The notes under the pieces: generated by a model | Seen by the model: the letters and a program-made list of their open reading frames with translations, nothing else | Told to the model about the DNA's origin: nothing | The model's database searches: none | Made by a program: the position numbers and the translations under genes | Virus record (IMG/VR): IMGVR_UViG_2660238683_000003 | Span: 1 to 27,426 of that record | Reading direction: 5' to 3' (one strand) | Source: a virus | Taxonomy: Duplodnaviria > Heunggongvirae > Uroviricota > Caudoviricetes | DNA: 27,426 nt | Shown here: one piece after another, positions 1-27,426 of the stretch | How the letters are laid out: each line of letters opens with the position of its first letter | How positions within the stretch are numbered: the stretch's first letter is position 1

Positions 1-19520: not shown

Positions 19521-19601
19521 GATCTTATCGCCTACCGTTTCGGTTTAAGTTTTTCTTCCAGCTTCTCCAACAGGAAAAACGCATAGGATTCAGTGAGCCT
19601 T

Positions 19602-20483
19602 TCAGCGTCCTGAATCGGTATACCCCCATACAAAACCAGGTTGGACACTAAGGTCTGATAGCTTTTCAATCCCCACCTGTGGAATGAAGTCGGTAGCCCG
19701 AAAGGGCACCCACAGACGGGTATACGCACCCTCTGTGGACTCCTTTTTATCCTGGTTTGGGCATTTATGCGGCGGGAGACGAAGACGCATTTCACCTTTA
19801 TCGATGTAGCACGGTAAACCATGTTCGAGCTTTTCATGAGCCAGTCGGATGTGTGCCGCCAGCTTCATAAATTCAGTATCAATGGCCATCCGTTTAATCG
19901 TTTCATAACGACGCTCAGCCTGATCTTCACGAGTACCGCTAACATCGTTATAAAGCTCACACTGATAAGCGAATTCCCAAAAACGCAAATCAACGATCGC
20001 TTCTTTGAATTCCGCGTCGTCTTCAGGTGGCAATGCAGCACGGCGCATCTCCAGCATTTCCATTGCCCAACCATCAAGCGGCACGATACGCCATTGATAG
20101 GGCACTCCCTCTACAGACACCTCAATATCGTCAATGAACGGTTCCACTTCCAGGACATGGATATCTTCAGCCAGAGCATTCATATCGCAATCGTAATAAT
20201 GCTCTTTACCGCAATGTTTACAGGTGTAGGTGAATGTCTCGACCGGTGTTTCACGGGAGCCGGTAAATATCCACCATAACGCGGTAATCCGGTCCTGCGC
20301 CGTCCATGTCAGGGGATCATGTTTCGCGGGTTCAGCCAGCAAGGCTTTTAAATACGCCGTTGTCTGTTGTTCTTGTTCCTCCGGTGTTATCGAGTTGAAA
20401 CGCATCGCATCAGCAATATTTGGCTGACGGAACTGGATCAATTCAGTTGGCCGCGATGGTAGCGGGAAAAGAGGTAAAAGCAT
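19602..20483 (-). CDS. pmgB: Tail morphogenesis protein (PmgB-like), 293 aa as written; 3' end may be frameshifted
   Basis: ATG with AAGGAG SD. Upstream of sit. The stop at 19602 leaves an 81-nt gap before sit, while a +1 frame from a G5 run continues to within 11 nt of sit. Confidence 0.5.
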   Translation of the reverse strand: MLLPLFPLPSRPTELIQFRQPNIADAMRFNSITPEEQEQQTTAYLKALLAEPAKHDPLTWTAQDRITALWWIFTGSRETPVETFTYTCKHCGKEHYYDCDMNALAEDIHVLEVEPFIDDIEVSVEGVPYQWRIVPLDGWAMEMLEMRRAALPPEDDAEFKEAIVDLRFWEFAYQCELYNDVSGTREDQAERRYETIKRMAIDTEFMKLAAHIRLAHEKLEHGLPCYIDKGEMRLRLPPHKCPNQDKKESTEGAYTRLWVPFRATDFIPQVGIEKLSDLSVQPGFVWGYTDSGR

Positions 20484-20497
20484 CCTTGCTCCTTAAT

Positions 20498-21109
20498 TCA
20501 AAGAGAAAAGCTAAAGCCCAGAAGGGAAGCCAAAGAACTTGAGGATTGGTTAAACGTGCTGTGCAATGCGAAGGTCATTGGGAATGACTTAAATTCAGTA
20601 ACCTGATCTCGCGCATAGGTGACATCGCCGGTAGTGACCGGGAATACCGTCATCTCATTTTCCAGTTTGGTTAAGCCGGAAGACAGCAACCGATAAATAC
20701 GCACATTGAGCAAATATTTAGACGGTATATTCCCGGTACCGTCCGGATTGATCACCCGACTTTTTGCCGTCTTAAACCAGTCCAAAACGAGGCCATCAAC
20801 GGTATCCCTGACCATCATTGTTATCTGCCCAGGCGAACGCTCCGTTGGTTGAAGGATATTCCCTCCGCCGATTTTAATCGTTTCATATTCGATGCTGTAA
20901 TCGTGGTAGGTAATATCTTTGGCAAAGAAGTCTGCCCCCTCCAGTCCATCAACTTCGACAGAGAACTGCCATCCTTGCGCGAACAACATTTTGTTCATGA
21001 TGATTGACGTCAGCTTACCGACTTCCCGCTCACCAACGCCGGAGCCAAATAATGTCGTCGTTAATGCCGAAGATACATAAGACTTTACTGAAGCAACATT
21101 AAACCCCAT
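20498..21109 (-). CDS. tub: Tail tube-like structural protein (203 aa)
   Basis: ATG with GAGAGGG SD. Size and position between pmgC-like and pmgB-like genes. Name by synteny only. Confidence 0.45.
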   Translation of the reverse strand: MGFNVASVKSYVSSALTTTLFGSGVGEREVGKLTSIIMNKMLFAQGWQFSVEVDGLEGADFFAKDITYHDYSIEYETIKIGGGNILQPTERSPGQITMMVRDTVDGLVLDWFKTAKSRVINPDGTGNIPSKYLLNVRIYRLLSSGLTKLENEMTVFPVTTGDVTYARDQVTEFKSFPMTFALHSTFNQSSSSLASLLGFSFSL

Positions 21110-21119
21110 ATCAGCCCTC

Positions 21120-21710
<591 letters not shown>

Positions 21711-21840
21711 TTAACCGATTCTACGAGTAGTCATTTGTTCATTGAGTAGGAATATTGTTGTCTGGGGGGTAATCAGTGTAGGTGGAATGAGGGATATGAT
21801 ATGGTTATCACATAATCAGGTTGTTTTGAGTAAAACAATA

Positions 21841-21867
21841 AAACGCCCTTTAATGGGCGTTTTTTTA
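21841..21867. terminator. Bidirectional rho-independent terminator
   Basis: Stem ACGCCC / GGGCGT with loop tttaat, followed by T7 on the plus strand and T-rich sequence on the minus strand. Lies between the end of the sim-like cluster and the tail operon. Confidence 0.6.
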
Positions 21868-21895
21868 AAACTTAAATTAACTATCCTTTCAAATA

Positions 21896-22690
21896 CTATT
21901 TTAATTCTATGTAATTTTTAAATTCTCCCTCATATTTATACATGATGCTATCAAATCCTTCCATTACATCAACGAATTGTTGTGAACATTCCGGCTTCCA
22001 AGGCGTACACTTACGAACCATATCCATTTTATTCTTATCCTTCGTTGTATCGACTAAGGATAGGTACCCTATAAAATTCATCATCTGAACAGGATCTTGA
22101 TTTGTGAATATATATTTGACGTTTTGCTTAGTAGGTGAAAAAGAATCAAAAGCAGGGAACATATATTCACCAGAAAAAGAGAGTGCAGCATCAATGACGT
22201 CTGTTGCTGGAGTGCAGTTGCTCAGAATTGGCACTAAGCTAAAATTAGCACCGGAGCACACTGCATATATATCATCCCCTTTTTTTAGTTTTAACAGAGA
22301 GTCTTGCTTTGAATCCAATATTTTCAATTTGATATAATTTAGTGGCGTTGCATTTTCCCCTGGAGTAAATAACTCTACAATTGGTTTATTATTCACCATT
22401 CTTATGGATTTTATTTCACCATACACAATTGGAATTGTGTTCCATTTTTCCTGAGCAGCAAATTCATTATCTTTAAAATCATTAACCAACTCAGATGGCA
22501 AATGATAACCAAATTGATTGTTCATTGCTTTCGAAGCAAATCCAGACAAATAGAATGCCCTTACTAAATCATAATCTTTCTTTGAGGTAGAAAGCCAATC
22601 TGGCAATTTATTATCAGCTATCGCGCTTCCAGCAAAAATAGCACAACAAAATGTTATTACATTAAATAATTTCATTTTCCATTCACTCAT
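21896..22690 (-). CDS. simC: Exported protein with signal peptide (SimC-like)
   Basis: N-terminus MKLFNVITFCCAIFAGSAIA looks like a Sec signal peptide. Low GC. ATG at 22690 overlaps the upstream stop; the ORF-track start 22708 is GTG. Confidence 0.5.
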   Translation of the reverse strand: MSEWKMKLFNVITFCCAIFAGSAIADNKLPDWLSTSKKDYDLVRAFYLSGFASKAMNNQFGYHLPSELVNDFKDNEFAAQEKWNTIPIVYGEIKSIRMVNNKPIVELFTPGENATPLNYIKLKILDSKQDSLLKLKKGDDIYAVCSGANFSLVPILSNCTPATDVIDAALSFSGEYMFPAFDSFSPTKQNVKYIFTNQDPVQMMNFIGYLSLVDTTKDKNKMDMVRKCTPWKPECSQQFVDVMEGFDSIMYKYEGEFKNYIELK

Positions 22691-23000
22691 TAATCGGTTT
22701 AAACTCACTAATTAATTCACCAAGACTATTTGGGTATGCTTTATAAATAACATACTCCGAAGAGCCATCTGAATATTTGTAAACCCCATAACAGACCAGT
22801 TTACTTATTCCTTTCTGAATAGTTTTTTGATTATAAGAATCAACCACTGTTATTCCATATGACGATAATATTTCGTTATATTCTTCAATAAGAGCTTTTC
22901 TTGTTTCCACTGAATTGCAATCTACCTTCGAAAAGTCAACTTCATCAGCAAAAACATTAAATGTTAAAAAGGAAAGCACTAAAAACAAACGAATCAGCAT
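22683..23000 (-). CDS. simB: Small exported protein (SimB-like), about 105 aa
   Basis: Signal-peptide-like MLIRLFLVLSFLTFNVFA. Start trimmed from 23018 to ATG 23000, which has AGGAG 7 nt upstream. Confidence 0.45.
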   Translation of the reverse strand: MLIRLFLVLSFLTFNVFADEVDFSKVDCNSVETRKALIEEYNEILSSYGITVVDSYNQKTIQKGISKLVCYGVYKYSDGSSEYVIYKAYPNSLGELISEFKPINE

Positions 23001-23021
23001 AAATCCACTCCTACGCATGGA

Positions 23022-23153
23022 TTAATAGTCATTGATCGCAAAGGCGTAAACTTGCCCAAGGTATTTCGTATAATCGGTACAAATCTCCTTTACGCTTGAT
23101 GCTGCATTAACAGTCCCAGCCATAAATAATAACGGTAGTAATAGTTTTCTCAT
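23022..23153 (-). CDS. simA: Small ORF (43 aa) with signal-peptide-like N-terminus (SimA-like); not in the ORF track
   Basis: Hand translation gives MRKLLLPLLFMAGTVNAASSVKEICTDYTKYLGQVYAFAINDY. GGTGAGG SD 5 nt upstream of the ATG. Stop lies 4 nt before the simB-like ORF. Confidence 0.4.
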   Translation of the reverse strand: MRKLLLPLLFMAGTVNAASSVKEICTDYTKYLGQVYAFAINDY

Positions 23154-23248
23154 TATAACCTCACCTGCCTTATAACCCATTTAGGGTACATATTTTCGCC
23201 TTTAAAAAAAGAGGTTATTAGATCCATTTGTGCATTTGTTACACAAAT

Positions 23249-23265
23249 AATGCTCTAATAAATTT
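23249..23265 (+). promoter_or_regulatory. C1-repressor operator-like site (Op51-like) upstream of c4-icd-ant
   Basis: AATGCTCTAATAAATTT matches the asymmetric P1 C1 operator consensus ATTGCTCTAATAAATTT (from memory) at 16 of 17 positions. Confidence 0.55.
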
Positions 23266-23449
23266 GTATTTTTAAGTCGCGAATGCTATCTTTTCGCATC
23301 ATATTGACCTTTTAATCGTTCAGGCTTATAGTTCCGCCGTCGTAGCAAATTCTGCGACCGGGTTTAGCAGCCTGAATGTTAGTGCGGACAACCGCAGATA
23401 TCCGATATTGCGGTATTTTTGTGTCCGTAAAACCGCGTTACGCCCAAAT

Positions 23450-23530
23450 TATGGTGGGGCGTGATGGGGAGGCTTCGGCCTGCTGGTTTCACTAACGCCA
23501 GTCTGCTAACCCCGTCACGTCCTGCCACCT
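23450..23530 (+). ncRNA. c4: c4-like antisense repressor RNA (approximate ends)
   Basis: Segments TCACTAAC (23489-23496) and CTGCTAAC (23503-23510) are complementary to GTTAGTGA (23562-23569, overlapping the icd SD) and TTAGCAG (23533-23539). The same target-like pair recurs upstream at 23363-23384. Confidence 0.45.
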
Positions 23531-23579
23531 GTTTAGCAGCGGGTAGCAGGTTGTTAAACCTGTTAGTGAGGCCGTAACT

Positions 23580-23801
23580 ATGGTTAATGCCAATCCTTGC
23601 GCACGCCAAGAATTCATCTGGCGTTTCTATTCCTGTAAAAAACACCACTATCACTTCGTTATCGCAGCAACTGAAGACGAAGCACGCTCTCAATTGCCTG
23701 ATGGCCCCTGCATTTTTACTGCCCGTTTTTCAACTAACTCGCGCAATTCACTTAGTTACTGGAACCTCCCCTTCTCTGCCGACGTTCAGGGGGTTTTATG
23801 A
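23580..23801 (+). CDS. icd: Icd-like small protein (73 aa), translationally coupled to ant
   Basis: 73-codon ORF whose TGA overlaps the ant1 ATG (ATGA). GAGG SD 9 nt upstream is the c4 target. Matches the P1 icd arrangement as recalled. Confidence 0.6.
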   Translation: MVNANPCARQEFIWRFYSCKKHHYHFVIAATEDEARSQLPDGPCIFTARFSTNSRNSLSYWNLPFSADVQGVL

Positions 23802-24841
23802 AAAAAACTCTCATCACCCGGAATGAAATAGCCGAAGCGATCGCTTTGCATACAACCTGTATGCCGACACGGGAGATCCCCGGCGCAATTGCCAACTATT
23901 TCATGATAACCAGGCGTTTTTATACCCGAACAGATAAGGCTGTGATCAACAGGCTACTGATAACCGAGATCAGGGATTATTTGATTGAACAAGGACGTCT
24001 ACGTTACGCAACAGTGGCAGCAGAAATGAGAAAGGAGGCACATAGAATGACCAGTAATAATTTGAATGTTAAAAAACCAGCATCTGTTGCTTCAGCTACG
24101 CCATCTCCAGCCGTGAATGTCATCCCCAACACCGGAGACACAATCGACAGCCAAACATTGTTGAAGATGGTCAATGAGGCACGTAAGTTATGTGGAGAAC
24201 CAGAGGTTAGAAACAATAAATTCATCGAAAAAATACTCGATGAACTTGAAGGTGAATTTTACACAAAAAGTGCAAAATCCCATGGCACAAGGGCCGGGCG
24301 CTCTTTTGAGGTCATAACCATGACCTATAAACAAGCCCTGCGAGTCGCCGCGCGCGAATCAAAAGCTGTCCGCCGTTCGCTGATCGACAAACTAGAAGAA
24401 TTGCAGCAGGCAAACTCCCCTACTCCATCGATCCCCCAAACATTACCAGAAGCTCTACGCCTGGCCGCCGAGTTGGCAGAACAGAAAATGCAGTTGGAAC
24501 AACAGCTGGTGGCCGCTGCCCCTAAAGTCGATTTTGCCGACCGGGTATCAGTGGCTAATGGAATCCTGATCGGGAACTTTGCAAAGGTCGTTGGGCTTAA
24601 GCAAAACGCCCTTTTCTCATGGTTGCGCCAGAACGGCATTCTCATGGCTTTTGGTGCGCGCAAAAACGTACCGCGCCAGCAGTACATTAACGCCGGGTAT
24701 TTCACGGTGAAAGAAGTGGTGCTGGATGATGAAAATGGCTACCAGATACGGCTGACGCCCCAATTAACGGGTAAAGGCCAGCAGTGGTTAACTCGCAAGC
24801 TACTTGATGCTGGTTTGTTAAAACCAGTAGCAATAGGTTAA
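23798..24841 (+). CDS. ant1: Antirepressor Ant1 (347 aa); probable in-frame Ant2 start at 24047
   Basis: C-terminal roughly 140 aa (PQTLPEALRLAAELAEQK...GKGQQWLTRKLLDAG) is an antirepressor-type (AntA/KilAC-like) domain, also present in the next gene. Internal ATG at 24047 has AAGGAGG 8 nt upstream. Confidence 0.75.
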   Translation: MKKTLITRNEIAEAIALHTTCMPTREIPGAIANYFMITRRFYTRTDKAVINRLLITEIRDYLIEQGRLRYATVAAEMRKEAHRMTSNNLNVKKPASVASATPSPAVNVIPNTGDTIDSQTLLKMVNEARKLCGEPEVRNNKFIEKILDELEGEFYTKSAKSHGTRAGRSFEVITMTYKQALRVAARESKAVRRSLIDKLEELQQANSPTPSIPQTLPEALRLAAELAEQKMQLEQQLVAAAPKVDFADRVSVANGILIGNFAKVVGLKQNALFSWLRQNGILMAFGARKNVPRQQYINAGYFTVKEVVLDDENGYQIRLTPQLTGKGQQWLTRKLLDAGLLKPVAIG

Positions 24842-24853
24842 CAAAAGAAAAAA

Positions 24854-24878
24854 CCTGCCAGCAAACTGGCAGGTTTCT
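24854..24878 (+). terminator. Candidate intrinsic terminator/attenuator after ant
   Basis: Stem CCTGCCAG / CTGGCAGG with loop caaa, followed by only TTT, so weak. Confidence 0.4.
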
Positions 24879-24918
24879 GAGCAGATCGACCAACCCGATC
24901 TGGATCGGACTGGAAAAA

Positions 24919-24935
24919 TTTGCTCTAATAAATTT
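24919..24935 (+). promoter_or_regulatory. C1-repressor operator-like site (Op53-like) upstream of kilA-repL
   Basis: TTTGCTCTAATAAATTT matches the C1 operator consensus at 16 of 17 positions. Second copy of the motif in the window, same orientation, about 70 bp before kilA. Confidence 0.55.
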
Positions 24936-25004
24936 CGTTTTCTAAGTGCAAAGAATCACCATTTCGAGCTGGTGATTGAAGGTTGATGCAAATTTGGAGA
25001 AAAA

Positions 25005-25805
25005 ATGCAACAAACATTCAATGCGGATATGAATATATCAAACCTTCATCAAAATGTCGATCCTTCAACCACTCTGCCTGTTATTTGTGGTGTTGAAATT
25101 ACGACCGACCGCGCTGGCCGTTACAACCTTAATGCTCTACACAGAGCGAGCGGACTCGGTGCCCATAAAGCGCCAGCTCAATGGCTAAGAACGCTGTCAG
25201 CCAAACAGCTCATCGAAGAGCTGGAAAAAGAAACTATGCAGAATTGCATAGTTTCGTTCGAAGGCCGTGGCGGCGGCACTTTTGCCCATGAATTGCTCGC
25301 TGTGGAGTACGCAGGCTGGATTTCTCCCGCGTTTCGGCTGAAGGTAAACCAGACATTTATCGACTATCGAGCCGGAAGATTACAACCTGCTATTCCGCAG
25401 AGTCTCCCTGAAGCTCTCCGTTTGGCTGCCGACCTGGCAGAGCAAAAGCAACGGCTGGAGCAAAAAATGCTTCTGGATGCCCCTAAAGTCGAATTTGCCG
25501 AACGCGTTGCTACCGCCAGCGGGGTTCTAATCGGCAACTATGCCAAAGTGCTCGGCCTGGGCCAAAACTATCTCTTCACCTGGTTGCGTGATAACGGAAT
25601 TCTGATCGCAACCGGTGAGCGCAGGAACGTCCCAAAACAAGAATACATATCCCGTGGGTATTTCACCCTCAAAGAAACCGTGATCGATACAAGCAATGGA
25701 AGCAGGATTTCTTTCACGACTCGTATAACCGGCAAAGGTCAGCAGTGGCTGATGAAGCGATTGCTTGATGCTGGTGTGCTGGTACCTGTCGCGGCAACGC
25801 GCTAA
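25005..25805 (+). CDS. kilA: KilA protein (KilA-N domain plus antirepressor-type C-terminal domain), 266 aa
   Basis: N-terminal KilA-N-like segment (GRYNLNALHRASG...). C-terminal domain paralogous to the Ant C-terminus. GGAG SD 6 nt upstream. Confidence 0.7.
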   Translation: MQQTFNADMNISNLHQNVDPSTTLPVICGVEITTDRAGRYNLNALHRASGLGAHKAPAQWLRTLSAKQLIEELEKETMQNCIVSFEGRGGGTFAHELLAVEYAGWISPAFRLKVNQTFIDYRAGRLQPAIPQSLPEALRLAADLAEQKQRLEQKMLLDAPKVEFAERVATASGVLIGNYAKVLGLGQNYLFTWLRDNGILIATGERRNVPKQEYISRGYFTLKETVIDTSNGSRISFTTRITGKGQQWLMKRLLDAGVLVPVAATR

Positions 25806-25834
25806 CAGACGTAGTAAGAACCACCAGCATTGTA

Positions 25835-26680
25835 ATGCTGGCTAAAGTCACTTTCCTGAGCTGTATAACGATGAGCGATTTTACTTTTTCTGGCTATGAA
25901 TTGGCCTGCTTTGTAACACACTCCGGTCTATCCCGTAGCGCCGGGTATATCCTGTCGCAATGTGCAAATCTCGCGGCTACAACCAGTGAATACTTCATTC
26001 ACAAGCCTCACCGCCTGATCGCGGCAGAAACTGGTTATAGTCAATCAACCGTCGTTCGTGTATTCCGTGAAGCTGTAAACAAAGGAATCCTGTCTGTAGA
26101 GATTGTTATCGGCGATCACCGTGAACGCCGCGCTAACCTGTACCGGTTTACACCATCCTTTTTGGCCTTCGCACAACAAGCTAAAAACGCGCTGACTGAA
26201 AGCAAATTAAAGATCTCTTCAGCCGCAACCAAGGTTAAAGCTGTTCTCGCTAAGACATTGGCTTTATTTGATTTTTTATCCACACCCCCATGTCAAAATG
26301 ATACCCCCTCCCCCTGTCAGGATGACGTGGCAATAAAGAATAAGAAGTCACAAGTTAAAAAAACAAAAAGATCAGTTTCCGGCGGTGCCGGAACGACCAG
26401 ACTCAAAAAATTGACTTCATGGATCGCTGAGGCAAAAGCAAAGGCTGACAATCTGCGGTTATCCAAAAAACGCGCTCAAAAACATGAGTTCAAGCAGAAA
26501 GTAGAGGCTGCTGCGCGGAAATATGCTTACCTGAAGAACAAGCGTTCGCCTGATATTGGCGGGATATCAAACTTCGATAATCTGCCGCATTGCATGACAG
26601 TAAACGAAGCTCTTAATGCGGTTTTAGCCAAAAATAAAGATAACGAACAATGGGGTATACCGGCAGGATTCAGAGGGTGA
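25835..26680 (+). CDS. repL: RepL-like lytic replication initiator (281 aa)
   Basis: HTH-like segment ETGYSQSTVVRVFREAVNKGIL. Position directly after kilA as in the P1 kilA-repL operon. Start uncertain (ATG 25835 or 25871). Confidence 0.6.
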   Translation: MLAKVTFLSCITMSDFTFSGYELACFVTHSGLSRSAGYILSQCANLAATTSEYFIHKPHRLIAAETGYSQSTVVRVFREAVNKGILSVEIVIGDHRERRANLYRFTPSFLAFAQQAKNALTESKLKISSAATKVKAVLAKTLALFDFLSTPPCQNDTPSPCQDDVAIKNKKSQVKKTKRSVSGGAGTTRLKKLTSWIAEAKAKADNLRLSKKRAQKHEFKQKVEAAARKYAYLKNKRSPDIGGISNFDNLPHCMTVNEALNAVLAKNKDNEQWGIPAGFRG

Positions 26681-26730
26681 TAGATTGCTCTAATCTGGAG
26701 TCACCTGGCGTTTTCAGTTTGAGGTCGGAG

Positions 26731-26976
26731 ATGCAATCTGATTTTTTACAGTTAGCGATCGCTTTTACAGGATATGTTTGCATTGGCTTCTGTGTATACA
26801 TGATCAGCCGAAAAATGCTTGTCGATATCGACCGCAAAGAACGAGCAGAGGAAATCTTAGTATGGATTTTCTTTGGCGCGGTCTGGCCATTAGGGATCAT
26901 GTTTGCTGCAACGTTTCTTCTGATGTGGATATTCACCATTCCAGGTGATTTATATAGAAAAAAAGCCAGACATTGA
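26731..26976 (+). CDS. Small membrane protein (about 81 aa, two predicted TM helices)
   Basis: Hydrophobic stretches LAIAFTGYVCIGFCVYMI and ILVWIFFGAVWPLGIMFAATFLLMWIF. ATG 26731 has GAGG upstream. The ORF-track start 26650 overlaps repL. Confidence 0.4.
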   Translation: MQSDFLQLAIAFTGYVCIGFCVYMISRKMLVDIDRKERAEEILVWIFFGAVWPLGIMFAATFLLMWIFTIPGDLYRKKARH

Positions 26977-27099
26977 TACAATCGCTGCGGGTGCTTGAGG
27001 CTATCTGCTTCAGGCATTACCCGAAAAGCAGACAGAAGAAAGCCCCAGATAACATTACGCGTCCTGCAAGACGCTTAACATTAATCTGAGGCCATATCT

Positions 27100-27306
27100 A
27101 TGCTTAGCATACGTAGATTAGCCTCTTACCGACCAAAAGGTCAAGGAGAAGCAGGCTATGAAGCAGCAAAAAGCGATGTTAATCGCTCTGATCGTCATCT
27201 GTTTAACCGTCATTGTGACGGTACTGGTAACGAGGAAAGACCTCTGCGAGGTACGAATCCGAACCGGCCAGACGGAGGTCACTGTCTTCACAGCCTACGA
27301 ATCTGA
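27100..27306 (+). CDS. mok: mok-like overlapping reading frame (modulator of killing)
   Basis: ORF that starts upstream of hok and overlaps almost all of it in another frame, as in hok/mok/sok loci. Confidence 0.35.
   Translation: MLSIRRLASYRPKGQGEAGYEAAKSDVNRSDRHLFNRHCDGTGNEERPLRGTNPNRPDGGHCLHSLRI
27110..27145 (-). promoter_or_regulatory. Candidate sok-like antisense promoter
   Basis: On the minus strand: -35 TTGACC (27144-27139), 18-bp spacer, -10 TAATCT (27120-27115). The transcript would run antisense across the mok start and hok leader. Confidence 0.3.
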
Positions 27307-27313
27307 AAGGTAA
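27158..27313 (+). CDS. hok: Hok/Gef-family type I toxin (51 aa)
   Basis: MKQQKAMLIALIVICLTVIVTVLVTRKDLCEVRIRTGQTEVTVFTAYESER is near-identical in pattern to E. coli HokD/RelF as recalled. AAGGAG SD upstream. Confidence 0.85.
   Translation: MKQQKAMLIALIVICLTVIVTVLVTRKDLCEVRIRTGQTEVTVFTAYESER

Positions 27314-27426: not shown

What the first reader, a model, noticed from the sequence alone, without database searches (positions are those of the whole stretch)
19532..19640. Apparent +1 frameshift at a G5 run truncating the pmgB-like gene just before sit
The 293-codon frame stops at 19602, leaving an unusual 81-nt gap before sit. From the run tatGGGGGtata (about 19622-19626), the +1 frame continues for about 30 more codons (...GIPIQDAERLTESYAFFLLEKLEEKLKPKR) and stops 11 nt before the sit ATG. 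That is the tight spacing seen at every other junction in this operon. One extra G in the run would produce this. It could be a homopolymer sequencing error, a genuine inactivating mutation, or less likely a programmed shift like those in tail-chaperone genes upstream of tape-measure genes.
Basis: seen in the sequence. Interest (0 to 1): 0.45.

Follow-up and report, generated by a model that had tools for sequence, protein, structure and literature searches.

The report
Hidden frameshift in P1 tail chaperone
The 81-base "gap" between pmgB and the tape-measure gene sit of this P1-like phage is really the end of a second, longer PmgB protein. It is most likely made when ribosomes slip one base forward at a conserved UUU-C site, an unannotated version of the frameshift that other tailed phages use to build their tails.

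Summary
pmgB (293 codons, minus strand) stops 81 nt before sit, and a +1-frame ORF runs on to 11 nt before the sit ATG. The G5 run is at 19623-19627, one base off the stated position.

The G-run explanation is wrong. All 86 P1-type loci have exactly five Gs. The same two-frame layout is kept in 18 lineages down to 31% identity, most of which have no G-run.

Conservation switches from the 0 frame to the +1 frame about 25 codons upstream of the G-run, at codon 261. This codon is TTT followed by C in 18/18 lineages (TTT_CGG in 13). TTTC is the only invariant block in a gapless 102-nt alignment.

The extension is under purifying selection in the +1 frame. D6-type elements have no start codon in it before codon +43. 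It is never found fused in-frame in 5.8 billion proteins.

Best reading: a programmed +1 ribosomal frameshift at UUU_CGG (window 19703-19698). It would give PmgB (293 aa) and a 316-aa form with a 55-aa helical tail. PmgB sits between the tube and tape-measure genes, and its model resembles gp26-type hub proteins and, weakly, tail assembly chaperones.

Nothing in the records or papers I could search describes this. Neither the shift nor the long protein has been shown experimentally.

The parts
19602..20483 (-). pmgB 0-frame ORF (293 aa, 34.1 kDa), the short product. Residues 1-261 are shared with the long product.
   Evidence: ORF list. Identical layout in the P1 reference AF234172. Matches phrog_1854 'PmgB-like' at E 2e-144. 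The AF2 model has pLDDT 86, with the 0-frame tail 274-293 below 50.
19698..19706 (-). Proposed +1 shift site CCC_UUU_CGG. Phe261 UUU is 19703-19701, the skipped base is C19700, and the 0-frame A-site codon CGG is 19700-19698.
   Evidence: TTT followed by C in 18/18 lineages: TTT_CGG in 13, CTC in 3, CGC in 1, CAA in 1. TTTC is the only invariant block in the gapless 102-nt alignment. It is the only in-frame TTT_C in this pmgB. Phe261 is TTT in 18/18, against 5/17, 7/17 and 14/16 at the other conserved Phe positions.
19674..19700 (-). Nine-codon stretch coding in both frames just after the shift site. The 0 frame reads RATDFIPQV (conserved F-I/L-P tail of the short form) and the +1 frame reads GLPTSFHRW.
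   Evidence: Both frames are conserved across 18 lineages (BLOSUM62 per site 1.94 and 1.47; third frame -0.07). In five lineages the 0 frame stops exactly 9 codons after the TTT.
19532..19699 (-). +1-frame extension read after the shift: 55 codons GLPTSFHR...KLKPKR plus TAG 19534-19532. It gives a 316-aa, 37.0-kDa trans-frame product.
   Evidence: Translation. Conserved as protein in 18 lineages. pN 0.08-0.13 against pS 0.56-0.71. Mismatches at codon positions 1/2/3 are 39/14/97. The AF2 single-sequence model has pLDDT 89.7 and four helices. Molecular weights.
19623..19627 (-). It encodes Trp-Gly in the 0 frame and Gly-Gly of the conserved LYGG in the +1 frame. It is not the shift site.
   Evidence: G5 in 86/86 P1-type loci. 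Absent from D6-, Vibrio- and Aeromonas-type relatives, which keep the extension. It lies downstream of the start of +1-frame conservation.
16098..19520 (-). sit, the tape-measure protein with an SLT domain. Its ATG is 11 nt after the stop of the extension.
   Evidence: ORF list. P1 annotation 'putative tail ruler'. In relatives the extension stop lies 0-30 nt from, or overlaps, the start of the tape-measure gene.
20498..21109 (-). tub, the major tail tube gene, immediately upstream of pmgB.
   Evidence: ORF list. P1 annotation.

Best explanation
pmgB most likely encodes two proteins through a programmed +1 ribosomal frameshift.

Most ribosomes read the 0 frame to the TGA at 19604-19602. They make the 293-aa PmgB, whose tail carries a conserved F-(I/L)-P motif.

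A fraction of ribosomes shift when Phe codon 261 (UUU, 19703-19701) is in the P site and CGG is waiting in the A site. Peptidyl-tRNA-Phe re-pairs one base forward on UUC, so C19700 is skipped. GGG is then read as Gly, and translation continues for 55 codons in the +1 frame to TAG 19534-19532, 11 nt before the sit ATG. The result is a 316-aa protein with the same 261-residue body and a small helical, basic C-terminal domain.

The gene lies between the tail tube gene tub and the tape-measure gene sit. Published work shows it is essential for tail formation and absent from virions. The pair therefore most likely works like lambda gpG/gpGT: the shared body acts on the tape-measure/hub complex, and the alternative tail of the minor form recruits a second partner (tube or hub).

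What is shown: the two-frame architecture, the invariant UUU_C, protein-level selection on the extension, and the lack of an independent start codon in D6-type elements.

What is inferred: that the event is ribosomal, how efficient it is, the pausing role of CGG, and the binding partners.
For: 1. The layout is not private to this window. The P1 reference has the same ORFs and gap, and 86/86 P1-type loci have G5.
2. Eighteen lineages at 31-100% aa identity all keep a +1 ORF that overlaps the pmgB end and stops at the start of the tape-measure gene. They come from Escherichia, Cronobacter, Pantoea, Citrobacter, Enterobacter, Serratia, Rosenbergiella, Xenorhabdus, Shewanella, Vibrio and Aeromonas.
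3. The possible shift window is 11 codons. In L104 the +1 frame opens only 2 codons before the TTT, and in five lineages the 0 frame stops 9 codons after it. Within that window only TTTC is invariant.
4. Conservation switches frame at that point. The 9 codons upstream score 1.60 (0 frame) against 0.31 (+1 frame). Codons +1 to +9 score 1.94 and 1.47. Codons +10 to +30 score 0.26 against 2.66.
5. The extension evolves as a protein in the +1 frame.
6. D6 and the E. marmotae plasmid have no ATG, GTG or TTG in the +1 ORF before codon +43.
7. All 25 database homologues of the fused sequence cover only about 83% of it or less, that is, none extends past the shift site. A profile of the extension finds only 31-99-aa ORFs among 5.8 billion proteins, and a single-sequence search of 1.84 billion representatives finds only four hits, none a PmgB-sized fusion.
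8. One natural variant, L091, has TTT_TGG, which is still UUU_Y.
9. UUU_Ynn is a documented +1-prone site in bacteria, and UCC_UUU_CGU is the influenza PA-X cassette (PMC5009743).
11. The published complementing clone ends at the annotated TGA, so it lacks the last 23 codons of the extension. It rescued only 4.7-fold.
Against: - There is no direct evidence for the trans-frame protein, such as a peptide, an immunoblot or ribosome profiling.
- No conserved stimulatory RNA structure was found (0 predicted pairs; window fold z = -1.06), and no conserved Shine-Dalgarno-like element. Efficiency may therefore be low and cannot be estimated.
- CGG is not rare in these phage genes (17.5% of Arg codons). 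Its conservation could be forced by the +1-frame Gly rather than by a pausing role.
- Three lineages have CTC and one has CAA instead of an Arg codon.
- The conserved TTT third base also fits simple dual-coding constraints if some other nearby site were used.
- The weak complementation is not specific: pmgA and pmgC clones also rescued poorly.
Confidence: 0.8

Rival explanations
1. Sequencing error or a real inactivating one-base insertion in the G5 run. The ancestral gene would be a contiguous 316-codon ORF with G4.
For: A G5 homopolymer lies in the overlap, and removing one G would join the frames. One phage record, vB_EcoM-813R1, does match pmgB in two pieces, so errors do occur in this gene.
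Against: G5 is present in 86/86 independent P1-type loci and in the P1 reference. Relatives without any G-run keep the same two frames. +1-frame conservation starts 25 codons upstream of the run. No contiguous homologue exists in 5.8 billion proteins. pmgB is essential and functional in P1.
Confidence: 0.01
2. The +1 ORF is an independent small gene translated from its own start codon. It is annotated this way in phi456 (Orf23, 38 aa), in JK004 (gene_9, 29 aa) and as scattered 'hypothetical proteins'.
For: Some annotators and gene callers call it. P1-clade sequences contain in-frame TTG, GTG or ATG codons within the ORF.
Against: No start codon is conserved in position. D6 and the E. marmotae plasmid have none before codon +43, well past the most conserved block NLxLYGxQP. 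Conservation begins exactly at the TTT_C. The annotated starts differ between records and would cut off conserved residues.
Confidence: 0.05
3. A frameshift does occur, but at another site or at lineage-specific sites. Examples are the 0-frame stop codon in Vibrio-type elements (UUU_UGA in V. alginolyticus) or GGG_G in the P1 G-run. Alternatively it arises by RNA-polymerase slippage rather than on the ribosome.
For: V. alginolyticus has TTT_TGA at its 0-frame stop, and several lineages have a second TTT_C six codons downstream. The nine codons after the TTT are conserved in both frames. Comparative data alone therefore do not fix the site to the nucleotide.
Against: None of these alternative motifs is shared across lineages, whereas TTT_C is in 18/18. 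A shift at the G-run would skip 25 conserved +1 codons. No homopolymer long enough for transcriptional slippage is conserved.
Confidence: 0.1

Closest known systems
Lambda gpG/gpGT tail assembly chaperone frameshift, and its counterparts in most long-tailed phages (Levin 1993; Xu, Hendrix and Duda 2004; summarised in PMC5009743)
   Same: The gene sits between the major tail/tube gene and the tape-measure gene. Two products share an N-terminal body. The longer one is made by a frameshift near the 3' end and terminates at the tape-measure gene. The products are needed for tail assembly but absent from virions.
+1 frameshifting at UUU_Ynn in bacteria (Yersinia YopN-TyeA) and the influenza A PA-X cassette UCC_UUU_CGU (PMC5009743)
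   Same: A P-site UUU is followed by a pyrimidine, so tRNA-Phe can re-pair on UUC. An Arg CGN codon occupies the A site. No downstream RNA structure is required. P1 has CCC_UUU_CGG.
   Different: The host and gene context differ. Here the evidence is comparative only, and the efficiency and the role of the CGG codon are untested.
T4 gp26 / gp26' baseplate hub assembly protein (Pfam PF12322, phrog_150)
   Same: The predicted fold of the PmgB body is closest to proteins annotated as gp26-type baseplate hub proteins. There are weak Pfam and PHROG hits. T4 gene 26 also yields two related products.
   Different: T4 makes its second product by an internal in-frame start, not a frameshift. Gene 26 abuts gene 25, is not next to the tape-measure gene 29, and has no room for an extension. 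Sequence similarity is below Pfam's threshold, and hhalign against T4 gp26 itself was inconclusive.
Predicted +1 chaperone frameshift of the haloarchaeal myovirus HSTV-2 (cited in PMC5009743)
   Same: A tail-chaperone frameshift in a contractile-tailed virus that goes into the +1 frame.
   Different: An unrelated host domain and unrelated proteins. It is also only predicted.

Membership tests
Frameshifted tail assembly chaperone (lambda G/GT type) | Gene located immediately upstream of the tape-measure gene and downstream of the major tail/tube gene | tested here: met
   The order is tub - pmgB - sit in the window and in P1. The same synteny holds in relatives, for example L103, where the next gene carries an SLT domain.
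Frameshifted tail assembly chaperone (lambda G/GT type) | A second ORF in another frame overlaps the 3' end, lacks its own start, and extends to the tape-measure gene | tested here: met
   Present in 18/18 lineages. No start codon in D6-type elements before codon +43. The extension stop lies 0-30 nt from the start of the tape-measure gene.
Frameshifted tail assembly chaperone (lambda G/GT type) | Canonical -1 slippery heptamer X_XXY_YYZ in the overlap | tested here: not met
   The second frame is +1. The -1 frame carries stops. The conserved element is UUU_C.
Frameshifted tail assembly chaperone (lambda G/GT type) | Chaperone fold of the shared body | tested here: inconclusive
Frameshifted tail assembly chaperone (lambda G/GT type) | Both products made, in a set ratio, and both required for tail assembly | not testable with these tools
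   From the literature only: a pmgB deletion makes no tails, and PmgB is absent from virions. The two products have never been distinguished.
+1 programmed frameshift at UUU_Y / UUU_CGN | P-site UUU followed by a pyrimidine, allowing re-pairing on UUY | tested here: met
   TTT_C in 18/18 lineages. One P1-type variant has TTT_T. The control Phe positions use mixed codons.
+1 programmed frameshift at UUU_Y / UUU_CGN | Slow-to-decode A-site codon | tested here: inconclusive
   CGG in 13/18 lineages, but CTC, CGC or CAA in the others. CGG makes up 17.5% of Arg codons in the neighbouring phage genes. The low abundance of E. coli tRNA-Arg(CCG) is textbook knowledge and was not tested here.
+1 programmed frameshift at UUU_Y / UUU_CGN | Trans-frame protein demonstrated | not testable with these tools
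   Needs mass spectrometry, an immunoblot or a reporter assay.
T4 gp26-like baseplate hub assembly protein (PF12322) | Sequence match to PF12322 above the gathering score | tested here: not met
   17.8 bits against a cutoff of 24.5. Eleven of 17 members hit weakly, with a best E of 5.3e-5.
T4 gp26-like baseplate hub assembly protein (PF12322) | Fold similarity to gp26-type proteins | tested here: met
   BFVD Foldseek has 40 hits at E <= 1e-3. The best is the Bacillus phage SP-15 baseplate hub subunit (E 6e-9, TM 0.62/0.72). Hits include 'baseplate hub assembly protein, T4-like' and Aeromonas phage 25 gp26.

The most novel reading that the evidence does not exclude
PmgB and its frameshift form are the missing G/GT equivalent of T4-type contractile tails. 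On this reading, the gp26-like 'hub assembly' family is a large, divergent branch of the tail assembly chaperones. In the P1/D6 group of plasmid prophages it has replaced the usual -1 heptamer with a structure-free UUU_CGG +1 site. The efficiency of that site, and so the ratio of short to long chaperone, would be set by how fast the host decodes CGG. This would couple tail assembly to the host's tRNA-Arg(CCG) supply or its translational state.
Probability: 0.25. Interest if true: 0.75.

Novelty: new variant of a known kind. Interest (0 to 1): 0.6.

Why it matters
P1 is one of the most used phages in bacterial genetics, and pmgB is one of its few essential genes without a defined function.

If the frameshift is real, an essential 316-aa protein is missing from every P1-family annotation examined here, in phage records and in PGAP-annotated plasmid records (the family has 673 matching plasmid records). 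The 81-150-nt "intergenic" gaps upstream of the tape-measure gene in these elements would then be coding.

It would also mean that published pmgB complementation constructs omit part of the gene. That gives a concrete, testable reason for their poor rescue.

More generally, the tail-chaperone frameshift rule is stated to hold for long-tailed phages "except T4". This case would extend it to a T4-like tail module and to a gp26-like protein. It would also add a clean, deeply conserved bacterial example of +1 frameshifting at UUU_CGN, the site type used by influenza PA-X. The case is directly testable in E. coli with one synonymous mutation.

Tried and rejected
- **RNA stimulator.** RNAalifold on 18 sequences from -12 to +90 around the site predicted no pairs. 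The window's own fold is not unusual (z = -1.06). I found no conserved SD-like element by eye. A GGGUG upstream is confined to the P1 clade.
- **Family assignment of the extension.** No Pfam, PHROG or NCBIfam hit. Foldseek of its AF2 model against BFVD gave nothing better than E 0.9.
- **Solved-structure sequence search** with the family profile gave only spurious cullin hits.
- **hhalign** of the family profile against T4 gp26 aligned only a 20-residue Cys motif (33% probability). The gp26 link therefore rests on fold and on weak Pfam and PHROG hits.
The body and the extension were modelled separately.
- **Xu et al. 2004** could not be read, so I cannot say whether P1 was examined there. The Xenorhabdus record FO818638 could not be opened for its annotation.
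- **-1 or -2 alternatives.** The third frame is full of stops. A -2 re-pairing of tRNA-Phe on CUU/AGU is not supported by the sequences.

Full report
**What is in the window**

The genes concerned lie on the minus strand in the order pmgC (21686-21120), tub (21109-20498), pmgB-like (20483-19602, 293 codons) and sit (19520-16098, 1140 aa). The pmgB TGA is at 19604-19602 and the sit ATG at 19520-19518, so 81 nt are unassigned. The pmgC-tub and tub-pmgB junctions are 10 and 14 nt.

A +1-frame ORF overlaps the pmgB 3' end and stops at TAG 19534-19532, 11 nt before sit. However, the +1 frame is open for 86 codons upstream of the pmgB stop, so nothing in the sequence itself points to the G-run as the join.

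**It is not an error or a private mutation**

The region is 97-99% identical to 20 P1-type phage records. The P1 reference has the same 293-codon pmgB, the same 81-nt gap and the same sit start. Across 86 P1-type loci fetched from phage records, GTDB genomes and IMG/VR contigs, the run is G5 in every one.

**Divergent relatives keep the two frames**

tblastn found PmgB relatives in 23 phage and 673 plasmid records. Together with genome and metagenome loci, I compared 18 lineages at 31-100% amino-acid identity. They are P1-type, Cronobacter JK004, Pantoea, D6, and Enterobacter, E. marmotae, Citrobacter, Serratia, Rosenbergiella, Xenorhabdus, Shewanella, two Vibrio, Aeromonas and four uncultured elements.

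In every one, a +1-frame ORF overlaps the end of the pmgB homologue. It continues for 19-51 codons past the 0-frame stop and ends within 0-30 nt of, or overlapping, the start of the tape-measure gene. Annotators leave gaps of about 115-150 nt there. Occasionally they call a tiny ORF (phi456 Orf23, JK004 gene_9).

The +1 peptides align without gaps over about 45 residues (G-I-x-x-S-F-x5-G-W-x-T-L-I-N-N-L-x-L-Y-G-x-Q-P-x2-D...L-x-E-K-Y-K). Most of these lineages have no G-run.

**The extension is protein-coding in the +1 frame**

Downstream of the 0-frame stops, pN is 0.08-0.13 against pS 0.56-0.71 for moderately diverged pairs. This is similar to the body of the gene. Mismatches fall 39/14/97 on +1-frame codon positions 1/2/3. 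In the overlap, pS is depressed (0.08-0.47), as expected if both frames are read.

A single-sequence AlphaFold model of the 55-residue extension is confident (pLDDT 89.7) and shows four helices. In contrast, the last 20 residues of the 0-frame product are modelled as disordered (pLDDT below 50).

**It is not an independent gene**

Positions of ATG, GTG and TTG in the +1 ORF are not conserved. D6 and the E. marmotae plasmid have none until codon +43, beyond the best-conserved block.

When the fused 316-aa sequence is used as a query, all 25 hits cover about 83% of it or less, so none runs past the shift site. When a profile of the extension is searched against 5.8 billion proteins, the 19 hits are all 31-99-aa ORFs. 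An exhaustive search of 1.84 billion representatives with the single 55-aa sequence gave only four hits: three small ORFs and one weak, repetitive match to a 2165-aa protein. No lineage has the two parts in one frame, so the frame change appears obligatory and ancient.

**Where the frames join**

In L104 the +1 frame opens only two codons before a conserved Phe codon. In five lineages (Shewanella, two Vibrio, Aeromonas, L104) the 0 frame stops nine codons after it. The shift must therefore lie in an 11-codon window if the site is homologous.

In a gapless 102-nt alignment of the 18 sequences, the only invariant block is TTTC. This is Phe codon 261 plus the first base of the next codon: TTT_CGG in 13 lineages, TTT_CTC in 3, TTT_CGC in 1 and TTT_CAA in 1.

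That Phe is TTT in 18/18. Other conserved Phe positions use TTT in 5/17, 7/17 and 14/16, and overall usage is 52% TTT. It is the only in-frame TTT_C in this pmgB. One P1-type variant has TTT_TGG, which is still UUU-pyrimidine.

Amino-acid conservation switches frame exactly here (mean BLOSUM62 per site):

| Codons relative to the TTT | 0 frame | +1 frame |
|---|---|---|
| 9 codons upstream | 1.60 | 0.31 |
| +1 to +9 | 1.94 | 1.47 |
| +10 to +30 | 0.26 | 2.66 |

The G-run encodes the GG of the conserved +1 motif LYGG, 25 codons downstream of the switch. It cannot be the join.

**Mechanism**

UUU_Ynn is described as especially prone to +1 frameshifting in bacteria even without a stop codon, and as the probable YopN-TyeA site. 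The minimal influenza PA-X cassette is UCC_UUU_CGU (PMC5009743). P1's CCC_UUU_CGG fits this type.

The proposed event is as follows. tRNA-Phe in the P site re-pairs from UUU to UUC while the A-site CGG waits for its tRNA. That tRNA is a minor species in E. coli, which is textbook knowledge and was not tested here. GGG (Gly) is then read.

No conserved downstream RNA structure was found, which is usual for +1 sites. Whether CGG acts as a pause or is simply forced by the +1-frame Gly cannot be separated. It is not rare in the neighbouring phage genes.

The products would be PmgB (293 aa, 34.1 kDa) and a 316-aa, 37.0-kDa form.

**Function**

Gonzales et al. 2022 showed that a pmgB deletion makes no tails and that PmgB is absent from virions. 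From its position upstream of sit, they proposed a tape-measure chaperone. They do not mention a frameshift (PMC9024508).

The G/GT frameshift is said to be conserved in long-tailed phages 'except T4'. T4 gene 26 makes a second product from an internal start and is not adjacent to its tape-measure gene.

I therefore read PmgB and its long form as working like G/GT: a shared body and alternative C-terminal tails. They do not belong to the canonical -1 family.

The published complementing clone's reverse primer places HindIII directly after the annotated TGA, so it lacks the last 23 codons of the extension. It rescued 4.7-fold, the weakest of the five clones. The pmgA and pmgC clones were also poor, however.

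**Novelty and limits**

No record examined annotates the joined product. No paper in the searchable library links pmgB to frameshifting. Xu et al. 2004 could not be read.

All the evidence is comparative. The trans-frame protein, the exact junction and the efficiency remain to be shown.

Noticed in passing
L005 (phage D6 MF356679) 2331-2470: The deposited D6 sit start (ATG at L005:2331) overlaps the whole +1 extension of pmgB. The N-terminus that aligns with P1 Sit (LKENKDRIAIIDAIQEAS..) begins at a TTG near 2463, preceded by GAGAGG. PGAP picks the equivalent TTG in related plasmids (L095 1769, L096 1767). The D6 sit start is probably over-extended by about 44 codons.
   Followed up: partly
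L002 (phi456) 1453-1569; L004 (JK004) 2363-2452: Small 'hypothetical protein' CDSs (38 and 29 aa) annotated between pmgB and sit are fragments of the +1 extension, called from arbitrary internal start codons. Nineteen such 31-99-aa ORFs exist in the protein database.
   Followed up: yes
L091 (IMGVR_UViG_2778261541_000008), homologue of window 19703-19698: One P1-type contig has TTT_TGG instead of TTT_CGG at the shift site (Arg to Trp in the 0 frame, Gly unchanged in the +1 frame). It keeps UUU-pyrimidine but replaces the Arg codon. It could be a natural test of the role of CGG, or a sequencing variant.
   Followed up: no
window 20219-20210 and 19763-19761 (PmgB residues C88, H90, C91, H95, C241): C88, C91, H95 and C241 are invariant and H90 nearly so across 17 lineages (C-x-H-C-x3-H plus a distant Cys). 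This suggests a metal-binding site in the chaperone body. One metagenomic homologue (P0018) carries an insertion with extra CxxC pairs at this position.
   Followed up: no
PMC9024508 supplementary primer table (P1 coordinates about 44492): The published ppmgB complementation clone ends at the annotated pmgB TGA (primer aaacagccaagctt-tcagcgtcctgaatcgg). It therefore omits the last 23 codons of the +1 extension. The pmgB deletion removes the shift site but leaves the 3' end of the extension.
   Followed up: yes
phrog_1854 / RefSeq product name for window 19602-20483: The label 'PmgB-like head morphogenesis' conflicts with the experimental phenotype (no tails; unstable heads as a secondary effect) and with the tail and baseplate fold matches. 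The name appears to be a misnomer that has spread into RefSeq P1, P7, SJ46, RCS47 and D6.
   Followed up: partly
H24, phage vB_EcoM-813R1 (ON470617.2) 17214-18091: pmgB matches in two tblastn pieces in this record only, which suggests an indel inside the gene body (an assembly error or a defective copy). It is unrelated to the conserved shift site.
   Followed up: no
L105 (T4 NC_000866) 3803-4429: T4 gene 26 is annotated with a nested in-frame product 26' (95 aa) and abuts gene 25. A gp26-type protein thus also yields two related products in T4, but through internal initiation rather than frameshifting.
   Followed up: partly

What the first reader, a model, noticed from the sequence alone, without database searches (positions are those of the whole stretch)
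21896..23153. Low-GC cluster of three small exported proteins (sim-like) between the tail operon and immI
Three consecutive minus-strand ORFs (43, about 105 and about 265 aa) each start with a signal-peptide-like N-terminus and are far more AT-rich than the backbone. They are tightly packed (4-nt gap, then overlapping stop/start) and end at a clean terminator. Position and the exported nature of the largest protein match the P1 sim (superimmunity) locus as recalled. The 43-aa ORF is absent from the ORF track and is easy to miss.
Basis: partly seen in the sequence, partly recalled or inferred. Interest (0 to 1): 0.45.

Follow-up and report, generated by a model that had tools for sequence, protein, structure and literature searches.

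The report
Phage P1 sim superinfection-exclusion operon
This is the long-known simA-simB-simC "superimmunity" cluster of a P1-type phage-plasmid, an AT-rich add-on whose exported SimC protein is reported to keep a second P1 phage's DNA out of the cell; it is ordinary, though comparison shows the tiny simA gene is only a leftover stump of a longer gene.

Summary
Window 21896-23180 (minus strand) is the simC-simB-simA operon of a P1-like phage-plasmid. It is 98.8% identical in DNA to P1 and 100% identical to E. coli plasmid NZ_CP046005.1. SimC matches P1 SimC at every residue. SimB and SimA each differ by two residues.

The 1.5-kb cassette (21739-23248) has 33% GC against 47% for the rest of the window. 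It ends at a terminator (21863-21840). It sits between the late promoter LPsit and the C1 operator Oc4, next to C4 RNA, icd and ant. All three products have rule-based Sec signal peptides.

Papers read here describe sim as a non-essential, low-GC variable region whose product blocks DNA entry by superinfecting phage.

Three results go beyond the annotation:
- SimB and SimC stay paired, under purifying selection, down to 39% identity.
- SimA is a remnant of a 179-215-aa exported protein. Homology runs in frame across its stop codon to a deletion junction just before simB's ribosome-binding site.

Other P1-like elements carry unrelated exported-protein cassettes in the same slot.

Verdict: already known, low interest.

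The parts
21739..23248 (-). Whole low-GC sim cassette, the variable slot between the conserved backbone ends
   Evidence: GC is 0.334 against 0.467 for the rest of the window. Alignments with P7 and Ro157c2YLVW lose homology between about 21738 and about 23251. PMC9603915 lists simABC as low-GC variable region 4 of P1-like phage-plasmids.
21718..21736 (-). Late promoter LPsit of the downstream pmgC-tub-pmgB-sit operon, marking the left backbone boundary
   Evidence: Mapped from the P1 annotation (L001 3019-3037). Backbone identity with P7 and Ro157 resumes at window position 21738 and below.
21840..21863 (-). Intrinsic terminator ending the sim operon
   Evidence: The scan finds AAAACGCCC-ATTAAA-GGGCGTTTT followed by a T run. 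The RNA fold is -16.2 kcal/mol with z = -2.98.
21896..22690 (-). simC, the superinfection-exclusion protein: 264 aa as annotated, probably 259 aa from the ATG at 22675, with a 20-aa signal peptide, an OB-fold core and a helical C-terminal domain
22683..23018 (-). simB: 111 aa as annotated, probably 105 aa from the ATG at 23000, which has an AGGAG 7 nt upstream; an exported partner of SimC
   Evidence: Two substitutions relative to P1 SimB. PHROG 14329 is 105 positions long and matches residues 7-111. The signal peptide reads VFA|DEV. A SimB-like gene sits directly upstream of the SimC-like gene in L006 and L007. dN/dS is 0.19-0.22.
23022..23180 (-). simA: 52 aa as annotated, 43 aa from the ATG at 23153; the 5' remnant of a longer exported-protein gene
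   Evidence: Residues 10-50 are 90% identical to the first 41 aa of the 215-aa gp35 of phage Ro157c2YLVW. PHROG 3933 has 213 positions and only positions 1-41 are matched. A full-length 179-aa version precedes simB-simC in L007.
23005..23036 (-). Decay zone and deletion junction of the ancestral long simA, including the in-frame TAA (23022-23024)
   Evidence: The ungapped alignment with Ro157 and L007 continues across the TAA, which is GAA or GAG there, and across the annotated simB ATG. It then breaks. Plasmid pMCR_SCKP-LL83 has AAA at that codon and one 156-aa simA'-simB ORF.
23249..23265 (+). C1 repressor operator Oc4, marking the right backbone boundary and shared with the divergent c4-icd-ant operon
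   Evidence: Mapped from the P1 annotation (L001 4551-4567). The window reads AAATTTATTAGAGCATT on the minus strand. Homology with P7 ends at about 23251.

Best explanation
The region is the simA-simB-simC operon of a P1-type phage-plasmid. It is an accessory, horizontally exchanged low-GC cassette. It lies between the late promoter LPsit and the C1 operator Oc4, is transcribed away from immI, and ends at its own terminator.

Shown here: the identity with P1 sim, the cassette boundaries, the terminator, the signal-peptide-like N-termini, purifying selection on simB and simC, and an OB-fold core in the SimC model.

Taken from the literature: Sim acts by superinfection exclusion, preventing superinfecting P1 from delivering its DNA into the cytoplasm, and the genes are dispensable for plaque formation.

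Inferred mechanism: SimC is exported by the Sec pathway and its 20-aa signal peptide is cleaved. In the periplasm its OB-fold domain binds a component of the incoming injection machinery, so DNA transfer stalls after adsorption. My preferred target is the tail-tip or tape-measure protein Sit, or an inner-membrane entry factor, rather than the DNA itself. SimB, an 87-aa mature periplasmic protein, is a conserved partner of SimC. SimA is not a third functional component. It is the promoter-proximal stump (signal peptide plus about 26 residues) of a 179-215-aa exported protein, cut down by an internal deletion and a nonsense codon.
For: Identity
- 98.8% DNA identity to P1 46590-48290, which is annotated simC, simB and simA.
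- SimC is identical to P1 SimC; SimB and SimA each have two substitutions.
- 100% match to E. coli plasmid NZ_CP046005.1, and 136 of 590 matching plasmid records carry at least 80% of the query.

Context
- pmgC and tub lie downstream; Oc4, C4 RNA, icd and ant lie upstream.

Function, from papers
- 'simC superinfection exclusion gene' (PMC2409434).
- simA, simB and simC are non-essential in a CRISPRi screen (PMC10695390).
- simABC is a low-GC variable region (PMC9603915).

Export
- All three products have rule-based signal peptides.

SimC fold
- AF2 pLDDT is 75.6.
- The best viral structure matches are named tRNA_anti-like or putative nucleic-acid-binding lipoprotein.
- Distant homologues P0012, P0014 and P0015 pass the PF12869 threshold.

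SimB-SimC pairing
- The pair is adjacent in L006 (SimC 84% identical) and L007 (SimC 39% identical).
- dN/dS is 0.19-0.36.

SimA as a relic
Against: No experiment was done on this element.

The exclusion phenotype rests on work with P1 from 1982-1990 that I could not read here. From memory, it was seen only when sim was on a multicopy plasmid.

SignalP was not available, so the cleavage sites come from a simple rule.

SimC itself scores below Pfam's PF12869 threshold (19 against 23.5 bits), and its model is only of medium confidence.

No target of SimC is known. OB folds bind DNA, sugars or proteins, so the choice of a protein target is a guess.

The SimB model is unusable (pLDDT 53).

All 23 IMG/VR contigs that match the 35-nt P1-type simA-simB junction pattern, and P1 itself, keep the TAA and an intact SimA signal peptide. 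A role for the short peptide, or for its translation in expressing simB, is therefore not excluded.
Confidence: 0.9

Rival explanations
1. SimA is a genuine third component: a small exported peptide of about 26 residues that assists SimB and SimC, as P1's GenBank record has it ('putative superimmunity accessory function').
For: P1 annotates it this way. The ORF keeps a good signal peptide. All 23 IMG/VR contigs matching the P1-type junction pattern, plus P1, keep the same TAA-terminated form. Its first 41 codons are strongly conserved against the distant L007 homologue, with dN/dS 0.08; that part used valid coordinates.
Against: That conservation comes from comparison with a full-length 179-aa gene. 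The P1 form retains only about one fifth of the protein. Homology continues in frame past the stop codon, which is what a decayed gene looks like. One plasmid reads through as a SimA'-SimB fusion without the separate peptide. The few substitutions seen among sim-type elements in this stretch are all non-synonymous.
Confidence: 0.15
2. The cassette's natural role is not phage exclusion. It is some other envelope-related benefit to the lysogen, and exclusion is an overexpression side effect.
For: From memory, the sim phenotype was reported only from multicopy clones. The slot holds varied exported or lipoprotein cargo in other P1-like elements, including YfjT-like and DUF5384 proteins. PADLOC has no model matching any of them.
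Against: Papers consistently describe sim as superinfection exclusion. SimC relatives occur almost only in P1-like elements, with 15 representatives among 1.84 billion proteins, which fits a phage-specific target. The P7 alternative lipoprotein gives a weak hit to the TraT surface-exclusion family (23.1 against 31 bits).
Confidence: 0.1
3. SimC works by binding the incoming phage DNA directly in the periplasm through its OB fold, not by binding a protein of the injection apparatus.
Against: That name is a prediction and is not tested. Phage DNA is thought to cross the periplasm inside a protein conduit. From memory, other periplasmic or membrane exclusion proteins with known targets (TP-J34 Ltp, HK97 gp15) act on the tape-measure protein. 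From memory, exclusion by sim was reported for P1-type phages; a generic DNA binder would be expected to act on unrelated phages too. Specificity was not tested here.
Confidence: 0.15

Closest known systems
Bacteriophage P1 simABC (SimC YP_006511, SimB YP_006512, SimA YP_006513; GenBank M34382 'sim region')
   Same: Same genes at the same locus. DNA identity is 98.8%. SimC is identical, and SimB and SimA each differ at two residues.
   Different: There are 21 nucleotide differences in 1.7 kb. Five of them cluster at 23227-23242, in the predicted PsimA region next to Oc4. The host element differs from P1 in the tail-fibre/cin region and the rlf region.
Long-SimA cassettes of other P1-like elements (Ro157c2YLVW gp35-gp34; GCA_005690115.1 contig with a 179-aa gene, simB-like and simC-like genes)
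   Same: Same slot between Oc4 and LPsit. Same promoter-proximal signal peptide and first 41 or so residues as SimA. All products look exported.
   Different: The first gene is full length (179-215 aa). Ro157 has a YfjT-like 158-aa protein in place of SimB and SimC. One contig (L006) carries simB-simC and gp35-gp34 in tandem.
PF12869 'tRNA_anti-like' OB-fold lipoproteins (for example PDB 3F1Z from Klebsiella pneumoniae)
   Different: SimC itself is below the threshold. It has no lipobox and appears to be a soluble periplasmic protein cleaved at AIA|D. It carries an extra N-terminal helix and a helical C-terminal domain of about 100 residues.
Envelope-located superinfection-exclusion proteins of other phages (TP-J34 Ltp, HK97 gp15, T4 Imm and Sp, T5 Llp, Cor); comparison from general knowledge
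   Same: Works alike: a prophage-encoded protein outside the cytoplasm that blocks DNA entry after adsorption. One Foldseek match to SimC's OB domain is a viral protein named 'host cell surface-exposed lipoprotein'.
   Different: No sequence relationship was detected in Pfam, NCBIfam or PADLOC. SimC's target is unknown. SimC is not a lipoprotein or a membrane protein.

Membership tests
P1 Sim (SimC) superinfection-exclusion protein | Sequence identity to P1 SimC over the full length | tested here: met
   264 of 264 residues are identical to YP_006511. PHROG 14355 matches at E 5e-191.
P1 Sim (SimC) superinfection-exclusion protein | Location in the P1 genome between pmgC/LPsit and Oc4/c4-icd-ant, preceded by simB and simA | tested here: met
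   Collinear with P1 from 36972 to 51585. Annotation mapped. The C4 RNA is found by Rfam.
P1 Sim (SimC) superinfection-exclusion protein | N-terminal signal peptide that is cleaved on export | tested here: inconclusive
   A rule-based check finds a charged n-region, a hydrophobic core (H = 2.67) and the site AIA|DNK. SignalP was not available. Processing of the identical P1 protein was reported by Maillou and Dreiseikelmann 1990, cited in PMC2409434 but not readable here.
P1 Sim (SimC) superinfection-exclusion protein | Confers exclusion of superinfecting P1 after adsorption | not testable with these tools
   Known only from the literature on P1.
PF12869 tRNA_anti-like OB-fold domain | Score above Pfam's gathering threshold | tested here: not met
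   SimC scores 19 bits against a cut-off of 23.5. Its distant homologues P0012, P0014 and P0015 score 53.8, 25.9 and 43.7 bits and pass.
PF12869 tRNA_anti-like OB-fold domain | Five-stranded OB barrel superposable on a solved member | tested here: met
PF12869 tRNA_anti-like OB-fold domain | Lipoprotein lipobox, typical of many members | tested here: not met
   There is no [LVI][ASTVI][GAS]C motif at the end of the signal peptide. The predicted cleavage is by signal peptidase I at AIA|D.
Known anti-phage defence systems (PADLOC-DB) | Match to any defence-protein model | tested here: not met
   No hit at E up to 0.1 for SimA, SimB, SimC or the alternative cassette proteins.

The most novel reading that the evidence does not exclude
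The LPsit-Oc4 slot of P1-like phage-plasmids is a swap site for alternative exported 'gatekeeper' cassettes. Those seen are long-SimA/SimB/SimC, gp35/YfjT-like, and TraT-like lipoprotein/DUF5384. The ancestral sim system would then have been three full-length periplasmic proteins. In P1 the first has decayed to the 43-aa SimA stump, while SimC, with SimB, uses an OB fold to capture a part of the incoming injection apparatus. Different cassettes would give different exclusion specificities among competing P1-like elements.
Probability: 0.35. Interest if true: 0.35.

Novelty: already known. Interest (0 to 1): 0.12.

Why it matters
As a finding it only re-identifies a locus described in 1982-1990 and annotated in the 2004 P1 genome, so it changes nothing.

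The side results have modest practical value:
- They suggest that 'SimA' should be annotated as a gene remnant, and that SimB starts at the internal ATG.
- They give the first structural lead (an OB fold) for how SimC might work, which is still unknown.
- They show that SimB and SimC form a conserved pair worth testing together.
- They define a two-regulatory-element slot where P1-like plasmids exchange exported-protein cargo. P1-like plasmids are common in Escherichia, Salmonella and Klebsiella, and some carry resistance genes.

Tried and rejected
- The 2004 P1 genome paper (PMC523184) is not held, so statements from it and from the 1982-1990 sim papers rest on memory or on citing papers.
- The afdb50 fold library was unavailable.
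- Pfam, NCBIfam and PADLOC gave nothing significant for SimA, SimB or SimC. The weak TcpS, Ecm33 and eut_hyp hits are far below their cut-offs and were dismissed.
- Two word-index homologue searches and one exhaustive search found only a tiny SimC family and only near-identical SimB sequences. A deep alignment was therefore impossible.
- The SimB model from four near-identical sequences had pLDDT 53 and was not fold-searched.
- I tested whether the C-terminal part of D6 orf79 resembles SimC, which would have implied a SimB-SimC fusion. It does not (E about 1).
- The first dN/dS script mis-sliced the simB and simC coordinates. It was rerun correctly.
- A literature search linking tRNA_anti-like domains to prophage exclusion found nothing useful.
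- The consensus scan found no convincing sigma-70 promoter for simA in the window. P1's PsimA and PsimB are themselves only predictions.

Full report
**What is there.**

On the minus strand of window 21896-23180 lie three consecutive ORFs.
- simA is 23022-23180: 52 aa from the first ATG, 43 aa from the ATG at 23153.
- simB is 22683-23018: 111 aa, or 105 aa from the ATG at 23000.
- simC is 21896-22690: 264 aa, or 259 aa from the ATG at 22675.

The stretch 21739-23248 has 33.4% GC against 46.7% for the rest of the window. It is the lowest-GC 1.5 kb in the window.

Thirty-two bases after the simC stop codon there is a 9-bp G+C-rich hairpin (21863-21840) followed by a T run. Its folding energy is 3 sd below that of shuffled sequence.

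A rule-based check finds a charged N-terminus, a hydrophobic core and a small-x-small cleavage site in all three products. The sites are VNA|ASS, VFA|DEV and AIA|DNK. SignalP was not available.

The simA-simB spacer is 3 nt and in frame. The simB/simC overlap of 8 nt applies only to the annotated simC start.

**Identity.**

Megablast of 21700-23400 gives 98.8% identity over the full length to phage P1 46590-48290, where GenBank annotates simC, simB and simA. It also gives a 100% match to E. coli plasmid NZ_CP046005.1.

SimC is identical to P1 SimC at all 264 residues. SimB differs at two residues (N72S, Q81K) and SimA at two.

The window as a whole is collinear with P1 over 94-7081 and 12082-26694 at 97-98% identity.

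Downstream of the cassette are pmgC and tub. Upstream are the C1 operator Oc4 (23249-23265), the a1b1 target and C4 antisense RNA (Rfam RF03163 and RF01695), icd and ant1.

**What is known about it.**

Papers that I could read say the following.
- simC is called a 'superinfection exclusion gene', citing Maillou and Dreiseikelmann 1990 (PMC2409434).
- simA, simB and simC are non-essential for plaque formation in a CRISPRi screen (PMC10695390).
- simABC is one of eight variable, low-GC regions of P1-like phage-plasmids (PMC9603915).

The original papers and the 2004 P1 genome paper are not held. Two points come from my memory only: that the phenotype needs a multicopy clone, and that the protein is processed.

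**Cassette boundaries.**

Alignment with P7 and with phage Ro157c2YLVW shows where backbone identity stops.
- On one side it stops at about 21738, immediately next to the late promoter LPsit (mapped to 21718-21736).
- On the other side it stops, for P7, at about 23251, the edge of operator Oc4.

The cassette thus sits exactly between two regulatory elements of the backbone.

Of 590 plasmid records that match the query, 136 hold at least 80% of it. The rest share only the flanks or fragments.

In the same slot P7 carries a lipoprotein (Upf50.5) and a DUF5384 protein with a signal peptide. Upf50.5 gives a weak, sub-threshold TraT hit.

Ro157c2YLVW carries a 215-aa and a 158-aa protein, both with signal peptides. 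The 158-aa protein in the homologous L006 locus hits PF27224 YfjT.

Every cassette seen encodes exported proteins.

**SimA is a remnant.**

Several observations lead to this conclusion.
- SimA residues 10-50 are 90% identical to the first 41 residues of the 215-aa Ro157 gp35.
- SimA matches only positions 1-41 of the 213-position PHROG 3933.
- At the DNA level, identity with Ro157 is 100% through the promoter region and the first 36 or so codons. It then drops to about 68%, still ungapped, across the simA TAA and the annotated simB ATG, and then breaks.
- The TAA aligns with GAA in Ro157 and GAG in L007.
- simA and the annotated simB start are in the same frame, separated only by TAA-TCC.
- tblastn of gp35 against plasmids aligns residues 1-48 across the stop codon in sim-type plasmids. 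It finds 84 records with the full-length gene.

A more distant P1-like element, GCA_005690115.1 (L007), has at the same locus three genes in order:
1. a full-length 179-aa homologue of gp35,
2. a SimB-like gene (56% identity),
3. a SimC-like gene (37-39% identity).

The simplest history is an ancestral three-gene operon. In the P1 lineage an internal deletion removed most of the first gene and the intergenic region. That deletion ends right before simB's AGGAG and the ATG at 23000.

Klebsiella plasmid pMCR_SCKP-LL83 has AAA in place of TAA, and so has one 156-aa SimA'-SimB ORF. P1 and all 23 IMG/VR contigs that match the P1-type junction pattern have TAA.

The likely true SimB start is therefore the ATG at 23000, giving 105 aa. 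This fits the 105-position PHROG 14329 and the 105-aa gene calls in public data.

I found no paper in the library that states this, but the library lacks the key P1 papers.

**SimB and SimC.**

SimC has very few relatives. There are 15 representatives at E up to 0.001 among 1.84 billion proteins, and most are fragments of the same protein.

In both informative contexts (L006 with SimC 84% identical, L007 with SimC 39% identical) a SimB-like gene lies directly upstream of the SimC-like gene. Both genes are under purifying selection: dN/dS is 0.29-0.36 for simC and 0.19-0.22 for simB. This supports a functional pair.

Phage D6 has a SimB-like domain (51% identity) fused to an unrelated C-terminal part of about 160 residues, at another locus.

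An AlphaFold2 model of SimC built from seven sequences has mean pLDDT 75.6. It shows a signal helix, a long helix, a five-stranded barrel at about residues 88-161, and a helical C-terminal domain.

Foldseek against viral models finds proteins named tRNA_anti-like, putative nucleic-acid-binding lipoprotein and host cell surface-exposed lipoprotein.

SimC itself is below Pfam's PF12869 threshold at 19 against 23.5 bits. Three distant homologues pass it.

SimC has no lipobox. The SimB model was too poor to use.

**How it most likely works.**

- Shown here: gene identity, export signals by rule, the terminator, the boundaries, selection on simB and simC, and the OB fold.
- From the literature: exclusion at the DNA-entry step, and non-essentiality.
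- Inferred: mature SimC (about 239 aa) acts in the periplasm with SimB. It uses the OB domain to bind a part of the injection apparatus (the tape-measure/transglycosylase Sit or the tail tip) or an inner-membrane entry factor.

Direct binding to DNA is a weaker alternative. A non-exclusion role is less likely still.

**Verdict.**

This is the already known P1 sim operon in a P1-like plasmid, so interest is low. The by-products may be useful to annotators and to anyone reopening the mechanism of Sim:
- SimA is a relic.
- The SimB start should be corrected.
- SimC has an OB fold.
- SimB and SimC are a conserved pair.
- The LPsit-Oc4 slot exchanges exported-protein cassettes.

Noticed in passing
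window 23005-23180 (simA and the simA/simB junction); L003 2074-2721; L007 5059-5598: P1-type SimA (43-52 aa) is the 5' stump of a 179-215-aa exported protein that is full length in other P1-like elements. Homology runs in frame across the TAA stop into the annotated simB start. The real SimB start is probably the ATG at 23000.
   Followed up: yes
L008 1801-2271 (MF510496.1, Klebsiella plasmid pMCR_SCKP-LL83): This plasmid has AAA instead of TAA at the simA stop codon, giving a single 156-aa SimA'-SimB ORF. P1 and all 23 IMG/VR contigs matching the junction pattern have TAA.
   Followed up: yes
L002 3162-4226 (P7); L003 1546-2721 (Ro157c2YLVW); L006 209-3109: The same LPsit-Oc4 slot holds unrelated cassettes that all encode exported proteins. 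P7 has a lipoprotein with a weak TraT-like hit plus a DUF5384 protein. Ro157 has gp35 plus a YfjT-like gp34. Contig L006 carries simB-simC and gp35-gp34 in tandem behind a 107-aa membrane protein.
   Followed up: partly
L004 2848-3744 (phage D6 orf79): A SimB-like domain (51% identity) is fused to an unrelated C-terminal part of about 160 residues. It lies at a different locus, near a second icd/ant pair. No similarity to SimC was found.
   Followed up: partly
window 23227-23242: Five of the 21 nucleotide differences from P1 in this 1.7-kb stretch cluster in 16 nt of the intergenic region. This is where P1's record predicts promoter PsimA, just beside operator Oc4. Any effect on sim expression is unknown.
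   Followed up: no
window 7082-12081 and 26695-27426: These stretches are not collinear with P1. In P1 the corresponding regions hold lydC, cin and the invertible tail-fibre C segment, and rlfA/rlfB. The first of them is also low in GC from about 6450. Both are known variable regions of P1-like plasmids.
   Followed up: no
window about 22380 (simC) and about 23016 (simA/simB junction), by analogy with P1 47270 and 47906: A 2008 paper (PMC2409434) reports high-scoring predicted ArgR boxes inside simC and exactly at the simA/simB junction of P1. The second coincides with the deletion junction described here. Neither has been tested.
   Followed up: no
L007 1732-2528: The distant P1-like element that carries the full three-gene sim operon has a YhaV/PrlF toxin-antitoxin pair next to its ant/Rha genes.
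   Followed up: no

What the first reader, a model, noticed from the sequence alone, without database searches (positions are those of the whole stretch)
23203..23280. C1-operator-like site upstream of the immI operon, possibly paired with a degenerate inverted copy
AATGCTCTAATAAATTT (23249-23265) matches the asymmetric C1 operator consensus at 16 of 17 positions. A weaker inverse-orientation relative (reverse complement of 23206-23222, about 12 of 17) lies 27 bp upstream. The downstream TTTGTATTTTTAAGT is echoed at the second operator (TTTCGTTTTCTAAGT), suggesting a shared operator-promoter unit. A local palindrome CATTTGT-N3-ACAAAT sits between them.
Basis: partly seen in the sequence, partly recalled or inferred. 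Interest (0 to 1): 0.4.

Follow-up and report, generated by a model that had tools for sequence, protein, structure and literature searches.

The report
Known P1 repressor operator Op51
The flagged site is the long-known binding site (Op51/Oc4) where the phage P1 master repressor C1 shuts off one promoter of the antirepressor (immI) operon, sitting in a P1-like phage-plasmid; the proposed second, inverted copy is no better than chance.

Summary
The window is a P1-like phage-plasmid segment, 97.4% identical to P1 and 99.5% to E. fergusonii plasmid pRHB31-C17_2. AATGCTCTAATAAATTT at 23249-23265 is base-for-base the P1 operator annotated as "monovalent C1-controlled operator Oc4 (former Op51)". 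It overlaps the -35 of promoter P51a/P2c4, upstream of c4 RNA, icd and ant1/2. Operator positions 3-17 are invariant in 82 of 82 related loci. The closest complete relative encodes a C1 repressor 280/283 identical to P1 C1.

The second site, 24919-24935, is Op53/OrepL.

The "degenerate inverted copy" is mis-registered. It matches 6/17 at the stated coordinates and 12/17 only at 23211-23227. It scores 7.65 bits, where about 11 such hits are expected per window. Its TCTAAT is the predicted -10 of the divergent sim promoter.

The palindrome and a better inverted hit (23220-23236, 12.8 bits) lie in a 23-bp spacer. That spacer is the most variable stretch locally (26 alleles in 62 loci), so neither is conserved.

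The downstream "echo" is real, but it is a T-rich flank shared by most P1 C1 operators.

Verdict: already known and ordinary. Side observations are a fast-evolving spacer and homology breaks at operators.

The parts
23249..23265 (+). C1 repressor operator Op51 (= Oc4), monovalent, AATGCTCTAATAAATTT
   Evidence: It has 1 mismatch to the consensus and scores 24.3 bits with a matrix trained without it. It is identical to, and homologous with, AF234172 48140-48156, 'monovalent C1-controlled operator Oc4; former Op51'. Positions 3-17 are invariant in 82/82 loci found with an anchor outside the operator.
23263..23292 (+). Promoter P51a (= P2c4): -35 TTTGTAT at 23263-23269, -10 TATCTT at 23287-23292. 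The -35 overlaps the operator by 3 bp, so this is the C1-repressible promoter.
   Evidence: Transferred from the P1 annotation (L001 2165-2194). The stretch is 100% identical to P1. The simple consensus scan did not pick it up.
23304..23332 (+). Promoter P51b (= P1c4): TTGACC-17-TATAGT, outside the operator
   Evidence: P1 annotation. Found independently by the consensus scan with 10/12 matches.
23211..23227 (-). It is a chance-level operator resemblance. Its TCTAAT (23217-23222) is the predicted -10 of the divergent promoter PsimA.
   Evidence: Register and match counts are. It scores 7.65 bits and ranks 14th in the window. PsimA -10 is annotated at L001 2119-2124 (-). Positions 23211-23225 lie in the invariant block.
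23220..23236 (-). Best inverted operator-like hit (AATGCACAAATGGATCT, 12.8 bits). It is allele-specific and probably non-functional. It has A at operator position 8, where all 20 annotated P1 operators have T.
   Evidence: Third best hit in the window. Local chance is about 0.013 per 80 bp. The homologous sequence scores from -0.3 to 12.8 bits in relatives, and -0.3 in P1 itself.
23226..23248 (.). Fast-evolving 23-bp spacer between the sim leader block and the operator. It contains the palindrome ATTTGT-TAC-ACAAAT (23234-23248) and the predicted -35 of PsimA (23238-23243).
   Evidence: It differs from P1 at 5 of 23 positions, while the flanks are 97-100% identical. 14/23 sites are polymorphic, with 26 alleles in 62 loci. 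Nucleotide diversity (pi) is 0.20, against 0.05-0.09 at fourfold-degenerate sites of icd and ant1.
23181..23225 (.). Nearly invariant block: sim leader and -10 region, with an A7/A8 run-length polymorphism
   Evidence: 0 segregating sites in 24 aligned loci. Only singletons appear in the larger set. The block is retained even where the sim genes are replaced (L012, L034).
23022..23180 (-). simA, first gene of the divergently transcribed simABC superimmunity cassette
   Evidence: ORF list and P1 annotation.
23326..23378 (+). a1/b1 target sites of the C4 antisense RNA in the immI leader
   Evidence: Rfam RF03163, 55.5 bits against a gathering score of 46.7.
23447..23532 (+). C4 antisense RNA gene
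   Evidence: Rfam RF01695, 70 bits against a gathering score of 45. P1 annotation.
23580..24841 (+). icd (23580-23801) and ant1/ant2 (23798-24841), the genes controlled from P51a/P51b
   Evidence: ORF list and P1 annotation at 97% identity.
24919..24935 (+). C1 operator Op53 (= OrepL), covering the -10 of PkilA/P53. This is the 'second operator' of the finding.
   Evidence: 21.4 bits.

Best explanation
The site at 23249-23265 is the P1 operator Op51 (renamed Oc4) in a P1-like phage-plasmid. One C1 repressor molecule binds the asymmetric 17-bp sequence. The last 3 bp of the operator are the first 3 bp of the -35 element of promoter P51a (P2c4), so bound C1 blocks RNA polymerase there. This lowers transcription of c4-icd-ant1/2 in the lysogen. 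The downstream promoter P51b lies outside the operator and still supplies C4 antisense RNA, which blocks icd/ant translation. The site stands alone, that is, it is monovalent.

The upstream 'inverted copy' is not a C1 site. It is the conserved -10/leader region of the divergent sim promoter, whose TCTAATAA happens to resemble the operator core. The palindrome lies in an unconstrained 23-bp spacer and is peculiar to this allele.

Shown here: sequence identity and homologous position with the annotated P1 and P7 operators; invariance of the operator across relatives; presence of a near-identical C1 in the closest complete relative; chance-level statistics and non-conservation of the extra features.

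Inferred from the P1 annotation and literature: physical binding by C1, repression of P51a, and constitutive activity of P51b.
For: - The window is P1-like: 97.4% identical to P1 over 22600-24900 and 99.5% to plasmid NZ_CP057257 over 25 kb.
- The operator plus 88 bp downstream, covering both promoters, is identical to P1. The P1 record annotates exactly this 17-mer as 'monovalent C1-controlled operator Oc4; former Op51; controls expression of c4', with P2c4 (P51a) -35 overlapping it and P1c4 (P51b) downstream. P7 carries the same annotation.
- The site scores 24.3 bits with a matrix trained without it, against a 12.8-bit next-best hit. It is one of 2 near-consensus sites where 0.17 are expected.
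- TGCTCTAATAAATTT is invariant in 82/82 loci recovered with an anchor outside the operator, while the adjacent 23 bp show 26 alleles.
- The closest complete relative contains the exact 120-bp region, a C1 protein 280/283 identical to P1 C1.100, and about 19 high-scoring operators at P1-like positions.
- c4 RNA and its targets follow the operator.
- Literature: C1 binds about 22 dispersed operators with consensus ATTGCTCTAATAAATTT (PMC8546580). C1 represses the operon containing c4, icd and ant1/2 (PMC8198154).
- Against a second site.
Against: - No binding or expression experiment exists for this particular element.
- c1 is not inside the window, so the cognate repressor is inferred from a 99.5%-identical plasmid.
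- The primary papers on Op51/P51a/P51b and the P1 genome paper could not be read here. The statement that P51b is constitutive therefore rests on my recollection of the Schuster-laboratory papers plus the geometry in the GenBank annotation.
- The inverted 12.8-bit hit at 23220-23236 has only about a 1% local chance probability. A weak auxiliary contact in this allele is therefore not strictly excluded.
Confidence: 0.93

Rival explanations
1. Op51 works together with a weak inverted auxiliary C1 site (23220-23236, or the reader's 23211-23227). The pair would form a divergent two-site operator that strengthens repression of P51a and also puts the divergent sim promoter under C1 control.
For: - 23220-23236 (-) is the third best matrix hit in the whole window at 12.8 bits. 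It differs from the real operator Oc1a at only 3 positions, and its local chance is about 0.013.
- P1 does use very weak half-sites inside bivalent operators: Oc1b scores 6.2 bits.
- The five substitutions relative to P1 make this allele more operator-like.
- Both candidates overlap the predicted PsimA -10/-35.
Against: - The candidate was found post hoc.
- It has A at position 8, where all 20 annotated P1 operators have T.
- Its score is below every annotated stand-alone operator (minimum 14.8).
- The homologous sequence scores from -0.3 to 12.8 bits in relatives and lies in the least conserved stretch.
- The geometry (5' ends facing, 12- or 21-bp gap) matches no annotated P1 operator pair.
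- P1 and P7 annotators call the site monovalent.
Confidence: 0.06
2. The match is a fortuitous AT-rich sequence with no repressor function in this element, for example because the element has lost or changed its C1.
For: c1 is not in the window, and no experiment has been done on this element.
Against: - The 17-mer is identical to P1 in an identical promoter context.
- It is invariant in 82/82 relatives next to a highly variable spacer.
- The closest complete relative encodes a 99%-identical C1 and a full operator set.
- The motif is strongly over-represented: 21 sites >=14 bits in P1, where fewer than 3 per genome are expected even at the looser 12.8-bit cut-off (extrapolated from 0.83 per 27-kb window).
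Confidence: 0.01

Closest known systems
Phage P1 operator Op51 / Oc4 (AF234172 48140-48156) with promoters P51a (P2c4) and P51b (P1c4)
   Same: The 17-mer, the position relative to simA and c4, and both promoters are identical. The sequence is 100% identical from the operator through 23336.
   Different: The 23 bp immediately upstream differ from P1 at 5 positions, and one A is missing from the A-run at 23204-23210. Nothing differs in the operator itself.
Phage P7 operator Op(c4) (AF503408 50853-50869)
   Same: Same role and the same core TGCTCTAATAAATTT, followed by the same promoters and c4.
   Different: P7-type elements have T/C/A and C at operator positions 1-2. Their upstream DNA is unrelated: membrane and lipoprotein genes instead of sim. 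Homology with the window starts at operator position 3.
P1 operator Op53 / OrepL (window 24919-24935)
   Same: Same repressor, 15/17 identical operator, same orientation, similar T-rich downstream flank ending in TAAGT.
   Different: Op53 contains the -10 of P53/PkilA. Op51 abuts the -35 of P51a. The two are not copies of one operator-promoter cassette.
P1 bivalent operators Op72ab (Obanab) and Op99ab (Oc1ab), and the pair Op86a/b
   Same: They show that C1 can use two inverted 17-mers, one of them degenerate (Oc1b scores 6.2 bits).
   Different: In bivalent operators the two 17-mers overlap by 6 bp at their AT-rich 3' ends. Op86a/b are convergent and 32 bp apart. The candidate pair here is divergent (5' ends facing), and no operator-like sequence lies at the bivalent register (-1.1 bits).

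Membership tests
P1-type C1 repressor operator (monovalent) | Asymmetric 17-bp sequence matching ATTGCTCTAATAAATTT | tested here: met
   16/17 match. It scores 24.3 bits with a matrix from 18 other P1 operators, within the 14.8-26.3 range of annotated stand-alone operators. It is identical to P1 Op51.
P1-type C1 repressor operator (monovalent) | Overlaps or abuts a sigma-70 promoter so that bound repressor excludes RNA polymerase | tested here: met
   The operator's 3' end overlaps the -35 (23263-23269) of P51a/P2c4 by 3 bp. The promoter is taken from the P1 annotation and is 100% identical. The promoter itself was not detected by the simple consensus scan.
P1-type C1 repressor operator (monovalent) | The replicon encodes the cognate C1 repressor | tested here: inconclusive
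   c1 is not inside the 27-kb window. The closest complete relative (NZ_CP057257, 99.5% identical, with an exact copy of 23181-23300) encodes C1 that is 280/283 identical to P1 C1.100.
P1-type C1 repressor operator (monovalent) | Physical binding by C1 and C1-dependent repression | not testable with these tools
   This rests on the experimental annotation of the identical P1 site and on the literature summary in PMC8198154.
P1-type C1 repressor operator (monovalent) | Conserved at the homologous position in related elements | tested here: met
   Positions 3-17 are identical in 82/82 IMG/VR loci recovered with an anchor 38 bp outside the operator.
P1 bivalent (two-site) C1 operator | A second 17-mer in inverted orientation overlapping the first by 6 bp at the 3' ends (as in Op72ab and Op99ab) | tested here: not met
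   The minus-strand 17-mer at that register (23260-23276) scores -1.1 bits.
P1 bivalent (two-site) C1 operator | The second site is recognisably operator-like beyond chance and is conserved | tested here: not met
   23211-23227 scores 7.65 bits, which is chance level. 23220-23236 scores 12.8 bits in this allele but from -0.3 to 12.8 in relatives.
immI operon of P1/P7 | C4 antisense RNA with a1/b1 targets, followed by icd and ant1/ant2 | tested here: met
   Rfam C4 at 70 bits and c4-a1b1 at 55.5 bits, both above gathering scores. The icd and ant1 ORFs are at the homologous positions with 97% DNA identity.

The most novel reading that the evidence does not exclude
The 23-bp spacer just upstream of Op51, and a 5-bp spacer upstream of Op53, may evolve faster than neighbouring synonymous sites because they are under diversifying selection or recurrent rearrangement. 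They could act as tuning knobs for the C1-controlled promoters P51a, PsimA and P53. Alternatively they could be scars of repeated recombination at operators that serve as module boundaries. In this window's allele the turnover has created a weak inverted C1 half-site (23220-23236) that could couple the sim promoter to C1.
Probability: 0.1. Interest if true: 0.35.

Novelty: already known. Interest (0 to 1): 0.1.

Why it matters
As a finding it re-identifies a textbook regulatory site. Op51 is the point where the master repressor C1 of phage P1 controls the antirepressor operon and so links the immC and immI immunity circuits. Its value here is in annotation. It shows that this widespread P1-like phage-plasmid keeps the P1 immunity wiring intact, with the operator core invariant across 82 relatives.

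The side observations matter only modestly. A sharply bounded fast-evolving spacer sits next to an invariant operator, and homology breaks fall exactly at or inside C1 operators. These hint at how cargo such as sim or hok/sok is swapped next to fixed regulatory signals in phage-plasmids that also carry resistance genes.

Tried and rejected
1. The primary literature was not available. The P1 genome paper (PMC523184 and its DOI) and Heinrich 1994 (PMC196329) are not held. Full-text searches for Op51, P51a, P51b and Oc4 returned nothing relevant. I relied on the GenBank annotations and two open papers.

2. The simple promoter scan found P51b but neither P51a nor PsimA. Those two rest on the P1 annotation only.

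3. I tested whether homology breakpoints between P1 and the closest plasmid cluster at operators. Four of 30 HSP ends lie within 30 bp of an operator centre, against 0.35 expected under a uniform null (P about 0.0004). I reject this as evidence. Breakpoints and operators are both confined to intergenic DNA. On my rough estimate that intergenic DNA is about 9 kb of P1, about 4 coincidences would be expected under an intergenic null. That estimate was not computed.

4. I considered a small ORF, a terminator or a hairpin in 23181-23248. By eye I saw no ORF with a plausible ribosome-binding-site spacing. The scan found no terminator-like site.

5. I considered that the spacer's diversity simply reflects deep divergence of the sim side. 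I reject this, because P1 and the window have 99-100% identical sim genes and leader yet differ at 5/23 spacer positions. Whether the rate truly exceeds neutral remains uncertain: 23 sites, pi 0.20 against 0.05-0.09.

Full report
WHAT THE WINDOW IS. The region 22600-24900 is 97.4% identical to phage P1 (AF234172 47490-49791) and matches P7 and many P1-like phages. Many plasmids of Escherichia, Salmonella and Klebsiella match 21000-27426, though only about 130 cover most of that stretch. The best complete relative is E. fergusonii plasmid pRHB31-C17_2 (NZ_CP057257), 99.5% identical over 25 kb. The gene order around the finding is simC-simB-simA on the minus strand, then on the plus strand c4, icd, ant1/2, kilA and repL.

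THE OBSERVATION.
- AATGCTCTAATAAATTT lies at 23249-23265 with one mismatch to the C1 consensus. The only other site with <=3 mismatches is 24919-24935. That is 2 sites against 0.17 expected.
- I extracted the 20 C1 operators annotated in the P1 record. I built a weight matrix without the two operators present in the window. They score 24.3 and 21.4 bits, and the next hit scores 12.8.
- The inverted copy is mis-registered. The stated coordinates give 6/17 matches. The 12/17 match is at 23211-23227 on the minus strand.
- That resemblance is at chance level. There are 17 sites with >=12/17 matches in the window against 12.2 +/- 4 simulated. It scores 7.65 bits, with 14 such hits against 10.8 expected, and the local probability is 0.13.
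- The palindrome is ATTTGT-TAC-ACAAAT.
- The echo TTTGTATTTTTAAGT / TTTCGTTTTCTAAGT matches at 11/15 positions.

WHAT IT IS.
- The alignment with P1 shows the operator and the next 88 bp are identical.
- P1 annotates this 17-mer as 'monovalent C1-controlled operator Oc4; corresponds to former Op51; controls expression of c4'.
- The -35 of P2c4 (former P51a) overlaps its 3' end. In window coordinates the -35 is 23263-23269 and the -10 is 23287-23292.
- P1c4 (former P51b) lies further downstream at 23304-23332. The consensus scan finds P51b independently as TTGACC-17-TATAGT.
- P7 carries the equivalent annotated operator.
- Rfam finds the C4 antisense RNA (70 bits) and its a1/b1 targets (55.5 bits) just downstream.
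- The second site is Op53/OrepL, which contains the -10 of PkilA/P53.

CONSERVATION.
- A first scan of IMG/VR used a pattern that included the operator. It gave 56 loci of three upstream types: sim, P7-like and a third type.
- To avoid circularity I rescanned with the P51b sequence, which lies 38 bp outside the operator. All 82 loci carry TGCTCTAATAAATTT, and only operator positions 1-2 vary.
- Among 62 sim-type loci, the 55 bp from the operator to P51b hold 5 polymorphic sites.
- The 45-bp block 23181-23225 is essentially invariant.
- The 23 bp between that block and the operator (23226-23248) hold 14 polymorphic sites and 26 alleles. The window's allele is a singleton in that set. It is nevertheless present exactly in NZ_CP057257.
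- Diversity in the spacer is pi 0.20, against 0.05-0.09 at fourfold sites of icd and ant1.
- P1 and the window have 99-100% identical sim genes and leader, yet only 78% identity in the spacer.

CONSEQUENCES FOR THE EXTRA FEATURES.
- The palindrome and the best inverted operator-like hit (23220-23236, 12.8 bits) lie in this unconstrained spacer. The same positions score from -0.3 to 12.8 bits in relatives, and -0.3 in P1.
Its operator-like part, TCTAATAA, coincides with the predicted -10 of the divergent promoter PsimA.
- The invariant block is kept even where the sim genes are replaced from about the first three codons of simA onward, as in L012 and L034. This fits a promoter/leader role rather than repressor binding.
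- No operator-like sequence lies at the register used by the P1 bivalent operators (-1.1 bits).

THE DOWNSTREAM ECHO.
- Aligning the flanks of all annotated P1 operators shows that most carry a T-tract at +4 to +8 (59 of 80 bases are T) followed by A-A-G. G at +11 occurs in 10 of 16.
- The Oc4/OrepL pair shares 8/12 flank positions. That ranks 17th of 120 pairs, where the mean is 5.2.
- The echo is therefore a family-wide flank, not a duplicated operator-promoter unit. The two operators also sit differently relative to their promoters.

THE REPRESSOR AND THE REGULON. c1 is not in the window. The closest complete relative encodes C1 that is 280/283 identical to P1 C1.100. It also has about 19 sites of at least 14.8 bits at P1-like positions. 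P1 itself has 21 sites >=14 bits. By extrapolation from the simulated windows, fewer than 3 would be expected by chance even at the looser 12.8-bit cut-off. The motif is therefore far from randomly distributed.

MECHANISM.
- One C1 molecule on the asymmetric 17-mer occludes the -35 of P51a and reduces c4-icd-ant transcription.
- P51b remains free and supplies C4 RNA, which blocks icd/ant translation.
- Open papers support the general picture. C1 binds about 22 dispersed operators with this consensus, aided by Lxc (PMC8546580). C1 represses the operon containing c4, icd and ant1/2 (PMC8198154).
- That P51b is constitutive is my recollection of the Schuster-laboratory papers, which I could not read here.

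VERDICT. The main site is real, functional by strong homology, and already known. The paired inverted copy and the shared-unit idea are not supported. Interest is low. The side observations are listed separately.

Noticed in passing
window 23226-23248: A sharply bounded, fast-evolving 23-bp spacer lies between an invariant 45-bp sim-leader block and the invariant operator. 14/23 sites are polymorphic, with 26 alleles in 62 loci. Diversity is pi 0.20, against 0.05-0.09 at neighbouring fourfold sites. P1 and the window differ here at 5/23 positions although their sim genes are 99-100% identical. Several alleles contain operator fragments (ATTGCAC, ATGC).
   Followed up: partly
window 24908-24912: A second variable mini-patch lies in the P53 spacer upstream of Op53. 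It is 5 nt (GACTG here, GGTCA in P1) between GATCG and GAAAAA. It shows 8 alleles among 22 distinct haplotypes in an otherwise nearly invariant 180 bp.
   Followed up: partly
P1 record AF234172 (L001-L003), flanks of all annotated C1 operators: Most P1 C1 operators share an extended downstream flank beyond the 17-bp consensus. It has a T-tract at +4 to +8 (74% T) followed by AAG, with G at +11 in 10 of 16. Many also have an A-rich upstream flank. This suggests a longer contact or a bending region.
   Followed up: partly
window 26684-26694 and 26989-27163: Just after repL only the left half of operator Op55/Orlf survives (ATTGCTCTAAT). Homology with P1 breaks exactly inside the operator. P1's rlfA/rlfB are replaced by other DNA that includes a hok/sok toxin-antitoxin locus (Rfam sok, 111.5 bits; hokD is annotated in relatives).
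   Followed up: partly
L005-L009, L060 (P7-type loci), about 25 bp upstream of the operator; L012 and L034: Homology between sim-type, P7-type and a third upstream type starts at operator position 3. P7-type loci carry ATTGCAC-GA-CACTAAT just upstream, which looks like a split operator left half. In L012 and L034 the sim genes are replaced from about the first three codons of simA, while the promoter/leader block is kept. A test for breakpoint-operator association was significant only against a uniform null.
   Followed up: partly
window 7503-9189: Two cargo genes absent from P1 sit between the tail-fibre and lysis genes. In the near-identical plasmid NZ_CP057257 they are annotated as a DapH/DapD/GlmU-related acetyltransferase and a lipopolysaccharide N-acetylglucosaminyltransferase.
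   Followed up: no
window 23204-23210: The A-run in the sim leader is A7 here and A8 in P1. Both lengths recur among relatives. It is the only recurrent (non-singleton) variation in the otherwise nearly invariant block.
   Followed up: no

What the first reader, a model, noticed from the sequence alone, without database searches (positions are those of the whole stretch)
23340..23580. immI-type antisense circuit: c4-like RNA complementary to the icd ribosome-binding site, with a second target-like pair upstream
Around 23489-23510 the two segments TCACTAAC and CTGCTAAC are complementary to GTTAGTGA (23562-23569, covering the GA of the icd SD) and TTAGCAG (23533-23539). A second copy of the target pair (TTTAGCAG at 23363 and GTTAGTG at 23378) lies upstream of the RNA. 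This is the architecture described for P1 c4 RNA repression of icd-ant. The exact RNA ends are not deducible from sequence, and the upstream decoy pair may keep the precursor inactive until processing.
Basis: partly seen in the sequence, partly recalled or inferred. Interest (0 to 1): 0.5.

Follow-up and report, generated by a model that had tools for sequence, protein, structure and literature searches.

The report
P1-type C4 antisense immunity switch
This is the well-known C4 antisense-RNA switch that keeps phage P1-type plasmid prophages dormant; the copy here is ordinary in mechanism, but its two recognition sequences mix those of P1 and P7, one of at least twelve such combinations in nature.

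Summary
Every motif sits at the stated coordinate. The composite 'a then b within 30 nt' occurs three times in 205 bp and nowhere else in the window, against 0 in 100 shuffles. Rfam hits C4 (RF01695, 70 bits) and c4-a1b1 (RF03163, 55.5 bits) above gathering score. So the system is already known.

- This copy is neither P1-type nor P7-type. Its a1/a'/a2 elements are P7-type and its b1/b'/b2 elements are P1-type.
- Across 126 related modules (51 distinct haplotypes) there are 2 'a' alleles and at least 7 'b' alleles in at least 12 combinations. Watson-Crick matching is 100% at both the downstream (a2/b2) and the upstream (a1/b1) sites.

The second result is strong comparative evidence that the 'putative' a1/b1 sites really pair with C4. 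Whether they act as a cis mask, a competitor or an attenuator remains untested. No paper I could search or open describes this allele diversity, but the most relevant ones were not available.

The parts
23249..23265 (+). C1 repressor operator Oc4 (formerly Op51), AATGCTCTAATAAATTT
   Evidence: Mapped from the curated P1 annotation through alignment A1. The sequence is identical to P1 and P7 over the core.
23263..23292 (+). Promoter P2c4 (formerly P51a), overlapping the C1 operator; -10 TATCTT at 23287-23292
   Evidence: Mapped from the P1 annotation. The generic consensus scan did not call it independently.
23304..23332 (+). Promoter P1c4 (formerly P51b): TTGACC, 17 nt, TATAGT; the transcript should start near 23339
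   Evidence: It is the only sigma-70-like site found in 23150-23900 (10/12 matches). It coincides with the P1 annotation.
23326..23378 (+). c4-a1b1 RNA motif: hairpin P1 (23339-23358) and hairpin P2 (23359-23374), which displays a1 in its 8-nt loop
   Evidence: Rfam RF03163, 55.5 bits, E 1.1e-11. Both hairpins are 99% paired across 51 haplotypes.
23364..23370 (+). a1 upstream target site UUAGCAG (P7-type allele), 7 bp with a'
   Evidence: It is 100% Watson-Crick paired with a' in 51 haplotypes, with 2 compensated positions.
23378..23384 (+). b1 upstream target site GUUAGUG (P1-type allele), 7 bp with b'
   Evidence: It is 100% paired with b' in 51 haplotypes, with 6 of 7 positions compensated across at least 7 alleles.
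23391..23424 (+). Conserved hairpin followed by a U-tract (terminator-like) between b1 and C4; role unknown
   Evidence: The fold and its conservation are. The core CCGC/GCGG is invariant and the U-tract is conserved. The scanner missed it because of a 1-nt bulge. This is inference only.
23453..23529 (+). Mature C4 antisense RNA, 77 nt (5' GGU at the RNase P site; 3' ...GCCACC)
   Evidence: Ends come by homology to the annotated P1 and P7 misc_RNA features. The Rfam C4 hit spans 23447-23532. MFE is -44.9 kcal/mol with the three-helix fold. The AUUAU|GGUG junction is conserved in 50/51 haplotypes.
23489..23496 (+). b' recognition element UCACUAAC in the C4 hairpin loop (P1-type)
   Evidence: Mean P(unpaired) is 0.93. 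It is complementary to b2 (8 bp) and b1 (7 bp).
23503..23509 (+). a' recognition element CUGCUAA in the C4 single-stranded junction (P7-type)
   Evidence: Mean P(unpaired) is 0.96. It is complementary to a1 and a2.
23533..23539 (+). a2 target site UUAGCAG in the loop of hairpin 23528-23543
   Evidence: It is 100% paired with a', and the hairpin is 98.5% paired.
23562..23569 (+). b2 target site GUUAGUGA, overlapping the icd Shine-Dalgarno (GAGG 23568-23571)
   Evidence: It is 100% paired with b' over 8 bp. It is always 1 bp longer than b1, because A follows the core at b2 and C follows it at b1 in 50/51 haplotypes.
23580..23801 (+). icd (73 aa, cell-division inhibitor); its translation is the direct target of C4
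   Evidence: ORF. It is annotated as Icd in P1, P7 and the identical plasmid.
23798..24841 (+). ant1 (347 aa antirepressor), overlapping the icd stop in ATGA (translational coupling); the in-frame ant2 start is M84 at 24047
   Evidence: ORF. Pfam ANT/KilAC hit, 1.1e-30. P1 annotation.

Best explanation
This is the immI immunity operon of a P1-like phage-plasmid. The c4-icd-ant operon is transcribed as one unit from promoters P2c4 and P1c4 and is partly controlled by the C1 operator. Host RNase P cuts at AUUAU|GGU, and 3' trimming releases a stable 77-nt C4 RNA (23453-23529). Its loop element b' and junction element a' pair in trans with b2 and a2 in the leader of the same operon's mRNA. The b'-b2 helix covers the icd ribosome-binding site and blocks icd translation. 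Because icd and ant1 are translationally coupled through an ATGA overlap, this also blocks antirepressor synthesis, so C1 stays active and lysogeny is maintained. A second, slightly weaker a/b pair (a1/b1) in the 5' leader also pairs with C4. Most likely it acts as a competitor or cis-mask that tunes how much free C4 reaches a2/b2. Recognition needs two keys. This copy carries the P7-type 'a' key and the P1-type 'b' key, giving an immunity specificity distinct from both reference phages. Steps shown here: the sequence elements, the RNA family membership, the fold with exposed a'/b', and three-way covariation of all sites. Steps taken from P1 literature and not tested here: RNase P processing, translational repression, coupling to ant, and heteroimmunity. 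Steps inferred: the role of a1/b1, and cross-reactivity with P1 and P7.
For: - **RNA family:** Rfam C4 and c4-a1b1 both score above gathering thresholds.
- **Context:** 96% identity and feature-by-feature colinearity with the curated P1 immI annotation, covering operator, two promoters, a1, b1, C4, a2, b2, icd and ant1/2. Promoter P1c4 is recovered independently.
- **Fold:** C4 folds at -44.9 kcal/mol with b' and a' 93-96% unpaired.
- **Placement:** the composite a..b motif occurs 3 times locally against 0 expected.
- **Downstream pairing:** a':a2 and b':b2 are 100% Watson-Crick in 51 distinct haplotypes, with 8 compensated positions. Register-slide controls fall to 28-48%.
- **Upstream pairing:** a1:a' and b1:b' give the same result, with slides at 27-40%.
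- **Diversity:** element positions are 17% of the non-coding region but carry 62% of its entropy.
- **Mixed allele:** between 23336 and 23608 the window is P7-like at every P1/P7-diagnostic site except b1 (plus one linked SNP), b' and b2.
- **Prevalence:** the same mixed C4 allele is in 34 PLSDB plasmids, against 86 P1-type and 192 P7-type.
- **Proteins:** ant1 has the KilAC/ANT domain.
- **Literature:** C4 is a roughly 77-nt RNase P product starting at GGU, b' occludes the RBS, and 4 nt of difference suffice for P1/P7 non-cross-reactivity (PMC5320573). The a1/b1 competition hypothesis is in the PMC2864571 supplement.
Against: - There is no expression, processing or repression data for this particular element. 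RNA ends are assigned by homology only.
- The 51 haplotypes are close relatives (mean column identity 91%). All were recovered with an exact-match core pattern, so independent evolutionary events number roughly the alleles (2 a, at least 7 b), not the sequences.
- One module (L045) has b2 mismatched to its own b'. It lies at a contig end in a sample with two modules, so it may be an assembly chimera.
- The role of a1/b1 is not resolved. Nested folding cannot evaluate the pseudoknotted cis pairing.
Confidence: 0.93

Rival explanations
1. The short complementarities are chance matches and there is no RNA regulator here.
For: Each 7-mer alone occurs about as often as expected in the window.
Against: The composite motif occurs 3 times in 205 bp against 0 in 100 shuffles. 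There are two Rfam gathering-level hits. Three-site covariation is perfect across at least 7 alleles.
Confidence: 0.01
2. c4 is a small protein repressor encoded by one of the short ORFs over the region (the pre-1990 view, still reflected in GenBank record X15639, which annotates c4 as a CDS).
For: ORFs of 39 aa (23376-23495) and 38 aa (23461-23577) exist on the + strand. X15639 lists 'c4: CDS'.
Against: The 39-aa ORF is intact in only 3 of 51 haplotypes. The 38-aa ORF is frameshifted or altered in 10 of 51. Variation is concentrated in positions that are compensated at the RNA level at three separate sites. Literature establishes C4 as an RNA.
Confidence: 0.01
3. The a1/b1 sites are an autoregulatory attenuator rather than a decoy. 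In this view, mature C4 binds a1/b1 on nascent transcripts just upstream of the hairpin and U-tract at 23391-23424. That changes termination or decay of the transcript and gives negative feedback on the whole c4-icd-ant transcript.
For: a1/b1 co-vary perfectly with C4. A conserved terminator-like hairpin with a U-tract starts 7 nt after b1. The last base of b1 is part of an outer helix that encloses this hairpin.
Against: The hairpin is weak on its own (-8.7 kcal/mol) and was not called by the terminator scan. The close-relative set has almost no variation with which to test it. No literature support was found. C4 must still be transcribed through it.
Confidence: 0.15
4. The a1/b1 sites have no function of their own. 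They match C4 only because they are dragged along with a2/b2 by gene conversion or by linkage within a short, recombining block.
For: All six elements lie within 206 bp and are inherited together. The haplotypes are closely related.
Against: The elements are interleaved (a1 b1 b' a' a2 b2). In the window each b element is a separate 2-nt P1-like island in a P7-like background, so each site switched separately. Flanks of a1/b1 and a2/b2 differ, with 7-nt against 22-nt spacing and different hairpin arms, which argues against simple conversion tracts. There is not a single mismatch or G-U intermediate at a1/b1 in 51 haplotypes. A conserved 1-bp asymmetry between b1 and b2 is maintained in 50/51.
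Confidence: 0.07

Closest known systems
Phage P1 immI operon (c4-icd-ant1/2; AF234172 / NC_005856)
   Same: Operator, both promoters, the c4-a1b1 hairpins, the 77-nt C4 scaffold, icd, the ant1/ant2 arrangement, and the flanking sim and kilA-repL genes are all shared. The region is about 96% identical. The b1/b'/b2 elements are identical to P1.
   Different: All three 'a' elements carry the P7 allele (UUAGCAG/CUGCUAA instead of UUGACAG/CUGUCAA). The predicted a-duplex with a P1 target drops from -9.0 to -5.3 kcal/mol. A hok/sok module follows repL, which is absent from the P1 reference.
Phage P7 immI operon (AF503408)
   Same: Within 23336-23608 the backbone is P7-like at every diagnostic SNP outside the b elements. 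The a1/a'/a2 elements are identical to P7.
   Different: All three 'b' elements carry the P1 allele (GUUAGUG/CACUAAC instead of GAUUGUG/CACAAUC). The predicted b-duplex with a P7 target drops from -14.3 to -7.4 kcal/mol. The upstream neighbour is the P1-type sim operon, not P7 upf50.5.
Rfam C4 (RF01695) and c4-a1b1 (RF03163) families (Weinberg et al. 2010)
   Same: Full-length matches to both models above gathering score, with the consensus structures.
   Different: None at the family level. The Rfam description treats a1/b1 as proposed targets. The three-way allele covariation shown here within the P1 group is not part of the passages I could read.
Phage D6 c4-icd module (MF356679)
   Same: Same scaffold and same site order. 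The 'a' allele is the P1 type.
   Different: D6 uses a third 'b' allele (ACUUACG/CGUAAGU), and its antirepressor gene is different (Roi-like).

Membership tests
Rfam C4 antisense RNA (RF01695) | Covariance-model score at or above the gathering threshold over the full model | tested here: met
   70.0 bits against GA 45, model positions 1-87 of 87, window 23447-23532 on the + strand.
Rfam C4 antisense RNA (RF01695) | Long closing stem enclosing two hairpins, with b' exposed in the second hairpin loop and a' in the single-stranded junction | tested here: met
   The MFE structure at -44.9 kcal/mol reproduces the model. P(unpaired) is 0.93 for b' and 0.96 for a'.
Rfam C4 antisense RNA (RF01695) | Matured from a longer sense transcript by RNase P at a GGU/GGW site, giving a roughly 77-nt RNA | not testable with these tools
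   The sequence context AUUAU|GGUG and the 3' GCCACC are present and conserved in 50/51 haplotypes. Processing itself is known only from P1/P7 literature.
Rfam c4-a1b1 (RF03163) | Two-hairpin motif upstream of C4, with a1 in the second loop and b1 immediately 3' | tested here: met
   55.5 bits against GA 46.7, window 23326-23378. The hairpins are 99% paired in 51 haplotypes.
P1/P7 immI operon | a2/b2 targets downstream of C4 on the same strand, complementary to a'/b', with b2 overlapping the icd RBS | tested here: met
   a2 is at 23533-23539 (7 bp) and b2 at 23562-23569 (8 bp), overlapping GAGG 11 nt before the ATG at 23580.
P1/P7 immI operon | icd translationally coupled to ant1/ant2; antirepressor with a KilAC/ANT domain | tested here: met
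   ATGA overlap at 23798-23801 and an in-frame M84 ant2 start. Pfam ANT hit at 1.1e-30.
P1/P7 immI operon | C1 operator (Oc4/Op51) and promoters P51a/P51b upstream | tested here: met
   The operator AATGCTCTAATAAATTT at 23249-23265 is identical to P1. P51b is found independently.
P1/P7 immI operon | C4 represses icd/ant in vivo and confers immunity | not testable with these tools
   Requires reporter fusions or superinfection assays.
P1 immI specificity type | a elements UUGACAG/CUGUCAA together with b elements GUUAGUG/CACUAAC | tested here: not met
   The b elements match P1 but all three a elements are the P7 allele.
P7 immI specificity type | a elements UUAGCAG/CUGCUAA together with b elements GAUUGUG/CACAAUC | tested here: not met
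   The a elements match P7 but all three b elements are the P1 allele.

The most novel reading that the evidence does not exclude
P1-like phage-plasmids carry a combinatorial, two-key RNA immunity code. Two 'a' alleles and at least seven 'b' alleles are reassorted into at least 12 specificities under diversifying selection. Every switch is executed at three interleaved sites at once. The perfect co-switching of the upstream a1/b1 pair shows that this 35-year-old 'putative' site is an obligatory part of the circuit, as a cis-mask, decoy or attenuator. The window's a(P7)/b(P1) type would then be a distinct immunity class that may partially cross-react with both P1 and P7. The pattern itself is shown here. 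What is uncertain is whether it is new to the literature and whether each combination is functionally orthogonal.
Probability: 0.45. Interest if true: 0.55.

Novelty: new member of a known kind. Interest (0 to 1): 0.3.

Why it matters
As a finding it mostly confirms textbook P1 biology, so on its own it matters little. Three practical points follow from the extra analysis.

- **Annotation gap.** C4 and its targets are unannotated in every plasmid record examined, so immunity type is invisible in current phage-plasmid surveys. It could be read directly from about 20 nucleotides.
- **Ecology of P1-like elements.** These elements are common carriers of resistance genes in E. coli and Salmonella. 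If the a x b allele code really sets which of them exclude or tolerate each other, it predicts which can co-reside or superinfect.
- **The a1/b1 question.** The perfect covariation makes the long-open question of what the upstream sites do directly testable by allele swaps.

The allele set is also a ready-made panel of natural, possibly orthogonal, short RNA-RNA recognition pairs on one scaffold.

Tried and rejected
**Rejected readings**
- Chance complementarity is rejected.
- A tRNA or tmRNA-like gene is rejected: ARAGORN finds nothing in 23200-23700.
- Protein-coding c4 is rejected: the overlapping ORFs are not conserved.

**Analyses with limited or no power**
- Nested MFE folding of the precursor, to test cis pairing of a1/b1 with a'/b', was uninformative. 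That pairing crosses the C4 closing stem, so it is a pseudoknot. I replaced it with crude duplex-plus-opening energies. These let one or two stem bases open and ignore loop geometry, so only the ranking should be trusted.
- Covariation of the leader hairpins and the terminator-like hairpin could not be tested properly. Too little variation exists among these close relatives, and nearly all compensatory changes come from one divergent locus, L105.
- Orthogonality of co-resident modules: 0 of 22 pairs are identical. Random expectation of zero identical pairs is only 5%, and assemblers collapse identical repeats, so this is suggestive only.
- The genome-contig scan gave only 3 loci. One is labelled a Bacillota MAG, which is probably mis-binned.

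**Literature not reached**
- Lobocka 2004, Gilcrease & Casjens 2018, Riedel 1993 and Hartmann 1995 are not held, and Citron & Schuster 1990 was available only through secondary citations. I therefore cannot exclude that allele diversity or engineered a/b hybrids were already described there.
- Full-text searches found no paper describing multiple c4 specificity types in P1-like elements.

Full report
**1. Observation**

Reading 23100-23900 confirms every coordinate in the finding.
- TCACTAAC is at 23489-23496 and CTGCTAAC at 23503-23510.
- TTAGCAG is at 23533-23539.
- GTTAGTGA is at 23562-23569, running into the GAGG Shine-Dalgarno ahead of the ATG at 23580.
- The upstream copies are TTTAGCAG at 23363-23370 and GTTAGTG at 23378-23384.

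Individually the 7-mers are not over-represented in the 27.4-kb window. The composite 'TTAGCAG, 3-30 nt, GTTAGTG' occurs three times, all inside 23364-23568. Two copies are on the + strand and one on the - strand, the last being the a'/b' pair of the RNA. None occurred in 100 dinucleotide-preserving shuffles. The pattern is real.

**2. What it is**

A gathering-threshold Rfam scan of the whole window gives three hits.
- C4 antisense RNA (RF01695): 23447-23532, + strand, 70 bits, full model.
- The a1/b1 target motif (RF03163): 23326-23378, + strand, 55.5 bits.
- A sok antitoxin RNA at 26989-27163, which is unrelated to this finding.

The 701 bp around the finding are 100% identical to E. coli plasmid pRHB17-C14_2 (CP057689.1). 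They are about 96% identical to phage P1 and 96.5% to P7 over the shared part. About 600 PLSDB plasmids carry the region, nearly all non-mobilisable Escherichia or Salmonella plasmids, i.e. P1-like phage-plasmids.

The curated P1 record annotates the C1 operator Oc4, promoters P2c4 and P1c4, 'putative' a1 and b1 sites, the 77-nt C4 RNA, a2, b2, icd and ant1/ant2. Alignment A1 carries these onto the window as follows.
- Operator: 23249-23265.
- P1c4: TTGACC-17-TATAGT at 23304-23332, also the only sigma-70-like site a blind scan finds.
- a1: 23364-23370; b1: 23378-23384.
- C4: 23453-23529.
- a2: 23533-23539; b2: 23562-23569.
- icd: 23580-23801.
- ant1: 23798-24841, overlapping the icd stop in ATGA, with the in-frame ant2 start at M84.

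ant1 and the downstream kilA carry the KilAC/ANT domain. The flanks are P1-like, with simC/B/A upstream on the - strand and kilA and repL downstream.

The mature RNA folds at -44.9 kcal/mol into the family structure. b' lies in a hairpin loop and a' in the junction, 93% and 96% unpaired respectively. ARAGORN finds no tRNA or tmRNA.

**3. Mechanism**

The mechanism comes from the literature and was not tested here. C4 is cut out of the operon's own transcript by RNase P at a GGU site to give a roughly 77-nt RNA. b' partially occludes the ribosome-binding site and a' adds specificity. [quoted passage not shown] 1995). Full repression of ant needs C4 in addition to C1 (PMC8198154). In the window the AUUAU|GGUG junction and the 3' GCCACC are present, and they are conserved in 50 of 51 related haplotypes.

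**4.

Alignment with P1 and P7 shows the window is neither type.
- P1: a = UUGACAG/CUGUCAA and b = GUUAGUG/CACUAAC.
- P7: a = UUAGCAG/CUGCUAA and b = GAUUGUG/CACAAUC.
- Window: the P7 'a' at all three a sites and the P1 'b' at all three b sites.

I listed every position where P1 and P7 differ. Between 23336 and 23608 the window follows P7 everywhere except three short islands. Those islands are exactly b1 (plus one linked SNP at 23391), b' and b2. The elements are interleaved in the order a1 b1 b' a' a2 b2. This is therefore not a single crossover product. Each b site is a separate 2-nt switch.

**5. The wider pattern**

I scanned IMG/VR and one-genome-per-species contigs with the conserved C4 core, leaving the recognition bases free. 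Projection onto the window reference gave 126 modules, 118 complete regions and 51 distinct 276-nt haplotypes.

There are two 'a' alleles and at least seven 'b' alleles: GUUAGUG, GAUUGUG, ACUUACG (the phage D6 allele), ACGAAUG, GUACAUG, ACUUGUG and GUUCAAG. They occur in at least 12 combinations. The window's combination accounts for 11 of the 126 modules and for 10 of the 118 complete regions. In PLSDB, exact-type 40-nt queries find 34 plasmids with the window's C4 allele, 86 with the P1 type and 192 with the P7 type. In none of them is the RNA annotated.

Formal pair counts on the 51-haplotype alignment A2 give these results.

| Interaction | Pairs | Cells Watson-Crick paired | Positions compensated on both sides | Register-slide control |
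|---|---|---|---|---|
| Downstream (a':a2 and b':b2), | 15 | 100% | 8 | 28-48% |
| Upstream (a1:a' and b1:b'), | 14 | 100% | 8 | 27-40% |

Essentially no G-U intermediates appear: one U-G cell in the downstream set and none upstream. The 42 element positions are 17% of the non-coding region but hold 62% of its entropy, with mean entropy 0.635 against 0.083 bits.

Caveats apply. The sequences are close relatives and share ancestry, so independent events number roughly the alleles, not the sequences. The search pattern also required an exact conserved core.

One module (L045) has b1/b' of one type and b2 of another. It sits at a contig end in a sample holding a second module whose C4 would match it. 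It is either an assembly chimera or a module controlled in trans.

**6. The upstream pair**

The published idea is that a1/b1 compete with a2/b2 for C4 and thereby free a2/b2 (Citron & Schuster 1990, as summarised in the PMC2864571 supplement).

What I can add:
- a1/b1 switch allele together with C4 without exception in the 51 haplotypes. This is hard to explain unless pairing with C4 is selected.
- a1 and a2 are both displayed in 8-nt loops of 4-bp hairpins.
- b2 is always one base pair longer than b1, because A follows the core at b2 and C follows it at b1 in 50/51, opposite an invariant U in C4.
- Crude energies rank a2/b2 (-23.3 kcal/mol) above a1/b1 (-20.1). This is consistent with a1/b1 being the weaker competitor.

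I cannot tell whether a1/b1 act in cis or in trans, or whether they act as mask, decoy or attenuator. The cis pairing would cross the C4 closing stem, so nested folding cannot evaluate it. A conserved hairpin with a U-tract at 23391-23424, starting 7 nt after b1, raises an attenuator alternative. That hairpin is weak and untested.

**7. Predicted cross-reactivity (inference)**

- Against a P1-type leader, the window's C4 keeps the whole RBS-covering b duplex but loses most of the a duplex, for a sum of -19.6 kcal/mol.
- Against a P7-type leader, it keeps a but loses b, for a sum of -16.4.
- Its own target scores -23.3.

Contigs or genomes carrying 2-4 c4 modules never carry two of the same type (0 of 22 pairs). 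Eleven pairs differ only in b and two only in a. This fits a two-key requirement. The statistic is weak, because random expectation of zero identical pairs is 5%, and it is confounded by assembly collapse of identical repeats.

**8. Rivals**

- Chance is excluded.
- A protein-coding c4, the pre-1990 view still seen in record X15639, is excluded. The 39-aa ORF is intact in 3 of 51 haplotypes and the 38-aa ORF is disrupted in 10 of 51.
- Hitch-hiking of a1/b1 is unlikely given the interleaved, island-like switching and the different flanks.

**9. Novelty and score**

The circuit itself is already known, has two Rfam families, and is curated in the P1 genome. The finding as written is a correct re-identification. 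The copy is a member with a mixed P7-a/P1-b specificity, so it fails the narrow tests for 'P1 type' and 'P7 type' while fully meeting the tests for the C4/immI family.

No paper I could search or open describes the combinatorial allele set or the three-way covariation that includes a1/b1. The key subscription papers were not available, so I do not claim priority. I rate it a new member of a known kind, with interest 0.3. Most of that value lies in the testable handle on a1/b1 function and in the immunity-type code.

Noticed in passing
window 23391-23424: A conserved hairpin (ACCGCAG-A-UAU / CCG / AUA-UUGCGGU) is followed by AUUUUUGUGU, between b1 and the C4 5' end. It is enclosed by an outer helix 23383-23390 / 23422-23429 that includes the last base of b1. 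It looks like a weak intrinsic terminator or attenuator. It is not annotated in P1, and the scanner missed it because of a bulge.
   Followed up: partly
window 26989-27163 (module about 26977-27336): An Rfam sok antitoxin hit (111.5 bits) with a hok/mok-like toxin region lies just downstream of repL. It is shared at about 98% with a subset of P1-like phages (annotated MokW in MH422554) but is absent from the P1 reference, which has rlfA/rlfB there.
   Followed up: partly
L019/L054/L101/L123 (IMGVR_UViG_2703718869_000013); L016/L078/L106 (IMGVR_UViG_651053023_000001) and 9 other groups: Single P1-like contigs or genomes carry 2-4 separate c4 modules, and none of the 22 co-resident pairs shares a specificity type. 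Two pairs differ only in the 'a' element and eleven only in 'b'.
   Followed up: partly
L045:4560-4928 (- strand): This is the only module whose b2 (GUUAGUG) does not match its own b1/b' (ACGAAUG type). A second module in the same sample (L076) has a C4 that would match it. It is either an assembly chimera at a repeat or a module repressed in trans by a neighbour's C4.
   Followed up: partly
window 23336-23608: There is a mosaic of P1-like and P7-like diagnostic SNPs. The window is P7-like everywhere except three islands that coincide with b1 (+23391), b' and b2, implying three separate coordinated 2-nt switches rather than one crossover.
   Followed up: yes
L125 (JAFAFU010000019.1, 2867 bp): A contig labelled 'MAG: Bacillota bacterium' carries a near-identical P1-like c4 module (a P7-type, b D6-type). 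This is most likely mis-binned enterobacterial phage-plasmid DNA.
   Followed up: no
PLSDB hits H25-H77; GenBank X15639: The C4 RNA and its targets are unannotated in every plasmid record inspected ('none' under the match). One old P1 record still annotates c4 as a CDS.
   Followed up: no
window 23385 vs 23569: The base after the 7-nt b core is C at b1 and A at b2 in 50 of 51 haplotypes, opposite an invariant U in C4. The downstream target therefore always forms one more base pair than the upstream one.
   Followed up: yes

What the first reader, a model, noticed from the sequence alone, without database searches (positions are those of the whole stretch)
24911..25004. Second C1-operator copy and an 8-bp perfect inverted repeat in the kilA-repL leader
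TTTGCTCTAATAAATTT (24919-24935) is the second operator copy. It is followed by AATCACCA-N8-TGGTGATT (24954-24977), a perfect 8-bp inverted repeat between operator and kilA RBS. Just upstream (24889-24902) is another small palindrome, CCGATC-TG-GATCGG. The kilA-repL lytic replicon therefore seems to have layered control beyond C1, such as an attenuator hairpin or a second binding protein.
Basis: seen in the sequence. Interest (0 to 1): 0.4.

Follow-up and report, generated by a model that had tools for sequence, protein, structure and literature searches.

The report
Phage P1 kilA-repL control region
This is the already well-studied switch region in front of the phage P1 lytic replication genes (repressor site, promoter, methylation sites and an opposing antisense RNA); the 8-bp inverted repeat is a real but unannotated hairpin inside the sense/antisense overlap, with no evidence of a separate regulator.

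Summary
The window is a P1-type phage-plasmid. From the operator to the kilA start codon it is 100% identical to phage P1.

- **Operator.** The 17-mer at 24919-24935 is P1's annotated C1 operator Op53/OrepL. It overlaps the -10 of promoter P53/PkilA.
- **Small palindrome.** It is Dam sites 2 and 3 of the kilA regulatory region, and site 3 sits in the -35 hexamer. GATC-TG-GATC is invariant in 80/80 relatives. The outer C/G pair is kept in only 17/80.
- **8-bp inverted repeat.** It is exactly at 24954-24977. Chance of one in the 69-nt leader is about 2%. It is not annotated in P1.
- **Antisense RNA.** The repeat lies in the overlap between the kilA leader and the known P53as antisense RNA. That RNA starts at 25024 on the minus strand and ends at the minus-strand terminator 24878-24849, about 180 nt.
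- **Folding.** The repeat folds stably in both RNAs.
- **Rejected readings.** No U-tract follows it on the sense strand, so it is not an intrinsic attenuator. It is unique in the 95-kb plasmid, so nothing points to a second protein.
- **Limits.** Relatives are all at least 95% identical, so covariation cannot be tested.

Layered control is real but already known. This is an ordinary, known feature.

The parts
23249..23265 (+). First C1 operator copy (P1 Oc4/Op51) in front of c4-icd-ant
   Evidence: 1 mismatch to consensus. P1 annotation of Oc4 at 48140-48156. C4 RNA found at 23447-23532. Assigned by sequence match and position, not by direct alignment.
24851..24876 (.). Perfect 11-bp hairpin just after the ant stop codon. 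On the minus strand it is followed by TTTTTTCTTTTG, so it is the intrinsic terminator of the antisense RNA. It probably also ends ant transcription.
   Evidence: pair I2; it is the only terminator-like site in 24700-25200, on the minus strand at 24878-24849. Conserved in 80 loci.
24884..24906 (.). Cluster of three Dam GATC sites (24884-87, 24897-900, 24903-06).
   Evidence: P1 annotation 'Dam methylation site 1/2/3 within the regulatory region of kilA', mapped through the alignment. It is the only cluster of 3 or more GATC within 30 nt in the window. GATC-TG-GATC is invariant in 80/80 loci.
24901..24929 (+). Sigma-70 promoter P53/PkilA: -35 TGGATC at 24901-06, -10 TCTAAT at 24924-29
   Evidence: P1 annotation mapped through. 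The transcription start near 24937 is inferred from the -10 position and was not measured.
24919..24935 (+). C1 operator Op53/OrepL, overlapping the -10 of P53
   Evidence: Identical to P1. 77 of 80 loci are identical.
24954..24977 (.). Perfect 8-bp inverted repeat AATCACCA-N8-TGGTGATT. It forms a stem-loop in both the kilA-repL mRNA leader and the antisense RNA.
   Evidence: pair I6.: -9.6 kcal/mol on the sense strand and -9.9 on the antisense strand, z = -2.9 and -3.9; pair probabilities mostly 0.75-1.0 (outermost pairs lower) and the loop is largely unpaired (0.74-1.0 sense, 1.0 antisense). Not annotated in P1.
24996..24999 (+). kilA Shine-Dalgarno sequence GGAG. Its complement UCUCC is exposed in the loop of the first antisense hairpin.
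   Evidence: Sequence. RBS annotation in X15638. Unpaired probability 1.0 in the antisense fold.
24843..25024 (-). P53as (PaskilA) antisense RNA, about 180 nt. It is complementary to kilA codons 1-7, the whole leader, Op53 and P53.
   Evidence: The transcription start annotated in P1 at 49915 maps to window 25024. Terminator. The fold has four hairpins with z = -5.1.
25032..25060 (-). Promoter P53as/PaskilA: TCGACA-17-TATATT with an extended -10 TG
   Evidence: it is the only promoter-like site in 24700-25200. P1 annotation. No variant in 25029-25064, the stretch holding the promoter, across 80 loci.
25005..25805 (+). kilA (266 aa)
25835..26680 (+). repL (281 aa), which contains oriL
   Evidence: PF26868 Phage_P1_RepL

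Best explanation
The finding sits on the known control region of the phage P1 lytic replicon.

Shown by identity with the annotated P1 record:
- C1 repressor binds Op53 (24919-24935), which overlaps the -10 of promoter P53, and blocks kilA-repL transcription.
- Three Dam GATC sites lie at and just upstream of the -35. These include the 'small palindrome'.
- A constitutive convergent promoter inside kilA (P53as, start 25024, minus strand) makes an RNA of about 180 nt. It runs back over the ribosome-binding site, the leader, the operator and P53, and stops at the hairpin after ant.

Inferred:
- The 8-bp inverted repeat lies 18-41 nt into the leader, entirely inside the 88-nt sense/antisense overlap.
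- It most likely acts at the RNA level. It would be the second stem-loop of the antisense RNA and its mirror image in the kilA-repL leader.
- The two 8-nt loops (GCUCGAAA and UUUCGAGC) are fully complementary and exposed.
- They would therefore be a natural first-contact ('kissing') point, or a structural/stability element, for the antisense RNA that damps the lytic replicon.
- It is not an independent third layer of control.
For: Identity with P1:
- 100% identical to P1 AF234172 from the operator to kilA codon 25.
- The P1 record annotates Op53/OrepL, PkilA, three Dam sites, PaskilA and the antisense transcription start.

Antisense RNA geometry:
- The only promoter-like and terminator-like sites in 24700-25200 are on the minus strand, at 25060-25032 and 24878-24849.
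- That gives an RNA of about 180 nt, the size I recall from Heinrich et al. 1995 (NAR 23:1468, from memory; the paper is not held in the library).

Folding:
- The antisense RNA folds far better than shuffles (z = -5.1, 0 of 200 shuffles as good).
- The repeat hairpin appears in both the minimum-energy and centroid structures of both strands.
- Most stem pairs have probability 0.75-1.0, and the loop is largely unpaired in the sense RNA and fully unpaired in the antisense RNA.
- The neighbouring antisense hairpin exposes the anti-Shine-Dalgarno UCUCC.
- Both loops contain a YUNR tetranucleotide (CUCG, UUCG), read from the sequence.

Other:
- Chance of a perfect 8-bp repeat in the leader is about 2%.
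- GATC cores are invariant in 80/80 loci.
- Clusters of 3 or more GATC occur at only five places in the sister plasmid. By position I assign these to oriR, pac (two), the cre promoter and the kilA promoter.
Against: - There is no covariation support. All 80 related loci and 510 plasmids are at least 95% identical here.
- The two arm variants seen (24961 A>T in 4 loci, 24973 T>C in 1 locus) are uncompensated.
- Arm columns vary no less than the rest of the leader (2 of 16 against 9 of 53).
- The sense leader as a whole is not more structured than shuffles (z = -0.3 to -1.6).
- As I recall it, the published P53as effect was seen when both promoters were on the same DNA molecule. That fits transcriptional interference, which needs no RNA structure.
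- About 5 such repeats are expected by chance per window.
- A YUNR motif in an 8-nt loop has a chance of roughly 27%.
Confidence: 0.5

Rival explanations
1. The inverted repeat has no function of its own. It is a chance dyad in a leader that is kept only because all P1-type elements are recent relatives. P53as acts purely by transcriptional interference between convergent promoters 88 bp apart.
For: - No compensatory changes, and no extra conservation of the arms relative to the rest of the leader.
- About 5 perfect 8-bp repeats are expected per 27 kb by chance.
- The sense leader fold is not significant.
- More distant repL loci lack kilA and the whole P53 region. L004-L006 have c4-icd-orf82-repL. 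In D6, repL follows pro and lies upstream of c4-icd. L007 is an ant/kilA chimera. So the element is not required for a RepL replicon.
Against: - Local chance of a perfect 8-bp repeat in 69 nt is only 1.8%.
- The hairpin is significant on its own (z = -2.9 and -3.9).
- It sits next to an anti-Shine-Dalgarno loop in a strongly structured antisense RNA.
Confidence: 0.3
2. The repeat is a DNA operator for a second dimeric protein. Candidates are a P1 helix-turn-helix protein such as Hxr, KilA or RepL acting on their own operon, or a host factor. It would act as a roadblock downstream of P53.
For: - A perfect 8-N8-8 dyad lies between the transcription start and the ribosome-binding site.
- P1 encodes uncharacterised putative repressors (Hxr is annotated as 'possible repressor; homolog of Xre').
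- RepL relatives are annotated as helix-turn-helix/MarR-like.
Against: - The dyad is unique. No other copy with 1 or fewer mismatches occurs in the 95.5-kb plasmid or in P1 1-48000, and no half-site occurs in repL/oriL.
- The arm centres are 16 bp apart, so they lie on different faces of the helix.
- I recognise no match to a known host-factor consensus (checked by eye only: IHF has 2 mismatches; LexA, CRP, DnaA and Fur do not match).
- Nothing is annotated here in P1.
Confidence: 0.1
3. The hairpin is a transcription attenuator or pause signal in the kilA-repL leader.
For: A stable hairpin (-9.6 kcal/mol) forms 18-41 nt after the inferred start.
Against: - The sequence after the stem is GAAGGUUGAUGC, with no U-tract.
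- The scan finds no + strand terminator-like site.
- No alternative anti-terminator pairing or leader peptide is evident.
- On the minus strand the tail CUUUGCACUU also fails the terminator criteria.
Confidence: 0.07

Closest known systems
Phage P1 Op53-P53 / P53as (OrepL, PkilA, PaskilA) control region of the lytic replicon (GenBank AF234172, X15638. From memory: Hansen 1989; Sternberg & Cohen 1989; Heinrich et al. 1995; Lobocka et al. 2004)
   Same: It is the same locus. It is 100% identical from the operator through kilA codon 25, and 97.8% over 321 nt. The operator, promoter hexamers, Dam sites, antisense promoter, terminator and gene order ant | kilA | repL are all the same.
   Different: Only 4 substitutions in the P53 spacer (24909-24912, ACTG against GTCA in P1), one at 24889, a 1-nt A-run length difference at 24843-47 and one at 25079. 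The inverted repeat itself carries no annotation in the P1 record.
Counter-transcript (cis-antisense RNA) control of replication genes, e.g. R1 CopA/CopT and ColE1 RNA I/RNA II (from established knowledge)
   Same: A constitutive, short, highly structured antisense RNA ending in an intrinsic terminator. It is complementary to the leader of the replication-initiator mRNA. Exposed complementary loops occur in both RNAs, and one loop covers the Shine-Dalgarno sequence.
   Different: Trans action by RNA pairing has not been shown for P53as, and loop-loop contact at the repeat is only inferred. P53as also transcribes across the target promoter, so promoter interference is possible. This is not the case for CopA.
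Convergent-promoter transcriptional interference, e.g. coliphage 186 pR/pL (from established knowledge)
   Same: Face-to-face promoters with starts 88 bp apart. The antisense transcript reads through the target promoter.
   Different: Relative promoter strengths and the mechanism were not tested here.
Dam-sensitive promoters with GATC in a hexamer: P1 cre promoter P3cre, IS10 pIN (from established knowledge)
   Same: Paired GATC sites, the downstream one filling positions 3-6 of the -35. kilA has TGGATC and cre has TTGATC.
   Different: The effect of methylation on P53 was not tested here, and I could not retrieve a paper showing it.
P1 C4 antisense RNA of immI (Rfam RF01695)
   Same: A second antisense RNA layer in the same immunity/lytic region. 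It is present in the window at 23447-23532.
   Different: C4 is processed from the same-strand transcript and acts on short a/b target sites. The kilA leader has no Rfam match.

Membership tests
P1 C1-controlled operator (Op53/OrepL) | 17-bp asymmetric site matching ATTGCTCTAATAAATTT | tested here: met
   24919-24935 has 1 mismatch. It is identical to, and co-linear with, the annotated P1 OrepL.
P1 C1-controlled operator (Op53/OrepL) | Overlaps the promoter it represses | tested here: met
   The -10 TCTAAT at 24924-29 lies inside the operator.
P1 C1-controlled operator (Op53/OrepL) | Bound by C1 repressor | not testable with these tools
   Follows only from sequence identity with the experimentally characterised P1 site.
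P53as / PaskilA cis-antisense RNA of the P1 lytic replicon | Sigma-70 promoter on the opposite strand inside the 5' end of kilA | tested here: met
   TCGACA-17-TATATT with TG at 25060-25032, the only promoter-like hit. Identical to the P1 annotation. No variant in 25029-25064, the stretch holding the promoter, across 80 loci.
P53as / PaskilA cis-antisense RNA of the P1 lytic replicon | Transcript of about 180 nt ending at an intrinsic terminator | tested here: met
   Start at 25024 (mapped from P1) to the minus-strand terminator at 24878-24849 plus its T-run gives about 180 nt. The published size is recalled from memory.
P53as / PaskilA cis-antisense RNA of the P1 lytic replicon | Transcript made and inhibitory in vivo | not testable with these tools
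   No expression data for this element.
Intrinsic attenuator/terminator in an mRNA leader | GC-containing hairpin followed directly by a U-tract on the sense strand | tested here: not met
   The tail after 24977 is GAAGGTTGATGC. No + strand terminator-like site exists in 24700-25200.
Dyad-symmetric protein operator | Match to a known binding motif, or recurrence at other regulated sites of the same genome | tested here: not met
   Unique in the window, in the 95.5-kb plasmid and in P1 1-48000. Known host motifs were compared by eye only.
Kissing-loop antisense/target stem-loop pair | Stable stem-loops with exposed complementary 5-8 nt loops in both RNAs | tested here: met
   This is a prediction only.
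Kissing-loop antisense/target stem-loop pair | Helix supported by compensatory substitutions in relatives | tested here: inconclusive
   72 of 80 loci are identical. Two uncompensated arm variants and no double changes were seen. No relatives of intermediate divergence exist.
Dam-methylation-sensitive promoter | GATC inside a promoter hexamer, conserved among relatives | tested here: met
   GATC at 24903-06 lies within the -35 TGGATC. GATC-TG-GATC is invariant in 80/80 loci. One of only five GATC clusters in the plasmid.
Dam-methylation-sensitive promoter | Promoter activity changes with methylation state | not testable with these tools
   Needs reporter assays in dam+ and dam- hosts.

The most novel reading that the evidence does not exclude
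The unannotated 8-bp inverted repeat is the loop-loop nucleation site through which P53as RNA acts in trans on kilA-repL mRNA. That would make the P1 lytic replicon a true counter-transcript-controlled replicon like R1 or ColE1, with an induction threshold set by RNA pairing rather than only by promoter interference. Alternatively, it is the operator of a still unassigned P1 protein such as Hxr or KilA.
Probability: 0.2. Interest if true: 0.35.

Novelty: already known. Interest (0 to 1): 0.1.

Why it matters
The kilA-repL replicon drives P1 lytic replication and is the inducible amplification module of PAC/P1 cloning vectors. P1-type phage-plasmids also spread resistance genes. Even so, the operator, promoter, Dam sites and antisense RNA found here were described decades ago and are unchanged in this element. 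The only open detail is whether the leader hairpin contributes to antisense control. That would refine an existing model, not open a new one.

Tried and rejected
1. **Covariation test of the hairpin.** I collected 80 P1-type loci from IMG/VR and GTDB genomes, plus 22 phage and 510 plasmid hits. All are at least 95% identical, so no compensatory changes are possible to score.
2. **Search for diverged kilA leaders.**
   - A longer blastn query gave only artefactual lower identities, from the ant/kilA paralogous KilAC region.
   - KilA relatives at 46-60% identity in Chromatium, Thiocystis and Symbiopectobacterium were too distant from kilA to pursue, and I did not inspect their upstream regions.
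3. **RepL relatives.**
   - D6 (28% identity) has no kilA and no C1-type operator.
   - The 47-49% relatives have c4-icd-orf82-repL.
   - A 'TCACCAC...GTGGTGA' hairpin that at first looked like the P1 repeat turned out to be part of their C4 RNA.
4. **Rfam.** No family matches the leader or the antisense RNA (all hits far below gathering scores).
5. **Recurrence of the dyad as a binding-site regulon.** None found.
6. **Literature.** Heinrich 1995, Lobocka 2004 and the JMB 1989 papers are not held. The held papers mention P53/Op53 and cite the antisense paper, but say nothing about the repeat.
7. **Small palindrome as a hairpin.** Its RNA fold is not significant (z = -0.9), and its outer pair is not conserved.

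Full report
**What is there**

The window around the finding carries the end of a 347-aa ant gene (stop at 24841), a 163-bp intergenic region, a 266-aa kilA (25005-25805) and a 281-aa repL (25835-26680).

- A 321-nt query (24780-25100) hits 22 phage records at 97.4-98.8% identity. These include P1, P7, SJ46 and RCS47.
- A 266-nt query hits 510 plasmids, all at least 95% identical.
- The window is 99.4% identical over 24 kb to E. coli plasmid p1919D3-2, NZ_CP046005.
- Aligned with P1 AF234172, the window is identical at every position from 24913 to 25078. That stretch runs from the operator through kilA codon 25.

**Check of the observation**

- The 17-mer TTTGCTCTAATAAATTT is exactly at 24919-24935. 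The only other near-match in the window is at 23249-23265. By sequence match and position that copy corresponds to P1 Oc4/Op51; I did not align the two directly.
- The inverted repeat AATCACCA-N8-TGGTGATT is exactly at 24954-24977 and is perfect.
- The small palindrome exists but at 24895-24908.
- A perfect 8-bp repeat with a 3-12 nt loop turns up in 1.8% of shuffled 69-nt leaders. About five are expected per shuffled 27-kb window, and the real window has 13 distinct ones.

The repeat is therefore moderately unlikely locally, but it was selected after a whole-window read.

**What the P1 record already says**

Mapping the AF234172 annotation through the alignment gives the following features:

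| Feature | Window coordinates |
|---|---|
| Dam methylation sites 1-3 'within the regulatory region of kilA' | 24884-87, 24897-900, 24903-06 |
| Promoter PkilA (former P53), -35 TGGATC | 24901-06 |
| Promoter PkilA (former P53), -10 TCTAAT | 24924-29 |
| 'Monovalent C1-controlled operator OrepL; former Op53' | 24919-24935 |
| Minus-strand promoter PaskilA (former P53as), -35 | 25060-55 |
| Minus-strand promoter PaskilA (former P53as), -10 | 25037-32 |
| 'Transcription start site of RNA antisense to 5' region of kilA' | 25024 |

An independent consensus scan of 24700-25200 finds exactly one promoter-like site. It is that minus-strand promoter (TCGACA-17-TATATT with an upstream TG). The scan also finds exactly one terminator-like site, on the minus strand at 24878-24849 followed by TTTTTTCTTTTG.

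Start to terminator is about 180 nt. That is the size I recall from the abstract of Heinrich et al. 1995 (NAR 23:1468). That paper, Lobocka et al. 2004 and the 1989 JMB papers are not in the held library. My account of their content is therefore from memory: the RNA is constitutive, C1-independent and inhibitory to the replicon. The annotation is the tool-based evidence.

**The small palindrome**

It is simply Dam sites 2 and 3 (GATC-TG-GATC) plus one flanking C/G pair.

- In 80 related loci the two GATC cores and the TG are invariant. The outer pair is present in only 17.
- As an RNA hairpin it is not significant (z = -0.9).
- Clusters of 3 or more GATC within 30 nt occur once in the window, here.
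- They occur five times in the whole sister plasmid. By position I assign these to oriR, pac (two), the cre promoter and the kilA promoter (gene positions).
- The cre promoter P3cre has the same design, with GATC filling positions 3-6 of the -35.

The palindrome is therefore best read as methylation sites over the -35. It is not a hairpin or a protein dyad. How methylation affects P53 cannot be tested here.

**The 8-bp inverted repeat**

It carries no annotation in P1. With the P53 start inferred near 24937, it occupies about +18 to +41 of a leader of roughly 68 nt. It lies wholly inside the 88-nt region transcribed in both directions.

- *Stability.* Alone it folds at -9.6 kcal/mol (sense) and -9.9 kcal/mol (antisense). 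The z-scores are -2.9 and -3.9.
- *In context.* In the longest sense construct and in the antisense RNA the inner stem pairs have probability 0.8-1.0. They fall to 0.63-0.75 in the 124-nt sense construct, and the outermost pair is weak throughout (0.17-0.71). The loop is largely unpaired in the sense RNA and fully unpaired in the antisense RNA.
- *The whole antisense RNA.* It folds into four hairpins with z = -5.1. The first is a 5' hairpin whose loop exposes UCUCC, the complement of the kilA Shine-Dalgarno sequence. The second is the repeat hairpin. The third spans the GATC region. The fourth is the terminator.
- *Fit to known designs.* This is the usual build of a counter-transcript. The two 8-nt loops are exact complements (GCUCGAAA and UUUCGAGC), and each contains a YUNR tetranucleotide.

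I therefore think the repeat is most likely an RNA-level part of the known antisense system. It would be a loop-loop contact point or a structural element of the antisense RNA.

This step is inferred. The sense leader as a whole is no more structured than shuffles. As I recall it, the published cis effect of P53as is also compatible with pure transcriptional interference.

- *Attenuator.* The stem is followed by GAAGGTTGATGC, and no + strand terminator-like site is found. This defining feature is not met.
- *Second binding protein.* The dyad and its half-site do not recur as a dyad in the window, in the 95.5-kb plasmid or in P1 1-48000. No half-site lies in repL/oriL. Nothing supports a protein site, though a single-site operator cannot be excluded.

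**Comparative evidence**

Among 80 loci, 72 have the identical 32-nt segment around the repeat.

- Four carry 24961 A>T, at the loop-closing pair.
- One carries 24973 T>C. This gives A·C in the sense RNA but G·U in the antisense RNA.
- Two carry loop changes, and none is compensated.

Arm columns are no more conserved than the rest of the leader.

No relatives of intermediate divergence exist in the phage, plasmid, IMG/VR or species-dereplicated genome collections.

More distant RepL genes have a different arrangement:

- D6 has repL after pro and upstream of c4-icd.
- The 47-49% relatives have c4-icd-orf82-repL with no kilA.
- One E. coli contig carries an ant/kilA chimera that has lost the whole control region.

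The P53/Op53/P53as module is thus specific to the tight P1/P7 group. Conservation can neither support nor refute the hairpin.

**Verdict**

The sequence observations are real, with one coordinate error. The operator call is correct. 'Layered control beyond C1' is true, but it consists of the already described P53as antisense RNA and Dam sites, not an attenuator or a new protein.

The region is already known. The only unannotated detail is a leader hairpin whose role is untested.

Noticed in passing
window 25230-25255: A perfect 11-bp inverted repeat (GAAACTATGCA-N4-TGCATAGTTTC) lies inside kilA. On the minus strand it is followed by TTTTT, so it is terminator-like, and it sits upstream of the P53as promoter. 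It could shield P53as from minus-strand read-through. It is not annotated in P1.
   Followed up: no
window 24908-24912: Five adjacent polymorphic positions lie in the spacer between the P53 -35 and the operator, giving 16 haplotypes over 24880-24918 among 80 loci. The window's version GACTG is rare (2 of 80). P1 has GGTCA and the commonest is AGTCA. A paper reports that one of three P1vir immI-region substitutions lies in the PkilA promoter region (PMC8198154).
   Followed up: partly
L003 (phage D6) 3269-3297: D6 has a RepL only 28% identical and lacks kilA and a C1-type operator. It also has its only cluster of three GATC sites about 120-150 nt upstream of repL. Dam-site clustering ahead of the lytic replicon may be a conserved trait.
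   Followed up: partly
L004 1428-3015; L005 and L006 3229-4816: In metagenomic RepL relatives (47-49% identity), repL sits directly behind an isrK-like RNA, a C4 antisense RNA, an Icd homologue (57% identical to the window's Icd) and an 82-aa ORF. There is no kilA and no separate promoter/operator region.
   Followed up: partly
L007 1309-2445 (E. coli GCA_012363615 contig): The N-terminal part of ant is joined to the KilAC C-terminal part of kilA, with frameshifts. This apparently arose by recombination between the paralogous KilAC regions. It deletes the terminator, P53/Op53, the leader and P53as, so repL (83% identical) follows immI directly.
   Followed up: partly
window 26989-27163: An Rfam sok antitoxin RNA (111 bits) lies just downstream of repL, with a hok-type ORF nearby. 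This is a type I toxin-antitoxin cassette in place of, or beside, the P1 rlf genes.
   Followed up: no
L098 (NZ_CP046005) 43967-45435: The sister plasmid carries a second icd-ant module directly next to c1, in addition to the immI copy. The window's ant 3' end gives an 86% blast match to it.
   Followed up: no
L009 and L016: Short contigs filed under a 'Bacillota bacterium' MAG (2.9 kb, kilA 99% identical) and Acinetobacter idrijaensis (251 bp, leader 97.6% identical) carry this P1 region. They look like mis-binning or contamination, possibly from P1-derived vectors or E. coli.
   Followed up: no

Follow-up and report, generated by a model that had tools for sequence, protein, structure and literature searches.

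The window analysed here is the whole 27,426-nt stretch of viral DNA, and close to its right end it carries a gene for a 51-aa toxin of the Hok/Gef family, which is overlapped by a mok-like leader frame. The coordinates of all features of this locus are given in Table 1. The hok ORF matched Pfam PF01848 (Hok/Gef) with E=4.2e-22 and 77.9 bits (cut-off 22 bits) and phrog_251, 'MokW-like host killing', with E=7.7e-32; the NCBIfam Hok models matched as well, with scores under their curated cut-offs. The encoded protein is identical to HokD of Escherichia coli K-12 at 47 of 50 positions (94%) and to K-12 HokC at 40 of 50 (80%). An initial annotation, made from the sequence without database searches, had proposed a 51-aa Hok/Gef toxin close to HokD/RelF and a mok-like frame from 27100 overlapping it. 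Both proposals were confirmed, the latter by a phrog match and by records of Rac-type phages in which the corresponding frame is annotated as mok. At the DNA level, lambdoid, Rac-type and Stx phages have hok loci with 87-92% identity to that of the window.

Table 1. Positions of the elements of the hok locus and of the adjoining insertion sequence in the window
Feature	Position	Strand	Basis
Putative hok mRNA promoter (TAGAAA, 16-nt spacer, TACAAT, upstream TG)	26955-26982	+	Promoter scan, 9/12
tac element GGGTGCTTGAGG, 5' end of hok mRNA	26989-27000	+	Conserved; pairs with fbi in uninterrupted relative
Partner of tac in local 5' hairpin	27007-27018	+	Predicted pairing at least 0.91 whenever fbi is absent
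Predicted Sok-like antisense RNA, ~77 nt	~27108 to 27032	-	Ends transferred from annotated K-12 sokC
ucb / anti-SD box AAGCCCCAG, pairs with mok Shine-Dalgarno region	27040-27048	+	All predicted folds
mok Shine-Dalgarno GAGG, 8 nt before mok ATG	27088-27091	+	Sequence reading; sequestered by ucb in predicted folds
mok-like leader frame, 68 codons, overlaps hok	27100-27306	+	ORF list; phrog_37205 (E=8e-21)
Putative sok promoter: TTGACC (27144-27139), 18-nt spacer, TAATCT (27120-27115)	27115-27144	-	Sequence reading
Candidate dcb box GCCUC, complementary to mok SD	27121-27125	+	Sequence inspection; role from R1 model (PMC9841398)
hok toxin gene, 51 aa	27158-27313	+	ORF list; GGAG Shine-Dalgarno at 27145-27148
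Post-hok hairpin, IS-truncated: 5' arm, loop and first 3'-arm bases, GGCGGGGA-GAGA-TCC	27321-27335	+	
Left copy of 10-bp target duplication GGAGAGATCC	27326-27335	+	Right copy seen in pEC1515-2
Terminal 91 nt of IS186/IS421 (IS4 family)	27336-27426	-	100% identity to relative's IS end; window stops inside IS

The region upstream of hok was searched with Infernal against Rfam for Sok and hok mRNA elements, a check recommended in the initial annotation. RF01794 ('sok') matched 26989-27163 along model positions 1-157 of 157 with 111.5 bits and E=6.9e-25 (gathering score 59), which is far beyond chance. The match lies on the sense strand of the hok mRNA; the model covers the 5' UTR with tac, ucb and the mok start, not the Sok strand. 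Judged by the position at which the model begins, the mRNA would start at about 26989, and the putative plus-strand promoter found in the consensus scan is correctly placed for this start. Its -10 hexamer aligns with the TATAAT of K-12 hokC.

The window was aligned with K-12 hokC/sokC (sokC being an annotated ncRNA), with K-12 hokE and with one locus of a Rac-type phage. This alignment conserves the tac element, the AAGCCCC of the ucb box (kept in hokC and hokE), the mok Shine-Dalgarno, the box GCCTCTTAC at the candidate dcb position (kept in K-12 hokC) and GGTCAAGGAG, which comprises the sok -35 and the hok Shine-Dalgarno. The ucb box was paired with 27083-27092 in every predicted fold. The same logic and the same elements, namely tac/fbi, ucb, dcb, coupling through mok and a Sok with 5' tail and hairpin, are known from the R1 hok/sok (parB) system (PMC9841398), and by this analogy the local 5' hairpin of the window may correspond to the metastable hairpin of the nascent R1 hok mRNA (PMC9841398). 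RF01794 matches the window end to end, yet the divergence from R1 lies beyond the reach of blastn.

On the opposite strand, a Sok-like antisense RNA is predicted which would begin with a single-stranded 5' tail across the mok start, continue into a long terminator hairpin and end in a U-rich stretch. Its fold has -33.6 kcal/mol (z=-6.1). The hairpin GCGTC-ctgcaa-GACGC at 27059-27074, toward which a sok-like RNA had been supposed to run, is present and forms the tip of a longer 51-nt hairpin; the Sok hairpin is 18 nt longer in the window than in K-12 hokC/sokC. The antisense strand of this hairpin is about 10 kcal/mol more stable than the sense strand (-27.0 versus -17.2 kcal/mol), because G.U pairs on one strand are A.C mismatches on the other. 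Twelve hairpin variants were compared in this way, among them that of K-12 hokC and that of a lambdoid allele whose 30-nt hairpin sequence is wholly different. In 11 of them the antisense strand was more stable by 6-12 kcal/mol, and in K-12 hokE by only ~1.4 kcal/mol. Such a strand bias in predicted stability gives good support, in silico, to the idea of a functional antisense RNA, and the sok-like transcript of the initial annotation is upheld as a prediction by ends that align with sokC and by a hairpin favoured in the antisense direction. The promoter assigned to it was upheld in part: both hexamers and the spacer lie where they had been placed, but the description as near-consensus does not hold, since only 3 of the 6 bases of the -10 fit TATAAT and the site was not called in the consensus promoter scan of the window. 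The putative promoter was retained because its position is conserved with respect to the annotated K-12 sokC, homology being the only ground; its -35 is conserved in K-12 hokC.

The sequence following hok had been read as a typical hok 3' tail (...AAGGGTTGAACCATCTGAAGAATGCGACGCC), and the locus had been taken as complete. Neither reading can be kept. The supposed tail is the end of an IS186 element, with 100% identity to the initial 91 nt of the 1338-bp IS in plasmid pEC1515-2, which in turn is 99.7% identical to K-12 IS186A, and the 3' control part of the locus is missing from the window, split off by this element. The terminal inverted repeat CATAAGCGCTAACTTAAGGGTTG at 27336-27358 together with the internal sequence places the element in IS186/IS421. 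The window contains the IS end that is closer to the 3' terminus of the transposase gene, and this gene and hok are convergent. Among 5426 complete E. coli genomes, 2146 contain the final 97 nt of the window, at 8427 sites altogether (median 3 per genome). The tail probably looked typical since this IS186 end stands at the corresponding place of K-12 hokC/gef.

The insertion point lies 22 nt past the hok stop codon in a GC-rich hairpin, GGCGGGGA-GAGA-TCCCCGCC, and affects its loop and 3' arm. The target is GGCGGGGAGAGATCCCCGCC, the left duplication copy of which is in the window, while the right copy is seen only in relatives with the same junction. In one of these, pEC1515-2, the junction is followed by a complete 1338-bp element on the minus strand (PGAP: 'IS4-like element IS421 family transposase'), which lies between two copies of GGAGAGATCC; then CCGCCACTCTTCGTGTGGCAGGTATCCTCAATGCACCC...AAAAAAGCTCCCGAAGGAGCTTT, i.e. 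fbi and terminator, and bplB follow. Uninterrupted relatives have the full hairpin GG(C/T)GGGGAGAGATCCCCGCC and, after it, fbi and the terminator; in the uninterrupted P1-like phage MH422554, hok is directly followed by GGTGGGGAGAGATCCCCGCC...CCTCAATGCACCC...terminator. The window lacks the second hairpin arm, fbi and the terminator, which in the relatives with the same junction are found 1338 bp away. Judging from these relatives, the IS on the source replicon is presumably complete, with fbi beyond it.

The consequence of the displacement was examined by RNA folding. In uninterrupted relatives, the fbi element is CCTCAATGCACCC and is the partner of the 5' tac GGGTGCTTGAGG: in the predicted fold of the uninterrupted mRNA (423 nt, -165.7 kcal/mol, z=-8.9), the first 12 nt, GGGUGCUUGAGG, are paired with CCUCAAUGCACCC near the 3' end. 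According to the partition function, tac (nt 1-12) pairs with fbi with a probability of 0.99 in the uninterrupted relative, and the same value was obtained for the window allele after removal of the IS in silico. For IS-fused transcripts of 347-700 nt, the probability that tac pairs with anything 3' of the hok ORF was 0-0.04, and that of pairing with nt 14-34, the local 5' hairpin, was at least 0.91. The IS186 sequence CTGAAG...GCGACGCC, which has a slight likeness to the R1 fbi, was considered as a substitute fbi and rejected at this pairing probability of 0-0.04. Folding of every construct lacking fbi, including a wild-type mRNA trimmed at the 3' end in silico, left ucb on the mok Shine-Dalgarno and gave no open tac/ucb form. 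Because the experimentally known open form of R1 was not reproduced, folding was not used to decide whether the IS-fused mRNA is open or closed.

Four of the elements that define the hok/mok/sok family were thus found at the locus: a small (~50 aa) hydrophobic Hok/Gef toxin, an overlapping upstream mok with its own Shine-Dalgarno, a cis-encoded antisense Sok over the mok start with 5' tail and terminator hairpin (in silico), and a 5' mRNA region with tac, ucb and the mok Shine-Dalgarno that fits the covariance model. A contiguous 3' fbi pairing with tac was found in the uninterrupted relatives and is lacking in the window. The window locus is therefore a member of the family by descent which is without one defining element.

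Conservation was assessed for 83 hok loci, comprising the window, its IMG/VR relatives and three fetched records. The tac element is invariant in 82 of them, the contig of the 83rd being too short to show it. Changes in fbi are restricted to the predicted bulge (C, T or A) or are C-to-T changes compatible with G.U pairing. A double compensatory change in tac and fbi did not occur among the 83 loci, tac being invariant in 82. A distant blastn search for R1-type hok loci, intended for family-wide covariation, returned only loci of the hokD/hokW type and one of the hokC type. In the post-hok hairpin, one pair appears as a series of G-C, G.U and A-U among lambdoid alleles, and the hairpin is therefore a conserved RNA structure besides being an IS target. 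As a separate observation, K-12 hokE has a suggestive C-G pair where the window lineage has U and a bulge; the register is ambiguous.

An IS186 lesion after hok has textbook precedents in K-12, at hokC and hokE. The hokC (gef)/mokC/sokC locus belongs to the same family and has the same layout of tac, ucb, mok, sok and hok; it is chromosomal, whereas the window locus lies on a phage-plasmid, and the DNA of the two is ~75% identical. There, IS186A is inserted 22 nt past the stop codon in the same orientation as in the window and with a 10-bp duplication. The homologous target hairpin GGCGGGGAG(T/A)GATCCCCGCC is split by it into GGCGGGGAGTGATCC on one side and GGAGTGATCCCCGCC on the other, and the fbi element CTTCAACGCACCC lies beyond the far side of IS186A. 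Since the duplicated sequence is GGAGTGATCC at K-12 hokC and GGAGAGATCC in the window, the two insertions are independent. At hokE, IS186B is located 21 nt past the stop codon in the orientation opposite to that of the window. The closest named toxin, HokD (RelF) of the Qin prophage of K-12, comes from a locus with the reverse defect: its 3' part (hairpin, fbi and terminator) has its homologue in the uninterrupted relatives of the window locus, but its 5' part with tac, ucb, mok and sok is lost and relBE is found instead, whereas the window has kept the 5' part and lost the 3' part.

The window belongs to a P1-like phage-plasmid (Punavirus), as C4 RNA, icd, ant, kilA and repL are present in P1 order. 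C4 and c4-a1b1 (the a1/b1 targets of C4 RNA) were matched with Rfam, and C1 operators are located at 23249 and 24919. A 96-kb P1-like plasmid of E. fergusonii is 99.7% identical to the window across 24.8 kb, up to 27336, and in a megablast search against phage records, P1-like phages were 98% identical as far as 27336, where every match stops. The gene order was compared with that of P1 (NC_005856). Canonical P1 carries rlfA-rlfB-pmgF between repL and bplB and no hok; in the window lineage, this segment is replaced by an 81-aa membrane ORF (phrog_3772) and the hok locus, with the breakpoint directly past the conserved left half of the P1 Op55 operator (26684-26694). The hok locus is situated in the variable repL-bplB segment directly beside repL, in agreement with the position next to the lytic replicon given initially, and the repL-bplB interval is an exchangeable cargo slot.

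It was considered whether the hok locus might be chromosomal flanking DNA or an assembly chimera and lie outside the phage-plasmid. In favour of this, several IMG/VR contigs stop just past hok, and the window terminates in an IS of many copies, a place at which assemblies are prone to breaks and false joins. However, complete circular P1-like plasmids and phage genomes, both IS-bearing and IS-free, repeat the order repL, orf81, hok, bplB, and they share 98-99.7% identity with the hok flank of the window as far as 27335. Such an origin of the locus is extremely improbable.

P1 carries the phd/doc module, and a hok locus on a P1-like element had been expected to be either different from it or additional to it. 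The window itself contains no phd/doc according to blastn and tblastx searches of the window; in P1, phd/doc sits elsewhere. The 93-kb relative pLKSZ04, examined following the suggestion to look for phd/doc elsewhere on the replicon, has the identical hok-IS186 junction and carries phd/doc. Therefore, hok is an extra module and not a substitute.

The frequency of the interrupted allele was determined in PLSDB, counting records with at least 80% query coverage. The hok-IS186 junction was found in ~161 records (227-nt query spanning the junction), the uninterrupted tail in ~254 records (206-nt query spanning hok and tail) and the whole hok locus in 449 records. The IS is thus inserted in roughly 35-40% of the PLSDB plasmids with a P1-type hok. 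Among the junction matches listed (n=40), hok is annotated as an intact protein-coding gene in every case; 38 of them bear the name hokD, and the other two are labelled 'Hok/Gef family protein' and 'hypothetical protein'.

The sequence GGGGANNNATCC joined to an IS186 end occurs 21 times in IMG/VR, each time at a post-hok hairpin; a Hok ORF adjoins 18 of these sites, and the other 3 have the same hok-type flank. These junctions involve several hok paralogues, and both orientations of the IS occur within the P1-type allele. IMG/VR contigs contain 99 IS186 ends that could be classified; 51 of these adjoin the 3' hairpin of a hok gene, in at least 8 junction classes, and most of the 48 ends not classed as hok-flanking show GGGG, ~6 nt and then CC. 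Most uninterrupted P1-type alleles carry single C-to-T changes, by which the hairpin is kept through G.U pairing and the GGGG/CCCC run of the IS186 target is broken. The post-hok hairpin is a recurrent target of IS186. A further step would be to regard these insertions not as one-off events but as a recurrent, possibly selected disarming or rewiring of the hok modules of phages and phage-plasmids; this we hold to be doubtful.

By analogy with the known systems, the hok mRNA would extend from about 26989, hok would be translated via the overlapping mok frame, and the short Sok-like antisense RNA would bind the mok start region and thereby silence the mRNA. In the uninterrupted relatives, the predicted lock between the 5' tac and the 3' fbi would keep the full-length mRNA closed. 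As in R1, the closed mRNA may be inert and stable until it is activated by slow 3' trimming, which would act as the timer of post-segregational killing. In R1 itself, the tac/fbi fold-back makes the full-length hok mRNA untranslatable and prevents Sok binding until slow 3' trimming causes refolding (PMC9841398). Transcripts of the window allele would run into the IS, and the tac-fbi lock would not be formed. This allele keeps the toxin, mok and sok, and Sok would still be required to silence Hok. Since a pool of inert mRNA that depends on fbi cannot form in this situation, delayed post-segregational killing is most probably lost. Overall, we consider it very likely that a genuine hok/mok/sok locus is present, belonging to the phage-borne hokD/hokW subfamily, and that the insertion of IS186 has most probably cost it its delayed-activation control.

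Classical post-segregational killing was probably lost together with this control, as is held for hokC::IS186 and hokE::IS186 of K-12. PMC3562002 describes IS186 downstream of gef/hokC as thought to disrupt fbi and normal processing. The same source reports that gef/hokC with IS186 is still transcribed and regulated by antisense RNA, its mRNA ending ~200 bp into the IS. For hokA, hokC and hokE, inactivation by insertion elements is suggested in PMC12214031. As cited in bioRxiv 10.1101/2025.08.07.668861, IS-free chromosomal hokA and hokC likewise gave no post-segregational killing; the K-12 precedent therefore does not cleanly prove the IS to be the lesion responsible for inactivation.

In a different reading, the hok/sok addiction module is complete and functional and stabilises the phage-plasmid by post-segregational killing, the IS being irrelevant. 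In favour of this, the promoter, tac, ucb, mok, sok and hok have stayed intact, the allele is carried by ~161 plasmids and hence at least tolerated, and the annotation of hok as an intact gene in all 40 listed junction plasmids is compatible with a retained function or a recent insertion and argues against inactivation. Yet the IS has moved fbi and the terminator 1338 bp away, tac-fbi pairing drops from 0.99 to 0-0.04, and in the model for R1, whose hok/sok has an intact fbi and proven post-segregational killing, the delay of killing comes from a full-length mRNA that is kept inert by this pairing (PMC9841398). In K-12, moreover, such a lesion is regarded as inactivating (PMC12214031, PMC3562002). 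A fully working addiction module is, on this balance, very unlikely, and loss of the delayed activation is preferred.

The uninterrupted P1-type locus may, by analogy with characterised systems, either stabilise the plasmid or aid lysis; both are possible. The R1 hok/sok system stabilises plasmids and partly excludes T4, as cited in PMC8621323. The hokW-sokW locus of the Stx2 prophage Sp5 in E. coli O157 Sakai encodes a phage-borne 51-aa Hok of the same subfamily (phrog_251), and Stx-phage hok loci are ~88% identical in DNA to the window locus. It differs from the window in belonging to an integrated lambdoid prophage with an uninterrupted 3' tail, whereas the window locus lies on a phage-plasmid and has a tail split by the IS. 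HokW-SokW, in which HokW is 44% identical to R1 Hok, is an experimentally proven type I toxin-antitoxin pair; after induction, Sok vanishes, Hok reaches the membrane, lysis is hastened and phage release doubles (PMC8621323).

Accordingly, the main role of the window locus could be a phage function tied to induction, similar to that of hokW-sokW, or phage exclusion instead of plasmid addiction. This is suggested by the close relation of its DNA to the loci of lambdoid, Rac-type and Stx phages, by the assignment of the toxin to 'MokW-like host killing' and by the location directly downstream of the C1-controlled kilA-repL lytic unit, where the left half of Op55 is kept. Such a role might outlast the IS, because only depletion of Sok is needed and not 3' processing. 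On the other hand, a terminator-like site at 26933-26948 may block read-through from the lytic unit. As the main role of the locus, we regard a phage function as rather unlikely. Beside the preferred loss of delayed activation, a role triggered by depletion of Sok could survive the insertion.

The locus is of an already known kind, and hundreds of records name it hokD or MokW. Only mildly new are the scale and the recurrence of IS186 insertions at hok hairpins of phages and phage-plasmids. The locus matters mainly for correct annotation, as P1-like hok is labelled a type I toxin and the splitting of its 3' control element by IS186 goes unmentioned in many plasmids. If the IS-split alleles are inactive, censuses of the stability and defence modules of phage-plasmids would overcount working hok/sok systems. 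The recurrent IS186-hok junctions form a handy natural series in which the contribution of fbi could be tested in vivo. P1-like elements of the window lineage carry hok/sok on top of phd/doc, and if the C-to-T alleles resist insertion and the insertion usefully alters Hok expression, an arms race between the insertion sequence and the toxin module may be taking place.

The hairpin 3' of hok adjoins 51 of the 99 IS186 ends that could be classified in the IMG/VR viral contigs (loci L089-L166). These hok-flanking ends fall into at least eight junction classes, occur in both orientations and involve several hok paralogues. Most of the remaining IS186 ends in IMG/VR, not classed as hok-flanking, have GGGG at the junction and, some 6 nt further on, CC. 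The perfect GGGG...CCCC hairpin is kept in only three of the 16 uninterrupted P1-type alleles (L001 and L006-L020; hairpin sites after hok, at positions of about 1660-1685). Each of the other 13 carries one of five different single transitions, which retain G.U pairing and break the G or the C run, and the lambdoid alleles (L021-L084) show a G-C, G.U, A-U series at one hairpin pair. Such changes could be neutral or could lower IS186 targeting.

Upstream of the hairpin, the UACGAA context of the Hok Tyr47 codon is invariant in an alignment of the window, hokC, hokE and Rac-type alleles. The RF01794 ('sok antitoxin') match extends from the 5' UTR to the hok ATG on the sense strand of the hok mRNA; Sok is encoded on the opposite strand, and the antitoxin would be mis-annotated if the strand were copied from this match.

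Features of the window discussed in this part
Feature	Position	Strand	Basis or remark
Two cargo genes	about 7500-9190	+	placed by offset from 7604-9290 of L088, one of the sequences compared
Two C1 operators	23249-23265, 24919-24935		one mismatch each
a1/b1 targets and C4 antisense RNA	23326-23378, 23447-23532		Rfam, 55.5 and 70 bits
Left half of P1 C1 operator Orlf/Op55, ATTGCTCTAAT	26684-26694		conserved
81-aa ORF	26731-26976	+	phrog_3772, E=7.5e-52
RF01794 match	26989-27163		hok-mRNA sense strand
Hok Tyr47 codon, UACGAA context	27296-27301		

The P1 immunity elements listed are intact in the window; the P1 counterparts of its two C1 operators are Oc4/Op51 and OrepL/Op53. Where P1 has rlfA-rlfB-pmgF, the window has hok and, between repL and hok, an 81-aa ORF judged by eye to encode a hydrophobic product. 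Since the replacing segment starts immediately after the conserved left half of Orlf/Op55, this ORF may be C1-controlled.

Among the plasmid matches to the whole locus (H163-H178), certain P1-like plasmids retain only nt 1-135, i.e., the 5' UTR and sok region without hok, and others only nt 337-423, i.e., fbi and the terminator. These partial loci indicate further deletions or cargo insertions at the hok slot of P1-like plasmids. In plasmid pEC1515-2, IS3, IS30, IS26 and Tn3-family elements are located just upstream of hok. The window itself carries two cargo genes, with the holin region on one side of them and the gene for tail-fibre assembly on the other. The annotation of one is DapH/DapD/GlmU-related acetyltransferase and that of the other LPS N-acetylglucosaminyltransferase; both are possible lysogenic-conversion genes.
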